64,000 nt of DNA from Bryobacterales bacterium (GCA_963422375.2 OY729428.2:1248001-1312000); one strand, 5' to 3'. Shown: positions 1 to 64,000, counted from the stretch's first letter. Notes: a model not told the origin generated them from the sequence alone. Numbers and translations are program-made.

Positions 1-1052
1 ATCGAGCCCTGCGGCTTGGTCACGAGCCGCCTGACCGCGAGGAACTCCAGGATGCGCTCCTTGACCCGCTCCAGCCCGTAGTGGTCGCTTTCGAGGACCT
101 TCTCAGCATTGCCGAGGTCGCGGATCTCCCGCGTCTTGGCCTTCCAGGGCACCGACAGCAGCCAGTCGATGTAGTTGTTCGAGACGGTCGCCTCGGCCGA
201 CATCTGGGGCATGTTCTCGAGTTTCTGGATCTCGTTCAGGGCCTTCTTCTTGGCGTCCTTGGTCATGCCCGCTTCCTCGACGCGCTTGCGCAGCTTGTCG
301 AACTCGCTGTTCTCGCCGCGCCCGAGCTCTTTCTGGATGGCCTTGATCTTCTCGTTGAGGTAGTACTCCTTCTGCGCCTTTTCCATCTGCTTCTTGACGC
401 GGCCCTGGATGGTCCGGTCGACGGAGAGCTTTTCGATCTCGATGTCCAGCAGGTCGGCGATGCGCGTGAGGCGCTCGACCGGATCGAAGATCTCGAGCAG
501 GTCCTGCCGTTCGGGCACGGTGAGCTGCAGGTGCGCGGAGATCGTGTCGGCGAGCTTGCCCGCCTCGTCCACCCGCACGGCGGCCATCATGGTCTCGTAG
601 TTGAGGGTCTGGCTCTGCTTCACGTACTGCTCGAACAGGGTCGTGACGCGACCCTTCAGGTCCTCGAGTTCGCCCTGCGAAGGCGGCGCGAACTGCTCGG
701 TCTCGACCGTCGCCTGCATGTAGCCGTCCTCGAACCGGACCTTGCGCAGCCGGGCCCGCTGCAAGCCCTCGACCAGCACCTTGACGTTGCTGTCGGGGAG
801 CTTCAGGCTCTGGACGATGGAGACGATCGTGCCGACCTGGTAGACCTCCTCGGGGCTGGGGTCGTCGTTGGACGCGTCGTGCTGCGTCGTGAGGAAGATC
901 TTCCGGTCGTGGGCCAGAGCGGCTTCCAGCGCCTTCACGCTCGCGTCGCGCCCGACCACGAACGGGGACATCATCTGCGGGAAAATCACGACGTCCCGGA
1001 TGGGCATCATCGGTATCCGCGAAGTCGTACGAATACCGCTGGCGGTGGGCAT
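1..1052 (-). CDS. lon: ATP-dependent Lon protease, 5' part (runs off window)
   Basis: Manual translation from ATG at 1052 (RBS taggag): MPTASGIRTTSRIPMMPIRDVVIFPQMMSPFVVGRDASVKALE... and later DHYGLERVKERILEFLAV; directly downstream of clpX. Confidence 0.95.
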   Translation of the reverse strand, partial: MPTASGIRTTSRIPMMPIRDVVIFPQMMSPFVVGRDASVKALEAALAHDRKIFLTTQHDASNDDPSPEEVYQVGTIVSIVQSLKLPDSNVKVLVEGLQRARLRKVRFEDGYMQATVETEQFAPPSQGELEDLKGRVTTLFEQYVKQSQTLNYETMMAAVRVDEAGKLADTISAHLQLTVPERQDLLEIFDPVERLTRIADLLDIEIEKLSVDRTIQGRVKKQMEKAQKEYYLNEKIKAIQKELGRGENSEFDKLRKRVEEAGMTKDAKKKALNEIQKLENMPQMSAEATVSNNYIDWLLSVPWKAKTREIRDLGNAEKVLESDHYGLERVKERILEFLAVRRLVTKPQGS

Positions 1053-1110
1053 GCTCCTAGTTTACGACGCGCCCGCGACGAGGCGGCGGACGGCGGCCAG
1101 CCGGCTCCGG

Positions 1111-2406
<1,296 letters not shown>

Positions 2407-2579
2407 CGGTGGCTCCTAGCGGCTGGACTCTGTCGCACGGGCGGCAGCCGGCGGACCGGCTCCGCATTCATCGTACCAGAAACCGGACCCGCGACGGATG
2501 CCTTGCAAGGGGCGCAAGTTGCCGGGATTTCGCCCCTTGCGCCTCGGCCCGCCTTGCGCGAGGGGCCGCGGCCGCCCCC

Positions 2580-3350
2580 TCAGTCGGAAGCGATGGCGAG
2601 GATCCTAGCGAGAGCCGTGGCGACCTCGCCGGGGTCCGCGAGGCGGTATCGCGCCGCGGAGAGCCGGCCCGGGGGCCCCACGAAGACCGTCACGGCCTGC
2701 CCCGCGAGCGCCCGGAAGGCGTCCTCGTCCGTGGTGTCGTCTCCGAAGTACAGCGGCAGCCCTCCGAACTCGCCGAGCAGTCCCGCGACGGCGGTGCCCT
2801 TGCCGATGCCGTCCGCCGGGGTGATGTCGAAGACCCTCTTGCCGGGAGCGGCCTGCAGGCCGGGAATCGCCGCGACGGCCCGGCGCACGGCCCGCTCGAC
2901 CCGCGGGAGCGCGCCGGGCGACGCGTTCCGGTAATGGGCCGCGGCGGACATGCCCTTGTCCTCGACCTGAAATCCCGGCACGTCGGCGAGTTCGGCGGCG
3001 AGGCGCTCGCAGGCGGCGCGAACCGACTCGCGCCCGCGCCCGGAGCACTCGACCGCGTCCCGGCCCGGCCGCAGGCGCTCCCGGCCGTGGCTGCCGACGT
3101 AATGCACGCCGGCGAGGCCGAGCAGCTCGCTGACGTCCCGCGCGCCGCGCCCGCTGACGACCGCCAGGGCCACGCCGGGCAGGCGCTGCAGCCCGCGCAG
3201 GGCGGCCAGCGTCTCTGCGGGCGCGCGAGCATCCGGAGGGCGCGGGACGATCGGCGCGAGGGTCCCGTCGAAGTCCAGCATCAGCAGGAGACGGTCGCTC
3301 CGGCGGATCCGCCCGGCCACCTCCGGCCAGGCCTGGAACAGGTGGATCAT
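2580..3350 (-). CDS. otsB: Trehalose-6-phosphate phosphatase
   Basis: HAD motifs LDFDGTL, VSGR, YFGDDTTDEDAF; ATG at 3350 overlaps the otsA stop. Confidence 0.93.
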   Translation of the reverse strand: MIHLFQAWPEVAGRIRRSDRLLLMLDFDGTLAPIVPRPPDARAPAETLAALRGLQRLPGVALAVVSGRGARDVSELLGLAGVHYVGSHGRERLRPGRDAVECSGRGRESVRAACERLAAELADVPGFQVEDKGMSAAAHYRNASPGALPRVERAVRRAVAAIPGLQAAPGKRVFDITPADGIGKGTAVAGLLGEFGGLPLYFGDDTTDEDAFRALAGQAVTVFVGPPGRLSAARYRLADPGEVATALARILAIASD

Positions 3351-4864
3351 CCGCCGCTGCCCGGCCCGGGCACGGTCTCGAGGATGCTGCCGATCCAGCC
3401 GAAGATGTTGTGCTGCCGCACGTGGCGGCGCAGCCTGCGCATCCGCTCGACTTCCCCGGCCGGATCGGGCCGGGCCATGTCCCGCAGCCGCCCGGCGAAC
3501 TCGTCGATGGCGAAGGGATTGAAGCACTCGGCCCCGGGAAGCTCCCAGGCGGCTCCGGCGAAACGGCTCAGCAGCAGCCGCCCGCGCTCGTCGTTGCGGG
3601 CGGCGAGAAACTCCTTCGCCACCAGGTTCATGCCGTCTTCCAGCGAGCTCACCACGCAGACGTCGGCGAGCCGGTAGAGCGCCAGCACGTCGCTCTCGCT
3701 CAGGCGCTCCCTCAGGGCCACGACCGGGCTGTACCCGTCGCCGCCGAACCTGCGGTTGACGCGCGCGACGGCGCGGTCCAAGTCGCGCTGCAAGTCGAGA
3801 TAGGCCGGAATGTCGGTCCGGCTCGGGGCTCCCGCGTGCAGGTACGCGAACCGGCCGCGCATCTCGGGATGCCTCTCCAGCAAGCAGTCGATTGCCTGCA
3901 GGCGCTCGACCAAGCCCTTGGTGTAATCGAGCCGGTCCACGCCTACGGCCACGAACTTGCCGGCCAGCCCGTGCCGCTCGCGCAGCCGCGCGACCGCCGC
4001 GTCGCATTCCGCGCTGGAGGCTCTTGCGGCGATCCCGTCGAAGTCGATCGATATCGGGAACGCGCCGACGCGCATCCGGCGGCCGTCGTCCCCGGCCACG
4101 GCACCGTCGCCGTCGCGGCGCCAGCCCGGCAGCGCGCACGCGGCGTCGGCGAAGCGGCGGGCGTACTGCGGGGTGTGGAAGCCGAGCACGTCGCTGCCCA
4201 GGGCGCCCGCGAGGAGCTCCGCGCTCCAGGGGCAGATCTCGAGAATGTCCGGCAGGGGCCACGGGATATGCCAGAAGTGCAGGCACGTCGCGCGCGGGCA
4301 GCGCCTGCGGAGCATGGCAGGCAGCAGGGCGAAGTGGTAGTCCTGCACGAAGACGACCACCTCGCGGTCGCCAGCGACCCGCGCGACTGCCTCGGCGAAC
4401 CGCGCGTTCACGGCCCGGTAGGCCTGCCAGTGCGCTTCGCGGAACAGCGGCTTCGCGAACGCGCTGTGACACAGCGGCCACAGGGCCTGGTTGGCGAACC
4501 CGTTGTAGTACCCCTCGACTTCCCCGGCGTCCAGCCACACCCGCTGCAAATGGTAGGCCGGGCGACCGGGGGGCACGGCGACGCGCCCGCGCTCGTCCGA
4601 CGCCTCGCGGTCGGCGCTCCCGGACCCGTGGGCGACCCAGACCCCGCCGACCGCCTGCATCACGGAGCCGAGAGCCAGCGTCAGGCCGCCGACCGCGGGC
4701 CGCGCCGCGAGCGACCCGTCAGGCAGGCGCACGTGCTCGAACGGCTCGCGGTTCGAGACGCTGACCAGAAGGCGGCTGCCGACCCGCGCCCGGGCCAGTT
4801 CCCGCAGCTCGGACCGGGTGCGGACCGAGGGCTCCGTTTCCGTCGCCCTGCCTGCCGCGCCCAC
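3347..4864 (-). CDS. otsA: Trehalose-6-phosphate synthase (GT20)
   Basis: VSNREP, YYNGFANQALWPLCH, QDYH, FWHIPWP, VDRLDYTKG, DGMNLVAKEF; GTG start approximate. Confidence 0.95.
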   Translation of the reverse strand: MGAAGRATETEPSVRTRSELRELARARVGSRLLVSVSNREPFEHVRLPDGSLAARPAVGGLTLALGSVMQAVGGVWVAHGSGSADREASDERGRVAVPPGRPAYHLQRVWLDAGEVEGYYNGFANQALWPLCHSAFAKPLFREAHWQAYRAVNARFAEAVARVAGDREVVVFVQDYHFALLPAMLRRRCPRATCLHFWHIPWPLPDILEICPWSAELLAGALGSDVLGFHTPQYARRFADAACALPGWRRDGDGAVAGDDGRRMRVGAFPISIDFDGIAARASSAECDAAVARLRERHGLAGKFVAVGVDRLDYTKGLVERLQAIDCLLERHPEMRGRFAYLHAGAPSRTDIPAYLDLQRDLDRAVARVNRRFGGDGYSPVVALRERLSESDVLALYRLADVCVVSSLEDGMNLVAKEFLAARNDERGRLLLSRFAGAAWELPGAECFNPFAIDEFAGRLRDMARPDPAGEVERMRRLRRHVRQHNIFGWIGSILETVPGPGSGG

Positions 4865-4872
4865 GATCCGGC

Positions 4873-5715
4873 CTAGCGCAGCAGGGATTCCAGTTCCACG
4901 CGAGCGTCCGTCTTCTCGTCGCGATACTTGACGATGACCGGCGCGTAGAGCGAAAGGTTCATGATCGTGCCCGGGCCAGTCGTGACCTGCCGGGCTCCGG
5001 GCACGACCACCGCGCCTTCGGGAATGATCAGCGGCTGGTCCGCGGCAGCGCGGTACGACGTGTTGTGGACGATGTCGTAGACCGGCGTGGAGCGCGTCAG
5101 AATCGTGCCCGCTCCGAGGACGGCGGACCGCCTGACGATCGTGCCCTCGTACACCCCCGAATTGCCCCCCACGAGCACGTTGTCCTCGATTATCACGGGC
5201 AGGGCCCCGACAGGCTCGAGCACGCCTCCGATCTGGGCCGCTGCGCTGAGGTGGCAGTTGCGACCGATCTGCGCGCAGCTGCCCACGAGGGCATGCGAGT
5301 CGACCATGGTGCCGTCGCCCACGTAGGCGCCCACGTTGATGTACATGGGCGGCATGCAGGTCACGCTGCGCCCCACGTGGCAGCCGTCCCTCAGACTGGA
5401 GCCACCCGGCACCACGCGCACGCTGTCCCCCACGGTCACGCGGCGCGGCGGGTAGGTCGACTTGTCCACGAAACCGAAACGGCTGCCGGCATCTGACATG
5501 TCGACGCTCCGTCCCATGCGGAATCCGACCAGGATCCCGCGCTTGACCCACGCGTTAACGCGCCAGCCGTGCGGCAGCGCCAACGGATCCGGTTCCGCGG
5601 CGCGCACCGCGCCACTGTTCAGCCCGGCCTTGAATTCGCGGAACGTCTCGAGATCTTGGTGCGAGTACTCCTCGGGGTTGCTCTCGAAGAGGGCGTCGAT
5701 GCGCTCTGCCAGCAT
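4873..5715 (-). CDS. dapD: Tetrahydrodipicolinate N-succinyltransferase
   Basis: [38 protein letters not shown] hexapeptide region. Confidence 0.95.
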
Positions 5716-5782
5716 CCCCCCAATCGTACAAGCCTAGAGTGCCGGCGATAACCGGTGATACATTGGGAGCGATCCGGTCGCC

Positions 5783-6490
5783 GTGGAGTTCCGTCCCAAC
5801 CGCCACGCGGGCAGCCTGATTATCGTGGAGGGCATCGACGGGTCGGGAAAGTCCACGCAGCTGTCGCTGCTGTGCCAGTGGCTGCGCTCCAAGCGGCTCG
5901 TGGTGTCGTTCAGCGAGTGGAACTCGTCCCCGATCGTGCGCGAGAGCACGCGCCAGGGCAAGAAGAAGCAGATGTTCACGCCCACGACCTTCAGCCTGAT
6001 CCATGCGACCGACTTCGCGGACCGGCTCGAGCGCACCATCGTTCCGATGCTCCGGGCAGGAGCGGTGGTCTGCGCCGACCGCTACGCCTTCACCGCGTTC
6101 GCGCGAGACGCCGCGCGCGGGGTGGACCCCGGATGGGTCCGCAACCTGTACCGCATGGCCATCAAGCCGGATCTCGCATTCTACTTCCGCGTGCCGCTGG
6201 GGGTCGCGCTCGACCGCATCCTCGGGGGCCGCGCGGCCCTGAAGTACTACGAGGCCGGCATGGACCTCGGCCTCAGCTCCGACATCAAGGAGAGCTTCGC
6301 GCGGTTCCAGGCGCGCATCCTGAAGGAGTACGAGACGATGGCCGAAGAGATGGGCTTCCACGTGATCGACGCTACCGGCACCATCCAGGAGCAGCAGCGG
6401 CAGGTGCGGGAGATCGTGACTGCGCACATCGGAGAGAAGCTCGCGCGCAACCCCCTGAGGCGCATGGGGGGAAGCCCCCAAGCGGCATGA
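5783..6490 (+). CDS. Thymidylate kinase family protein (copy 1)
   Basis: P-loop VEGIDGSGKSTQ and ADRY motif. Confidence 0.85.
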   Translation: MEFRPNRHAGSLIIVEGIDGSGKSTQLSLLCQWLRSKRLVVSFSEWNSSPIVRESTRQGKKKQMFTPTTFSLIHATDFADRLERTIVPMLRAGAVVCADRYAFTAFARDAARGVDPGWVRNLYRMAIKPDLAFYFRVPLGVALDRILGGRAALKYYEAGMDLGLSSDIKESFARFQARILKEYETMAEEMGFHVIDATGTIQEQQRQVREIVTAHIGEKLARNPLRRMGGSPQAA

Positions 6491-7182
6491 ACCGCGAGCC
6501 GCTGCTGCCCTACTCGGAGCCCCTGCCCGGGGTCGACCTTGCGGGGCTGCAGGGAAGGCTGCTCGTGATCGAGGGGCCCGACTCGGTCGGGCGCAGCACG
6601 CAGGTGGACCGCCTGCGCCTGTGGCTCGAGGAGCGCGGGCACGCCGTGGTCGATACCGGCATGGCGCGCTCCGCTCTGACCAAGGACGGCATCCAGCGGG
6701 CCAAGAGCGGGCACACGCTGGGGCCGCTGACGATGGCCCTGTACTACATGGCCGACTTCGCGGACCGGCTCGAGAACTTGGTCGTCCCGGCCCTGCGAGC
6801 CGGCTTCGTGGTGCTAACCGACCGCTACTTCTTCTCGGTCGTGGCGCGGGCCGCGGCGCGGCGGCAGGATTCCGAATGGCTCGAGCGCGTCGCCGGATTC
6901 GCGCTGGTGCCGCACGCCACCTTCTACCTGCGGGCGCCCGTGAAGGAGATCCTGGCGCGGGTAGTGCGCGGCCAGCAGGGATTCGACTACTGGGAAAGCG
7001 GGATGGACGTGCCGTACGGCGAGGACCGCTACGAGAGCTTCGTCGGCTACCAGTCCAAGCTCATCGAGGTCCTGGATTCGATGGTCGCGCGCTACGGCTT
7101 CACCGTGATCGACGCGAGCGCGCCGCCGGACGTGATCTTCGCCCGCCTGCGGACGGAGATCGAGGGCCTGCTGGGCGACTGA
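6487..7182 (+). CDS. Thymidylate kinase family protein (copy 2, altered P-loop)
   Basis: IEGPDSVGRSTQ and LTDRY; ATGA overlap with copy 1. Confidence 0.85.
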   Translation: MNREPLLPYSEPLPGVDLAGLQGRLLVIEGPDSVGRSTQVDRLRLWLEERGHAVVDTGMARSALTKDGIQRAKSGHTLGPLTMALYYMADFADRLENLVVPALRAGFVVLTDRYFFSVVARAAARRQDSEWLERVAGFALVPHATFYLRAPVKEILARVVRGQQGFDYWESGMDVPYGEDRYESFVGYQSKLIEVLDSMVARYGFTVIDASAPPDVIFARLRTEIEGLLGD

Positions 7183-7196
7183 CGGGCGGGCGCGCG

Positions 7197-7877
7197 GTGG
7201 CTGGCAGGTTCGGCCTGATCGTCTTCGATCTCGACGGCACGCTGATCGACTCGTCGGCGGATCTCGCGCTGGCGGTGAACGCCACCCGCGGCGAGGCGGG
7301 CCTGCCCCCGCTGAGCATGGAGCGGGTGGCCGCGTACGTCGGCGACGGAGCCCCCATGCTGGTCCGGCGGGCGCTGGGACGAGGCGCGTCGGATGCCGCC
7401 GTGCGAGAGGGGCTGGAGTTCTTCCTGCGATTCTACCGGGAGAACATGCTGGTCCACACGAGACTGTATCCCGGCGCCCGCGCGGCGCTGGACGGGTGGC
7501 GGTCGTCCGGTACGACCATGGCGGTGCTCACGAACAAGCCGGTCCGCTTCAGCACCGAGCTGATCGCCGGCCTCGGCCTCGCAGGGTACTTCGAGCGCAT
7601 CTACGGCGGCAACAGCTTCGAGACGAAGAAGCCGCATCCGCACGGGCTGCGGACCATCATGCGCGAGACGGGATTCGGGCCGGCGGGCACGCTGATGGTG
7701 GGGGACAGCTCGGTCGACGTCCTGACGGCGCGCAACGCCGGCGTCGCCTGCGCGGGCGTGACCTACGGGCTGCGGCCGCTGGACTTCGCGAGCCACCCGC
7801 CGGACGTGCTGGTGGACGACCTGCGCGATCTCCCGGCCCGCCTGAACGGCAGCCTGCCCGGACCGCCGCGGGGCTGA
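7197..7877 (+). CDS. gph: HAD-IA hydrolase, phosphoglycolate phosphatase-like
   Basis: FDLDGTLIDS, LTNKP, KKPHP, MVGDS. Confidence 0.85.
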   Translation: MAGRFGLIVFDLDGTLIDSSADLALAVNATRGEAGLPPLSMERVAAYVGDGAPMLVRRALGRGASDAAVREGLEFFLRFYRENMLVHTRLYPGARAALDGWRSSGTTMAVLTNKPVRFSTELIAGLGLAGYFERIYGGNSFETKKPHPHGLRTIMRETGFGPAGTLMVGDSSVDVLTARNAGVACAGVTYGLRPLDFASHPPDVLVDDLRDLPARLNGSLPGPPRG

Positions 7878-7891
7878 CGGGCCTTGGGGCC

Positions 7892-9067
7892 CTACGCGAA
7901 CGCCTGGATCCCGGTCACGTGCGACCCGAGGACCAAGGTGTGGATGTTGTGCGTGCCCTCGTAGGTCTTGACAGTCTCGAGATTGCACATGTGCCGGAAC
8001 ACCGGGTATTCGTCGGTGATCCCGTTCGCTCCGAGCAGGTCCCGGGCCCGCCGGGCCACCTCCAGCGCCATCGCGGCGTTGTTGCGCTTGATCATCGACA
8101 CGTGGGCGTGGTGCGAGCGGCCCGCATCCTTGAGGCGCGTAGCGTGCAGCGTGAGGAACTGGGCCTTGGTGATCTCGGTGATCATCCAGGCCAGCTCGTT
8201 CTGGACCAGCTGATGCGAGGCGATCGGGCGGTCGCCGAACTGCGTCCTCAGGATCGTGTACTGCCGCGCGCAGTCGTAGCAGGCCATGGCCGCCCCGATC
8301 GCGCCCCAAGCGACTCCCAGCCGCGCGTTCGTCAGGCAGCTCAGGGCGGCCTTGAGGCCTCGCGCCCCCGGCAGGGCGCTCTCGCGCGGCAGGCGCACGC
8401 CGCTCAGGCCGATGCTCGAGGTCACCGAGGCCCGCAGCGAGAGCTTGTTGCGCAGGTCGACGGCGGAGAATCCCGGACGGTCCGTCTCGACGAGGAATCC
8501 CTGCACGCGGTCGCCGTCGCCGACCTTCGCCCACACGACCGCGACGTCGGCCACGCTGCCGTTGGTGATCCAGGTCTTCTCGCCGCTGAGCACCCAGCCG
8601 TCGCCGTCGGGCTCGGCCCGGGTCAGCATCCCGGCCGGGTTCGAGCCGAAGTTCGGCTCGGTCAGGGCGAAGCAGCCCATGCTCTCCCCGCGCTGCATGC
8701 CGGGCAGCCAGCGGGCCTTCTGCTCCTCGCTGCCGAAGGAGTGGATGGCGTACATGGAGAGGCTGCCCTGAACCGACACGAAGCTGCGGAGCGCCGAGTC
8801 GCCACGCTCCAGCTCCTGCATTACCAGCCCGTACTCGACGTTGCTGAGGCCGGCGCAGCCGTAGCCGCGCAGGTTCGCGCCGAACAGACCGAGCTCCACG
8901 ATGGGCGCGGTCAACTCGACCGGGAACGTCCCCTCGCGGAAGTGCTTCGCGACGACGGGCACGAAGCGCTCCTCCACGAACTGCCGCGCGGTCTGCCGCA
9001 CGAGCAGCTCCTCCTCGCTCAGCAGCGAGTCGAACTCCATGAAATCGACGCCTCGGTACTCGAACAT
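7892..9067 (-). CDS. Acyl-CoA dehydrogenase (glutaryl-CoA dehydrogenase-like)
   Basis: ELERGDSALRSFVSVQGSL, FALTEPNFGSNP, KTWITNG, TYEGTHNIH. Confidence 0.92.
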   Translation of the reverse strand: MFEYRGVDFMEFDSLLSEEELLVRQTARQFVEERFVPVVAKHFREGTFPVELTAPIVELGLFGANLRGYGCAGLSNVEYGLVMQELERGDSALRSFVSVQGSLSMYAIHSFGSEEQKARWLPGMQRGESMGCFALTEPNFGSNPAGMLTRAEPDGDGWVLSGEKTWITNGSVADVAVVWAKVGDGDRVQGFLVETDRPGFSAVDLRNKLSLRASVTSSIGLSGVRLPRESALPGARGLKAALSCLTNARLGVAWGAIGAAMACYDCARQYTILRTQFGDRPIASHQLVQNELAWMITEITKAQFLTLHATRLKDAGRSHHAHVSMIKRNNAAMALEVARRARDLLGANGITDEYPVFRHMCNLETVKTYEGTHNIHTLVLGSHVTGIQAFA

Positions 9068-9120
9068 CGCCGCCCTCGAACGGACCATCGTAGCGCGCAG
9101 GACCCGGCGACCGTGGTAGG

Positions 9121-9873
9121 ATGCGCGCAGTGAGCGTGGAAGCCGCGCGGCGATGGATCGACGAGGCCGCGCGCGTCGTCGGGTTCACCGGCGCGGGCAT
9201 CTCCACCGAATCGGGGATTCCCGACTTTCGCGGCCCCGGCGGCGTGTGGGCGCGCAACCGGATCGTGGACTTCCGGGAGTTCGTCACCAACGAGGCGGGA
9301 CGCATCGAGTACTGGAGGCAGAAGACGGAGAACTGGCCCGCCATGCGCGCGGCGCGGCCGAACGCCGGGCACCGAGCGTTCGTGACTCTGCACGGCCGCG
9401 GCAAGCTCGCCGCGCTGGTCACCCAGAACATCGAGCGCCTGCACCAGCGTTCCGGCCTGCCCGCCAGCCTCGTTCTGGAGCTGCACGGCACGACCACCGA
9501 GGCCGCCTGCTTGTCCTGCGGCGACCGGATCAGCTCGGACCAAGCCTGCCGGCGCGTCCTCGGAGGCGAGAAGGCGCCGCGCTGCACCGCGTGCGGCGGG
9601 CTGCTCAAGCCCGCCACGATCTCGTTCGGCCAGGAGATGCCGGCCCAAGTGGTGGAGGCGGCCTGCGCGGCGGCTCGGGACTGCGACCTGCTGCTGGCGG
9701 TGGGCTCGTCCTTGGTAGTCGAGCCCGCCGCGTCGATCCCGCGGATGGCGAAGCAGGCGGGAGCGCGCCTAGTCATCGTCAACCGCGACAGCACGGCGCT
9801 GGACGGCATCGCGGATCTTGTAATCCGGGGCGAGATCGGCTCGATCCTGCCCGCTATCGCAGGCTCGACCTGA
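9121..9873 (+). CDS. cobB: Sir2-family NAD-dependent protein deacylase
   Basis: TGAGISTESGIPDFRG, TQNI, ELHG, two CxxC motifs, GSSL. Confidence 0.93.
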   Translation: MRAVSVEAARRWIDEAARVVGFTGAGISTESGIPDFRGPGGVWARNRIVDFREFVTNEAGRIEYWRQKTENWPAMRAARPNAGHRAFVTLHGRGKLAALVTQNIERLHQRSGLPASLVLELHGTTTEAACLSCGDRISSDQACRRVLGGEKAPRCTACGGLLKPATISFGQEMPAQVVEAACAAARDCDLLLAVGSSLVVEPAASIPRMAKQAGARLVIVNRDSTALDGIADLVIRGEIGSILPAIAGST

Positions 9874-9900
9874 AGGCCGACCCGGCCCGCTGCCCATACC

Positions 9901-10707
9901 ATGCCCGAGCTGCCCGAGGTCGAGGTCATCCGGCGCACGCTGGCCCCCGCCCTCGAGGGACGGACGATCGCGTCCGTGACATTCCTGTGGCCGCGGACCT
10001 GCGCGGGCGACCCCCTCGCGACGGAGGCCGCGCTGGCGGGCCAGCGGATCGTGCGGCTCGAGCGCCGCGGAAAGTACCTGCTGTTCCAGCTCACCAAGGA
10101 CGGCAAGGGCTCGCTCTTGGCGATCCACCTGCGGATGACCGGCAACCTGCTGCTGAACGCCGAGCCCGGCCGGCACGCGCGCGCGCAGATGCTCCTCGAG
10201 GAGGGGACGAGCGTCGTGTTCCGCGACATCCGGAAGTTCGGCCGCTGGCAGTGGTCCGAGCGCCTGCCCGCCCGCCTGGCCCAGCTGGGCCCCGAGCCGC
10301 TGGAGATCGATCGCGCGGAGTTCGCCGCGCGCCTGCGGGCCCGGAAGACGCGGCTCAAGGCCTTGCTACTGAACCAGGAGTTCCTGCGGGGGCTCGGGAA
10401 CATCTACGCGGACGAAGCCCTGTTCCGCGCCGGCCTGCACCCGGAGAGGCAGGGGGCCTCGGTCAGCGCGCGCAAGGCGCACGACCTGCACCGGGCCATC
10501 CAAGACGTGCTGCGCGAGTCGATCGAGGCCGGCGGCACGAGCATCAACAACTATGTCGACAGCCGCGGCGCGCAAGGGTACTTCCAGCTGATGACGCAGG
10601 TCTACAGGAAGGCCGGCCGGCCGTGCAGCCGCTGCGGGACGACCTTGGAAAGGATTCTAGTCGCGCAGCGCAGCACGCACTTCTGCCCGCGCTGCCAGCG
10701 CCGCTAG
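9901..10707 (+). CDS. mutM: Formamidopyrimidine-DNA glycosylase
   Basis: N-terminal MPELPEVE, HLRMTG, GLGNIYADEALF, C-terminal zinc finger. Confidence 0.97.
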   Translation: MPELPEVEVIRRTLAPALEGRTIASVTFLWPRTCAGDPLATEAALAGQRIVRLERRGKYLLFQLTKDGKGSLLAIHLRMTGNLLLNAEPGRHARAQMLLEEGTSVVFRDIRKFGRWQWSERLPARLAQLGPEPLEIDRAEFAARLRARKTRLKALLLNQEFLRGLGNIYADEALFRAGLHPERQGASVSARKAHDLHRAIQDVLRESIEAGGTSINNYVDSRGAQGYFQLMTQVYRKAGRPCSRCGTTLERILVAQRSTHFCPRCQRR

Positions 10708-10720
10708 GGAGGGGCCCGCC

Positions 10721-11908
10721 ATGCAGCTGACGCGGATCACCCTCCGCCTGATCCGCATGTCCTTGGTGCGACCGTTCGAGACCAGCTTCGGCCGGACAGA
10801 CGAGCGCCGCATCCTGCTCGTGGAGGTGGAGGACGCCGACGGCGCGACCGGCTGGGGCGAGGTCACCTGCGGCGAGCGCCCCTTCTACAACGAGGAATGG
10901 GTCGACGCGGCCTGGCTGGTGCTGCGGGACTTCGCAGCGCCCCGCACGCTCGGCAGGCGGGTCGCGTCAGCGGCGGACATCGGCGCGCTGACCGACGCCG
11001 TGCGGGGGCACCGCATGGCCCGCGGCGGCCTCGAGGCGGCCTGCTGGGAGCTCGAGGCGCGCAAGGCGGGCCGGCCTCTCTGGCGACACGTCGGCGGCCA
11101 GCGGAGGGAGATCCCCTGCGGCGTCTCGATCGGCATCCAAGATACGGTCGAGGATCTCCTCGGCCTGGTCGAGACGGAGGTCGCGGCCGGGTACCGGCGC
11201 ATCAAGGTCAAGATCAGGCCCGGCTACGACGTCCAGCCCGTGGGGGCCGTGCGGATGCACTTCCCGGATGTCCCGCTGATGGCGGACGCGAACTCGGCCT
11301 ACTCCTTGCGGGACCTGCCGACCCTGAAGGCGCTCGACGAGGCCCACTTGATGATGCTTGAGCAGCCTCTCGGCCACGACGAGCTGATCGACCACTCAGT
11401 CGTCCAAGACGCCTTGCGGACGCCGGTCTGCCTGGACGAATGCATCCGGACGGCCCATCACGCCGAGCAGGCCATCCGGATCGGGGCCTGCCGCATCGTG
11501 AACGTCAAGCTCGGCCGCGTCGGGGGCTTCGCGGAGGCGTTGCGCGTGCACGACGCTTGCCGCCGGGCAGGGGTGCCAGTGTGGTGCGGGGGCATGCTCG
11601 AGTCCGGGATCGGCCGGGCGCACAACATCGCTCTCTCGACGCTCCCGCAGTTCACCCTGCCCGGGGACGTGTCGGCGTCGAAGCGCTACTGGCACCGGGA
11701 CGTGGTGCATCCGCCGGTGGAAGTGACCGCGCAGGGCACGATCGTCGCGCCCGAGGGGCCCGGCCTCGGCTTCACCGTGGACGTGGAGCGCATCGAGGCG
11801 CTCTCGGAGCGTCGCGAGGATCTGACCCCGGCTCGGCTAGCCCTTGCCCCCGGCGGCGGAGTGACGGACGACGACCGCGGTCACATTGTCCGGCGCGCCG
11901 CGCTCTAG
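10721..11908 (+). CDS. menC: o-succinylbenzoate synthase / N-acylamino acid racemase (enolase superfamily)
   Basis: PFETSFG, KVK, DAN, EQP, LDE, WCGGMLESGIGRAHN, PGDVSAS; 3' end overlaps the convergent PP2C gene. Confidence 0.88.
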   Translation: MQLTRITLRLIRMSLVRPFETSFGRTDERRILLVEVEDADGATGWGEVTCGERPFYNEEWVDAAWLVLRDFAAPRTLGRRVASAADIGALTDAVRGHRMARGGLEAACWELEARKAGRPLWRHVGGQRREIPCGVSIGIQDTVEDLLGLVETEVAAGYRRIKVKIRPGYDVQPVGAVRMHFPDVPLMADANSAYSLRDLPTLKALDEAHLMMLEQPLGHDELIDHSVVQDALRTPVCLDECIRTAHHAEQAIRIGACRIVNVKLGRVGGFAEALRVHDACRRAGVPVWCGGMLESGIGRAHNIALSTLPQFTLPGDVSASKRYWHRDVVHPPVEVTAQGTIVAPEGPGLGFTVDVERIEALSERREDLTPARLALAPGGGVTDDDRGHIVRRAAL

Positions 11909-12607
11909 GACCGCGCCGATCAGGGCCTCGGCCTTCTCCTTGGTCGTCGCTCCCGCCCGCAGCGACTCGGCGATCAAACCGGCCGGCATCACGCCGTGGA
12001 GCCCGTCGCTGCAAAGGAGGAGGATGTCCCCGGGCGAGAAATCCGCCACGACCGTGGCGGCCCGAACCTCGCTGTCCGCGCCCACGGCCTTCGTCAGCAG
12101 GTGACGGTAGGGATGGGACGCGAATTTCTCGTCGCTCACGCCCGTTGCCCTCGCGACCTGACGGACCCAAGTGTCGTCCTCGGTCAGGCATTCGAGGCTG
12201 CCGCGGGCGAGCTTGTAGGCCCGGCTGTCCCCGACGCTCGCGACATGGACCCTCCCCGACCGGACGACCGCCGCCGTGACAGTGGTGCCCATGCCTCTCA
12301 GGGCCGGGTTGTTCTCGGCCTCCCGCCGGACGCGACGGTTCGCCAGCTCCACAGCCTGCACGAGTGTCTCGACGGTCAGGGAGGCAGCCGCCTCGCGGGC
12401 CTCCTCTACCAGCGTTCGCACCGTGACTGCGGACGCCCTCTCCCCGCCAAGCGCGCCGCCCATGCCGTCGGCAACCACGAAGAAGCCTAGCTCGGGCACG
12501 GCATCGAATGCGTCTTCGTTATTCGACCGGACGCTCCCGACATGGGACAGCCCCCACGAATCCAGCAGCGGCGCGGGGTTTAGGCTACCGGGCGCGTCAC
12601 AAGTCAT
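11837..12607 (-). CDS. PP2C-family Ser/Thr protein phosphatase
   Basis: RSNNED, VADGMGG, MGTT, VGDSRAY, LCSDGL, DNVT. Confidence 0.93.
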   Translation of the reverse strand: MTCDAPGSLNPAPLLDSWGLSHVGSVRSNNEDAFDAVPELGFFVVADGMGGALGGERASAVTVRTLVEEAREAAASLTVETLVQAVELANRRVRREAENNPALRGMGTTVTAAVVRSGRVHVASVGDSRAYKLARGSLECLTEDDTWVRQVARATGVSDEKFASHPYRHLLTKAVGADSEVRAATVVADFSPGDILLLCSDGLHGVMPAGLIAESLRAGATTKEKAEALIGAVLERGAPDNVTAVVVRHSAAGGKG

Positions 12608-12615
12608 CGAAGACC

Positions 12616-13305
12616 CTAGCGATTCCTAGCAGCACGCCGTCCAGTGCCAGCGTTGGGCGCAGTCGCGAGCCGGCTCGGCGCCCGCAAGATGTTGACCGCG
12701 GCCTTGGCGGCGGCAGAGCTTCCATCGGCGATCGCCGGCAGCGAAGGCAACCCAGCGCCTGCAAGCCCGCGACGCACAGCGAGGAGCCACTCCGGCTTGC
12801 TGCCTGCCGGCGCCTCGAGAACCGGCGTTTCGTGCGTCCCGACTAGACGTGTCGTCATGTGGCGGACCCCGTGCCGCTGGCGCGCGTCGCGCTTGCGACG
12901 GGCCTTGGCGAGCGCCGGCACGCACATCCGACGCTGCCAGGTCCTCGGCGGCCCCAGGCACTCGGCCGTGCGAGCACGCGAGCGGGGCTTGTTGCAGCGC
13001 GGACAACCCAGATGCCCTCCACTCCTGAACCTGCGGAAGAACGCCTTGTCCGCATGCAGGAGCCTAGATTCGACACCCTTGCTCCGAACGCCCCCCAGCT
13101 TGTCCGGTGCGGACTTGCGCAGCGCCGGCATCCTGCGGCAATGGTTGCAACAGCGGACGGCCTCCTTGCGCTCGTTCCAAGCCGTCTTGCGCTCGTCCGA
13201 CGCCATGTTGTCGAGCCGGCTCAACCACCCCAGCACCCTGTCGATGCCAGCGCAACCCGAATTCCGGTAGCATCCGCGCTCTTGATAGGTGACTACGGCT
13301 GTCAC
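12616..13305 (-). mobile_element. Degenerate, internally deleted TnpB (IS200/IS605 family) remnant
   Basis: TnpB-like blocks in the right order: DERKTAWNERKEAV, KAFFRRFRSGGHLGCPR (cf. AFFRRxKxGxKPGYPRF), RHMTTRLVGTHETPVLE, AAVNILR; RuvC-I and the zinc finger are not recognisable. Confidence 0.7.
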
Positions 13306-13384
13306 AGTTGCATTCCGAATCAGCGAAGTCCAGCTGTCAAGCGGGGGTTGGAATTCTGCGCACTGATTCGTGACCGCCTACACA

Positions 13385-14356
13385 TCAGAGGGGCGGCGAC
13401 GGCCCCGGCGGGACCGCGGGACCGCGCGAGACGTCGACGACCACCGCAGGCGTGCTGCCGACCCGCACGGCCGTACCCGGAGCCGCGGCCTCGCGGCGGA
13501 CCATGGCGAAGCCGCGCGCGCGGCCGCCGGAGAGCGAGCCCGGCACCGGCGACGTCAGCGTGCCGACCGGCTTACCTCCGCAATACACGGCTAGGTCAGC
13601 GGGAGCGTCCTCGGAGGCCAGCTCCAAGCCTACGAGGAGCCGCCGGACGCGGCCCTGCGAGCGCACGCGCTCCACGATCTCCTGGCCGGTGTAGCAGCCC
13701 TTGGCGAACGACACGGCATGAAGCTGCTGGGTCTCGTGCGGGATGTGCGCCGGGCCGAAGTCCGCCCCGAATCGCGGGACGCCGGCCGTCACGCGGAGGG
13801 CCTCGCATTCCTCCTCGCTAGCCTGCCCGGCCCCGCTCGCCCCGGCCTCCGCAACCAAGCGCGGCAGGGCGGAGCGAGGCGCCTCGATCCAGTACCCGTC
13901 GACCCGCCCCAGCGGCGCGCGGAAAAGGCGCGTTCCGCCCTTTCGAGCGAAGGCCAGCGGGTCGTCCGGAGCGAACCCGTAGAGCCGGGTCACCGCGGCG
14001 CGCGACGCCGGGCCGACGATCGCCAGGAGACAGGTGGAGGGGGTGACATCCTCCAACACCACATCGTCCATGATGATGTAGCTCTCGATGTGCTCCCGGA
14101 GCGGCGCGCGGGCCTCGGGCTCGCAGTCGATCAGTATGCTGTCGGTGTCGACGAACACGCGGCTGTCGGACTGAATCCGGCCTTGGGCGTCTAGGAAGAA
14201 GGAGTAGACGCCGCGGCCGACGGGGAGCGCATCTACCGCGTTGCTGCAAATCGCGTGGATCAGCCGCACCCGATCCTCGCCAGTCGCTACAAGCCTGCCG
14301 CGCGAGGACAGATCCCGCCAAGCGGCACCATGCGGCAATGCGTCGCGACCGATCAC
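13385..14356 (-). CDS. ygfZ: Folate-binding protein YgfZ (GcvT family)
   Basis: Signature KGCYTGQE; GEDRVRLIH. Confidence 0.92.
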   Translation of the reverse strand: MIGRDALPHGAAWRDLSSRGRLVATGEDRVRLIHAICSNAVDALPVGRGVYSFFLDAQGRIQSDSRVFVDTDSILIDCEPEARAPLREHIESYIIMDDVVLEDVTPSTCLLAIVGPASRAAVTRLYGFAPDDPLAFARKGGTRLFRAPLGRVDGYWIEAPRSALPRLVAEAGASGAGQASEEECEALRVTAGVPRFGADFGPAHIPHETQQLHAVSFAKGCYTGQEIVERVRSQGRVRRLLVGLELASEDAPADLAVYCGGKPVGTLTSPVPGSLSGGRARGFAMVRREAAAPGTAVRVGSTPAVVVDVSRGPAVPPGPSPPL

Positions 14357-14381
14357 CGCACGAATTGCTAGGATACCAGCG

Positions 14382-15014
14382 ATGATTCACGAGATCCTGC
14401 CGGTCGGGTCGCTGCGCTGCAACTGCTCTATCTTCGGCGACGAGGCGACGCGGGAAGCGCTGGTCATCGACCCCGGAGACGAGATCGAGCGCATCGAGGC
14501 AGTCCTTTCGCAGCACGGCCTGACCGTCAAGGCGATCGTGATCACGCATGCCCATGTCGACCACATCGGCGGGGCCGGGAAGCTGCGAGCGCGCACCGGG
14601 GCGCCGGTCTACATGAACGAGGCCGACCTGGTGCAGGTGGACCATCTCGAGCGGCAGGCCGCCTGGCTCGGAATGCCACGGCCCGAGGGCATCGAGATCG
14701 ACTCGGGACTGCGGGACGGGGACTCGCTCGATCTCGCGGGCAACGCGTTCGACGTGCTGCACACGCCCGGGCACACCCAAGGCAGCGTCAGCCTGCTGAT
14801 CCGGTCGGAGAACAAGCTGGTGGCAGGGGACACGCTCTTCAGGGATTCGATCGGCAGGACCGACCTCCCCGGCGGCGACCATCGCCAGATCCTGAGCTCG
14901 ATCAAGACCAAGCTCCTAACTCTCGACGACGACGTCGAGGTGACTTGCGGGCACGGGCACGGCACCACGATCGGCCGGGAGCGCGCTGTGAACGTGTTCC
15001 TGCGCGGCTTGTAG
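14382..15014 (+). CDS. MBL-fold metallo-hydrolase (glyoxalase II / YcbL-like)
   Basis: THAHVDH, HTPGHT, GDTLF, GRTDLPGG, GHG. Confidence 0.92.
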   Translation: MIHEILPVGSLRCNCSIFGDEATREALVIDPGDEIERIEAVLSQHGLTVKAIVITHAHVDHIGGAGKLRARTGAPVYMNEADLVQVDHLERQAAWLGMPRPEGIEIDSGLRDGDSLDLAGNAFDVLHTPGHTQGSVSLLIRSENKLVAGDTLFRDSIGRTDLPGGDHRQILSSIKTKLLTLDDDVEVTCGHGHGTTIGRERAVNVFLRGL

Positions 15015-15404
15015 GCCGGTCGACTCGCGAACCGATCAGAGCGAGGCCATGCGGATTCGGGGCTGAATCCGGGCAACTGATTGCTACGACCGGCGCGGCG
15101 CGCGAAACCAGCGCGACCCGGCCGATACAAGCCCGCAGGCGGACCTCCGGCCCTCGACCCCTCGCAGGCGCTGGACGGGAATCAGGCAGGTCACCGACGG
15201 GGGAGGCATGTCGCATCGGAGAGCGGCTGATCACTTGGTCCCGAGATCAGTCGGAGCGGGCCGCTGGCTCGCAGGCTTTCACGAACGCGCGGGCAGCGGC
15301 GTCGGGTGCTGCGATTCCGCTACTGCGAGGACATCGGGCGCAACCCGCGGGGCTACGTTGGAGGCCCGCACTGCGATCCTCACGGATGCCGCCGCGACGG
15401 CTGC

Positions 15405-15755
15405 CTAGAGTCCGAGCAGCGCTCCAAGCGTCCACTGCATGAACCGAAACTGGGATTGCGTCTTCGTAACCTGCTTGCGGGTCTCGGCAAGCTGCCGGTC
15501 GGTCGAGGTCTTCGAGTCGGCCATAATCTTGTCGGGCCTAGCCTTGGACTCGGCGATCTGCATGTCCGTCTCGGCCTTGGACTCGGCGATGAATCTTGTC
15601 CGCCGCGGCCATAGACCTCGGCCAGCGCCTTGTAGAATGCGGCCTCGGACCCCGCGATCACTCGGCGATAGGCGGCCCTAGCCCCCGCCCGCAAGGGACT
15701 TCCCGAACTGTGCGTCCGTCTGCGCGTAGATCGTCTCGAGGTTTGCGCGCTCCGC
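15405..15755 (-). pseudogene. Frameshifted coiled-coil protein with 11-residue repeats and C-terminal hydrophobic anchor
   Basis: IAESKAETDMQIAESKARPDKIMADSKTSTDRQLAETRKQ...QFRFMQWTLGALLGL*; gccttggactcggcgat repeated at 15541 and 15574 (33-bp period); upstream parts lie in other frames. Confidence 0.55.
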
Positions 15756-16018
15756 CGGGCCCCCCCGCAATGACATGCTGGCCGGACATTCCTCTGACCC
15801 CTTCAATGGAATCGTCCGCCTCGTCGAGCAGGACCTCCGCTGACGACGGCACCTCGATCAGAGGCTGGGCCACGGGGCCGACCGCGATTGCGCTTGGATC
15901 GCTTTCGGTCACTACGATGCCTCCTGCCTGTGCTTGATGCCTGCGACCGCTCCGAGCCGGACCCGCAACCCCAGCAGCCTTCGCGGGCGAATCGAGGCGG
16001 ACGATAAAATCGTCCCTG

Positions 16019-16576
16019 ATGCGGAAGAGAATCCTGCTCGTCACCGGCGACTCGGGCGAGAGCTACGAGACGCTCTACGCCATGCACCGTTTCCGCGAGG
16101 CGGGCTGCGAGGCCGTTGTCTCGGCGCCGGCGGCCCGGCGGCTGCACCTGGTCATGCACGATTTCGAGCCGGGCTGGGACACCTACATCGAACGCCAGGG
16201 CTACGGCGTCGAGGCGGACATTTCATTCGACAGCGTTGATGTCCGGGACTACGACGCTGTGCTGCTGCTCGGGGGCCGGGCACCGGAATTCCTGCGTCAC
16301 ATCCCCAGAGTGATCGAGATCGCAAGGGAGTTCGCAAGCTCGGGAAAGCCCGTGTTCTCGATCTGCCACGGCATCCAGATCCTCGTCGCCGCGGGTCTCG
16401 TCGCGGCGCGCAGGGTGACCTGCTACATGCATGTTCGCTCCGAGGCCGAGCGGGCAGGCGCCGTCTACTGCGAGGACGAAGCGGTGCGTGACGGAAATAT
16501 AGTCACCGCGCAGACGTGGGAGTCGCACCCGGAGTTCTACCGCAAGGTCTTCGAATGCCTCGAGGAAGCAGCGTAG
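16019..16576 (+). CDS. DJ-1/PfpI family protein
   Basis: ESYE, GGRAPE, ICHG nucleophile elbow. Confidence 0.92.
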   Translation: MRKRILLVTGDSGESYETLYAMHRFREAGCEAVVSAPAARRLHLVMHDFEPGWDTYIERQGYGVEADISFDSVDVRDYDAVLLLGGRAPEFLRHIPRVIEIAREFASSGKPVFSICHGIQILVAAGLVAARRVTCYMHVRSEAERAGAVYCEDEAVRDGNIVTAQTWESHPEFYRKVFECLEEAA

Positions 16577-16594
16577 GCCTGGCGGCGCCGCGCA

Positions 16595-18793
16595 TCAATC
16601 CGAGCCGGGCTCGACGATCTCGAAGCCGCGGTAGATCACCGCGCGCTCGTCGGCGGAGCCCGGCAGCATGGCAGCGACCGTGTAGCTCCCCGCCGGCAGC
16701 TCGGCCGTGGCTAGGGCCGCGAGGTATCTGATCCGTTTCGACTCGGGCTCCGGCAGGGTCTGGTGGCCCGTGACCGGCAGCGGGGCGACGCGCTCCCTCC
16801 CGCGGTACAGGGCTATTCTGGGCGCCGGCGGACTCGCATGCGCCGGGGCTCCCGCGTCGTAGACGTCGTAGAGCGCGTAGATCGGATCCCCGCGCCTGAA
16901 CTTCTTGACCGCGGAGGCGAAGAACCGGCTGCCGTCCGCCAAGAGCACGTCCTCGTGCGGATCGCGCCCGCGCTCGCGGCCCTTCGAGCGCTCCGCGCCC
17001 CGGCCTACGTCGTCGACCCGGCTGGTCAGCAGAAGGGAGCTCGTGCCCGGCCGGTTGCGGAATCCAGGAACGCGGACCTGAGCCCCGTAGCTCCCCATCA
17101 GGCCGGTCAGGTCGTCGCGCACCACGACCTTCCACTCGTACTCGCCCGGGGAGAGCACCATCTGGGAGCCGTAGTGCAGCCACGAATTCGGGTCGTCGCT
17201 GAGACGCCGCAACGCATCGTCCGCGACCGTGATCTCGAAGCGCCTGTCGTCCGTGACCGGCGGCGCGTGGCGATCCCCGGAGCCTTCGCTGGGAACAGCC
17301 TGCGCGACGATCGTGAGGCCGAACTTCTCGCCCCTTCTTGAGGCGCTGTGCGGAATGTCCCGGACATGCAGCCCGACGCTGTAGACCAGCGTGGGCAGGC
17401 CGCGCGAATTCCGGAAGAACTCGTGGTCCACCATGATCGGGAGGTCGGCGTACGGCGTGTCGAAGACGAGCGCCTGGTGCAGGCGCAGGTTCCGCTCCGC
17501 GCGCGAAGTGTCCTCGAACGGGCGCTCCTCGTAGTACCCCCGCTGATGGCTGATTCTCAGCCCCTTGCGCTCGACCCGGACGCGAATGCGGCGCAGGCGC
17601 CCGCGCTGCTCGGTCTCGCGCGGATAGTACCCGAGGAGGTAGTAATCCGACGTCCGGCGCAGCATCACGTCGAAGACCTCTCCGAAGTCGTTGGAGTTGA
17701 GCACGGCGCGCCCGCCGGTCCGCCGCGCCAGCTCGAACAGGCCGTCCTGGCCCTCCTGGCGGTCTTGATTGGCCGTCCTGAATCCGTCGATCGGGTCGAC
17801 ACCGAAATCCCCGGACAACGCGCTCGGGCTGCCCCCGCTCTCGGCGTCTCCGCCAGGCGAGGAGGCTGCCAGCCCCGCGACGTCCGAGACGAAGAATCGC
17901 ACCCGCGCCTTGGTGGCTTCGTCCTCGAGAACCTTCATGATGTCGAGGTTGTCCTCGTCCGTTCGCAGGCCGGTCGAGAACAGAACCACGACCTTGCGGC
18001 CGGGGTAGATGCTCAGGGCCCGGATCAGGTCGATGTACTCGTACATCCGGAGGCGCCGGTAGAACGCCGCGCGGTCGGCCAGCGATTCGACCTCGGTGTT
18101 GAATTCCTGATTGGTCTCGTCGATCAGGCTCTGGAAGGTGTCGCTGTATTCGATGTCTCGCGACAGGTCCGCGGCGAGCACGTCGACCAAGGAGCCGGGC
18201 TGCCCCGCCCCGCGGGTGAGCATCGCGTCCAGATGCCGGTACAGGTCCGAGCGGCGCGAAGTGAAGGGCGTGCCCTCGAGGGAGACGAACACGCCCGGCG
18301 CCAGTCTCTCGTCGATGAACGCCTTCACCGCGTCGTAGACGCGCTTGCTGTCCTGGCGGCGACCGCGGGTCGCGATGTAGACGAACGTGCTGCGCCGCAG
18401 CGAGTCGGCGGCTGCGGACGCCGCATCAAATCCCGCTGCGTTCCCCGGCCGGGCCGGCTCCGGGGGCGCGGGCTGCGATATGGGCGCGGGCTGGGGGACG
18501 AACTCTAAGGTCGCGATTCTCTGCTGCTGGCCGTTCTCGAGGAGGCGGAAGTCATCTCTCGAGAGGTCCGTCACCGCCTGGCCGTCACGGTCGGTGACGC
18601 GAACCTCCACCTCCATCAACGCAGTTTCCGCTTCGAAGACAGGCGGGGCCTGCGCCGACATGGGCAGACAGGCGGGGAGCAGCGCGAGAGCGGCCCCAGC
18701 TAGCAGGGGAACCGAGCGGAGATTCGTCGAGAGCACCCTCGGATCTCCAGCCATGCGCGTATCGATCGCGGGCGGCTCGGCCGCTTCCGCCAC
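16595..18793 (-). CDS. VWA-domain protein of the acidobacterial VWFA-related type, probably secreted
   Basis: VEVRVTDRDGQAVTDLSRDDFRLLENG, PGRKVVVLFSTG, LARRTGGRA, YYLLGYYP; start uncertain. Confidence 0.85.
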   Translation of the reverse strand: MAEAAEPPAIDTRMAGDPRVLSTNLRSVPLLAGAALALLPACLPMSAQAPPVFEAETALMEVEVRVTDRDGQAVTDLSRDDFRLLENGQQQRIATLEFVPQPAPISQPAPPEPARPGNAAGFDAASAAADSLRRSTFVYIATRGRRQDSKRVYDAVKAFIDERLAPGVFVSLEGTPFTSRRSDLYRHLDAMLTRGAGQPGSLVDVLAADLSRDIEYSDTFQSLIDETNQEFNTEVESLADRAAFYRRLRMYEYIDLIRALSIYPGRKVVVLFSTGLRTDEDNLDIMKVLEDEATKARVRFFVSDVAGLAASSPGGDAESGGSPSALSGDFGVDPIDGFRTANQDRQEGQDGLFELARRTGGRAVLNSNDFGEVFDVMLRRTSDYYLLGYYPRETEQRGRLRRIRVRVERKGLRISHQRGYYEERPFEDTSRAERNLRLHQALVFDTPYADLPIMVDHEFFRNSRGLPTLVYSVGLHVRDIPHSASRRGEKFGLTIVAQAVPSEGSGDRHAPPVTDDRRFEITVADDALRRLSDDPNSWLHYGSQMVLSPGEYEWKVVVRDDLTGLMGSYGAQVRVPGFRNRPGTSSLLLTSRVDDVGRGAERSKGRERGRDPHEDVLLADGSRFFASAVKKFRRGDPIYALYDVYDAGAPAHASPPAPRIALYRGRERVAPLPVTGHQTLPEPESKRIRYLAALATAELPAGSYTVAAMLPGSADERAVIYRGFEIVEPGSD

Positions 18794-19190
18794 CCGCGGG
18801 GCACGTCTCGCGCCTGCCCGGTCGACCGCCCCCGCGATCCCCTTTCTAGCTTAATGCACTCCCCTCCCGAAAAAGGGCCGGCGAGGCGCGGCAGTTCCAG
18901 TCCGCATCAGAACCGGCGCGGCCACCGGGACAGGCGCGACCGGAAGGATGCGCCGAATCGGCGGAAGATGATGCTATGCACGACCGCCCCTTCCCAGAGC
19001 AGTGCTTGGGCGACGAGCGCGGTTTCCTTCACGTGCCGTTCCCTGCCCAAGCCCAGGCCGGGGGGCTCGTGGGCCCTCGAGCGCTCGAAGGCCCGAATTA
19101 ACCGCAAGACCGAGTCGGGTGACGGCGCGCCCTCTTCCCGAGGGCGGGACGCTCCTGCGGGCGGCGAACGACACCGGTTGCGCGCTCCAC

Positions 19191-19221
19191 CTAGCCCGCA
19201 TTCGTGAATAATGCGGGCTAG
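19191..19221. mobile_element. IS-like footprint: 23-bp inverted-repeat core flanked by CTAG direct repeats
   Basis: ctag-cccgcattcgtgaataatgcggg-ctag; the ends resemble IS1380-family terminal IRs (from memory). Confidence 0.55.
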
Positions 19222-20827
19222 GGAGCCTCGACTTCCTGCACAAAGCACCCAGCCGCAGTGCTGCGCAGTTCCTGCCCCTGTTCATCGAGGAGGGCATCGA
19301 CCCAGGCCGAGTCACGGGCAAGGGCGAGCGCGCCTACGACGCCTACATGCCGAGCGAGTGCGACCTAGTGATCGCCAACCCGCCCTACACCCGCGCGGGC
19401 GGCCCGGGCACCGCCGAGAACACGGACTGGAACCCGATCTTCGGCTCGGCCTGTCGAAGGCGGACGCCAAGACCATGAAGGGCGCCTTGCGCCGTACATT
19501 GGACGGAACGCCCGCTAGCCTTTACGCGAGCCTGGGCTAGGCGTTCGCCGTCTTGGCCTGCGAACGCGTCAAAGCAGGGGGGCGCGTGGCCTTGGTTCTG
19601 CCTGCAACCGCCCTGACGGGCAGCCGCTGGGCCCGGTGCGCACGCTGCTGCTGGAGCGCTTCGACGTCGAGTGGGTCGTGGCCAGCCACGACAGCCGCAA
19701 CCGCCACGCCCGGAACGGACTGCCCGGACGGCGCTTCGTCACGTTCTCGGAATCGACGCGCATCGCCGAGACGCTGGTTGTGGCAACCAAGAGGGCCGGA
19801 GGGGCCCCGAAAGGGGCCGGATGGACGCGCTTCGTCAATCTCCGGCGGAATCCGGACAAGCCCATGGACGCCATGGTGATCACCCGGGCGCTTCTGGCGG
19901 AGGCCAGAGAGGGCGGAGACAAGGCCTCCGGGGTGGCGTTCGGAGACGTTCTATGGGGCGAATTGCTCCCGGTCAGGCAATGCGACCTGGAAGGGAGCCC
20001 TTGGATTTACGGAGCCTTTTGCCAGGGAAATCTCGTCAGGGTCGCGACGCGCCTCGCCAGCGAAGGTGTAGCGAAGGTGTATGGCGCATCGCGGAATGCG
20101 AAATCCGCATCCCGATCGCCCCGCCGGCCTCCTCGTGCGAACTAGGGCCGTACGAGATGCAGATCAAGAACCCCACCCAAGGGCTGTTCGATATCGTGGA
20201 CACCGACGATCCCTCTTGTACCGGCCACCCCGCTCTTCTGTGGCATCACGGCCACAAACGCATCGTGTCGCTCGCGGCTAAGGCCAACGCGAGACTTCGC
20301 GAGCGGCCCGGAATCGATCCGACCGCTCAGTCCGCAATGCTGGCGAAAGCGGGAAGATTGCAGCTTGCCCGCGAACTCGGCCATGCGCCTCAGCGCTTGG
20401 CAGCCGTGCTCACCGACGAAGCAATGCTCGGCGTGCGGTCGTGGATCACGCTCCGGCCCAAGCGGCCGGCTCCCGGCAAGGAGGAAGCCTTGTGCCTCTG
20501 GCTGAACAGCACGCCGGGCCTACTGCTGCGCATCCTCCGCTCGAATCGCCCCTATCTCGGGCGAAGCACCTTGCCGCAGGAAGTCGCTCGAGGGTTGCCC
20601 GTCATCGATGTCGACGCCTTGGCCTCGGCTCGGCTCGGGCGCACACCCTGTTCGACGATCTCATGCGCAAGCCGCTCCAAGGCTTCGCGGGGCTGGCGGA
20701 AGATCCCGTCCGCCGAGAGCTGGACCGAAGGCTGTTCGAGGAGGGCCTCGACTGCCGCGTGGGCAGCGAGATCGACCGGCTCGCCCAAGCATTGAATCGC
20801 GAACCGACGATCACGACCAGACACTGA
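19221..20827 (+). pseudogene. N6-adenine DNA methyltransferase (type IIG-like R-M) C-terminal remnant
   Basis: GSLDFL...CDLVIANPPYTRAGG (NPPY at 19377-19388), GGRVALVLP, FSESTRIAETLVVA; in-frame stop at 19538-19540 and frameshifts near 19450, 19635, 20090 and 20640. Confidence 0.8.
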
Positions 20828-21046
20828 CCGCCGGCATCCGAGAGACGCGCTAGGCAGCGGCCCATCGCGCCGACCCGATTCGGACTCTCCGTTGCGGGAC
20901 CTCCCCGCGCTGACCTTACCGCCCTGCAAGAGTCCGGCGAGGCAATTCCCGGGATTTCCGGCCGAGCCCAAGCGGGCCCGCGCGGCGACCGATTGCCTGC
21001 GGTTTCCGCGCGCCAGCCCGCTATCCGCTCCGGGGTCGGACCGACA

Positions 21047-21880
21047 TCAGGTCGAATTGTCGCTTCGGCGCAGGCGGATTTCGATGCGCCGACGCCCGGG
21101 CAAGTCCCCCGAGGTCGAGCCGTCTGAGATCGTACCGTTTCGCAGAACAATCTGCGCGCCCGAGAGAGGGATCAGACGGAATTCCCTCAACGCCTGCGAT
21201 TCGGAAAGGATCTGCGCGACCGCAGCCGCGCGCGCAAACCCGAGCCCGGCGTTGTCGGCCGCGACGAGCGCTGCATCTGGGTCCCCGTTAAGGAACGGAA
21301 GCAGCTCCTCGTCCAAGGTGCTCGCGGAAAATACGGGGCGCTCATCGGTGTGGCCGACGATCTCAACGGTGTACGTTCCGAAGCGAGCGCCGATCTTGAC
21401 AATCTCGGGAACGACCTGCGCATGGAGCAAATTCTCGAAATCCAACCTGACCTCGCTCGAATTCGTCTCGAAGGAGTACCCGTCGGCTTCGTCGAGACGA
21501 ATGATCGGCGGCCACTGGTGACCGTCGGGAGGATCTTCGCCACCCAGCGCGTCCTCGATCTGGTCTTCCAAGCCCTCGATCACCCGGTCCTGGTCCGATA
21601 CCTTGGCAAGCGCCGAGTCGAGCTGCCGTTGCAGGCTCGCCATGTCTTGCGGCGTGGGGTTCGGCTTGACGGGCGATTGCGATTCCGGCGGGGTCTCGTC
21701 TTCCGGGGGCGGTGCCGCCTGGGACGGCATGACGCTGCTGACATAGGCCAAGAGGAGGAGCAAGATCAGGAAGGTCACGACCAGCATGATCTCGAGGGCG
21801 CTGGCACCGAACGCCTGGGCGTTGCGCTGGACCCTCTTCACCGTGACTGCGTAGGAGCTGGGATGCCTGTCGAAGCCCAT
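21047..21880 (-). CDS. MotB/ZorB-like protein: single TM, Pro-rich and coiled-coil linker, OmpA-like peptidoglycan-binding domain
   Basis: TM ALEIMLVVTFLILLLLLAYV; IVGHTDERP; NAGLGFARAAAV; RRRIEIRL; RBS gggagga. Confidence 0.88.
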   Translation of the reverse strand: MGFDRHPSSYAVTVKRVQRNAQAFGASALEIMLVVTFLILLLLLAYVSSVMPSQAAPPPEDETPPESQSPVKPNPTPQDMASLQRQLDSALAKVSDQDRVIEGLEDQIEDALGGEDPPDGHQWPPIIRLDEADGYSFETNSSEVRLDFENLLHAQVVPEIVKIGARFGTYTVEIVGHTDERPVFSASTLDEELLPFLNGDPDAALVAADNAGLGFARAAAVAQILSESQALREFRLIPLSGAQIVLRNGTISDGSTSGDLPGRRRIEIRLRRSDNST

Positions 21881-21962
21881 GGCGGCCTATTCCTCCCGAT
21901 TCAGTCGCCGCGCTCGGAGGCCCGGCACGGCCGATTCCTGTCCGCCGAGACCGGCTGAGCCA

Positions 21963-22955
21963 TCAGAACAGAAATGTGAACAGGGCAACCGCCAGCCAGA
22001 GCGCGACCATCGCGGAGGCCGCCAGCGCCAACGACGCCAAGACCCAAGAGACGCCCCTGAAGAGCCTTCCGCCGGCGCGTTCGGCATCCTGTCTCAGGGA
22101 CGGAGTCGAGAATCTCGAGAGAGCCTGCGAGACGCTCTGCGACGCCAGCCCCTGGGCTCGCGTCGCGTCCGCTTGGGCCGTGGCGGTCTGCTCGATCTTC
22201 GTCGCGACCCGCTCGAGGCTCTCGATCGCCTGCCTGAACCGATCTTCGTCGTCCGCCACCAGTCCCGGCAGCGTCTCGACGAAGGCCTGCAGGGACTGCG
22301 CCGCGACCTTGAGCTCGGTCGCGGCACTCTGGATGCCCGCGCTCCCGAACGTCCTCTCGAGCGACTCGCTGTAGCTCACGAAGCCGTGTTCGAGTTCGCC
22401 TGCCTTTTGCCTGACGACGTCTAGCAGCCCTGCGAGGTGGTCCGTAGTCAGGTTCGCCTGCTCCCGTAGCTTCGCGGCGGCTTGGTGGAGCTGGTCGCGC
22501 ACGTCCTCGTAGGTCGAGTCGATGTCGACGACCGCGCCCTGCGACATGACGACGCGCAAGCAAAGTCCGACGATCGTCGTCCAGAGAGCCGTGCCGAAGG
22601 CCGGCAGGAACGAAATCACGACGTTCGAGACGGACGGCGCGTCCTCCCCCTGCAATTCGAGGCCGATCACGGTGAGACCGGCTGCCAGCGAGGTCGTGGT
22701 GAACAGGAAACCCATGTAGTAGAGGCTCTCGCCGGTCTCCTCCATCGACAGCCTCAGCGTGTCTAGGCAATATCCGCGATACCCGAACATCACGGCAGTC
22801 AGCAGGACGGGAACCAAGAACAGCCGGACGAGGATGTTGTCGATTTCGATCAGGCCGACGATCATCGAAAGCGCGAACGCCACGCCGACGATCACGAGGA
22901 AAACCAGCGTGTGCTCCTTCGCTGGGTCGCGCCCGGCATCCCTACCACTCGCCAA
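21963..22955 (-). CDS. MotA/TolQ/ExbB (ZorA-like) membrane protein with helical tail
   Basis: YYMGFLFTTTSL and PAFGTALWTTIVGL match the two conserved MotA/ExbB channel helices; then an Ala/Gln/Glu-rich helical tail and a terminal hydrophobic helix. Confidence 0.75.
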   Translation of the reverse strand: MASGRDAGRDPAKEHTLVFLVIVGVAFALSMIVGLIEIDNILVRLFLVPVLLTAVMFGYRGYCLDTLRLSMEETGESLYYMGFLFTTTSLAAGLTVIGLELQGEDAPSVSNVVISFLPAFGTALWTTIVGLCLRVVMSQGAVVDIDSTYEDVRDQLHQAAAKLREQANLTTDHLAGLLDVVRQKAGELEHGFVSYSESLERTFGSAGIQSAATELKVAAQSLQAFVETLPGLVADDEDRFRQAIESLERVATKIEQTATAQADATRAQGLASQSVSQALSRFSTPSLRQDAERAGGRLFRGVSWVLASLALAASAMVALWLAVALFTFLF

Positions 22956-23835
22956 CAGGAACCACCTCTTCCACGGTCGCGTTCTGCGAGTCGAAGAACT
23001 CCTCCCACCACTGGGTGTGCTCCGGTCCCTGTATGTCGGGGATCAGGGCGTACTCCATGCGATTCAGGAGCAGCCGCACCGCGGAGCCGCGGAAGTCGAA
23101 TCGCATCCCCCCGGAGTCGGCGAAGTCCTCGAACTCCCCGAGGCGCATCGACGGGCCCAGGTCGCCGAACGAGACCGGGACTCGCCCGGGAGTCGCGAAG
23201 TTTTGCGGCACGACGAAGTCGGACAGAACCGTCAGCGACTTCGAGGCGTGCTCGAATTCGGGGTTGCCGAGAACCAGCCGCGCCACCCCGCCGAGCGAGT
23301 CCACCAAGCTGTAGCGGTAGTCGGGACTCCAGCCCGACAGGTCCTCGACGATCTGGCGGAACGGATTGAGGAACAGTTCCCGGTACCGCTGCTCCGCGAG
23401 GCGCGGGTTGCCCGTCAGGGAGCTCACGCCCGAGCCGTCGCCGGGATTGCAGAACCTCGCCACGGGCTCGAATCGCGCGCCCGTGTCGTAGTTGACTTCG
23501 TAGATCTCGATCAAGGCACTCTTCGGCAGCGTGCCCAAGGTCCTTTCGATCTCCCTGCGGACCTGCCGAATCGTGTTGGGCGATTCCGGGACGAATTGCT
23601 TCGTCACGTAGTCGACGCGCCGGTTGCGCTCGAACAGCAGCACCTCGAGGTGAGGGATGTAGCGGGTGTTCTGCGGGCAGAGGGTCGCTTCGTCGAACGG
23701 AACGACCTGCGGACTTGTCAAGTAAATGTAGCCGAAAAAGGCCGCGCAGAGCAGCACGCAGCCCGCCATCACCCAAGTCGAGGTCCGCTCCCCCCCGGAC
23801 CGGCGAGACCGCCTTCTCCGCCTTGATCGCGCCAC
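22942..23835 (-). CDS. Membrane-anchored hypothetical protein (possibly degenerate vWA-like alpha/beta fold)
   Basis: GTG start after gggaggga; Arg-rich N-terminus, one TM, then TLCP...FCNPGDG...LTGNP and LTVLSDF; overlaps the next gene. Confidence 0.75.
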   Translation of the reverse strand: MARSRRRRRSRRSGGERTSTWVMAGCVLLCAAFFGYIYLTSPQVVPFDEATLCPQNTRYIPHLEVLLFERNRRVDYVTKQFVPESPNTIRQVRREIERTLGTLPKSALIEIYEVNYDTGARFEPVARFCNPGDGSGVSSLTGNPRLAEQRYRELFLNPFRQIVEDLSGWSPDYRYSLVDSLGGVARLVLGNPEFEHASKSLTVLSDFVVPQNFATPGRVPVSFGDLGPSMRLGEFEDFADSGGMRFDFRGSAVRLLLNRMEYALIPDIQGPEHTQWWEEFFDSQNATVEEVVPVGEW

Positions 23836-23852
23836 GCCGCTTCCCTCCCGGG

Positions 23853-25157
23853 TCAGAGACCCCGCTGCGACCCCTTGTAGGCAGCCAGGACCTCTCCGCA
23901 CTGCTGGGCGAGCTTGTCCCGGCTCACCCGGGCGAATTCGGCAACGACCTCCGGATCCAAGTGTTCCTCAACCGGCGGCGCGTCCGCCGCCGGCGCCTCG
24001 GGGACGACTACCGGTTCCTCTTCCGGGCAATGCACCGCCTGGACGTATTCGATCTTGGAATGAGCCTTCCGGCGCTCGCTGCGATGCTTGGCGTCCAGTT
24101 CGCGCAAGCGGCTCAGCATCGTCTCGGCGTTCGACAAGGCCGTCCTGTACTGGCTCACGTACGCGTCGATTCCGCGAATGCCGTCGTTCTGCAGCTCGGT
24201 CACCGCCTCCACGGCATCCTCGTACTGTCCCTGGTACTCCTCCTGGGACTTGGCGAGGGCCCTGGCTCGCCGGCTGTACCCCGGGTAGGGGTCCTCGCTG
24301 GTGTAGCCCTTCCACGCCCCGAGGCCGGCCGACATCATTCCCATTCCGAAGAGCATCCACGACATGAAGTCGGACACTCCGAAGTAGTCGGCGGAGAAGG
24401 CGTCCCAAGCGCGCCGCCCCGCATCCATCACCTGGTTGTAGCCTTCGCTGGACAGGAGCGCCTCGCGGTAGTGCGCCACCAGCAGATTGAACAGGACAAG
24501 GATCACGGCACCGAAGAAGATGCTGGCGAACCCGAGGCTCTTGGAGGACCAAGAGCGGGCGTTGACCAGGCGCGCCGCGTTGCCCACGCAGAAGGCGCCG
24601 CCGACGTTGATCAGCGCGATCCCCGCGGCAACGCTCCAGCCCTGCAGCAGCCCTCCTTGGGCACCGATCGCGAGCAGGCTCCCGTTGAGCGCGGTCTCGG
24701 CGATCGCCGCGAGCACCGCGATCAGCGCGTGGCGCAGCTTGCTCTCCGGGTAGTGAGGCTCGTGGCCGATGTCGTTTTCCTTGCGGTAGCGCTCGTAGTC
24801 CCCTAGCCGCGCGGTGCATTCCCTGCGCAAAGCGGCGAGCTCGGCGCCGTCCTGCTCCTTGAGGCTCGCGAGCTCGTTCAGCGATTCCGCGAGGCCCCCT
24901 TCGATTTCGGGCCGCACGTCGCGCACCTTCATCCGGTCAAGGTACGCCGAACGCTGGCGCGAGCAGTAGTCTTCCAAGTCGTGGAGATGGAGCTCGGCCG
25001 ATTCCTTGAGCGCCGCGCGCACGATCTTCGTCTCGGCAGACGGATCCGGGGACCCCAGCCTGCCTAGTTTCGCGCCGAGCAGCTCAACGTCCAGCTCCGG
25101 CCAGCCCCCGGCCTCAAGGGAAGTATCGGGGCCGGGCTCCTTGATTCTCCTCAGCAA
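23853..25157 (-). CDS. Multi-pass membrane protein with N- and C-terminal coiled coils
   Basis: About four hydrophobic segments between helical regions; ETALNG, NLLVAHYRE, EDPYPGY; TATACT upstream on the minus strand. Confidence 0.8.
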   Translation of the reverse strand: MLRRIKEPGPDTSLEAGGWPELDVELLGAKLGRLGSPDPSAETKIVRAALKESAELHLHDLEDYCSRQRSAYLDRMKVRDVRPEIEGGLAESLNELASLKEQDGAELAALRRECTARLGDYERYRKENDIGHEPHYPESKLRHALIAVLAAIAETALNGSLLAIGAQGGLLQGWSVAAGIALINVGGAFCVGNAARLVNARSWSSKSLGFASIFFGAVILVLFNLLVAHYREALLSSEGYNQVMDAGRRAWDAFSADYFGVSDFMSWMLFGMGMMSAGLGAWKGYTSEDPYPGYSRRARALAKSQEEYQGQYEDAVEAVTELQNDGIRGIDAYVSQYRTALSNAETMLSRLRELDAKHRSERRKAHSKIEYVQAVHCPEEEPVVVPEAPAADAPPVEEHLDPEVVAEFARVSRDKLAQQCGEVLAAYKGSQRGL

Positions 25158-25278
25158 CCGGGCCGCTCCGCTAGGGATAGACGAAGTATAGCGAAGACTC
25201 GGTTTCCTAGCGTCGCGAGCGGGCCGGGGCAGAGGCCGGGCCTTCGCTATAGCGGGTTAGGTGGCCGTCGACGAGCGG

Positions 25279-26856
25279 CTAGGCCGCCGCGCCCTCCACG
25301 AGCCGCCGGGTAAAGTCCCGCATCCTGCGGTCCATGTCCGCCACTCTGTCGGGCTCGCGCTCCGCGAGATTGCTCTGCTCGGTCGGATCCGCGCGCAGGT
25401 CGTAGAGCTCCGGGCCCTCCTTCGTGATAGCACTGAACTCCCGCTCGCGTGCCCCGGAGTTCTCAACGAACCAGTGGTAGCTCCACTCGTCGTGCCGGAT
25501 GGAGACGCTCTGGTTGTAGTGGCAGCACACGGCTGCGTCGCGGATGCGCTCCTCCTGCCCGCGAATCAGCGGCATCAGGCTCCGGGACGTCATATGGGAC
25601 GGCCGGTCGATGCCGAGCCAGTCGAGAATCGTGGCCGTCACGTCCGTTTGCTGAGTGTAGGAGTCGACCCTCGCAACGCCGTCGCCGGACGGGTCCCGGA
25701 TCATCAGGAGCGTGCGCGCCAGCTCCTCGTATCCCCACGCGCGGGCCTTGCGGACGATGCCGTGGTCGCCGAAGGGCTCGCCGTGATCGGTCATTACGAC
25801 AAGCAGCGTGTCATCGTACATGCCCATCCGCCTGACCTCGTCCAGGAAGTGACCGACCCAAGCGTCCACGAAGCGGACGACCGCGCCGTAGAGCGAGAGC
25901 ACCTGGCGCAATTCCGTCTGGTCCAGGTAGCCCATCGTGTCGCCGGGTACCGGGCAGATGTTGCGCACGGCCCAGCTCGCGAAGTCGGGATCGACGAGCT
26001 TGAGATAGCTCTCCGGCGGGTCCCAAGGCTCGTGCGGGCAGAAGCTGTCGATCCAGAGGAACAGGTTCTCCTTGCGGGGCTGTGCTGCAAGCCAATCGAG
26101 ACCCGCCTGCAGGACCCGGGGGGTGAAGTGGTCCTCGTCGGCCTTCCACGCGTGGCGGTTGGCTAGGTAGGTCCGCGTTTCCCTTGCCTCGTCCGGCCGG
26201 ACTCCTCGCGGCTTGAAGAACGGGGCGACGTCGACGGCGGAGACGATCGCGGGATCGCGCACGTAGGGGTCCTGCTCCTGGCCGCGAATCCACTTGACGT
26301 CGTCGAAGCCCCGGGAGAAGCCGTACGAAGGCTTGTGGAGGTGGTAGGTGTCGCTGACCAGGGACGTGCGGAAGCCCTCGCTCCAGAGGATCTCGGGCAG
26401 CAGGGGATGGTCCTCCGGGTACAGCACCTGCCAGCGCCGGAACGGATAGGTGAACCTGCCCGTCAGCAGGCTGGTGCGGACCGGCACCGTCGGCAGGCCC
26501 TCCGGGTAGGAGTGCGAGAAGAAGGTGGACTCGGCGGCGAACCTGTCGAGATTCGGGGTGGGCACCCTGGAGCTGCCGAAGGCCCCGAGATGGTCCCAGC
26601 GAAAGCTGTCCAGCATCAGGACGATGACGTTCCTGCCGTTCCACTGCTTGCGGGTGGCAGGCCCCCAGGTCGGAGGCGAGAAGACTCGCTCCCGGCCCTT
26701 CAGGGTGTATGCCGCGTGATCGAAATCGGAGACCGGCGCGGGAGCTGTCGTGTCGCCGTCATCGCCGCAGCCCCACAGAGCGGGCGATGCCGCCAGCAGG
26801 GAAGCGGCGGAACTCTTGGCGAACTGGCGGCGGCTCGCCTGCGGCACGTCGGTCAT
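25279..26856 (-). CDS. Sulfatase-like hydrolase (alkaline phosphatase superfamily), predicted Tat lipoprotein
   Basis: SRRQF Tat motif, LWGC lipobox, LMLDSFRWDH, PTVPVRTSLLTG, PHEPWDPP, TDHGE, ELYDLRADPTE. Confidence 0.9.
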   Translation of the reverse strand: MTDVPQASRRQFAKSSAASLLAASPALWGCGDDGDTTAPAPVSDFDHAAYTLKGRERVFSPPTWGPATRKQWNGRNVIVLMLDSFRWDHLGAFGSSRVPTPNLDRFAAESTFFSHSYPEGLPTVPVRTSLLTGRFTYPFRRWQVLYPEDHPLLPEILWSEGFRTSLVSDTYHLHKPSYGFSRGFDDVKWIRGQEQDPYVRDPAIVSAVDVAPFFKPRGVRPDEARETRTYLANRHAWKADEDHFTPRVLQAGLDWLAAQPRKENLFLWIDSFCPHEPWDPPESYLKLVDPDFASWAVRNICPVPGDTMGYLDQTELRQVLSLYGAVVRFVDAWVGHFLDEVRRMGMYDDTLLVVMTDHGEPFGDHGIVRKARAWGYEELARTLLMIRDPSGDGVARVDSYTQQTDVTATILDWLGIDRPSHMTSRSLMPLIRGQEERIRDAAVCCHYNQSVSIRHDEWSYHWFVENSGAREREFSAITKEGPELYDLRADPTEQSNLAEREPDRVADMDRRMRDFTRRLVEGAAA

Positions 26857-26996
26857 CGGACTCGACTATACATCGGCACATCGGCCGACCGTGCGGGGCA
26901 CCCGGAGGGAAGCGCGAGCGTGTCCTGCCTGTACTCCGGGGCAACCGCCCTTCCGTGCCGTGGCCCCGGCTGGTGCCGACCGGGCGGCAGGCCCAA

Positions 26997-27012
26997 TGTT
27001 TCACGTGAAACA
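26997..27012. promoter_or_regulatory. parS site (ParB/Spo0J binding)
   Basis: TGTTTCACGTGAAACA matches the parS consensus exactly; intergenic; palindrome extends over 26993-27016. Confidence 0.92.
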
Positions 27013-27150
27013 TTGGAGTGTCGAGACTCTCCCGCCTGGCGCTACACCGCCCGGCGTCTTCCCCGGCGGCCGGCCTGCTGCGCCCCGATTGGCGAGACAG
27101 CCCGAGCGACGGCAGCCGCAGCTGGCGGGCACGGCGAGTAGAATGGTGCC

Positions 27151-29790
27151 GTGCTGCGCACGGCCCTGATCCTCGCCCTCGGCCTCGCGCCGCTGGGAGC
27201 GGTGCCGAAGGAGGCCGAGTTCTTCGAATCCCGCGTGCGACCCGTGCTGGCGGGTCGCTGTTTCGGCTGTCACGCCGAGAACGCCACGGCAGGCCTGCGG
27301 GTCGACTCGCGAGCCGGCCTGATGAGGGGCGGAAGGTCGGGGGCAGCCATCAAGCCCGGCCAGCCCGACGAGAGCATCCTGCTCCACGCGATCCAAGGCA
27401 TCAAGGGCCGGATGGCGATGCCCCCGGCGGGCAAGCGGCTCGAGGACCACCAGATCGAGTCGCTGAAGCAGTGGATCTCTATCGGAGCACCTTGGCCGAT
27501 GTCGCCGCGAGAGTTCTTCGAGGCCCGGGTGCGACCGGTGCTCGAATCGAAGTGTCTCGGATGCCACGCTTCCGAACCGCAGGGCGGCCTGCGCATGGAT
27601 TCGCGGAAAGCCCTGCTGAAGGGCGGAAAATCCGGACCGGCCCTCGTAGCGGGGAATCCCGACGAGAGCCTGATCCTGCAGGCGGTGCGGCGGGAACAAG
27701 CCTTGAAGATGCCTCCGACGGAGCCCCTGCCGCAGAACGAAATCGACGACCTCGCCCGGTGGGTGGCGGACGGAGCCGCATGGGCGGAGAGGCCCGCGCC
27801 GGGAGCCAAGGAGTACCTTATCGGCGAGGAGCATCGGGCACACTGGGCGTTCCAGCCCTTGCAGGCCGGCCCGGTGCCCGCGCCCGAGGGGACGGCCCCA
27901 TCGGGCAACGCGATCGACCGGTTCATTCTGGCCAGTCTTCAACACAGGGGACTGGCGCCGTCGCCGCGAGCGGACAAGCGCACCCTGATCCGACGGGCCG
28001 CCTACGACCTGACGGGCCTGCCCCCGACGCCCGAGGAAAGGGACGCGTTCCTAGCGAGCGAGTCGCCCGATGCGTTCGATGAGCTGCTCGAGCGGCTGCT
28101 CGACTCGCCGCGCTACGGCGAGCGGTGGGGCCGGCACTGGCTCGACCTCGTGCGCTACGCCGACACGGCCGGCGACTCGGGCGACTTCCCCGTGCCGGAA
28201 GCCTACAAGTATCGCAACTACGTGATCGACTCGTTCCAGCACGACAAGCCGTACGACCAATTCATCCGCGAGCAGATTGCCGGGGACCTGCTCGAGTCGG
28301 ACAGCGAAGCGGAGCGCTGGAACCGGACCGTCGCCACGGGCTACCTCGCGATCTCGCGACGCATCGGGGTCAGCCCGCACCGGCTGCGCCACATCACGCT
28401 CGAGGACACCATCGACAACCTCGGCAAGACATTCCTCGGCCTCAGCATCCAGTGCGCCCGCTGCCACGACCACAAGTTCGATCCGATTCCGACAGCCGAT
28501 TACTACGGCCTGTACGGGATCCTCGACAGCTCGGTGTTCCCGCATCCGGGGGCCGAGCACTTGCCCTACCGCAGCAACTTCGTCTACCGGGCTGGCGACG
28601 AGAGGGCCAGGGAGATCAAGGCCTCGTACTCGGAGCGGCTTACCTATTGGAACGACAAGGAGCGCGAGAAGTTTCGCGAGTACCAGTCCTTCCAGAACAA
28701 GCTGATCACCACGCCGGGCCGCTCGCGGGAGGTGGTGTGGGCGGAATTGGAGGCGCTGCGGGCGGAGCGCGCCGTGTTCGCCCGCACCGAGCCGCCGCTC
28801 GAGACGGCATATGCCGTCCGGGACGGCCAGGCAAGAGACTCTCCGATCCACCGCGCGGGGGATCCGAAGGATCCGGGCCCGATCGTCAAGCGAGGGTTCC
28901 TGCAGATTCTCGGCGGCGCGAAGGTGCCTGACGATTCCGAGGGTAGCGGCCGCCGTCTGCTGGCGGATTGGATCGCGGACCCAGGCAACCCGCTCACGGC
29001 GCGGGTGATGGCGAACCGGATCTGGCACTACCACTTCGGCAGCGGACTGGTGCGTACGACGAGCGATTTCGGCGTGAGAGGCTCGCCCCCGACGCATTCG
29101 GAGCTACTGGACTACCTCGCTCGGTACTTCATCGACAGCGGCTGGTCGGTCAAGGCGTTGCACCGCTTGATCATGCAATCGAGCACCTACCGGCAGGCCA
29201 GCCTCGACATCGACGCCAACTACGAGAAGGATCCCCAGAACACACTGGTCTGGCGATACAACCGGCGACGGCTGGACGCGGAGCAGATTCGCGACTCGAT
29301 CCTGTGGTTCAGCGGTGATCTGGACTTCGGCCGGGGCGCACGGCACCCTTTCCCGCACAGGCAGACCTACTTCTACCGTCAGCACGAGCCGTTCTCGGAA
29401 TTCTTCCCGACGAAGCGGCGGTCCGTCTACATCATGCAGCCACGCATCCAGAAGCACCCCTACCTGGATCTGTTCGACGGGCCCGACGGAAACCTGCCGA
29501 TGAGCGAGCGCAAGTCGACGACGACGACGCTTCAGGCCCTTTTCCTAATGAACTCGGCGTTCATCCACCAGCAGGCTCGGGCCATGGCCGAGCGCTGGAG
29601 CGTAGGGGGAGCGAGAGTTGACGAATTCTTCGAGCGGTCGGTGCGAACCGTGTTCGGAAGGAATCCTCGGCCCGGCGAGACCGATAGGGCGCGAGCATAC
29701 TTCGAGGATGCGTCGGGGACGGAGACAGAGAAGCGCGCCGGGTTGCTGCGAGCGATGCTGGCGAGCAACGAGTTCCTCTTCGTAGAGTGA
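27151..29790 (+). CDS. Planctomycete-type cytochrome c protein (2x PSCyt1 + DUF1549 + DUF1553)
   Basis: Signal peptide; heme motifs CFGCH, CLGCH, CARCH; YGERWGRHWLDLVRYADT; NPLTARVMANRIW. Confidence 0.92.
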   Translation: MLRTALILALGLAPLGAVPKEAEFFESRVRPVLAGRCFGCHAENATAGLRVDSRAGLMRGGRSGAAIKPGQPDESILLHAIQGIKGRMAMPPAGKRLEDHQIESLKQWISIGAPWPMSPREFFEARVRPVLESKCLGCHASEPQGGLRMDSRKALLKGGKSGPALVAGNPDESLILQAVRREQALKMPPTEPLPQNEIDDLARWVADGAAWAERPAPGAKEYLIGEEHRAHWAFQPLQAGPVPAPEGTAPSGNAIDRFILASLQHRGLAPSPRADKRTLIRRAAYDLTGLPPTPEERDAFLASESPDAFDELLERLLDSPRYGERWGRHWLDLVRYADTAGDSGDFPVPEAYKYRNYVIDSFQHDKPYDQFIREQIAGDLLESDSEAERWNRTVATGYLAISRRIGVSPHRLRHITLEDTIDNLGKTFLGLSIQCARCHDHKFDPIPTADYYGLYGILDSSVFPHPGAEHLPYRSNFVYRAGDERAREIKASYSERLTYWNDKEREKFREYQSFQNKLITTPGRSREVVWAELEALRAERAVFARTEPPLETAYAVRDGQARDSPIHRAGDPKDPGPIVKRGFLQILGGAKVPDDSEGSGRRLLADWIADPGNPLTARVMANRIWHYHFGSGLVRTTSDFGVRGSPPTHSELLDYLARYFIDSGWSVKALHRLIMQSSTYRQASLDIDANYEKDPQNTLVWRYNRRRLDAEQIRDSILWFSGDLDFGRGARHPFPHRQTYFYRQHEPFSEFFPTKRRSVYIMQPRIQKHPYLDLFDGPDGNLPMSERKSTTTTLQALFLMNSAFIHQQARAMAERWSVGGARVDEFFERSVRTVFGRNPRPGETDRARAYFEDASGTETEKRAGLLRAMLASNEFLFVE

Positions 29791-29970
29791 CTCCGACGAC
29801 ATCGGAGGAGTTGGCCAACGGCGGCGCTCCTGCCAACCTAAAAGTCCGATTGCACACCGCGACCGGCCCATCTGATCACCCGTGCGATCTCATGACCCTG
29901 AGCGAGTCTCGAGACCGTCGGCGTCACCTGCGTAGAAACGGTTAGAATCTCATCAAGAAGGGCGGAATCG

Positions 29971-31044
29971 ATGAAGGCGAAGAGATCACTCCTCGTAGCA
30001 GTGGCGTTAGCCACGCTCATGACGGCCATGTCGGCGACGGCGCAATCGCCCTTGCGATGGAAGATCCACGACATGACGCGACCGGCGCCGAAGAGCGTCA
30101 CGTCCCACATGTCTCTCCCCGTCCCCCCTCCGTCGGATGCTGTCGTCCTATTTGACGGTAGCGACCTGTCCATGTGGAGAGCGGCCGATGGCACGGATGC
30201 CAAGTGGACGATCAAGGACGGCAGCCTAGCCTCAGTCCCCGGAAGCGGCCCCGTCGTCACTCGCGCCGGCTACGGCGACATTCAGCTCCACATCGAATGG
30301 GCAGCGCCCACGCCAGCTCGCGGGAAGGGGCAGGGGCGCGGCAACAGCGGTGTGTTCCTCATGGGGAAGTACGAGGTGCAAGTGCTCGACTCCTACGAGA
30401 ACGTCACCTACACCGACGGGCAGGCTGCGGCGGTGTACGGCCAGTATCCCCCCTTAGTCAACGCGAGTAGGCCAGCGGGCGAGTGGCAAGCCTACGACAT
30501 CGTCTTCCGACGGCCTCGCTTTCGCCCGGACGGCTCAGTGATGCAACCCGCACGGATCACCGTCTTCCACAATGGCGTCCTCGTCCAAGACAACTCCCAG
30601 GTCTGGGGGCCGACATCCTGGCTCCAGCACCTGCCCTACCAGTCTCATCCCGACCGCCTCCCGATTTCACTGCAGGACCACGGAAACCCCGTGCTGTACC
30701 GGAACATTTGGCTCCGCGAGCTCGCCGAAGAGCCTCGCCCCGGACCGCACAGCCACCAGACAAAGCCAATCATCACGCTGACCCAGCCAGTCTTGGAGCG
30801 ATACGTAGGCAAGTACGGGAGCGAGGCCACCCAACCCGTACTGGTCACCCGAGAGGGAAGCTCCCTCTACGTCGCTTTCGGCCTCTTGCCACCACTCGAA
30901 CTCCTGCCCCACTCCCACGAGGAGTTCTCCCTTCGATGGACGGCAGCAACGCTCGCCTTCCATTTGGACAAGAACGGCACGCCCACGAGCATCACCTTTC
31001 ACATCGGGGGCGAGGCACGCTCATCTAGTCGCCAATCGAACTAA
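29971..31044 (+). CDS. DUF1080 (3-keto-disaccharide hydrolase-like) secreted protein with extra C-terminal domain
   Basis: [34 protein letters not shown]. Confidence 0.88.
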
Positions 31045-31152
31045 TGGCCCCTCTTCTCTGGCGCATGACCTCGCTCGAGTTGGCAAACAAGAAATACCGA
31101 TCCAGCTGATCGTATGCACGAAGAAACCTTGACGGTCGACTATCTGTGGCTA

Positions 31153-31377
31153 CTAGGACCACGACGTCCCGAAGCGAGTCGATTCCAGCCAAGCGCCGTA
31201 TAGCCGCAAGCGGCTCAAACTGAACCGGGATTCCAAGCTGGCGGCACTCCTCGAAATCGGGGCTGCCGTCAAGGGATTCCGGCAGCCTTGCTCACGACGT
31301 AACGGTTCAAGGGGACCCACATCTCCCCGGTCAAGCACAGGGTGCCGGCGACAGCGCGAATGCATACCGATTGCCAT
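31153..31377 (-). pseudogene. Degenerate copy of the 5' part of rlmB
   Basis: Nucleotide similarity to 33480-33703, e.g. gaaccgggattccaagctggcggcactcctcga vs gaaccgggatcccaagctgccggcactcctcga; frameshifted. Confidence 0.8.
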
Positions 31378-31425
31378 GCTCCGACACGCCCCTCGGATGG
31401 AGTCTCCGTTTCGCTGCCCCTAGGG

Positions 31426-32150
31426 ATGCTGCGCTGCGTCACAGCGGGAGAATCTCAGGGCGAGACGCTAGTCGCGACCCCGTCGGGCATTCCAGCGGGC
31501 GTGCCCGTCGACCCTCATCGAATCAACGGGAGCCTGTGGCACCGCCAGCAAGACTACGGTCGCGACTGGCGCATGACGATCGAGAGCGACAAGGTTGACG
31601 TCGTTTCGGGTATTCGCCGCGGCAACGCGATGGGCGTGCCAACCACGGAGCCGCTACGGAGTCCCGACTGGAAGGACCGCGCCCGGACGCTGCTGGTCAC
31701 GGAGATACGGGAAGTCAGAGAGGCAGGCGAGGCAGGCGCGTATACCTGGCCTGGACTGGTCGGTCTCGCGGGGAACATCACGCACCGCTACCCAAATTGC
31801 CCTAGGTCCTCGAGCACACCACGAAGCGTGATTCCGCGGCGCGCCTAGCGTCGGTCGGCTTGGCGAAGGTCTTGGTCAGGGTTCTTGGAGTCGCGATCCT
31901 GAGCAACGTCGTCGCCGAGGGCAGGATCGAACTTGATCGGCCGGTCACCAAGGAGCGGCTCAAGCCGCCGGCCACCCGGTACAAGCTAGTTCCGAACTAC
32001 ATTGACTCCGCGAAGGATCGGCGCCTAGGGGCCCTGGTCGCCAATGCGATTTTCGCGAATGAATTCCAGCGGTGGAGCCTCATGGGTGGTCGTGCGGCGT
32101 GCGGTGCCGGGCCCCAGCCCGTCCACGAGCTGGGATTCGGAGCGGGAAGC
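31426..32150 (+). pseudogene. Degenerate copy of the 5' part of aroC
   Basis: MLRCVTAGESQGETLVATPSGIPAGVPVD vs MLRFVTAGESHGETLVATLSGMPAGVPVD; broken near 31848; exact blocks recur at an offset of 2323 bp. Confidence 0.88.
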
Positions 32151-32334
32151 CAGACACCCGAACCGGGACTTGGACGTCTCCGGACCAACGGCTATCGCAG
32201 ACACCAAAATCTCGCTAGGTTAGCCCCGTGCCCGACGACCCTGGTCGGGGCTAGGAGTTGCAGGGCACAGGCTCCCAAGCGTTGTCGGAAAGAGGGACTG
32301 CGACACTCCCCTGGGCCTAGGTACAAGCGACTCG

Positions 32335-32838
32335 CTAGCTCTCGTCGGCTGAAGGACCGTACATCCCCGGAACGGGAACGTCATTCAATCTCAGGTACAC
32401 GCTCAGCTGGGCGCGATGGTGGATGACGTGGCTGAGGACCATCGTTCTGAGCACGCTGATTCGCGGCATCGTAAATATCTCCTGGCCCTGCATGCGAAGG
32501 GTCCAGTCCGTCTGCATAGCGACGTCGTCTGCCTTGCGAATGGCAGCCACCGACTCGGTCAGGGCAGTGTCGAAGAATGCTAGAGTCTCCTCGCGACGCG
32601 CCGGCGCGTAGGGCTGGTAGGGTGGACTGCCGGGAGGCCGGAGCTCTAGCTCGTCCGTCTGAACGGTGTTCGTGCCCCACTGGACCATTTCCGCCACGTG
32701 TCCAGCCAGCCGGGCCATGGTCATGGATTTCGGGTGGGGCTGAAAGTCCATTGCCTCGTTCGGCACCCGCTCGAGCATTCGGCGAGTCTGGCGCATCTCA
32801 GCTTCAAACTCCGCAAGGAAGGTTTCCGCGATTGTCAT
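32335..32838 (-). CDS. DinB/YfiT family protein
   Basis: TRRMLERVP, PHPKSM, LAGH, HVIHHRAQLSVYLR, PGMYGPSADE. Confidence 0.9.
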   Translation of the reverse strand: MTIAETFLAEFEAEMRQTRRMLERVPNEAMDFQPHPKSMTMARLAGHVAEMVQWGTNTVQTDELELRPPGSPPYQPYAPARREETLAFFDTALTESVAAIRKADDVAMQTDWTLRMQGQEIFTMPRISVLRTMVLSHVIHHRAQLSVYLRLNDVPVPGMYGPSADES

Positions 32839-32962
32839 GACCTCAACCTCAGCAACTCGGGATTCCCTAGACTGCACCTGCGCCTGCAGGACCACCTAGA
32901 GCCGACTTCTCAATAGATCCTACCGCATCTCGTCCGGCCAAGGTCGACGGCGGCCTATGCTC

Positions 32963-33703
32963 CTAGCGCGACTCCCGGCGCTGGCGACATATCTCGAACA
33001 GAGCGACGCCTGCCGCCACCGAGACGTTCAGCGACGAGACCGTGCCCGCAAGAGGGATCCGCAGCAGGAAATCGCAGCGCTGCGCCACCTTCTCTCGCAG
33101 CCCGCTGCGCTCGCCTCCCAGCACCAAGGCGCAGCGGTCCGCGTATTCCACCTCGTCGTAGGCTCCCTCCGCTTGAGCGTCGAAGCCGTAGAGCCAGAAA
33201 TCAGCCTCCTTCAGCTGCTCCATGGCCCGGCCGATGTTCTTGACCCGTACGACCGGAAGCGCTTCCAGCGCCCCGGCGGCGGCCTTCGCAGCAGCCGCGC
33301 TCAACTGGGCCGACCGCCTCTCCGGAATGACTGCCGCAGCCGCGCCGGCCCCGTCCGCCGTGCGGATGATGGCGCCGAGGTTGCGCGGATCTTGCACTGA
33401 GTCGAGTACGACGACCGTAGACTGCGCTCCGGCGCACTCGAAGAGGCTGTCCAGCGTCTCGTACTGCGCAGAAGCAGACAGTGCTACGACGTCCTGATGC
33501 GCATCGGCGCCAGCTAGGCGCCGGACAGCCGACCGCGGTTCGAACCGAACCGGGATCCCAAGCTGCCGGCACTCCTCGACCAGGGGCTGCAGTCGAGGGT
33601 TCCGGGCCCCCTTGCTCACGACGAGCCGGTCCAAGGGGGCCCGAGTCTCCGGCGCCGAGCGCAGGGCGGCGGCGACCGCGTGTATGCCCACCAAGCGCCG
33701 CAT
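32963..33703 (-). CDS. rlmB: 23S rRNA (Gm2251) 2'-O-methyltransferase, TrmH family
   Basis: LDSVQDPRNLGAIIR, LGGERSG, SLNVSVAAG. Confidence 0.93.
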   Translation of the reverse strand: MRRLVGIHAVAAALRSAPETRAPLDRLVVSKGARNPRLQPLVEECRQLGIPVRFEPRSAVRRLAGADAHQDVVALSASAQYETLDSLFECAGAQSTVVVLDSVQDPRNLGAIIRTADGAGAAAAVIPERRSAQLSAAAAKAAAGALEALPVVRVKNIGRAMEQLKEADFWLYGFDAQAEGAYDEVEYADRCALVLGGERSGLREKVAQRCDFLLRIPLAGTVSSLNVSVAAGVALFEICRQRRESR

Positions 33704-33714
33704 TCCCTAGCGTC

Positions 33715-33720
33715 TATAAT
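33715..33720 (+). promoter_or_regulatory. Probable -10 box of the aroC-pyrE promoter
   Basis: Perfect TATAAT in the 45-bp gap between divergent rlmB and aroC, in a very GC-rich background. Confidence 0.55.
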
Positions 33721-33748
33721 ATGGAGTCTCCCTTCCCCGCCCTCAGGG

Positions 33749-34921
33749 ATGCTGCGTTTCGTCACAGCGGGCGAGTCTCACGGCGAGACGCTCGTCGCAA
33801 CCCTTTCGGGCATGCCTGCGGGCGTGCCCGTGGATCTTGGCCGTATCAACCGCGACCTGTGGCGCCGCCAGCAAGGCTACGGTCGCGGCGGGCGGATGAA
33901 GATCGAGAGCGACAAGGTTCACATCGTCTCGGGTGTCCGTCACGGCAAGACGATCGGCTCGCCGATCGCGGTGCTGCTGCGCAACCGCGACTGGAAGAAC
34001 TGGACCCAAACGCTGCCGGTCGAAGACTACGAGAAGTCCGGCGAGCACGCCAAGCCGGTGTATCGCCCTAGGCCGGGACACGCCGACCTAGCGGGCAGCA
34101 TCAAGTACAACTACCCCGAGGCGCGTTACATCCTCGAGCGCGCCAGCGCGAGAGAGACGGCCGGTCGCGTGGCGATCGGCGGCTTCGCGAAGATCCTCCT
34201 AGGGGAATTCGGAATCGCCGTTCTGAGCCACGTTGTCGCCGTAGGCGACGTCGAGCTCGAGCGAGCGGCCGCCTGGGACGAGCTCGAGGCGCTGGCCTCG
34301 AAGAACGAAGTGCTTCTGAATTGCGTGGACCCCGAGACCGAGCAGCGCATGAAAGCCGTAGTCGACAAGGCCTATGCCACCGGAGATACCAGCGGCGGCG
34401 TGTTTGAGGTCATCGTGCGGGGCGCGCCGCCCGGCCTTGGGTCGCACACGAGCTGGGATTCGAAGCTCGACGGTCGACTGGCGCAAGCGATCGTCTCGAT
34501 GCAGGCCGTCAAGGGGGTGGAGGTAGGCTCGGCAGCGATCCAAGCCGCCTCGCCCGGGTCCAGGGTACAAGACACCATCCACTACGACAAGACCAAGCGC
34601 AGGTTCTACCGAGGCTCGAACAAGGCCGGCGGGCTCGAGGGGGGAATCACCAACGGGCAGGACATTGTCGTGCGCGGCTACCTGAAGCCAATCTCGACAC
34701 TTCGCCGACCGCTCGAATCGGTCGACCTGACGTCGCGCGAACCGGCCAGCGCCGCCTACGAGCGCTCGGACGTAGCTGTGGTACCTGCCGCCGGCGTGAT
34801 CGGCGAGGCCATGGTGGCCCTGACCGTAGCAACAGCGTTCTTGGAAAAGTTCGGCGGGGACTCGCTCGGCGAAGTCCGTCGCAATTTCGACGGCTACGTC
34901 GAACAGGTCCGACGCTTCTGA
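33749..34921 (+). CDS. aroC: Chorismate synthase
   Basis: TAGESHG, RPGHADL, ERASARETA, GGLEGGITNG, KPISTL, ERSD. Confidence 0.97.
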   Translation: MLRFVTAGESHGETLVATLSGMPAGVPVDLGRINRDLWRRQQGYGRGGRMKIESDKVHIVSGVRHGKTIGSPIAVLLRNRDWKNWTQTLPVEDYEKSGEHAKPVYRPRPGHADLAGSIKYNYPEARYILERASARETAGRVAIGGFAKILLGEFGIAVLSHVVAVGDVELERAAAWDELEALASKNEVLLNCVDPETEQRMKAVVDKAYATGDTSGGVFEVIVRGAPPGLGSHTSWDSKLDGRLAQAIVSMQAVKGVEVGSAAIQAASPGSRVQDTIHYDKTKRRFYRGSNKAGGLEGGITNGQDIVVRGYLKPISTLRRPLESVDLTSREPASAAYERSDVAVVPAAGVIGEAMVALTVATAFLEKFGGDSLGEVRRNFDGYVEQVRRF

Positions 34922-34953
34922 GGCGGTCGACCGTTCTGTTGCGACCATAACCG

Positions 34954-35526
34954 ATGGATCGGATGACCGGCGCGAGCGACCGCGAGCGACTGAAGCGAAT
35001 CCTCCGGACGCATTCGATCAAGCGCGGTGACTTTGTACTCGCTTCCGGCGCTCGGAGCGAAGTCTACGTCGACTGCCGGCTGACCACCCTGCGAGGCGAG
35101 GCGATGCCGCTGGTCGGCAGGCTGATGCTGAAACGCTTCGCCGAGCGCGGCTGGCGGCCTCAGGCCGTAGGCGGTCTGACCATGGGAGCGGACCCGGTCG
35201 CCTGCGCTGTCTGCTTTGCATCCCAAGGAACATCCACTCCCGTCGACGCGTTCGTTGTGCGCAAGACCGAGAAGGGGCACGGACGGAAACGCACGATCGA
35301 AGGCCTGCCGCAAACGGACGGGGTGCGCTGCGTGGTTCTGGACGATGTATGCACCACGGGAGGGTCGACCGCAATGGCGATCAATCGAGCCCGGTCCGCG
35401 GGCATGGTCGTTCTCGGGGCCATCTGCATGGTGGATCGGGAACAGGGCGCGCGCGCCGTGATCGAGGCGGCCGGCTGCCCCCTCGACGCGCTGTTCACGA
35501 TGCGGGAGCTCCTAGCGGGCAAGTGA
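34954..35526 (+). CDS. pyrE: Orotate phosphoribosyltransferase
   Basis: GDFVLASG, YVDCR, GGLTMGADP, VRKTEKGHG, VVLDDVCTTGGS. Confidence 0.95.
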   Translation: MDRMTGASDRERLKRILRTHSIKRGDFVLASGARSEVYVDCRLTTLRGEAMPLVGRLMLKRFAERGWRPQAVGGLTMGADPVACAVCFASQGTSTPVDAFVVRKTEKGHGRKRTIEGLPQTDGVRCVVLDDVCTTGGSTAMAINRARSAGMVVLGAICMVDREQGARAVIEAAGCPLDALFTMRELLAGK

Positions 35527-35559
35527 ACTCGTCAACGAGCGCGGGGATCCATACGTGGA

Positions 35560-35847
35560 GAGTCGGTCCGCGATTGGATTGAGGCGGGCGCAGCGCTTCG
35601 GAAGCCTGCGCAGGCGTCGCATGTTCCGCCATTCCGCCGAGAAGGCAAGAGCGTTCTAGCGCAGGCTCGCACGGAAGCCTTGCGCCTGTCGACCAAGTTC
35701 ATCGGCACCATGCACCTGCTTGGCCTCCTGCGGGAGGACTGCTGCTCCTCGGCGAGGGGCTTGCTGGCCTGCGGTCTGAGCGTCTCCGCAATTCGCCGAG
35801 ACATCGCCCGCTCGCAGCCTGGACCGGCGTTGTCGCGAAGCCCGTAG
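35560..35847 (+). pseudogene. Degenerate fragment of a Clp N-terminal repeat domain (copy of the clpC 5' region)
   Basis: EGKSVLAQARTEALRLSTKFIGTMHLLGLLREDCCSSARGLLACGLSVSAIRRDIAR vs Clp[59 protein letters not shown]; no start codon upstream of the homology. Confidence 0.8.
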
Positions 35848-36100
35848 CGATAGCAGTTCCACTGATCGGCAGCGATGGAGCGATCCGGCGGCGAGCGGCG
35901 CAGGCCTCGCAGCGACCTGGAAGGCACATTGGGAGGCGGGAACCTCTGCGATGTGATCGCGTCGGACCGCATCGTCCGAACCGACGGCCACGGCACGGGA
36001 GGCCGCAAGGCGCGAGGAACCATGTTGGTATGATGGTCCGCAAGGGACCAGCGCCTGTCGGCCCGTGCTCGCCGCCTGCCGGCCAGAGCGTTTGGATCGC

Positions 36101-38581
36101 ATGTTCGAACGCTACACGGAGAAGGCCCGGCGCGTCATCTTCTTCGCCCGGTACGAGGCCAGCCAGTTCGGCAGCCCGTACATCGAGACCGAGCACCTCC
36201 TCCTCGGCCTGATCCGTGAGGACAAGGCGCTGGCCAATCGCTTCCTGCGCTCACACGCAGCGGTCGACTCCATTCGCAAGCAGATCGAGACGCACACTAC
36301 CGTCCGCGAAAAGGTCTCAACCTCGGTGGACCTGCCGCTTAGCCACGAGTGCAAGCGCGTCCTCGCCTACGCAGCGGAGGAAGCCGAGCGCCTATCCCAC
36401 AAGCACATCGGAACAGAGCACCTGCTGCTCGGCCTGTTACGGGAGGAGCGCTGCTTCGCTGCGGAGATCCTGCACGAGCGCGGCCTGCGGCTGTCGACGA
36501 TCCGCGAGGAACTCGCCCGCGTGCAGTCCGAGAAGATGCCCTCGGGCCGGCCCAAGGAAGGCTCGATGCTCGCGGAGTTCAGCCGCGACCTGACGCAGGA
36601 AGCCGCCGACGGCAAGCTGGAGCCCCTGATCGGGCGCGACAACGAGCTGGAGCGGGTCGTGCAGATCCTCTGCCGGCGCACCAAGAACAACCCGGTGCTG
36701 ATTGGAGAGCCCGGGGTGGGCAAGACGGCCATAGTGGAGGGCCTCGCCCAGCGCATCTCGAGCGGCGTCGTGCTGCCGTTCCTGTCCGAGAAGCGGATTC
36801 TCTCGCTCGACCTGTCCCTCGTCGTCGCGGGCACCAAGTACCGCGGCCAGTTCGAGGAGCGTCTCAAGACGATCATGCGAGAGCTGATGGAGAACCGCAA
36901 TTCCATCATCTTCATCGACGAGCTGCACACCATCGTCGGGGCGGGATCGGCGGAGGGCTCGCTTGACGCGGCGAACATCCTCAAGCCCGCGCTCTCGCGG
37001 GGCGAGATCCAGTGCGTCGGGGCCACCACGCCCAGCGAGTTCCGCAAGTCCATCGAGAAAGACCGGTCCCTGGAGCGGCGCTTCCAAGCCGTCAAGGTCC
37101 AGCCGCCCTCGGAAGAGGAGGCAGTGCAGGTACTGATCGGCATCAAGGAGCGTTACGAAAAGTTCCACGCCGTGGTGTACACCGACGACGCGGTGGAATC
37201 CGCCGTCTACAGCTCGATCCGATACATCCCGGACCGTTTCCTGCCCGACAAGGCGATCGACCTGCTCGACGAGGCCGGCGCCCGGGTCAAGCTGCAGCAG
37301 ACGAAGATGTCGGACGAGACCGCGGAGATCCACAAGCGCATTAAATACGTCGTGCATCGCATGGAGACCGCGATCTCGAACCACGAGTTCGAGAAGGCTC
37401 GCTTCTATTCGGACGAGGAGCGCAAGGAGCGCGAGAACCTGCACCGGATCCAGAAGCAGGAGGACCTTGAGCAGGCGGTCACGGCGACCGTAGGCAAGGA
37501 CGACATCGAGGAGGTCGTGGCGCGGTGGACAGGCGTGCCCATGACCGCCATCAAGGAAGAGGAGATGGATCGGCTCCTGCGGATCGAGGACGAGCTGCAC
37601 GAGAGGGTCGTCAGCCAGGACAGCGCGATTTCCGCGCTGGCCCGTGCCATCCGGCGCTCCCGCGCCGGCCTCAAGCCCGTCGGCCGGCCGGCCGGATCCT
37701 TTCTATTCCTAGGGCCGACGGGTGTCGGCAAGACCGAGGTGGCCCGCGCCCTCGCCGAATGCCTGTTCGGCACCGAGAAGTCCCTGATCCGCTTCGACAT
37801 GTCGGAATTCATGGAGAAGCATTCCGTGTCGAAGCTGATCGGCTCCCCGCCGGGCTACGTGGGCTACGAGGAGGGTGGCCAGCTCACGGAACGCGTAAAG
37901 AGGGCACCATACTCGATCATCCTGCTCGACGAGATCGAGAAGGCCCATCCCGACCTGTTCAGCATCCTGCTGCAGGTCTTCGAGGACGGGCAGCTGACCG
38001 ACGGCATCGGCAACACGGTGGACTTCAAGAACACGATCATCGTGATGACCTCGAACATCGGAGCGCGGTATCTTCAGCTCAAGACGCCGATGGGCTTCCA
38101 AGGCCGGTCGAAGGACTCCACCGACTCGAAGGCCGAGCAGGAAGTCCGCAGCGAGGTCAAGCGGACGTTCAATCCCGAGTTCCTGAATCGGATCGACGAG
38201 ACGATCATCTTCCGGTCACTGACGGACGAGGACCTGCTCAAGATAGTGCAAATGCTGGTCGGCCACATCAACCGCAACCTGATCAGCAAGGGCCTGCAGA
38301 TCCGCCTCGCCGAGGACGCCGCGCAGTACGTGCTCGAGGAGACCATCGGAGACCGCAGCTACGGCGCCCGGCCGCTCAGGCGAGCGCTGCAGCGCTGCGT
38401 GGAGGACCCGCTTTCCGAGGCGCTCATCCAGAACCGCCTGCCGCGCCCGGCGGAGATCGAGATTTTCCGTGGGCCGGACGGCATGTACTACCGGCGGCTC
38501 GACTTGGCGGAAGGCGAGGACGAGCTCTCCGAACCGGGCGCGGTGGCGGTTGCTACAGGGACGCTGCTCTACTCCTTCTAG
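36101..38581 (+). CDS. clpC: ATP-dependent Clp protease ATP-binding subunit ClpC
   Basis: [12 protein letters not shown], two Walker A motifs ([16 protein letters not shown]), UVR-like middle region, GSPPGYVGY. Confidence 0.96.
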
Positions 38582-38928
38582 CCCCGCAGCTCGATTTCAA
38601 CCCGCGAGCGCCCGACGCCCGCCTGTCTCGAGCTGAGACCGGGTTCGCGGATGCGCAGCCGGGCCCGACTCGTGACGCATGCAGAAGAGAGGCACTCCGG
38701 CCGGTGGTTCGCTTCGCGGTTTCGTCTCGCTGTGCGAGCACGCTTCCGGGCCATGGGCAAGGCCACTTTCGATGGCCTTCAAAAGGAACGGTTGGCCCCT
38801 GATGCTCCGGTTCTCCCACGGAGCCGAGGTCCGCAGCGCTCTTGGGGCGACCGATCAAGCGGCGAGCGCCTATTGTTATCAGCACGCGACGAAGCCGCCC
38901 TCGGCAGGCTACCAGTGCCGCTTGGGCT

Positions 38929-39300
38929 TCAGATCAGCTCCTCGGCCCAGTGGATGACCGCCTCGGCGATTTCAACGGACCGCTCCTGCTCTTGTGCATT
39001 TTCTGGTGCTACTAATGGAGGGTATCGCGTGACCATGGCGAACGTCGTGAAATCCTCAGCCTGCATGACCTCATCTGGAATCCTCAGCCCTGTTGTCTCG
39101 AACAGCGATCCGACATGCGCTAGATCTTGTACGCACGGAATCCCAATTCCTCGCTGAAAAGATACAGCCGTTATCTCTTTCTCGGCGACTTGCCGCGCCA
39201 AGAAACAAAGATCTTCGAAATAAGCCCCTCCATTGCCAAACTGCTCTTCTCCCGAGTCATCCACTTCCGTGGATCATCGGGAGGCTATCGGTCAGGGGCC
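38929..39300 (-). pseudogene. HEPN-domain protein, degenerate
   Basis: YFEDLCFLARQVAEKEITAV, FAMVTRYP, IAEAVIHWAEE; 5' end (PPDDPRKW) in another frame. Confidence 0.7.
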
Positions 39301-39620
39301 CTCTCTATACCACCCGGCCCTCCGTCAGCTCCAAATTGATGATTAAGGCTGGGCAATTCTTGTAGCGTTCCATGTCGCGTGGTGAGACGACGATTGGGTC
39401 TACCGCTGCACCGACACCATGCAGGCCCCTGCATGGTGCGAGCCATAGGCCTCAGAGGATGCCTACTCTCCTTGATGATCGGTAAGTCCACGTCCCGAGC
39501 GGAACTCAGTCCATCTCGGGCTGCGGAACCAAGAAGTATGATTCTCTCCGACTGCACAGTCTTCACCGCATGCCGGATGATTTCGTCCAAGACCGCTTGA
39601 CTAACTCCGCGACCATTCAT
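39285..39620 (-). pseudogene. Minimal nucleotidyltransferase (MNT), frameshifted
   Basis: ERIILLGSAARDGLSSARDVDL (GS...DxD); homology is lost after about 60 codons. Confidence 0.72.
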
Positions 39621-39889
39621 GAATTGCTAGACCCTTCAAGGTCGGTTGGTCGACTCGTCGAGCGGACCCCGGTGCAACTGGCGCTAGCCACCAGCCTAGG
39701 ATCACTTCTGAGTCTATCGCCCAACACGGCGATCCAGCCACTCGGCACGTTGTCCTCGACAGGCGCGTCCCGCACGCTCCAGCCTCGGACGGGTCCCGCT
39801 TCCGGCATCACTATCGCAAGGTCGAGCCAGATTGACCCGCTCGCCTGCGAGCGACGGTTTGTGACGTTGCAGCCGCTCTCGGGGTGTAC

Positions 39890-40100
39890 CGAAATTCAGG
39901 TGCGTGCAGATCTCCAGCTCGGCACCTCGGGTTCGCACCCAGCGGATGCGACCCAGCGTTCTTGAGGCCATCTCCCTCGGGCAGCACGACGAAGCGCGTG
40001 TCCTTGCCGGTCAGATGCGGGCGGCCCCCCAGCGCGGAGGGCCAGCCCATCCACGTCTTGCCCGGCGCACAATGGCACACGCCAGCCTGCCGCCCGGTGC
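39890..40100 (-). pseudogene. Possible DUF4338-like fragment, highly degenerate
   Basis: QAGVCHCAPGKTWMGW...HLTGKDTRFVVLP...KNAGSH resembles the remembered pattern RDxWIGW...HLIANNxRFLILP...NLAS. Confidence 0.45.
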
Positions 40101-40246
40101 AAAGCCGGGACGGAGGGCTCAGCTCGGGCAGGCGAAGACTTCCGCACGAGGCTCCAAGGAATCGGACGGACATCGCTAGGGGCCGGGCGAGAGGATGGGA
40201 GCGATGGGAGCGATCGGTTTCCGCGGCTCGGCGTTCGAGGCTGCGC

Positions 40247-41764
40247 TCACATTCTCGGGAAAACGCCCTTGAGTGCCGGGTACATCTCCTGGAACAGGTC
40301 GTACGCACGTTCGTAGGTCCGTACCAGACCCGGATCCGATTCGAGCCGGTTGCGCTCCGCGATCAGACTGCGGCAGGCCTCTTTCACGGATGCGAACTGG
40401 CCGGTGCCGACCATTGCCAGCAGCGCCGCCCCGTAGGCCGACCCTTCCTGCGTTTGCAGCGTCGCGATCGGCTTCTGGAAGACGCCGGCGAGAATGCTCA
40501 GCCATAGGGGGGACTTCGCTCCCCCGCCCGAGGCACGCACCGCGCTCACGGCCGCCCCGAGCGATTCGATCACACCGAGGCAGTCGCGCAAGCTGTAGGA
40601 GACGCCTTCGAGAATCGACCGGACCAAGTGCGCCCTGGTGTGCTTCGCGGTGAGTCCGATCCAGCCGCCCCGGGCGTACGCGTCCAAGTGGGGGGTGCGA
40701 TCGCCCATGAGATAGGGGAGCCAGAAGAGTCCCTCCGAGCCGGGCTGGACGGCGGCCGCCTCCTCCGTCAGCAGGTCGTAGACTTCAAGGTCGCGTTCCC
40801 GAGCTTCCTGCTCGAGACCGGAGGCCAGCTGGTTGCGGAACCACTGCAGGCTGAGGCCGGCGCCTTGGGTCACTCCCATCACGTGCCATTTCCCGGGCAC
40901 GGCATGGCAGAAGGTATGCACTCTCCCTTCTGGGTCGTAGGCCGGTTCTTCCAGATGGGAGAAAACCACTCCCGAGGTGCCGACCGTACAGGACACCAGA
41001 CCCGACTCGACGATCCCGTTGCCGACCGCGCTGGCGGCCTGGTCGCCGCCTCCGCCCACCACCGGAGTTCCAGCCATCAGCCCGGTCTCGGCGGCGAGGG
41101 CGGCGGTCACGCGTCCGGCGGCAGCCGGCGACTCCACCACATCGGGCAGGATCGACGCGTCGATGCCGAGCCGCTCGATCAACGGCCACGCCCAGCGGCG
41201 CCTAGCGACGTTGAAGAGCGCGGTGCCCGAGGCATCCGACACCTCGCTGACGTACTCGCCGGTCAGCCTGAAGCGGATGTAATCCTTGGGCAGGAGCATC
41301 CTCCGGATCCGGGCGTAGCTAGCCGGATCGTGGTCGCGAACCCAGAGCAGCTTAGGGGCCGTGAATCCGGTCAGCACGGGATTGGCGGTCTGCTCCAGGA
41401 CCATGGCCTCGCCAGCGGTCGCGTTGATCCAGTCGACCTGCTCCTGGCTGCGCTGGTCGCACCAGATGAGCGCGGGACGGACGACCTCGTCGCTAGCGTC
41501 CAGCAGCGTCAGGCCGTGCATCTGGCCGGACAGACCGATGCCGGCGACGTCGCCCCCGGCGACCCCGGCCTTGGCCAGCACGCCGCGGATCGCCTCGCGA
41601 GCGGCATCCCACCAGTTCTCGGGCCTCTGCTCGGCCCATAGCGGCCGATGCATCCGGATTTCTTCGTGCCCGACGGTGACGCCGCGGGCGACGCTGCCGT
41701 CCGCCCGCACCAAGAGCGCGCGCGACCCGCCCGTCCCCACGTCAATGCCTAGCCAGTACTTCAT
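40247..41764 (-). CDS. xylB: Xylulokinase (FGGY family)
   Basis: LGIDVGT, SGQMHG, IWCDQR, FTAPKLLW, GGGDQ, GGGAKS. Confidence 0.93.
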   Translation of the reverse strand: MKYWLGIDVGTGGSRALLVRADGSVARGVTVGHEEIRMHRPLWAEQRPENWWDAAREAIRGVLAKAGVAGGDVAGIGLSGQMHGLTLLDASDEVVRPALIWCDQRSQEQVDWINATAGEAMVLEQTANPVLTGFTAPKLLWVRDHDPASYARIRRMLLPKDYIRFRLTGEYVSEVSDASGTALFNVARRRWAWPLIERLGIDASILPDVVESPAAAGRVTAALAAETGLMAGTPVVGGGGDQAASAVGNGIVESGLVSCTVGTSGVVFSHLEEPAYDPEGRVHTFCHAVPGKWHVMGVTQGAGLSLQWFRNQLASGLEQEARERDLEVYDLLTEEAAAVQPGSEGLFWLPYLMGDRTPHLDAYARGGWIGLTAKHTRAHLVRSILEGVSYSLRDCLGVIESLGAAVSAVRASGGGAKSPLWLSILAGVFQKPIATLQTQEGSAYGAALLAMVGTGQFASVKEACRSLIAERNRLESDPGLVRTYERAYDLFQEMYPALKGVFPRM

Positions 41765-42534
41765 GCGGTCCTCCCGCTGGAGTCGTCCGAGCCGTCCGGG
41801 CGCGGGCCCGCGGCGAGGGTCTCGATCTCGGCGCGCAGCGCGCCCGTCAGCGGTCGGGAGGCAATGCCGCCCGGTCCGTCGGTCCGCATCGGCTCCCCGA
41901 TGCGCAGCTCCACGATGCCGGGCCTCAGATGCCACGATCCGGGAGCGAGCACGCGACGGGTCCCGGCGATGGCCATAGGTACGATCGGCACGCCAGCTTG
42001 GATCGCTATGTGGGCCGCGCCCGCCTTGAAGGGCCGGGCCGCCGCGCTACGGCGACGCCCGCCTTCCGGAAAAACCAGGATGGAGCGGCCCGCCCGCACC
42101 TTTCCGGCCGCGTCGGAGATGTTCCGCGCCGCGCGCCGCGCGTTCGCCCGGTCTACCGGCAGGTGGCCGGCCCGGTCGAGGTGCCAGCCGATGAAAGGGA
42201 TTTTCCACAAGCCCGACCGGGCCAGGATCCGAAACGAGCGGGGCATGAATCCGAACATTAGAGGCGTGTCGATCAGGCTGAAGTGGTTCGACGCGAAGAC
42301 GTAGGGCTGCCCGGAATCCAAGCGCTCAGCGCCCCGGACGCGCACGTCCACGAGGAACACAGCCATCAGCATGCGTCCCCAACTTCGCGCGACTCGATGC
42401 TGCCGCTCGCCCCGGCTGTCCACCAGCGAGCAAGCGAGCGACAGGAGCCCCATGGCGCTGGTGATCGCCAAGAGCATCGGGATCATCCAAAACACCGAGC
42501 GCAGAAGGCTCAACGTCTCCCGCAGCCCGCCCAA
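41761..42534 (-). CDS. plsC: 1-acyl-sn-glycerol-3-phosphate acyltransferase
   Basis: NHFSLID (HX4D), FPEG, PIVP. Confidence 0.9.
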   Translation of the reverse strand: MGGLRETLSLLRSVFWMIPMLLAITSAMGLLSLACSLVDSRGERQHRVARSWGRMLMAVFLVDVRVRGAERLDSGQPYVFASNHFSLIDTPLMFGFMPRSFRILARSGLWKIPFIGWHLDRAGHLPVDRANARRAARNISDAAGKVRAGRSILVFPEGGRRRSAAARPFKAGAAHIAIQAGVPIVPMAIAGTRRVLAPGSWHLRPGIVELRIGEPMRTDGPGGIASRPLTGALRAEIETLAAGPRPDGSDDSSGRTA

Positions 42535-42543
42535 GACCCGATT

Positions 42544-43827
42544 CTATCCGAGCAGGTCGCGGGCCTCCCCGACGAGAAATATGGAACCCGCGACCACAAT
42601 CCATCCCCTGGGGTCCGTTCCGGCTCGCGCCGAGAGGAGAGCTCGCTCTACGTCGGCCGCGGTCTCCACGCGCGGATGGTGGTGGCCGACCGTCGCGCGC
42701 AGGGCGCGGGGGCTTGCGGACCGCCGCACCTTCGAACGAGTCAGCAGGACACGGTCCGCGGCCGGGAAGATCCAGCCGGCGATCTCGTCCACGGCCTTGT
42801 CCCGCGAGGATCCGTAGACTAGCGTGACGCTCCTCCCGCGCGCTTCGCTCCCTAGGAATGCGGCTAGCGAGCGGGCCCCGTCAGGGTTGTGAGCGGCGTC
42901 CAGCAGGACACGCGGATCCGAGCTGGCGAATTCGAGCCTGCCGGGCCAGCGGACCCGGCGCAGGCCGGCTGCAATGCTGTCCGCCGGCACGCCCAGCGCA
43001 TCGAGGGCGGCGACTGCCACCAAAGCGTTCTCGACTTGGTGCTGGCCCGCCAAGCCGAGCCTGGCAGCGACCGAGCGGTCGCGGCCGGCAACAGTGATGC
43101 GCCAGCGACCAGCCTCGCTGGCTGCATCCCGGACTTCCCAGTCCGCCTCGCAGTCCCGAACGTCCGCCACTGCCGCGCGGCAGCAGCGCAGCAGCACCCG
43201 GCGGGCCTCCGGGGCCTGGCGCCCGATGACCGCCAGGCTGCCGGGCTTGACGATCGCCCCCTTCTCGGCGGCGATACGTCGCAAGCCGCGGCCGAGATAC
43301 CGTTCGTGGTCATGATCGACGCGCGTGAACGCGACGAGCTCGGGGCGCACCACGTTGCTGGCGTCGAGCCGACCGCCCAAGCCCGTCTCGACGATGCGGG
43401 ACCGGCAGCCGGCCTGCTCGAAGAGCACTAGCGCCACCGCCGTAACCGCCTCGAAGAAGGTCGGGTGCGCCCCGCGGCCGTGCTGGGCCACGATGCGCTC
43501 GTTCGCCCTCCGCACGGGCTCGACGGCGCGGCCGAGCGCCTCGTCCGATACCGGGCGTCCGTCCAGCAGGAAGCGCTCGTTGATGCGCGAGAGGTGCGGC
43601 GACGTGTACAGCCCAGTCGAGCGGCCCGCCGCACGAAGGCCGCTCTCGATCATGGCGGCGGCGGATCCCTTGCCGTTGGTGCCAGCGATGTGGACAATTC
43701 CGGGGGCCCGCTCGGGGTGGCCCAGCTCGGCCATGAGCCGCTCCATGCGGTGCAGGCCGAAGCTCTCCTTGCGAACCGAGCCCAGCAGGGAGAAGAGGTA
43801 CCGGACCGACGGGTGCGCCGACTCCAT
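42544..43827 (-). CDS. folC: Folylpolyglutamate/dihydrofolate synthase
   Basis: HIAGTNGKGS, TSPHL, ETGLGGRLDASN, WPGR, DAAHN. Confidence 0.95.
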   Translation of the reverse strand: MESAHPSVRYLFSLLGSVRKESFGLHRMERLMAELGHPERAPGIVHIAGTNGKGSAAAMIESGLRAAGRSTGLYTSPHLSRINERFLLDGRPVSDEALGRAVEPVRRANERIVAQHGRGAHPTFFEAVTAVALVLFEQAGCRSRIVETGLGGRLDASNVVRPELVAFTRVDHDHERYLGRGLRRIAAEKGAIVKPGSLAVIGRQAPEARRVLLRCCRAAVADVRDCEADWEVRDAASEAGRWRITVAGRDRSVAARLGLAGQHQVENALVAVAALDALGVPADSIAAGLRRVRWPGRLEFASSDPRVLLDAAHNPDGARSLAAFLGSEARGRSVTLVYGSSRDKAVDEIAGWIFPAADRVLLTRSKVRRSASPRALRATVGHHHPRVETAADVERALLSARAGTDPRGWIVVAGSIFLVGEARDLLG

Positions 43828-43833
43828 CCGCCC

Positions 43834-44667
43834 CTAGCCGGCCTGGTCGCGGAAGAAATCCAAGGCGCTCCCGATGTACTTCTTCAGCCGCCGCCGCGGC
43901 ACCACCGCGTCGAGCATCCCGTGCTTCAGCAGGAACTCAGCCCTCTGGAACCCCTTGGGGAGCTTCTGGCGGATGGTCTGCTCGATCACGCGCGGCCCGG
44001 CGAAGCCGATCAGAGCGCCCGGCTCGGCGATGTTCAGGTCTCCCAGCATCGCGAAGCTCGCGGTGACCCCGCCGGTCGTGGGGTCGGTCAGAACGCTGAT
44101 GTACGGCACGCGGACCCGCGCGAGATGCTTGAGCGCGGCAGACACCTTGGCCATCTGGACCAAGCTCACCACACCCTCCATCATGCGCGCGCCGCCGGAG
44201 GCGGACACGATGACCAGCGGCTTGCGGTCGCGGGCGGCCAGCTCCGCGGTTCGCGTGAGCTTCTCCCCCACAACCGCGCCCATGCTGCCGCCGATGAAGC
44301 TGTATTCCATCGCGCACACCAGCACGTCGTGGCCCTCGAGCCTGCCGGCGCCGCAAATGACGGCGTCGTTCAGGCCGGTGGTCTGCTTGGCCTGATCCAG
44401 CCGGTCCTGGTACGGCTTGCGGTCATTGAATTGCAGGGCGTTCGTTGAACGGAGGTTTCCGGCGATGTCGTCCCATCTCCCGTCATCGAACAGCATTCCG
44501 AGCCGGTCGCGCGCACCGATCTTGAAATGGAACCCGCAACCCTCGCAAACCATCCCCTGCGCTTCGAGATCCTTTTTCCAGATGGGAGCCGAACACGAAT
44601 CGCACTTGATCCAGAGGCCTTCGGTAACGACTCTCTTGGGTTCGTGCTCGCGCTTGAACCAAGGCAT
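43834..44667 (-). CDS. accD: Acetyl-CoA carboxylase carboxyltransferase beta subunit
   Basis: LWIKCDSC zinc finger, GGSMGAVVGEK, SGGARMMEG, GGVTASFAMLGD. Confidence 0.96.
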   Translation of the reverse strand: MPWFKREHEPKRVVTEGLWIKCDSCSAPIWKKDLEAQGMVCEGCGFHFKIGARDRLGMLFDDGRWDDIAGNLRSTNALQFNDRKPYQDRLDQAKQTTGLNDAVICGAGRLEGHDVLVCAMEYSFIGGSMGAVVGEKLTRTAELAARDRKPLVIVSASGGARMMEGVVSLVQMAKVSAALKHLARVRVPYISVLTDPTTGGVTASFAMLGDLNIAEPGALIGFAGPRVIEQTIRQKLPKGFQRAEFLLKHGMLDAVVPRRRLKKYIGSALDFFRDQAG

Positions 44668-44946
44668 TGGGTGGGGACCCCCAGCGAGGCCGGGTACCCG
44701 CAATATACCGATGATAGCCACTCCGCTTGGCGCGCTCCCAACAAGAGCGGGTCGGAATGGAATTCTCCGCCGCAGCCCGCATCCGCCTAGCCGACGGCCA
44801 AGGCTATCGGCGGTTGAGAGGCGGCAGCCTCCCGGGCGATCCAAGCCCCTTGCGGTAGGCGAGGGGGCGTAGTGCCAAGCGGTCTCGGGAGGAACAGCGC
44901 GGGTCCCATGCGGGCCCGGACCCCGGGGTCGCCCTAGGAGACGACG

Positions 44947-46032
44947 TCAAGCCGCGCAGTGCCCGACGGCGCTAGGCCGCAGAACGTCGGCTGGGGCAGG
45001 AGGCGCTCCGAGCCCGGGGCTGGCCTCCGTCGCGCTCGCCGTTCCGGGGCGCTCCGGCCGCTCGAACAGGGACCTCTGCACCGGCCCTGCCGTCCGGCCC
45101 TCTCCGTCAGGTCCCCACGGCACCGAGGCCGCTAGGCCGTGCTCGCGCCGAATCCGACGGACCCTCTCGGACAACCAGTCGCGGTATCCCGGAGCGACGT
45201 ACGCGCCGCGGTGGTAGTGCGCCTTGTAGCGCACGGCCAAGCGGGGGAACTCGTGCTCGAGGAACGGCATCAGGCGTGCCCTGGCAGCATTGGGCAGGAA
45301 CAGGGGATTGGCGCTCCAGAAACAGGCCTCCGCTTCCAGCGCAGCCTTGGCGACCCCCGACAGAATCTCCCGCGTGTCAGTGAGCAGAGGCAGCACCGGG
45401 GCGCTGAACACGCCTGCGCAAAGGCCGCGGGCGCGCAGCTGGCGCACCGCATCGAGGCGCTTGTCGGGCCGCGGGGCGCGCGGCTCGAGCAGGCGCGCCA
45501 AGGGGTCGTCGGTGGTGGTGATCGTGACGCTGACGTGGAGCTCGTTCCGGGCGGCGATCACGCCAAGCAAGTCGATGTCTCTCAATATCAGGTCGGACTT
45601 GGTCGTGATCCCGAGCGTGCATCCGGAGATCCGCGAGAAGACCTCGAGAATGCCTCTCGTCGTCCCGAAGCGCCGCTCGGCGGGCTGGTATGGGTCCGTG
45701 CCGGTGCCGATCGCGATGGCCCCCTCGAGACCGCGAGCAAGTTCGCGCGCGAGCAGGTCCTTGGCCTGCTCCTTCGAGAACACGAGGGAGTCGAACTGGC
45801 CCGGGTCCTCGATCCCGAGGTACTTGTGCGTGTAGGCGGCGTAGCAGTAGTGGCAGCCGATCTCGCAGCCGCGGTACGGGTTGATTGTCCAGCGGAACGG
45901 CATGCGGGGGTTCGCGCAGCGGTTTAGGATGCTTTTCGACGGGAGGGCGCGGTACTCGACTTTGCGCTTCCTCGCAAGAGTCTTGCCGCTCGCGGCCAAG
46001 GCGGCGATCCCAATGGGCTGTTGGTCGGGCAT
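44947..46032 (-). CDS. Radical SAM protein (SPL / Rv2578c-like, DNA-repair associated)
   Basis: INPYRGCEIGCHYCYA (CxxxCxxC), TDPYQPAE, ITTKS, LEPRAP. Confidence 0.9.
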   Translation of the reverse strand: MPDQQPIGIAALAASGKTLARKRKVEYRALPSKSILNRCANPRMPFRWTINPYRGCEIGCHYCYAAYTHKYLGIEDPGQFDSLVFSKEQAKDLLARELARGLEGAIAIGTGTDPYQPAERRFGTTRGILEVFSRISGCTLGITTKSDLILRDIDLLGVIAARNELHVSVTITTTDDPLARLLEPRAPRPDKRLDAVRQLRARGLCAGVFSAPVLPLLTDTREILSGVAKAALEAEACFWSANPLFLPNAARARLMPFLEHEFPRLAVRYKAHYHRGAYVAPGYRDWLSERVRRIRREHGLAASVPWGPDGEGRTAGPVQRSLFERPERPGTASATEASPGLGAPPAPADVLRPSAVGHCAA

Positions 46033-46040
46033 ACGCTGAT

Positions 46041-46102
46041 TTTCGCATTATATTCCCTTAAATGCAAGGGTCGGGGAGGCATTTTAGCGAAATTCGCACG
46101 AA
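46041..46102 (-). promoter_or_regulatory. AT-rich promoter with TATAAT and two 11-bp-period direct repeats (candidate LexA boxes)
   Basis: ttcg-N7-ttcc at 46042-46056 overlapping the minus-strand TATAAT; cgaa-N7-cgaa at 46088-46102. Confidence 0.45.
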
Positions 46103-47081
46103 GAAGCGTAGTCTTCGAGGAAGTGCTCAGGTACGGAACACGGGCGATCACCTGTCTGGAGACATTGAATTCGGTCGGAGCCCTCGCACGGGGCGGTGGG
46201 GCGATAGCCCTCGTTCCGCGCTTCGGCCCGCTAGAGCGGGTTCCATCGAGCGTCCGGCCGGGCGCGTCGGTTTCGCGGCGAGCCACCGGCGCGGTTCGGA
46301 GCCAGGCCCCCCCCCGCCAGCGGCGCAGCTGCTCGCAGCGACTCCCGCGCCGACCGCCGGGCCGGCTTAACCGCCGCTTCGCACTCGCAGGCGAAGGGTT
46401 CGCCCTCTCAGTAACAGCACTCCGCACGCGCTGTCCGCCCCAGGCGCGCGTTGATCAAGTCCCTGCCCTACGAGTCAAGACTCCTAGCACCACGGTCGGC
46501 ACTGCAACAGCCGCCTCGGCCAGCTCGCAGGAGCGGTGGGCATTCAGCAGCCACCCAAGTGCGCGCCCCCGCCCACGCACACCTCGTCCTCTCTCTACAG
46601 GTCCAGCGGCTTGCTCGCGACCATCTCATTGACCGTCTTCTCAACCACTTACGAGTCAGGATCTCCGACGAACGTATGGCGGAGAACTTTGACTTTCCGA
46701 GCTTGTGTCTCATTCTTCAGGTGCCCTAGCGTCCAAGGCAGCGCTACAACTTTCCCGATCTCGCGCGCGGCGATTCAGAAGGATCTAACGTATTCGCCCT
46801 GAGGAGTTCCGCCGACCCGCCCTTGTATTCATTCATTCCCACCCTTGTGGGCTACGACACAGGACTGACTCTGGTTGATACCTCGTTCCAATGCAATCGA
46901 CGTCAATGGTGCGCCTTCACTGGTTCACTGTCAAGCATCTCAAGGCAATGCGTGGTCATGACCACTTGCACATAATGACTAGAATATTCCATTAGGTCAA
47001 GAATTGTCCCATACGCTTCGGGATGAACAGAGGACTCAGGCTCCTCAACAGCCAGTAGCTATAATGCCTAGGTCTCCCGCT

Positions 47082-47324
47082 CTACCCCCTCGCTAGCTTC
47101 CGTTCCTTAGTTGTTCCTACTACTGAGATTCCTCTTCTGCTATCAAATACCTGTTCCGAAGGATGGTTCATCCATTCAGATGGAAGCTCAAGAGCGGCCA
47201 TCAAGTTACTCTTTCCCAATCCATTTGTCCCTCCAATCACTGTGAATTCATCGAATTCTATGCCCCTCGAAGCGCAGCTCAGAAATCCGTTCAATGTCAG
47301 GCGAGTCAATCTCGGCTCAATCAC
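47082..47324 (-). pseudogene. N-terminal fragment of an SMC/AAA_21/OLD-type ABC ATPase in an AT-richer patch
   Basis: LTRLTLNGFLSC...FTVIGGTNGLGKSNLMAAL (Walker A), then a stop after 80 codons. Confidence 0.7.
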
Positions 47325-47625
47325 GATTCACTTGATCGCTTCAAGCAGTTTGGAGAATACTGACCCATAAGGGACCCCAATGGCAATGCGTGGGCTACTG
47401 CTCGAGTAGCCTTCGGGCAGCATTCAGGGAATCACGGACCGTCCACGAGTGCGATCGAAGCCACGAGCCGCGTTGCAACGCAGTCATGAACTCCAGCCTT
47501 GAGGGGAGATTCGCTGGCCCCGTGTCAGAGACGGTGGGCTTCGGAACAGCACCAAAGCAAATTGCCGCGACGACGGGAAGTTCTGGAGATCCCGCCCATC
47601 AACGTCCAGCGGCCACACCACGGCC

Positions 47626-48729
47626 CTAAGAATGCACTGCGCCCGTCAGGATCCCCAGCATCCTGCGGAGGGGCTCGGCGGCCCCCCAGAGCAGTTGGTC
47701 CCCCACAGTGAAGGCCCCGAGATAGCCCGGTCCAAGCTTCAGCTTGCGGACACGTCCGACCGCAATGTCGAGCGTCCCGGCAACGGCGGCAGGCGTCAGG
47801 CCACCAAGCGTCTCTTCCTTAGTGTTACCCACGACCCGCACCCAAGGGTTCCCGTTCCGCAACAGAGCGAGCGATTCTTCAAGGGACACGTCTCGGGAGA
47901 GCTTGATGCAAAGTGCCTGGCTGTGGCATCGCAGGGCGTCCACTCGGGCGCACGTTCCGTCGATCCTGACCGGCGGGTCGGCCGCCAGCAGCCTGCTCGC
48001 CTCCACGCTCGCCTTCCACTCCTCCCTAGTCTGACCGCCCTCCATCGCGGCGTCAATCCACGGGAGTACGTTGCAGGCCAAGGGCGCGCCGATCTCCCCT
48101 GTCGGCAGAGACTCCAGTCGCTGCAGGCCGGTGATCGCCCTCTCGGTCTCGACGCTCGAGAGGGTTTCCAAGTCGGTGTCGGAGAGGGCCATGTGCCGCA
48201 TCTGCCGCGCCAGCTCCGAAAGCTTGCGGGCACCCGCGCCGGAGACCGCCTGATATGTCATCGTGCTGACCCACTCGACCAGCCCCGCGCGAAAGAGGCC
48301 TCCGACGGCCATAAGAAGCAGGCTCACCGTGCAGTTCGCCCCGATGAAATCGCGGCACCCGGCGCGAAGGCGCTCGCGAATCCGGTCGCCGTTGACCGGA
48401 TCCAGCACCAAGGTCGCGTCCTCTCTCAGCCGCAGCCTCGACGATGCGTCGATCCAGTAGCCGGCCCATCCGGCCCGACGCAGCGGATCGTAGACATCCG
48501 ACGTGTAGCCTCCACCCTGGCAGGTCAGAATGACATCGCATGCCCGGAGTCTGGAGAGGTCGCGGGCGTCCTGCAGGGTCGCGGTGGAACTCTCGCTCGG
48601 GGCGAGCCCCCCGGCATTCGACGTACTGAAGAAGCGAAACTCCGCCTTCCGGAAATCCCCCTCCGCACGCATCCGCTCCGCGAGGACGCTGCCGACCATC
48701 CCGCGCCAGCCGACGAATCCTACCCGCAT
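47626..48729 (-). CDS. asd: Aspartate-semialdehyde dehydrogenase
   Basis: VGWRGMVGSVL, WIDASS, NCTVSL, TYQAVSGAG, CHSQ, GDQLLWGAAEP. Confidence 0.96.
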   Translation of the reverse strand: MRVGFVGWRGMVGSVLAERMRAEGDFRKAEFRFFSTSNAGGLAPSESSTATLQDARDLSRLRACDVILTCQGGGYTSDVYDPLRRAGWAGYWIDASSRLRLREDATLVLDPVNGDRIRERLRAGCRDFIGANCTVSLLLMAVGGLFRAGLVEWVSTMTYQAVSGAGARKLSELARQMRHMALSDTDLETLSSVETERAITGLQRLESLPTGEIGAPLACNVLPWIDAAMEGGQTREEWKASVEASRLLAADPPVRIDGTCARVDALRCHSQALCIKLSRDVSLEESLALLRNGNPWVRVVGNTKEETLGGLTPAAVAGTLDIAVGRVRKLKLGPGYLGAFTVGDQLLWGAAEPLRRMLGILTGAVHS

Positions 48730-48781
48730 CCTGCTCAGGCTTGCCGACGGGCCTTGGACCGCGGCCACGCCTACGGAGAAC

Positions 48782-49030
48782 TCAGCCGTCGCTGGCAGAA
48801 TCCTGCGCCTCGGCCCCCTGCCAAGCGCTGATCTTTAGCCGCCAGCATACCCAGCAGAGACCCTCCGAGCGCTGCGTCGCATCCGGCGCCGCACAGATCC
48901 GGCAGGCCAGTCTAGCCGGCGGTTCGGCAGGGAATACATGCTCCTTGACGTTGTCGATTTCCCTGACTGCGTCGAGCAGGGGCGGGCGGGCCGGAACTTC
49001 GACGGTCTGAGTCTTGGTTGCCTTGCGCAT
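48782..49030 (-). CDS. Small hypothetical protein with two CxxC motifs
   Basis: CRIC...EGLCWVC; co-oriented and directly upstream of asd. Confidence 0.65.
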   Translation of the reverse strand: MRKATKTQTVEVPARPPLLDAVREIDNVKEHVFPAEPPARLACRICAAPDATQRSEGLCWVCWRLKISAWQGAEAQDSASDG

Positions 49031-49143
49031 CGCTCGCACCTGTTTGTCGCATCTTAAGCCTAGCGCATCGCAGGCCCGGCGCGTCAGCACCGAAGACTGC
49101 GCTCTTCGGTGCCCATCAATTCGATCCGAGCGCCAGCTCGCAG

Positions 49144-50580
49144 TCAGGCCAGCAGCTTGTCTACCACCGTCCCAGCGACGTCCGTGAGACGGAAATCGCG
49201 GCCCTGGTGCCGGTAGGTCAGGCGCTCGTGATCAAACCCTAGGCAGTGGAGGAGGCTCGCCTGCAGATCATGCACATGGACCCGGTCCTCGACCGCCTCG
49301 AGCCCGATGTCGTCGGTCCTCCCGACTACCCGGCCGGCCGCGATCCCCCCGCCGGCCAGCCACATGCTGAAGCAGTCGGGATGGTGGTCCCGGCCGGGAT
49401 CCTCGTCCTGCCGGTCGATCTGCGCCATGGGCGTCCGCCCGAACTCGCTGGCCCAGATGACCAGCGTGGAGTCCAGCAGTCCGCGCTGCTTGAGGTCCTT
49501 GACGAGGGCGGCCGTGGGCCGGTCGACAGCGGCGCAGTTTCTCGCGTGGCCCTTGTCCAGCTCCTTGTGGTCGTCCCAGTCTCCGTGGGTCAGCATCACG
49601 AAGCGGACTCCTCGCTCGACCATCCGACGCGCCAGCAGGCAGTTCGTGCCGTACGCGTGGGTGGCCTCCTGCCCGATCCCGTACGACTCGAGAAGGCGGT
49701 CGGGCTCGCCGGAAAAGTCGAGCAGGCGCGGCACCGCGATCTGCATGCGGAAGGCCAGCTCGTACGAGGCGATGCGGGCGGCTATCTCCATGTCGCCGGT
49801 CCGTCGCAGCCGCCTTTGGTTGAGATCCCGGATCGTTTCGATACGCGCGCGCTGAAGCTCCTCGGTAATGCCCTCCGGGTTGGAGACGTAGAGAATCGAA
49901 TCCCCGACCGAGCGGAAGCGCGTTCCTTGGTAGGCCGACGGCAGGAATCCGTTGGACCAGATGTTGGAGCCGGCGTTCGGCCCCTTGCCCGATCCGAGGA
50001 CCACGAATCCCGGAAGGTCGCGGGACTCGCTGCCGAGGCCGTAGGCCACCCACGACCCGACCGAGGGCCGGCCGAATTGCGTGACGCCCGTGGAGAGCAG
50101 CAGCGCGCCCGGGTCGTGATTGAAGGCCTCCGTATGCATGGTGCGGATCATGCAGATGTCGTCGGCGCAGGTCCCTAGATGCGGCAGCCAGTCCGAGAAC
50201 TCGATGCCGCTCCGGCCGTGAGGCCGGAAGGTGCGGGCACTGGGCATGATCTTCGCGTTCGGCTTGATGAAGGCCAGCTTGAGGTCCTTCGTGCGCGAGG
50301 GCGGCAGCGGCTGCCCGGCCCACTTGGCGAGACCCGGCTTGGGATCGAACAGATCCAGCTGGCTGGGCGCTCCCGACTGGTAGATGAGGATGGCGTTCGT
50401 CGCCTTGGGGGCGAAGTGCGGCTCCCTCGGATCCAGCGGATTCGCGTCGCCCGCATCCGTCGCCGTCCGGCCTTCCACAGCGAGCAGGTCCGCCAGCGCC
50501 GCCGTGCCGAGACCGCCCGAGCACCTCTCCAAGAAACCCCGCCGGGCAATGATGCGCCGGAAGTCGGCCGGGTTCTGCAT
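49144..50580 (-). CDS. DUF1501 domain protein
   Basis: RRGFL Tat-like motif, PSQLDLFDPKP, LLARRMVERGVRFV, WDDH, EFGRTP, GRDHH, RLTDV. Confidence 0.93.
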   Translation of the reverse strand: MQNPADFRRIIARRGFLERCSGGLGTAALADLLAVEGRTATDAGDANPLDPREPHFAPKATNAILIYQSGAPSQLDLFDPKPGLAKWAGQPLPPSRTKDLKLAFIKPNAKIMPSARTFRPHGRSGIEFSDWLPHLGTCADDICMIRTMHTEAFNHDPGALLLSTGVTQFGRPSVGSWVAYGLGSESRDLPGFVVLGSGKGPNAGSNIWSNGFLPSAYQGTRFRSVGDSILYVSNPEGITEELQRARIETIRDLNQRRLRRTGDMEIAARIASYELAFRMQIAVPRLLDFSGEPDRLLESYGIGQEATHAYGTNCLLARRMVERGVRFVMLTHGDWDDHKELDKGHARNCAAVDRPTAALVKDLKQRGLLDSTLVIWASEFGRTPMAQIDRQDEDPGRDHHPDCFSMWLAGGGIAAGRVVGRTDDIGLEAVEDRVHVHDLQASLLHCLGFDHERLTYRHQGRDFRLTDVAGTVVDKLLA

Positions 50581-50582
50581 GG

Positions 50583-53210
50583 TCACTCCCTTGTTAGGAA
50601 CTCGTCCAGGTTCAGCAGCGCGCTGCCGAGGGTGACCCAAGTCGCGCCGTCCAACTGCGACGCCCCGGGAATTCGCACGCCGAAGAGGCGCTCGACCGAA
50701 TCCGGGGTGCGCTCCAGGATCGCCCGCTGGCTATCCCAAGAAGCTCGCAGCGACTCCATCTCGCCGGAATCCGGATCCCGCGCGAGGCAGAGGCGGAAGA
50801 CCGCCCGCAAGCGGGCGTCGCGACCGCCGTCAAACTCCGTCACCACCCGGACCGCCAAGGCCTGCGCGGCTTCGAGAAAGACCGGATCGTTAAGGAGGTT
50901 CAGCGCTTGGAGAGGCGTGTTCGTCCGGCCCCGGCGACAGGCCGGCTCATAGGTGTCCGGCATGTCGAACGCGCTGAGCAGGGGGTACGGCGCCATGCGC
51001 TGGTACTGGATATAGATGCCCCGCCGATACCTGTCCGGCCCCTCGCTGGGAACCCAGTCGCCGTCCCCGTCGCTGCCCAGCCGTCGCGCTCCCGGCGGCT
51101 GGGGCGGGCGAATGCTGCGCCCGCCAACCCGCGTGTCGAGGAGGCCTGCCACGGCGAGCGTCGAATCGCGGATCAGCTCCGCGGGCAGGCGCACTCGCGC
51201 CTGGCGGGCCGCAAGGGCGTTGGCGGGGTCAATGGTTGCTAGATCCTCGCGCCAGTCCGACGACTGACGGTAGGCAGCGGACATCACGACCGTCTTCACC
51301 AAGCGCTTCCAGCTCCAGCCCCCGTCGACGAAGTCGCGAGCGAGCCAGTCAAGGAGCTCGGGATGGGAAGGCCTCGCGCCCTGGGAACCGAAGTTCTCGG
51401 GCGTCGCGACCAAGCCGCGACCGAAGAGCTCTTGCCAGATCCGGTTCGCCGCGACCCGCGCGGTGAGCGGATTGTCCGGCGAGACGATCCAGTTGGCGAG
51501 GTCGATCCGGGTCAGGCCCGACGAAGGCCCGGCGTTCGGGAGCCACGCCGGCACGCCGGGCTCCACCGGGATGCCGGGGGCCTTGTAGCTGCCGCCGAGA
51601 TAGACGTGGGTCTGGCGCGGCCGGTCCTCCAAGCGCACTGCCTGGGCCTCTCCGAACGCGGGCAGCGAGGCATCGAGCTCCTTCAGCCGGGTCGCGAGCT
51701 CTTCGTAGCCGAGCCGCTCGTACTCCTCCTTGCTCAGGACCCGCTTGTACTCCCTCACGAAAAAATCCGTCAGCGCCTTCTCGTGTCGCACGGAGCGACG
51801 CTCTTGAGGCGTCCGGATGATGCGCTCGCCAAGATTGACGTAGGTGCGGAGCTCGTCGAAGGTGACGTCCCACTCGGCGGACTCCCCGGGGTGCTCAGCG
51901 GCCCAGAGCACTCTCTCCTCCCACGGCGGCTTTCTCTCGAAGACGCCGTGCTCCTCCAGCAGCTGGCGCCGCCGCCGCTGGTAGCCGGGCAGCGCTGCTA
52001 GGCGCGGCCCTCGCTCGCCCGGCAGGGGCGCGTCGATGTCGACTTCCTCGAGGCCGTTGAAGAACGCGAACAGCCGGTAGTACTCCTCCTGCGTGAGCGG
52101 GTCGTACTTGTGATCGTGGCACTGGGCGCAGCCCACCGTCAGCCCGAGCCAGACCGTGCCGACGGCGTTGGTGCGGTTCACCACCTGCTCGAAGCGCCAT
52201 TCCTCGGGATCCGAGCCGCCCTCCGTGTTGGTAGGAGTGTTGCGGTGGAAGCCGGTGGCGACGTGCTGGGCGACCGTCCGGCGCGGCAGCATGTCTCCCG
52301 CGATCTGCTCGAGCGTGAAGCGGTCGAAGGGCATGTCGGAACCGAACGCCTGGATGACCCAGTGCCGGTAGCGCCAAGCGTGGGGCCGGAAGTTGTCGCC
52401 GCGGAAGCCGTCACTGTCCGCGTAGCGCGCGAGGTCGAGCCAGAAGCGGGCCCACTTCTCCGCGTAATGGGGGGAGTCCAGCAGGCTGTCCACGAAGTCC
52501 TCGTATGCCTGCGGGCGCGCGTCCCTCAGAAAGCCTTCCAGCTGGGCGGGCGTCGTGGGCAGGCCCGTCAGGTCGAGGCTCAGCCGCCTTGCCAAGGCTT
52601 CCCTGGACGCGCGCGGCGACGGCTCGATCCCCTCGGACTCGAGCCGGGCGAGCACGAACCGGTCGACCTCGTTTCGCGGCCACGACACGTCCTTCACGGC
52701 GGGCAGCGCCGGCCTGGCCAGCGGCTGGAAGGCCCAGTGGGCGGCCCGAGGCCGGTCGCCGCCGGAGGACTCGGCGCGCGATCGCGGCCATTCGGCGCCG
52801 CGGTCGATCCAAGCCCTCAGCCGACCGATCTCCGCGTCCGTCAGGGACTCGCCCGCCGGCGGCATCGTCTTGCCTCCAATAGCCCCCGCCACCATCAGCA
52901 CCAGCTTGCTGGCGGCGCTATCGCCGGGCACAATGACCGGGCCGCCGTAGCTGCCTCGGAGCGCGTCGGCGCCCCGGTCGAGACGCAGCCCCTGCATCTG
53001 CTGGTCGGGGCCGTGGCAGGAGTGGCAGCGCGCCGCGAGAAGCGGCTCGACATCGCGCCGGAAATCGACGGAGCCGCCGGACGGAGGAGGCAGGGCCGGA
53101 GCGGCCGCGAGGGGCCAGATCCAAGCGGCTGCCGCCACCAATAGGATCGGCGGCGCCGCGGCGACCGGGCCCGAGCGATTCTCTTGCAGGCTGATTCCGT
53201 CCGCTCTCAC
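50583..53210 (-). CDS. Planctomycete-type cytochrome c protein (PSCyt1 + DUF1549 + DUF1553)
   Basis: CHSCH, CAQCHDHKYDP, WLDLARYADS, NTPLQALNLLN; upstream of DUF1501 as is usual; start approximate. Confidence 0.92.
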   Translation of the reverse strand: MRADGISLQENRSGPVAAAPPILLVAAAAWIWPLAAAPALPPPSGGSVDFRRDVEPLLAARCHSCHGPDQQMQGLRLDRGADALRGSYGGPVIVPGDSAASKLVLMVAGAIGGKTMPPAGESLTDAEIGRLRAWIDRGAEWPRSRAESSGGDRPRAAHWAFQPLARPALPAVKDVSWPRNEVDRFVLARLESEGIEPSPRASREALARRLSLDLTGLPTTPAQLEGFLRDARPQAYEDFVDSLLDSPHYAEKWARFWLDLARYADSDGFRGDNFRPHAWRYRHWVIQAFGSDMPFDRFTLEQIAGDMLPRRTVAQHVATGFHRNTPTNTEGGSDPEEWRFEQVVNRTNAVGTVWLGLTVGCAQCHDHKYDPLTQEEYYRLFAFFNGLEEVDIDAPLPGERGPRLAALPGYQRRRRQLLEEHGVFERKPPWEERVLWAAEHPGESAEWDVTFDELRTYVNLGERIIRTPQERRSVRHEKALTDFFVREYKRVLSKEEYERLGYEELATRLKELDASLPAFGEAQAVRLEDRPRQTHVYLGGSYKAPGIPVEPGVPAWLPNAGPSSGLTRIDLANWIVSPDNPLTARVAANRIWQELFGRGLVATPENFGSQGARPSHPELLDWLARDFVDGGWSWKRLVKTVVMSAAYRQSSDWREDLATIDPANALAARQARVRLPAELIRDSTLAVAGLLDTRVGGRSIRPPQPPGARRLGSDGDGDWVPSEGPDRYRRGIYIQYQRMAPYPLLSAFDMPDTYEPACRRGRTNTPLQALNLLNDPVFLEAAQALAVRVVTEFDGGRDARLRAVFRLCLARDPDSGEMESLRASWDSQRAILERTPDSVERLFGVRIPGASQLDGATWVTLGSALLNLDEFLTRE

Positions 53211-53473
53211 CGTCGTCGAGACGGGCCCGCCAAGAGGCCGACCCGCGAGCTGCGGCAGGCTCTCGCCGGCAGCCCCGTCGCAATATAGCAACGGGCACCG
53301 CGAAGCGCCATATCCAAGGGTTCGAATCGACGCCGGGCCCAGCGAATGCTCTCCGGGAATCCGAGAAACCCGGCCTCGAAGAGCGTCGGGGGCGATCCCT
53401 GCAGCTCGGGACGCGGCCGGACGGGCCGAGGGGCCCATACGGAGCACCCGCCCGAGCGCCCTATACTGACACC

Positions 53474-54952
53474 TTGGCGTCCGGCCGGAGGCTACTATTC
53501 CCAGCCGCTCTGCTCTGGGCGGCCGGCGCCTGCACGGCGGTGCCCGAGGAGACCCGACCCGGCGAGGTTCTGACAGATTGCGAGCCGGGCGAGGAGCCGC
53601 GCGACGCCCTCTGCGCCCGGATTCCGGTCTACGAGGACCGGGACCGGGCGGCGGGCCGCGTGATCGACCTGAGCGTCGTCGTGTACCCCGCGCTGGACCG
53701 CGACCCGCAGCCGGATCCAGTCTTCTTCCTCGCCGGAGGCCCGGGCCAAGGCGCGGCCCGGGCGAGTTCCGCGCTCGCGTCGGCGTTCCGCGACGTGCGA
53801 CGGAATCGCGACCTGGTTTTTGTCGACCAGAGAGGCACCGGCGAGTCCAACGGCCTTGACTGCGAGATGGACTGGGACGACCTCCGGACCCAATTCAGCG
53901 ACGAGGCGCATCTCGAAGCGCTGCGACGCTGTCAGGACGAGTTCGACGCCGACCTGCGGCACTACACCACGCCGGTCGCGATGGACGACCTAGACGAGGT
54001 CCGCGAGAGGCTCGGATACGGGCGGATCAATCTCTGGGGCGGTTCCTACGGAACGCGCGCGGCGCTGATCTACGTTCGACGGCATGGCGAGCGGGTGCGG
54101 AGCGCGGTGTTCGACGGGGCAGTGCCGATGGCCATGGCGCTTCCGCTCGCGATGGCGGAAGACGCCCAGCGGGCCTTGGAGATGACGGTCGCAGCCTGCC
54201 AGCTGGAGGATCCGTGCCGGGCGAGATTCCCGAACCTAGCCCGCGACCTCGAGGACCTCCTCGGCCGGCTGCGACGCAAGGCACCTGTCGTCAGGGCCGT
54301 GCATCCCCGCACCGGCGAGGCCGCGGAGCTGGAGATGCGAGCAGACGTCGTCGCCTCGATCCTGCGCGTGGCGCTCTACTCGCCATCGGGGGCGTCGATG
54401 GTGCCCCTGCTGGTCAGCCAGGCGGCCCGGGGCCGCTTCGAGGGCCTGCTCGCGACGGCGCTCAGCGCCGAGAGCGCACCCGAGCAGGCGCGGATGAGCC
54501 CGGGCATGTTCTTCTCGGTGATCTGCTCGGAGGACCTGCCCTGGGCGGAACCCGAGGCGCGCCGCCGCCGAGCGGCCGGGACGTTCGTAGGGGAATCGTT
54601 CGCCGAGGAGTGGGACGAAGCATGCGAGACCTGGCCGCGCGGCGACGTGGGGTCGGACTACCGCGAGCCGGTCCGGTCGGACGTTCCGGCCTTGGTGCTT
54701 TCGGGCGAGCTCGACCCCGTCACGCCGCCGCGCTGGGGGGCCGCCCTGGCCGAGGGCTTTCCCAATGCCCTGCACGTCGTGGTCCCCGGGACGGCCCACG
54801 GAACGTCGGCCGAGGGCTGCGTGCCCGACCTCATCGCTAGGTTCTACAGGAATGGCTCGCCGGACGGCCTCGACGCCGATTGCGTCCAGGATCTGCAGCG
54901 CCCTGCGTTCTTTGTCAGCAACGCCGGCCCTCGCATGGGCCGCTCGCGATGA
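53474..54952 (+). CDS. Alpha/beta hydrolase (TAP-like peptidase), predicted lipoprotein
   Basis: AGAC lipobox, GGPG, DQRGTG, GGSYG nucleophile, DPVTP, AHG. Confidence 0.88.
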   Translation: MASGRRLLFPAALLWAAGACTAVPEETRPGEVLTDCEPGEEPRDALCARIPVYEDRDRAAGRVIDLSVVVYPALDRDPQPDPVFFLAGGPGQGAARASSALASAFRDVRRNRDLVFVDQRGTGESNGLDCEMDWDDLRTQFSDEAHLEALRRCQDEFDADLRHYTTPVAMDDLDEVRERLGYGRINLWGGSYGTRAALIYVRRHGERVRSAVFDGAVPMAMALPLAMAEDAQRALEMTVAACQLEDPCRARFPNLARDLEDLLGRLRRKAPVVRAVHPRTGEAAELEMRADVVASILRVALYSPSGASMVPLLVSQAARGRFEGLLATALSAESAPEQARMSPGMFFSVICSEDLPWAEPEARRRRAAGTFVGESFAEEWDEACETWPRGDVGSDYREPVRSDVPALVLSGELDPVTPPRWGAALAEGFPNALHVVVPGTAHGTSAEGCVPDLIARFYRNGSPDGLDADCVQDLQRPAFFVSNAGPRMGRSR

Positions 54953-55680
54953 TCGAAGTCCGGGATCTCGGCAAGCGTTTCGGCGACGTGGTCGCGGTGG
55001 ACGGAGTGACGTTTCGCTCCCAAGACGGGGCGGTCACAGCCCTGCTGGGTCCGAACGGCGCGGGCAAGACCACAACGCTGAGAATGATCTACGGCATGAC
55101 CCGGCCGGACCGCGGCGAGGTCTCGGTCGACGGCATCGACGCGCGCGCCGACCCGCTGGGAGCGCGCGCTCTTCTAGGGGTGCTGCCCGAAGCTCGCGGC
55201 ACGTACCCGCGGCTGACGGCTCGCGAGCACGTCGAGTATTTCGGCAGACTGCACGGCCTGCGAGGCGCGGAGCTCGACCGGCGCTGCGACGCCCTGATCG
55301 ACCTGCTGGCAATGGCCGAGATCGCTGACCGACGGGCGGGCGGGTTCTCGCACGGCGAGCGCACCAAGGTCGCCCTGGCCCGGGCCTTGGTCCATGGCCC
55401 GCGCAACGTCGTCCTGGACGAGCCGACCAGTGGTCTGGACGTGATGGCTACCCGCGCCATTCGCAAGATGATCCGCCTGCTCCGCGACGAAGGCAAGTGC
55501 GTCGTCTTCTCGAGCCATGTCATGCAAGAGGTGGCCGCGGTCTGCGATTCGCTCGTGGTCGTGGCGCGCGGGACGGTCGTAGCTTGCGGAACACCGGACG
55601 AGCTGCGGGCCAAGACCGGTCACGAGAGTCTCGAGGACGCATTCGTGGCCCTCACGGACAGCGAGGAAGGGCAACCATGA
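54949..55680 (+). CDS. ABC exporter ATP-binding protein (NatA-like)
   Basis: GPNGAGKTT, FSHGE, LDEPT, SSH. Confidence 0.92.
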   Translation: MIEVRDLGKRFGDVVAVDGVTFRSQDGAVTALLGPNGAGKTTTLRMIYGMTRPDRGEVSVDGIDARADPLGARALLGVLPEARGTYPRLTAREHVEYFGRLHGLRGAELDRRCDALIDLLAMAEIADRRAGGFSHGERTKVALARALVHGPRNVVLDEPTSGLDVMATRAIRKMIRLLRDEGKCVVFSSHVMQEVAAVCDSLVVVARGTVVACGTPDELRAKTGHESLEDAFVALTDSEEGQP

Positions 55681-56858
55681 AGTCCGGGCGGGCTTCGTTC
55701 TGGGTCACGTTGCGCAAGGAACTGCTAGACGGCATCCGCGACCGGCGCTCGATCCTCGCCGCGCTGGTTCCCCTGGCGATGATTCCGGCAATGCTCCTGT
55801 TCGGCTTCGACCGAGCTTCCGACGAGATGGAGCGCGTTCGCAACATCAAGGTCCCGGTGACCGGCGGCGATCGTGCGGCACCCTTGATCGACTGGCTGGA
55901 CCGGCAGAGCGGCGTGGACATCGCGGACGGACCGGACGATCCGCGAGAGGCGGTGCGGAAGGGCGAGGTCGGCCTGGCCCTGGTAATACCGGAAGACTTC
56001 GCCGAGCGCTTCGACCGGTCCAAGACCGCGAAGGTGGAAGTCGTCGTCGACAGCTCGAATTCCCGCAACCGGCGCACGGCGGATCGCTTGCGCAGCCTGC
56101 TCCGCGCCTACGCGCAGCAGCTCGCGGCCCAGCGGCTCGTCGCGCGCGGGGTCAGCCCGGAGGTCATTCGACCTATCCGGGTGGCGTCGGTCGACCTTGC
56201 CACGGACCGGGAGCGCATGGCCCCGGCATTCGCCTTCCTACCCATGGTCCTGCTGATCACCGTGTTCGTCGGGGGCCTGCAGATCGCGATCGACTCCACG
56301 GCGGGCGAGCGCGAAAGGGGATCGCTCGAGCCCCTGCTGATCAACCCCGTGTCGCTGCTCTCGTTCGTCGGCGGCAAGTGGGGCGCCTCGGTGGTCTTCG
56401 CTTGGGCGTGCGCGCTGCTCGCGACAGGGATGCTGCTGGCCGTGTTGGAATACTCGCCCCTCCAGCGAGTAGGCCTGGACCTGGACCTCGGACCACCGGA
56501 GATCACGCGCATTCTGGCGGCGGCCCTGCCGCTGGCGCCGCTCGCGTCGGGGCTTCAGATGTCGGTCGCGACGCTGGCGCGCTCCTACAAGGAGGCGCAG
56601 ACCTACGTCTCGTTCCTCATGTTCGTGCCCATGGCACCACTGATGTTCTCGATCGGAGCGCCGGTGGAGCGCGCTCTCTGGAAGCTGGCGGTACCGGTGC
56701 TCGGCCAGCACGTCCTGATCACCAGCGCGTTGGAGGGGAAGCCGTTCGCTCCGCTCGATTTCTTCGTCGCCGCGGCAGCGGCCCTGGCGGCGGCGGCCGT
56801 GTTCGTCTACTTGACAGCTCGCCTGTTCCGCAGAGAGGCGATCGTGTTCGGGCGCTAG
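55677..56858 (+). CDS. ABC-2 permease (NatB-like)
   Basis: KELLDGIRDRR, AGERERGSLEPLL, ARSYKEAQ; multiple TM segments. Confidence 0.9.
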   Translation: MKSGRASFWVTLRKELLDGIRDRRSILAALVPLAMIPAMLLFGFDRASDEMERVRNIKVPVTGGDRAAPLIDWLDRQSGVDIADGPDDPREAVRKGEVGLALVIPEDFAERFDRSKTAKVEVVVDSSNSRNRRTADRLRSLLRAYAQQLAAQRLVARGVSPEVIRPIRVASVDLATDRERMAPAFAFLPMVLLITVFVGGLQIAIDSTAGERERGSLEPLLINPVSLLSFVGGKWGASVVFAWACALLATGMLLAVLEYSPLQRVGLDLDLGPPEITRILAAALPLAPLASGLQMSVATLARSYKEAQTYVSFLMFVPMAPLMFSIGAPVERALWKLAVPVLGQHVLITSALEGKPFAPLDFFVAAAAALAAAAVFVYLTARLFRREAIVFGR

Positions 56859-57059
56859 ATTGCGCATCCGGATAGAGCCGTCCGTCCGAGGCGCTTGGTG
56901 CATCACCAAGACCGTGCCACTCTCCGCGATCCCGGACGACGAGATGGACGGGCGTCCGCGCTAGGCAGCCTGCCCTGGGTCCGCCATCCCGGCACCGGCC
57001 TCGGAACTCCCGGCCGACGGAGGGAGCGCTAGTGACCGCAAATCCGCTTCACGGGATTT

Positions 57060-57083
57060 CAAGTCAATGAAATCAACGACTTG
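57060..57083. promoter_or_regulatory. Palindromic site containing a perfect IHF consensus
   Basis: caagtcaatgaaatcaacgacttg; aatcaacgacttg (57071-57083) fits WATCAANNNNTTR. Confidence 0.5.
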
Positions 57084-57559
57084 CCGGCGCGCTTTCCGAG
57101 AGACTCAATACTTGAGGGGAGTCGGGGGCACCCGAGCCCACCTGCCTCGCGGCCCGGATGCTACTGCCTCCAAGCCAGCGCCGCGAGCAACCGGAATCCA
57201 AGCTTCCCGGTGCGTCCCGACTGCATTCGAGAGAAGGCCGCGGCTCGCCCCAGCGGCCCGCGAGATTGGAGTCCAAGGGGCCGCGACGGGAAGGTCACTC
57301 CCGAAGCGCCGCGGGAAACACGGGAGCACAAGACCGCACCGCGGTCGCGGGCCAGCCGCTCCCTGTCGGCCTCGATGAACGAGAGGACGCCGCACAGCCA
57401 AGAAGCCTCGTGCCCCACCGGCAATTCCAAGACCGGAGAATCCATGGGAACGGTCCATTGGCTAACACAGCCGCGCCACCAGACCTCCTCCTTTCCGAGA
57501 ACCGAGACGGGTCGGCCGACCCTTGGCGCTGAGCGCCTACCGGCGGGTAGAATCGTGGC

Positions 57560-58756
57560 GTGCTGCGAATCCTGCTTGCCGCCCTGCTGGCGGCGCACGC
57601 CGTCGGAGGTAGCGCCCAAGTGAGAGAGTTCACTATTCACGTCGACGATTTCGCGCTCGCGGACTTGAAGGCCCGTCTCGAGCGGACGCGATTGCCGGAC
57701 CAGATTCCCGGCTCCGGCTGGGAGTACGGCACCGACAGAGACTACATGGAGGAGCTTCTGGCGTACTGGCGCACCGAGTACGACTGGCGCAAGCACGAGG
57801 CCGCGCTGAACGCACTTCCGCACTTCAAGACCGAGATCGACGGGATCGACCTGCACTTCATCCACGTCCGCTCGCAAGTGCCGGACGCGATGCCGCTGGT
57901 GATCACGCACGGCTGGCCGGGTTCCGTGTACGAGTTCCTCGAGGTGGTCGGTCCACTGACCGACCCGGCCGCGCACGGGCGCGAGCCCGCGGACGCTTTC
58001 CATGTCGTGCTGCCGTCAATGCCCGGCTACGGTTTCTCCGGGCCCTCACGCGAGCGGGGCATGAGCGTGGACCGAGTCGCCGGGGTGGTAGCGAAGCTCG
58101 TGCAGCGTCTCGGCTACGACCGCTACGGGGCGCAGGGAGGCGACTGGGGCTCGGGCGTCTCGGCGTGGCTGGCTCGAGACCACCCGGACCGGCTGATCGG
58201 CATCCACCTGAACATGGTCGGCGGAGGGCCTCCCGAGGGCATGGCGGACCCGGAGGCCGGCATTCCCGAGTGGGAGCTGAACCGTCACAAGGAGCGCTCC
58301 GACTGGTGGCGCGGCGAGAACGCCTACGGCAACATCCAAGGCACCAAGCCGCTGACGCTGGCCTACGGTCTCAACGACTCGCCGGCTGGGCTGGCTGCCT
58401 GGGTCGTCGAGAAGTTCCGCGCTTGGAGCGACTGTGACGGCGACGTGGAGAAGCGGTTCACCAAGGACCAGCTTCTGACGAACGTGATGCTCTACTGGGT
58501 CTCCGAGAGCATGCCCTCGGCGGTCCGGCTCTACTACGAGTCGAGACGCACCGGGCGCAGGGCAGGCCGGGTCCAGGTTCCGACCGCGGTCGCGGTATTC
58601 CCGGGCGAGATCTTCTTCTCTCCGCGCAAATGGGTCGAAGCGCGCTACAACGTCGTCCAGTGGACCGAAATGCCCCGCGGAGGGCACTTCGCCGCAATGG
58701 AGGAGCCAGACCTGTACCTGGACGACGTGACGAACTTTTTCCGGGGGCTGCGGTAG
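57560..58756 (+). CDS. Epoxide hydrolase (EHN + alpha/beta hydrolase)
   Basis: HGWPGS, PSMPGYGFS, QGGDWG, DSPAGLAAW, GGHFAAMEEP. Confidence 0.93.
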   Translation: MLRILLAALLAAHAVGGSAQVREFTIHVDDFALADLKARLERTRLPDQIPGSGWEYGTDRDYMEELLAYWRTEYDWRKHEAALNALPHFKTEIDGIDLHFIHVRSQVPDAMPLVITHGWPGSVYEFLEVVGPLTDPAAHGREPADAFHVVLPSMPGYGFSGPSRERGMSVDRVAGVVAKLVQRLGYDRYGAQGGDWGSGVSAWLARDHPDRLIGIHLNMVGGGPPEGMADPEAGIPEWELNRHKERSDWWRGENAYGNIQGTKPLTLAYGLNDSPAGLAAWVVEKFRAWSDCDGDVEKRFTKDQLLTNVMLYWVSESMPSAVRLYYESRRTGRRAGRVQVPTAVAVFPGEIFFSPRKWVEARYNVVQWTEMPRGGHFAAMEEPDLYLDDVTNFFRGLR

Positions 58757-58786
58757 CGCTAGCGCGCAGCCGCCCGGAACGGCGGT

Positions 58787-59825
58787 TCAACTCCCGGCCA
58801 GCGCCGCGAGCCCAGCTTGGATCTCCTCCTCCGGAATCCAGCGCCCCCGCGCCATGACTCCGACGCGACGCGCCACGTTCGACACGCTGTCGAGGGGATT
58901 CGCCTCGAGCAGCACGAGATCGGCGCGCCGCCCGGAAGCGACGACCCCGAAGTCCGCGCTGCCGAAGTGCTCCGCGGCGTTGCGGGTCGCGCTCGCGAGA
59001 ATCTCGAACGGCGTCAGGCCCGCCTCGGCCATGATCCGCATCTCGCGGTGAATCGAAAACCCGGGCACGTTGAAGACCTGCGGCGCGTCGGTGCCGAACA
59101 CGATCCGCGCGCCTTCGTCCTGCAGCGCCTTGAGCACTTTCCTGCGAATCTCGATGACGCGCGCGCCGGACGCCGGGTCGAGGCGCTCGCGCCGACCGGC
59201 CTGCGATTCGGCCCAAGCCTTCACGGTGTCGGTCGGCATGTACTTCAGCTCGTCTAGGGCCGTATAGCTGTCGGTCGGGACATCGGCGTTGAAGGTCTCC
59301 CACAGCGCCATGGTCGGCACCGCCGAGGCATTCGCGAGCTTGGCTGCCGCCACCAGTGCCGGGATGCCAGCCTCGTCCGCGTGCAGGCCCATCGTGCGGG
59401 CGCGGTCCGCAGGCTCCGCGCGGCGGACCGGGGAGTCGCTCGGAATGAGCGCCTCGAGGAAATTGTCGAGGTGGTCGATGCTGCCCTGGCCGGCCGCGAG
59501 AGCGTGCAGCAGACCCACGTCGTTCGGCACGTGCCCGCCGAACGCAATCCCGGCCTGCCGGGCCTCGTCGGCGATCGCGTCGTAGACCTCGACGTTGAGG
59601 CCCTCCAATATCTTCAGCAGGTCGAAGCCCGCTTCCTTCTGCTCGCGCACGCGCTTCCGCGCCTCGTCCGGGGAAAGATCCGGCGTGCCCCGGAAGGGCA
59701 TCCCCGCGGCGTAAATCGTCGGGCCGAGGCGCTCCCCGGACTCGACCTGCCGGCGCAGGTCGAGGTGAGCGGGGTTGCCGAGCATGCCGCGCACCGTGGT
59801 GACGCCGTTGGAGAGGAACAGCGAC
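58787..59825 (-). pseudogene. Amidohydrolase family gene lacking its 5' part
   Basis: Homology starts abruptly at SLFLSNGVTTVRGMLG, with an in-frame TAA shortly upstream and no N-terminal HxH motif; GHVP, IDH and GTDAP are intact. Confidence 0.8.
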
Positions 59826-59865
59826 TGCCGCTCCGGCCGTCGGCCCTCCGCCGCCGGTACCGACT

Positions 59866-59999
59866 GGCAAATCCATTAGCCGCAACGACTTGCGGCAGGA
59901 CGCCGCTGCGCGCGGGACGCGAGGGGAAAGCGCTGTTCGCGGCGCATTCCGTCCACAGAGCGTCCACGCGAGCGGATTCTGTCCACGTTCCGTCCACGC
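59866..59999. mobile_element. Candidate prophage attachment-site arm region
   Basis: gtccac at 59951, 59962, 59981 and 59992 (two pairs at 11-bp spacing) plus IHF-like gcaacgacttg near 59882, next to the gene truncation. Confidence 0.6.
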
Positions 60000-60193
60000 C
60001 CCCGGGGCCGCGGACGGCCAGTAGATTTCCTCGCCCGCGAGGGCGAGCGGCTCCAAGCGGGCAGCCGCCGGCTATCGCGCCGGGCAAGCAGCGGGACGGC
60101 CGGGGATCTGTCGTGGGTCGCCTTCCCGAAGCGGAGAGAAAACCGCGGAAACCGCAGCTTGCAAGCCCCCTGCAGGGTCGTCAGGGCCGGTGA

Positions 60194-60239
60194 CCCGGCC
60201 CCTTCCGCGGCGCAATCGCCGGGAGCGGAAGGGGCCGGG
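60194..60239. repeat. Perfect 15-bp inverted repeat
   Basis: cccggccccttccgc / gcggaaggggccggg. Confidence 0.85.
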
Positions 60240-60340
60240 CCGCTAATCCGGGCTGCAGGCAAGAGGTACAGGCTCCGCGCCGCCGAAGATCCGAGGCGCG
60301 GGAGCGAAGCGACGCCCGGCTCCACGCCGAGTTCTGCTTC

Positions 60341-60375
60341 GCAGGGGGGGCGCGCTTAGGCCAAGCCCCCCCTGC
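60341..60375. repeat. Perfect 11-bp inverted repeat
   Basis: gcagggggggc / gccccccctgc. Confidence 0.8.
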
Positions 60376-60575
60376 GCTTCGCTCCACCCTCACCATCCAA
60401 GTTAGAGGGCCTCGGGGCGCGAAGGGGAGGCGCAGGGAGCCGGGAGACAGGGAGCGGGCGAGGCGAGAGGCGGCCGGATCGGGGACCCGGGGGAGGACCC
60501 GGGGGAGGACCCGGGAGAGGCGGATCCGGGCGAGATTGCCGCGATCCCTTAACGGGTTCGAAGCGCGAGCGGCCT

Positions 60576-60708
60576 CTCGCGGCTCGCGGCGGCACGGATA
60601 CGATCCGCAACGGGGCTCGCGGCTCGCGGCGGCACGGATACGATCCGCAACGGGGCTCGCGGCTCGCGGCGGCACGGATACGATCCGCAACGGGGCTCGC
60701 GGCTCGCG
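60576..60708. repeat. Tandem repeat: three perfect 40-bp units plus a 13-bp partial unit
   Basis: Unit ctcgcggctcgcggcggcacggatacgatccgcaacgggg starts at 60576, 60616 and 60656. Confidence 0.97.
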
Positions 60709-60902
60709 TGCCGGTCCGATGGTGTACCATGGATTCAGCCGCCCTTCGCAGGCGGCGGCCCGACTCCTGGCGGGCCGGACGGTCCGACCGTCCAAAAACA
60801 ACCGTAGCCGGGAACGCCGCGCCCCCCGTGCGCCTTCCCTCGGCGCCCGGCCGGGCGCGAGCCGACCCGGCCCTGCTGCGCCGCGGCCGACCATGCCGAG
60901 GG

Positions 60903-61160
60903 ATGGAATACCGATTCGCCGAACCCGTGCTCCTGTACTGCGGGGGCATGCGCATGCGCGCCCTGCGAGCCGAGGAGGCGCTGCGCCTGATCGCGCGCGG
61001 CAGCGTGGCTCGGCCGCGGCGCAAGGTGGTGCGCTACCTCGAGATCCGCCACCCGGGCGCGAAGGGGCTGCCCGGCCGGACCGCCGGCTGGCGCACGGTC
61101 TACCGCGAGCGGCTCGGGAGCGGCGGCACGGTCTGGCAGCACCGCTTCGCCCGCCTTTAG
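60903..61160 (+). CDS. Small basic hypothetical protein (prophage)
   Basis: 85-codon ORF MEYRFAEPVLLYCGG... after gaggg, co-oriented with the packaging genes. Confidence 0.55.
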   Translation: MEYRFAEPVLLYCGGMRMRALRAEEALRLIARGSVARPRRKVVRYLEIRHPGAKGLPGRTAGWRTVYRERLGSGGTVWQHRFARL

Positions 61161-61221
61161 CGCCTTTAGCGCGGATCTGCCAGAAAATCTTACAAGGGAA
61201 CAGTCAGGGAACCTGAGCGGA

Positions 61222-61638
61222 ATGCTGTCGCGGAAGCCGGCCGGGGAGCGCCCGGGCCGGCGCGGCTCGTCGGCGAGCCGGGGCTACGGGCACCGCTGGC
61301 GCCTGGCCCGCGCCGGCTACCTGCGCCTGCATCCGCTGTGCCGGCCGTGCGCGCGGGCGGGGCGCGCGCGGGCGGCCGCGGTGGTCGATCACGTGCGGCC
61401 CCACCGGGGCGACCGGGCCCTGTTCTGGGACCCGGCCAACTGGCAGCCGCTGTGCCGGCCGTGCCACGACTCGCGCAAGCAGCGCGAGGAGCGCCGCGGC
61501 TACGCGGCCGGGCCGGGTCCGGACGGCTGGCCGGCGGACCCGCGGCACCCGGCCAACCGGCAGGGGGGTAGGGGGGGCGAAAACCCCGCCCGCCCGCCCC
61601 GAGACCGGATTCGGGCGAAAAAAATCGCTAAAGCGTAG
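61222..61638 (+). CDS. Phage HNH endonuclease (HK97 gp74-like)
   Basis: RGYGHRW, HPLCRPC, VVDHVRPHRGD, FWDPANWQPLCRPCHD. Confidence 0.9.
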   Translation: MLSRKPAGERPGRRGSSASRGYGHRWRLARAGYLRLHPLCRPCARAGRARAAAVVDHVRPHRGDRALFWDPANWQPLCRPCHDSRKQREERRGYAAGPGPDGWPADPRHPANRQGGRGGENPARPPRDRIRAKKIAKA

Positions 61639-61640
61639 GA
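61561..61640 (+). other. Candidate cos region
   Basis: G-run caggggggtagggggggcgaaaacccc followed by an A-run, at the HNH/terS junction where HK97-like phages carry cos. Confidence 0.5.
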
Positions 61641-61648
61641 ATTTCGCA

Positions 61649-62077
61649 TTGGACAACCAGCGCGGCCGCAAGCCGGCGGCCCGGCTCCCCGCGCCCGACG
61701 CGGGCGCGATCCAGGTGCTCGAGCGCCAGCCGCCCCCGGAGCGGCTGAGCGCGTCCGAGCGGGCCGCGTGGGCCGAGGTGGTCGACGGCATGCCCGCGGA
61801 GTGGTTCTCGGGCCCGTCGATCGCGCTGCTGGAGCAGTACTGCGGCCACGTGGCCTCGGCGCGGCGCATCGCGGCGTGGATCGCGCTGGCCGAGAGCGAG
61901 GGCCTCGGAGGCGGGGGCGCGAGCCTCGACGAGTACGAGCGCCTGCTGCGCCTGCGCGAGCGCGAGACGCGGGCCGTGGCCAGCCTGGCCACGAAGATGC
62001 GCATCTCGCAGCAGGCCACGATCAACCAGCGCGGCAATCCGGCCGTCGCGCGCGGGAGCAAGCCGTGGGAGTGCTGA
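61649..62077 (+). CDS. Probable terminase small subunit
   Basis: Lies between HNH and terL; RGRKP, PPERLS...W, LLEQYC, LATKMRIS, KPW. Confidence 0.75.
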   Translation: MDNQRGRKPAARLPAPDAGAIQVLERQPPPERLSASERAAWAEVVDGMPAEWFSGPSIALLEQYCGHVASARRIAAWIALAESEGLGGGGASLDEYERLLRLRERETRAVASLATKMRISQQATINQRGNPAVARGSKPWEC

Positions 62078-63618
62078 AGCGCTCGACGCGCAACGCCCGC
62101 TGGATCGAGCGCTACTGCCGCGTGCCCGAGGGCCGGGACGTGGGCCGCGCGCTGAAGCTGCGGCCGTTCCAGCGCCGCATCCTGCGCCTGATCTACGACA
62201 ACGCCGCCGGCACGCGCACGGCGATCGTGTCGATGGGCCGCAAGAACGGCAAGACCACCCTGCTGGCCTGCCTGCTCCTGCTGCACCTGGCCGGGCCCGA
62301 GGCCCGGCCCAACGCGCAGCTCTACTCGGCGGCCCAGTCGCGGGACCAGGCCGCCCTGCTGTACGGGCTGGCCGCGAAGATGGTGCGGCTCTCGCCGGAC
62401 CTGGCGGGCCACGTGCGCGCCCGCGAGACGGCCAAGCAGCTGCTCTGCCCCGAGCTGGGCACGGTCTACCGGGCCCTCTCGGCGGAGGCGAGGACGTCCT
62501 ACGGCATCAGCCCGACGTTCGTCGTGCACGACGAGCTGGGCCAGGTGCGCGGGCCGCGGTCGGAGCTCTACGACGCCCTCGAGACGGCCGTCGGGGCGCA
62601 CGAGGAGCCCCTCACGGTGATCATCTCGACGCAGGCGCGGCGCGACGAGGACCTGCTCTCGCAGCTGATCGACGACGCCGCGGCCGGGCACGACCCGCAT
62701 ACCGTGCTGGCGCTGTGGACGGCCGATCCGGAACTGGACCCGTTCGGCGCGAAGGCCATGCGGCAGGCCTGCCCGGCCTACCGCGACTTCCTCGTGGCCG
62801 GCCAGGTGCGGCAGCTCGCGGAGCGGGCCCGGCGCATGCCCAGCCGCGAGGCGGCCTACCGCAACCTGATCCTCAACCAGCGCGTCGCGGACAAGGCCGA
62901 GAGCTGGCTGACGGCGGCTCTGTGGCGCTCCGCCCAGGCGGACCTGGACCTCGCGGGCTACGCGGGCCGGCCGTGCTGGGGCGGGCTGGACCTCTCCCTG
63001 ACCAAGGATCTGACGGCGCTGGTGCTGGCCTTCGAGGCCGGCGCGCGGCGCTGGGACGCGTTCGCTTGGCACTGGATGCCGGGCGACCGCGTGGCCGAGG
63101 CCTGCGAGACCGACGGGGCGCCCTACGACGCCTGGCGGCGCGAGGGCTTCCTGCGGGCGCCGCCGGGCCCGGTGGTCGACTACGCCCGCGTGGCCCGCGA
63201 GCTGGCGGGCCTGTGCGAGCTGTACCGCGTGCGCGAGATCGCCTACGACCGGCACAAGGTCGAGCTGCTGCGGCACGAGCTGGACAGGATCGGGCAGCGC
63301 GTGCCGCTGGCTCCGCACGGGCAGGGCTTCGCCAAGTCCTCCGAGACGGGCATGTGGATGCCGGGCTCGATCGAGGAGACCGAGGCGGCCCTGCTCGAGG
63401 GCCGCCTGCGGGTCGCGCGCAACCCGCTGCTGACGTGGTGCGCGGGCAACGCGGTCTGCGTGCCCAGCTCCCTCGAGCCCGCCGACCGGCGCTTCGACAA
63501 GCGTCGCGCGACGGGGCGCATCGACGGGGCGGTGGCCCTGGTGCAGGCCCTCGGGGCGGCCACGCGCCTGCCCCGGGGCCCGCGGAAGATCCGCTTCGAG
63601 AGGCTGGCGGTGGCATGA
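62071..63618 (+). CDS. Phage terminase large subunit
   Basis: LRPFQ, MGRKNGKT (Walker A), VVHDELG (Walker B), IISTQ, GLDLSLTKDLTA, RIDGAVAL. Confidence 0.95.
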   Translation: MLKRSTRNARWIERYCRVPEGRDVGRALKLRPFQRRILRLIYDNAAGTRTAIVSMGRKNGKTTLLACLLLLHLAGPEARPNAQLYSAAQSRDQAALLYGLAAKMVRLSPDLAGHVRARETAKQLLCPELGTVYRALSAEARTSYGISPTFVVHDELGQVRGPRSELYDALETAVGAHEEPLTVIISTQARRDEDLLSQLIDDAAAGHDPHTVLALWTADPELDPFGAKAMRQACPAYRDFLVAGQVRQLAERARRMPSREAAYRNLILNQRVADKAESWLTAALWRSAQADLDLAGYAGRPCWGGLDLSLTKDLTALVLAFEAGARRWDAFAWHWMPGDRVAEACETDGAPYDAWRREGFLRAPPGPVVDYARVARELAGLCELYRVREIAYDRHKVELLRHELDRIGQRVPLAPHGQGFAKSSETGMWMPGSIEETEAALLEGRLRVARNPLLTWCAGNAVCVPSSLEPADRRFDKRRATGRIDGAVALVQALGAATRLPRGPRKIRFERLAVA

Positions 63619-63773
63619 CGCGCGAGCGCCTGCGCACGGCGGCGGCCGTCGAGTCGCTGGCCGGGGCGGCGACGGCCTGCGCGGGCCTGTGGTCGTGGAG
63701 CCCGCCGGCGGCCCTGGTGTGCCTGGGGGCCCTGCTGATGCTCGACGCCTGGCGGCTGCGGGAGCGCTGCTGA
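63615..63773 (+). CDS. Small hydrophobic phage protein
   Basis: 52-aa ORF with an ATGA overlap on terL; GLWSWSPPAALVCLGALLML. Confidence 0.65.
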   Translation: MTRERLRTAAAVESLAGAATACAGLWSWSPPAALVCLGALLMLDAWRLRERC

Positions 63774-63777
63774 GCCG

Positions 63778-64000
63778 ATGCTGAGCCACCTGGCGGAGCG
63801 CCGCGCGGGGCGGCATCCCCGCGACCCGGCCCTGGCCTCCCTGCTGGGCGCGCCCGCCGCGACGGCCGCGGGCCGGGCGGTGGACGAGCGGGAGGCGCTG
63901 GGAGCGACCGCGGTCTACGCCTGCGTGCGCAACACGGCCGAGACGCTGGCCGAGATGCCCTGCCGCCTGCGGCGGGTGGCGCGGGACGAGGCCGGCCGCG
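63778..64000 (+). CDS. Phage portal protein (HK97 family), 5' part
   Basis: Manual translation: ...TAAGRAVDEREALGATAVYACVRNTAETLAEMPC. Confidence 0.9.
   Translation, partial: MLSHLAERRAGRHPRDPALASLLGAPAATAAGRAVDEREALGATAVYACVRNTAETLAEMPCRLRRVARDEAGR

Follow-up and report, generated by a model that had tools for sequence, protein, structure and literature searches.

What does a MotA/MotB-like membrane motor do when it is encoded together with two further membrane proteins and with none of the known Zorya effectors? This question is raised by a four-gene cassette in the window, the 64,000-nucleotide stretch of DNA that was analyzed. To our knowledge, each described MotA/MotB-type motor family powers a different job, i.e., flagella, Ton import, Tol, gliding, or Zorya.

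The cassette and its relatives

The sequence-only reading had described four intact, co-oriented, and tightly packed genes. All four minus-strand reading frames are indeed open (Table 1), and the motifs quoted for the four proteins are present in the translations. The gene 2 product most likely comprises 297 residues and not the whole longer open frame, because the GTG at 23835, located 18 nt past the gene 1 stop codon, is preceded by a GGGAGG-like site, and because close homologues are 288–300 aa long and start with M-A-R-x-R-R-R. Genes 2 and 3 overlap by 14 nt, and genes 3 and 4 are separated by 82 nt. No flanking repeats, promoter, or terminator were found above chance at the locus.

Table 1. 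Positions of the cassette genes and of the neighboring remnant in the window.
Feature	Position	Strand	Description
Gene 1	23853-25157	minus	Open ORF, 434 aa
Gene 2	22942-23901 (ORF); 22942-23835 (likely coding part)	minus	Open ORF; likely GTG start, 297 aa
Gene 3	21963-22955	minus	Open ORF, 330 aa
Gene 4	21047-21880	minus	Open ORF, 277 aa
Methyltransferase remnant	19218-20824		Five pieces in alternating frames

The cassette is flanked by a sulfatase-fold gene and by the convergent methyltransferase remnant that had been noted beside the operon. In a congener, an 893-aa stretch is open; the pieces of the remnant match its residues 360-893 at 59-87%, and the stretch itself matches type II/IIG/PglX methyltransferase models. 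The region 19194-25600 is identical and gapless in the contigs of two runs, each from a different study, and one of these runs comes from the study to which the possible source sample belongs; therefore, the frameshifts do not stem from an error private to one assembly. The claimed decay of neighboring genes is thereby borne out for the remnant, the one neighbor checked. On either side of the cassette lies a synteny block, and in relatives such as G003 the two blocks are not linked.

The gene 2 profile matched 795 clusters at 50% identity, nearly all annotated as hypothetical, and the cassette probably represents a further, large family of MotA/MotB-type motors. The loci examined were chosen via gene 2 only and are phylogenetically clumped; one duplicate locus and L047, which lacks gene 2, were excluded before counting. 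The four genes form a unit of fixed order and patchy spread: the check proposed earlier, i.e., conservation of the gene order elsewhere, showed that the complete loci, which span several phyla and include plasmids, agree in order and strand in 55 of 55 cases. Pairs of gene 1 and gene 2 without a motor were found in 6 of 63 loci, so the coupling of all four proteins is not obligatory. The gene 2 family is present in 9 of 31 congeners, in several subtypes at about 20% identity. Judged by codon positions, all four window genes are under purifying selection: compared with L009, the nearest homologous cassette and our reference, third positions are 0.34-0.42 identical versus 0.62-0.77 for second positions in all four genes.

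Gene 2 is carried by 24 plasmid records, and all six that were inspected hold a complete cassette. Complete cassettes with and without a nuclease reside on plasmids of culturable soil bacteria, e.g., pRL11 of Rhizobium johnstonii 3841, and knockouts and heterologous tests should therefore be simple. One viral contig matched the family alignment and likewise keeps the gene order, while searches of viral contigs with the window protein and of phage records gave no match. The plasmid records, together with conjugative and prophage-like contexts (TrbI/TrbL beside L058, a T4SS block beside L082, and resolvases or integrases in several loci), would fit a selfish function in which the cassette and its nuclease exclude rival DNA, by entry exclusion or transformation block, or promote the transfer of the mobile element rather than acting against phages. 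However, many copies reside on chromosomes and showed no mobility gene in those flanks that were read, and five genomes of one genus have kept the cassette at one locus, which makes a selfish function decidedly improbable.

Predicted architecture of the four proteins

A MotA/ExbB-like subunit with a helical tail had been proposed for gene 3, and this proposal is supported by fold matches that are consistent but each weak. Four N-terminal transmembrane (TM) helices are followed by a tail of about 165 residues (46-476 residues over 57 loci), the helicity of which was judged from the sequence and from weak coiled-coil-type Pfam matches, and by an extra C-terminal TM helix (305-323), typical of the window's subtype, that 7 of 9 close relatives have. 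In the structure model (pLDDT 89.5 for residues 11-168), helices 2 and 3 are joined by a short loop of about 15-20 residues. Foldseek ranks 1-10 were all PomA, ExbB, or TolQ, with weak E-values of 0.2-0.4, and fold-consistent matches extended to an E-value of 0.7. By VIA, the best natural match was ZorA 8qyd (Z 8.8, 124 aligned residues, rmsd 3.5), and 8vvi gave Z 8.5 (96/99 aligned, rmsd 2.7); for a helical bundle, a Z below 9 is inside the chance range of this tool. The top PDB match of the gene 3 profile was 8vvn (E 0.26), the ZorA models in PADLOC matched weakly (E 8e-5 to 3e-3), and hhalign gave 13% for the A subunit against ExbB/TolQ. G82, T86, S89, A123, T127, G130, and R134 are invariant in 48 alignment rows.

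Gene 4 had been read as a MotB-like protein with a TM helix and an OmpA domain, and this holds, but with the TM Asp replaced by Glu. The single TM helix carries Glu30 at the position of the ion-binding Asp and is followed by a linker and an OmpA-like domain, into which about 30 aa are inserted. Glu occupies this position in 56 of 56 B subunits, and since it replaces Asp in every B subunit seen, the family offers a natural test of motor ion binding. In MotB, the Asp-to-Glu exchange is described as retaining function at a reduced level (PMC6663468). The profile of the OmpA-like domain matched MotS (9ljk, E 0.003) and PA0833 (E 0.02), NCBIfam gave weak matches to TssL-long and MotB below the cut-off, and a single-sequence PDB search with gene 4 returned nothing useful. 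G176-H-T-D179, R217, and R263-R265 are invariant in 21 alignment rows, and the domain is predicted to bind peptidoglycan. Going by the fold and motifs of the two proteins, gene 3 and gene 4 very probably encode a 5:2 complex in which Glu30 would pack against a ring of the invariant T86, S89, and T127 and carry the ion; the OmpA-like domain would clamp the complex to peptidoglycan as in ZorB.

Three types of periplasmic end were found among the B subunits: OmpA-like with the insert, as in the window, ZorB-type, and a Cys domain. The OmpA-like domain is present in 24 of 55 cassettes and a non-OmpA domain in the other 31; the B subunit of L014 has a ZorB2-type domain (E 9.6e-30). An ExbD-like nature of the Cys-type domain was rejected, as hhalign gave a control-level 0.2% against both 3 and 24 ExbD sequences (one locus of an unpublished genome was dropped from the comparison set). 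Atlas and PDB profile searches with this domain gave no named family, and a match to bleomycin hydrolase (E 0.007) was taken as chance.

Gene 2 had been described as encoding an uncharacterized single-TM protein with a Cys pair. Both features are present, and the protein can now be assigned to a fold. A basic N-terminal stretch precedes one TM helix and a domain with the invariant Cys pair, which is predicted to be periplasmic and for which the AlphaFold2 model (pLDDT 93, pTM 0.90) shows a VWA fold. The Foldseek rows were VWA/I-domain proteins (E 2e-4 to 8e-3), and VIA aligned 158 residues with 4fx5 (Z 10.5, rmsd 3.4). C31, C107, S183, and D184 (275-aa numbering) are invariant in 147 alignment rows, and a MIDAS-like DxT/SD motif occurs in gene 2 of 58 of the 63 loci. 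The window protein has no DxS/Tx...D metal motif; it carries E47-R-N-R-R51 instead and keeps only S183-D184. The ERNRR motif is present in 18 of 18 gene 2 proteins of the window's subtype.

The gene 1 product likely has four TM helices (about 146-164, 173-191, 210-228, and 264-283), three of which were predicted from hydropathy and one by visual inspection of alignments. A long coiled coil lies on the N-terminal side of the helices and another on the C-terminal side. N184, N224, R231, S266, and P292 are invariant in the 50 alignment rows. Pfam and NCBIfam gave no match, and the profile search of the PDB found no solved relative at E<0.02, only coiled-coil noise. The protein is likely the membrane partner of the VWA protein. 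Because the two genes are fused into one in L089 and also occur as motor-less pairs, their products probably form a membrane sub-complex that would hold the VWA domain in the periplasm for trigger binding.

By sequence, the window cassette is a derived subtype, with ERNRR in place of MIDAS, no C-terminal YRxxN motif of the gene 1 family, the extra gene 3 helix, and no SNase in the genome. It shows which parts co-vary when the nuclease is missing. The subtype forms a long branch on the cassette tree, and since no metagenome contig carries it, its neighborhoods are known from two genomes only. Its long branch and the loss of the MIDAS-like motif, YRxxN, and nuclease could mean that the Glu-type A/B pair is no working motor but acts passively as a scaffold or as a gated leak, and that the subtype is reduced and on its way out; a congener's cassette of another subtype (L114) is broken by an IS. 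Against this, the channel-lining Thr/Ser residues and Glu30 are retained, ERNRR is invariant, the new C-terminal helix recurs among close relatives, and purifying selection extends to all four genes, leaving a non-motor only a very slight chance.

Comparison with described systems

None of the four window proteins matched Pfam, NCBIfam, or PADLOC at the cut-off (PADLOC gave weak matches only), in agreement with the earlier claim that the cassette matches no described system. As also claimed, ZorC-G are missing beside the cassette: none of them recurs among 666 neighbor ORFs. Zorya models matched neither gene 1 nor gene 2, be it in the window or in the 14 further cassettes scanned. Since no model reached its cut-off and no ZorC-G gene is adjacent, the cassette is, on sequence grounds, not Zorya I-III.

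Zorya is outlined as a ZorA5-ZorB2 motor acting with ZorC/ZorD, ZorE, or ZorF/ZorG, with an essential Asp (D26/D24/D21 in types I-III) in the ZorB TM helix (PMC11946911, PMC11890865; PDB 8qyd, 8vvi, 8vvn). The cassette shares with it an A subunit, probably MotA-like, whose C-terminal helical tail is long and which is encoded beside a single-TM OmpA-like subunit, the Thr/Ser ring residues of the A subunit, ZorA as the best, though weak, natural structural match of gene 3, the ZorB2-type domain in one member, and a patchy, island-type spread. In contrast to Zorya, the cassette has Glu where Asp is essential. Its A subunit has four TM helices at the N-terminus and, in the window, a fifth at the tail end; ZorC-G are lacking, and two extra membrane proteins (the four-TM coiled-coil and VWA proteins) are present. 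Furthermore, the Zorya nucleases are cytoplasmic, whereas those beside the cassette are predicted to be exported, in over half of the family the periplasmic domain is of a non-OmpA type, and no cassette protein reached the curated cut-off of the Zorya models.

With MotAB/PomAB, the cassette shares TM3/TM4-type motifs, the T-x-x-acidic motif of the B helix, and the OmpA-like domain, MotS being the top PDB profile match of gene 4. It differs in that its A subunit has a long tail and in that no torque domain extends into the cytoplasm between TM2 and TM3. FliG_C gave no match in the window's genome (96% complete). The ExbBD-TonB and TolQRA systems resemble the cassette in the A-subunit core, a Foldseek neighbor, and in combining a motor with extra membrane partners, but the cassette has no TonB/TolA-like partner or receptor, its B subunit in the window is OmpA-like with Glu and not of the ExbD/TolR type with an Asp helix, and the Cys-type domain of its relatives has no profile match to ExbD. 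The window's genome has its own ExbB/ExbD and TolQ/TolR genes elsewhere, and PF02472 matched three other loci of this genome, not the cassette. In the literature searched, which lay outside subscription journals and the supplementary candidate-system tables on bioRxiv, no description of the cassette was found and none of six cassette-member accessions was mentioned.

Linked nucleases and possible roles

The cassette had been suggested to be nuclease-free. This is correct for the window's genome, which has no linked nuclease, but not for the family: an SNase gene lies in the fetched flanks of 29 of 55 cassettes (within 1 kb in 24), upstream or downstream and on either strand. Three weak SNase-profile matches were excluded before counting (two without a Pfam SNase match at E of at least 2e-6, one to the C-terminal domain only). 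When 47 genomes were searched in full, a linked SNase was found for 25 cassettes versus about 0.29 expected from random placement of the 66 SNase matches. On the cassette tree, the linkage is spread over six or more separate clades, and SNase is the sole neighbor family recurring across many clades. An N-terminal hydrophobic segment is present in 29 of 30 linked SNases, which are predicted to be exported. Other nuclease families take the place of SNase in a few loci, GmrSD_C/DUF1524 with Excalibur in L012 and L044 and Endonuclease_NS in L044 and L045. Mobile elements often carry SNases, so a shared address on such elements may explain part of the linkage. Other neighbors in many loci, judged by eye, are R-M, ABC-3C, Mrr, T5orf172, TA, and mobility genes.

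From this gene context we infer a defence role, and we tentatively favor the view that the cassette encodes an undescribed four-protein, ion-powered envelope machine directed against incoming DNA, either phage or conjugative. The trigger would be bound via the MIDAS-like metal site in most members, while the basic ERNRR patch of the window's subtype would suit an anionic ligand. Binding would switch on the ion flow, and the tail of the A subunit would act on the cytoplasmic coiled coils of gene 1, with destruction or blockage of envelope-crossing DNA as the output; these last steps, from the switch to the output, are the weakest of the scheme. The exported nuclease would destroy the DNA in nuclease-linked members, and an ion leak or a local entry block would be the output in the nuclease-less subtype of the window. 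A precedent for envelope-level cutting at entry, compared by description and with no homology claimed, is SNIPE, which is presented as a membrane-bound anti-phage nuclease cutting phage DNA at the envelope and, as described, is a single protein without a motor or VWA partner (PMC13190303). The link to exported nucleases leads to a testable idea, periplasmic immunity powered by ion flow.

The same nucleases could instead serve scavenging, digesting outside DNA while the motor energizes Ton-like uptake of the products. Exported nucleases of three families and ExbB/TolQ among the structural neighbors of the A subunit are consistent with this, yet TonB-dependent receptors lie near only two scanned loci (L051 and L089), no nucleoside transporter recurs beside the cassette, and the window's subtype, which has no linked nuclease, shows purifying selection; we consider scavenging quite unlikely. 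Gliding machines use TolQR-like motors and VWA adhesins, and by analogy the cassette could be a force-generating machine for adhesion, secretion, or surface display, with the motor pulling or moving the membrane-anchored VWA protein. The VWA fold of gene 2 and the location of several copies among housekeeping genes (L010, L057, L059, L063, and L068) would suit such a machine, as would optional wall anchoring, which follows from the non-OmpA domain in 31 of 55 cassettes. However, the recurrent neighbors of the cassette include no outer-membrane, TonB-like, or secretion gene, SNase being the only family that recurs across many clades, and the spread is patchy and mobile, so that we find this role unlikely.

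The envelope defence that we favor can also be framed more broadly, though more doubtfully, as a widespread new class of 5:2 Glu motors with three swapped periplasmic domains and VWA-gated periplasmic DNA immunity, of which the window would be a version without nuclease or metal site, with a membrane-tied tail and a mechanical or ion-leak output. Against the defence reading speak the 26 of 55 cassettes without an adjacent SNase and the several copies located among housekeeping genes; the window's subtype and some others have no linked nuclease. SNase gave no match in the window's genome or in the same-subtype congener, and since Endonuclease_NS and Excalibur were likewise without a match in the window's genome, a nuclease is not obligatory. 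A GmrSD_C match is located at another place in this genome (L121).

Conservation of the four-gene unit

The four minus-strand genes of the cassette are intact and closely packed, as the sequence-only reading had described them, and gene 2 probably starts at 23835, giving a product of 297 aa. No Pfam or NCBIfam cut-off was reached by any of the four proteins, and their PADLOC matches were weak. At E ≤ 0.001, a gene 2 profile retrieved 795 clusters defined at 50% identity. The comparison covered 64 distinct loci, including the window, taken from congeners, from further members of the phylum, from six of the 24 plasmid records and from species genomes scanned with a pattern. Gene 2 was present in 63 of these and all four genes in 55, counts that are not independent events because loci were selected by their gene 2 and include many related sphingomonads. 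Gene order and strand were identical in 55/55 complete loci, so the check for conservation across genomes that the sequence-only reading proposed came out in its favour.

Two of the eight incomplete loci run into the end of a contig (L054, L076), and the other six have genes 1 and 2 but no adjoining motor genes (L045, L046, L050, L053, L056, L089); in L089 the pair is a single 885-aa fusion. By record title, the hosts are Alpha-, Beta- and Gammaproteobacteria, Acidobacteriota, Nitrospirales, Latescibacterota and others, and 9 of 31 genomes of the host genus gave matches, with distinct subtypes. The cassette can decay, since one congener copy has a split gene 1 and an insertion sequence within gene 2. 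The VWA partner in L046 is lipoprotein-like and lies downstream of a Csx3-domain gene.

Features located in the window and in the compared loci
Feature	Position	Strand	Remarks
Motor-less gene 1-gene 2 pairs	L089 8141-10798; L045 9503-11997; L046 2735-4548; L113 8296-10414		also L050, L053, L056
Two-Cys periplasmic domain, ~120 aa, in place of OmpA	L049 12666-13019 and 30 other loci		PPCW ... CRFFVRxFD, both Cys invariant
Broken congener cassette	L114 7321-13636
Cassette on an IMG/VR contig	L110 8524-13842		complete, with SNase (exported nuclease); adjoins resolvase and umuDC-like genes
N6-adenine methyltransferase, 3' part, frameshifted	19218-20824	+	NPPY motif; type IIG/PglX-like
Palindromic repeat end	19190-19223		25 matches in genome; exactly at cut in methyltransferase remnant
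Sulfatase-fold protein	25279-26733	-	predicted export signal; below all NCBIfam cut-offs
MotA/ExbB-family gene between FHA-like genes	L096, host genome G000, C2 about 2791800-2793700

A putative ion motor and its two partners

The N-terminal 158-residue model of the gene 3 product, the A subunit, is a four-helix unit. In Foldseek its ranks 1-10 were all PomA, ExbB or TolQ chains (E 0.2-0.4), and its best natural matches in VIA included ZorA types I (Z 8.8) and II (Z 8.5), values in the range where helical bundles may match by chance. The best PDB match of the gene 3 profile was 8vvn (E 0.26), with the L-G-x-x-x-T and A-x-x-T-x-x-x-G motifs aligned. Each match is weak, and the three methods agree on a ZorA/ExbB/PomA-like protein, consistent with the MotA/ExbB-like fold proposed for this 330-aa protein. 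The invariant residues T86, S89 and T127 fit the Ser/Thr ring of ZorAB described in two reports (PMC11890865; PMC11946911).

All 56 B subunits (gene 4) carry Glu at the MotB Asp position. The family motif G-L-T-M-A-E aligns with the T-Y-A-D of MotB, and a primer passage on Borrelia shows the position. Asp-to-Glu mutants of MotB kept reduced motility and Asn abolished it, according to one study (PMC6663468); a working Glu-type motor is therefore plausible by analogy. On one common N-terminus, gene 4 has three types of periplasmic end: an OmpA-like domain with an insert (22/55, window included), a two-Cys domain of no named family (31/55) and a more ordinary OmpA/ZorB-type domain (2/55; L014, which was tested, matched ZorB2 with E 9.6e-30). 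These types are intermixed over the tree of genes 1-3, whose deep nodes are weakly supported, which suggests that the domain has been swapped repeatedly. Look-alikes of the two-Cys domain are small stand-alone hypothetical proteins of Planctomycetota.

Gene 2 was modeled with high confidence as a TM helix and an alpha/beta domain that matched VWA domains in structure searches; the family has a MIDAS-like pattern, D-x-T/S-D ... S-P ... S-D. The Cys pair, invariant across the family, fits a putative periplasmic disulfide. Library and structure searches found no known relative of gene 1, which is predicted to consist of a cytoplasmic coiled coil, four TM helices and a second cytoplasmic coiled coil, with a conserved putative periplasmic loop of 35 residues.

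We class the cassette with the MotA/MotB-type motor systems. A role as an adhesion or secretion motor is unlikely, and a non-motor relic appears very improbable. The earlier suggestion of a Zorya-like motor without a known Zorya effector holds in that the core would work like Zorya and no ZorC-G gene lies beside it, but the B subunit also lacks the canonical Asp, so the cassette is not a member of Zorya. No description of it was found in the open literature searched.

Neighbouring nucleases and possible function

When 666 neighbour ORFs were clustered, a single family, SNase, dominated; six of its members were checked against Pfam. It occurs in the fetched flanks of 29/55 cassettes, 24 at ≤1 kb, on either side and either strand, and beside 18/22 OmpA-type and 11/31 Cys-type cassettes. 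The complete genomes of 47 carriers were searched and contained 66 SNase matches, for which ~0.29 adjacencies are expected by chance versus 25 observed; in several carriers the adjoining gene is the sole match. A hydrophobic N-terminal segment is found in 29/30 linked SNases, and their C-terminal parts differ. A DNA scavenging module is a doubtful reading of the cassette, somewhat less probable than a motor for adhesion or secretion. The absence of SNase from the fetched flanks of 26/55 cassettes, and of any match in 11 of the 47 genomes, argues against an obligatory role. Where SNase is absent, other nuclease families sometimes occur, namely GmrSD_C/DUF1524 with Excalibur (L012, L044) and Endonuclease_NS, beside the L044 cassette and, together with an Excalibur gene, after the motor-less pair of L045.

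Judged by eye, genes for defence or mobility often lie nearby, including BsuBI/PstI R-M (L011), type I R-M (L083), ABC-3C (L113, following the motor-less pair), Mrr (L074), T5orf172 (L052), DUF4041 (L016) and T4SS genes (L058, L082), and several loci are plain housekeeping regions. Exclusion serving the carrying element itself is a more doubtful role than scavenging. Envelope defence, the reading we favour, is tentatively put at somewhat below an even chance. The analysis shows the four-gene unit, its motifs, its neighbour statistics and its folds, that of gene 3 through weak matches. The products of genes 3 and 4 would form a wall-anchored 5:2 Glu-type ion motor, a gene 1/gene 2 sub-complex would present a putatively ligand-binding VWA domain, coupling may run through the A-subunit tail, and the output would act against DNA crossing the envelope. 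SNIPE, reported to cut DNA at entry, is a precedent for this stage and not a homologue (PMC13190303).

In three distant genomes (L073, L080, L087), related radical-SAM genes lie ≤4 kb from the cassette. They resemble genes of His-Xaa-Ser systems.

The window's subtype and its genomic site

The window and L009, the nearest homologous cassette, form one long branch in the cassette tree and share a set of linked changes. In gene 2, ERNRR replaces DxTD in 18/18 subtype proteins (family motif in 58/63 loci), and the gene 1 motif YRxxN, present in 53/59 loci, is absent from the window, L009 and 6/6 close homologues. A C-terminal TM helix of gene 3 was found among 57 loci only in these two, and in 7/9 close homologues, the exceptions being one short and one most distant. 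The B-subunit N-terminus is altered, with Glu30 retained. All four genes show a codon pattern of purifying selection, and whole-genome searches found no SNase match in either host. The window's cassette thus looks like a maintained nuclease-less subtype, with its context known from two genomes only; the proposal of a nuclease-free system stands for this copy and fails for the SNase-linked family.

The host genome has one cassette copy. The cassette genes are close to the flanks in composition, with a GC of 0.64-0.67 vs 0.65-0.69 and a GC3 of 0.80-0.88 vs 0.84-0.90. A VWA gene in the flank passes the TIGR03436 cut-off, which points to an acidobacterium as the likely host. The cassette and the broken methyltransferase gene are bordered by two gene blocks which, in relatives such as G003, are not linked, and region 19194-25600 recurs without any difference in contigs of two studies. 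The methyltransferase was correctly read as a remnant; the first ~360 codons are missing and there are four frame changes. One half of the palindrome at its cut matches 24 other genome places, mostly downstream of a common upstream sequence, as expected for an insertion sequence end, and a DNA hairpin of -18.5 kcal/mol is predicted over 19180-19235.

Many congeners have open methyltransferase copies of 980-1040 codons, some in tandem, and several further copies, whole and broken, occur in the host genome. The sulfatase-fold protein has Thr (PTVPVR) at the position where formylglycine sulfatases carry Cys/Ser.
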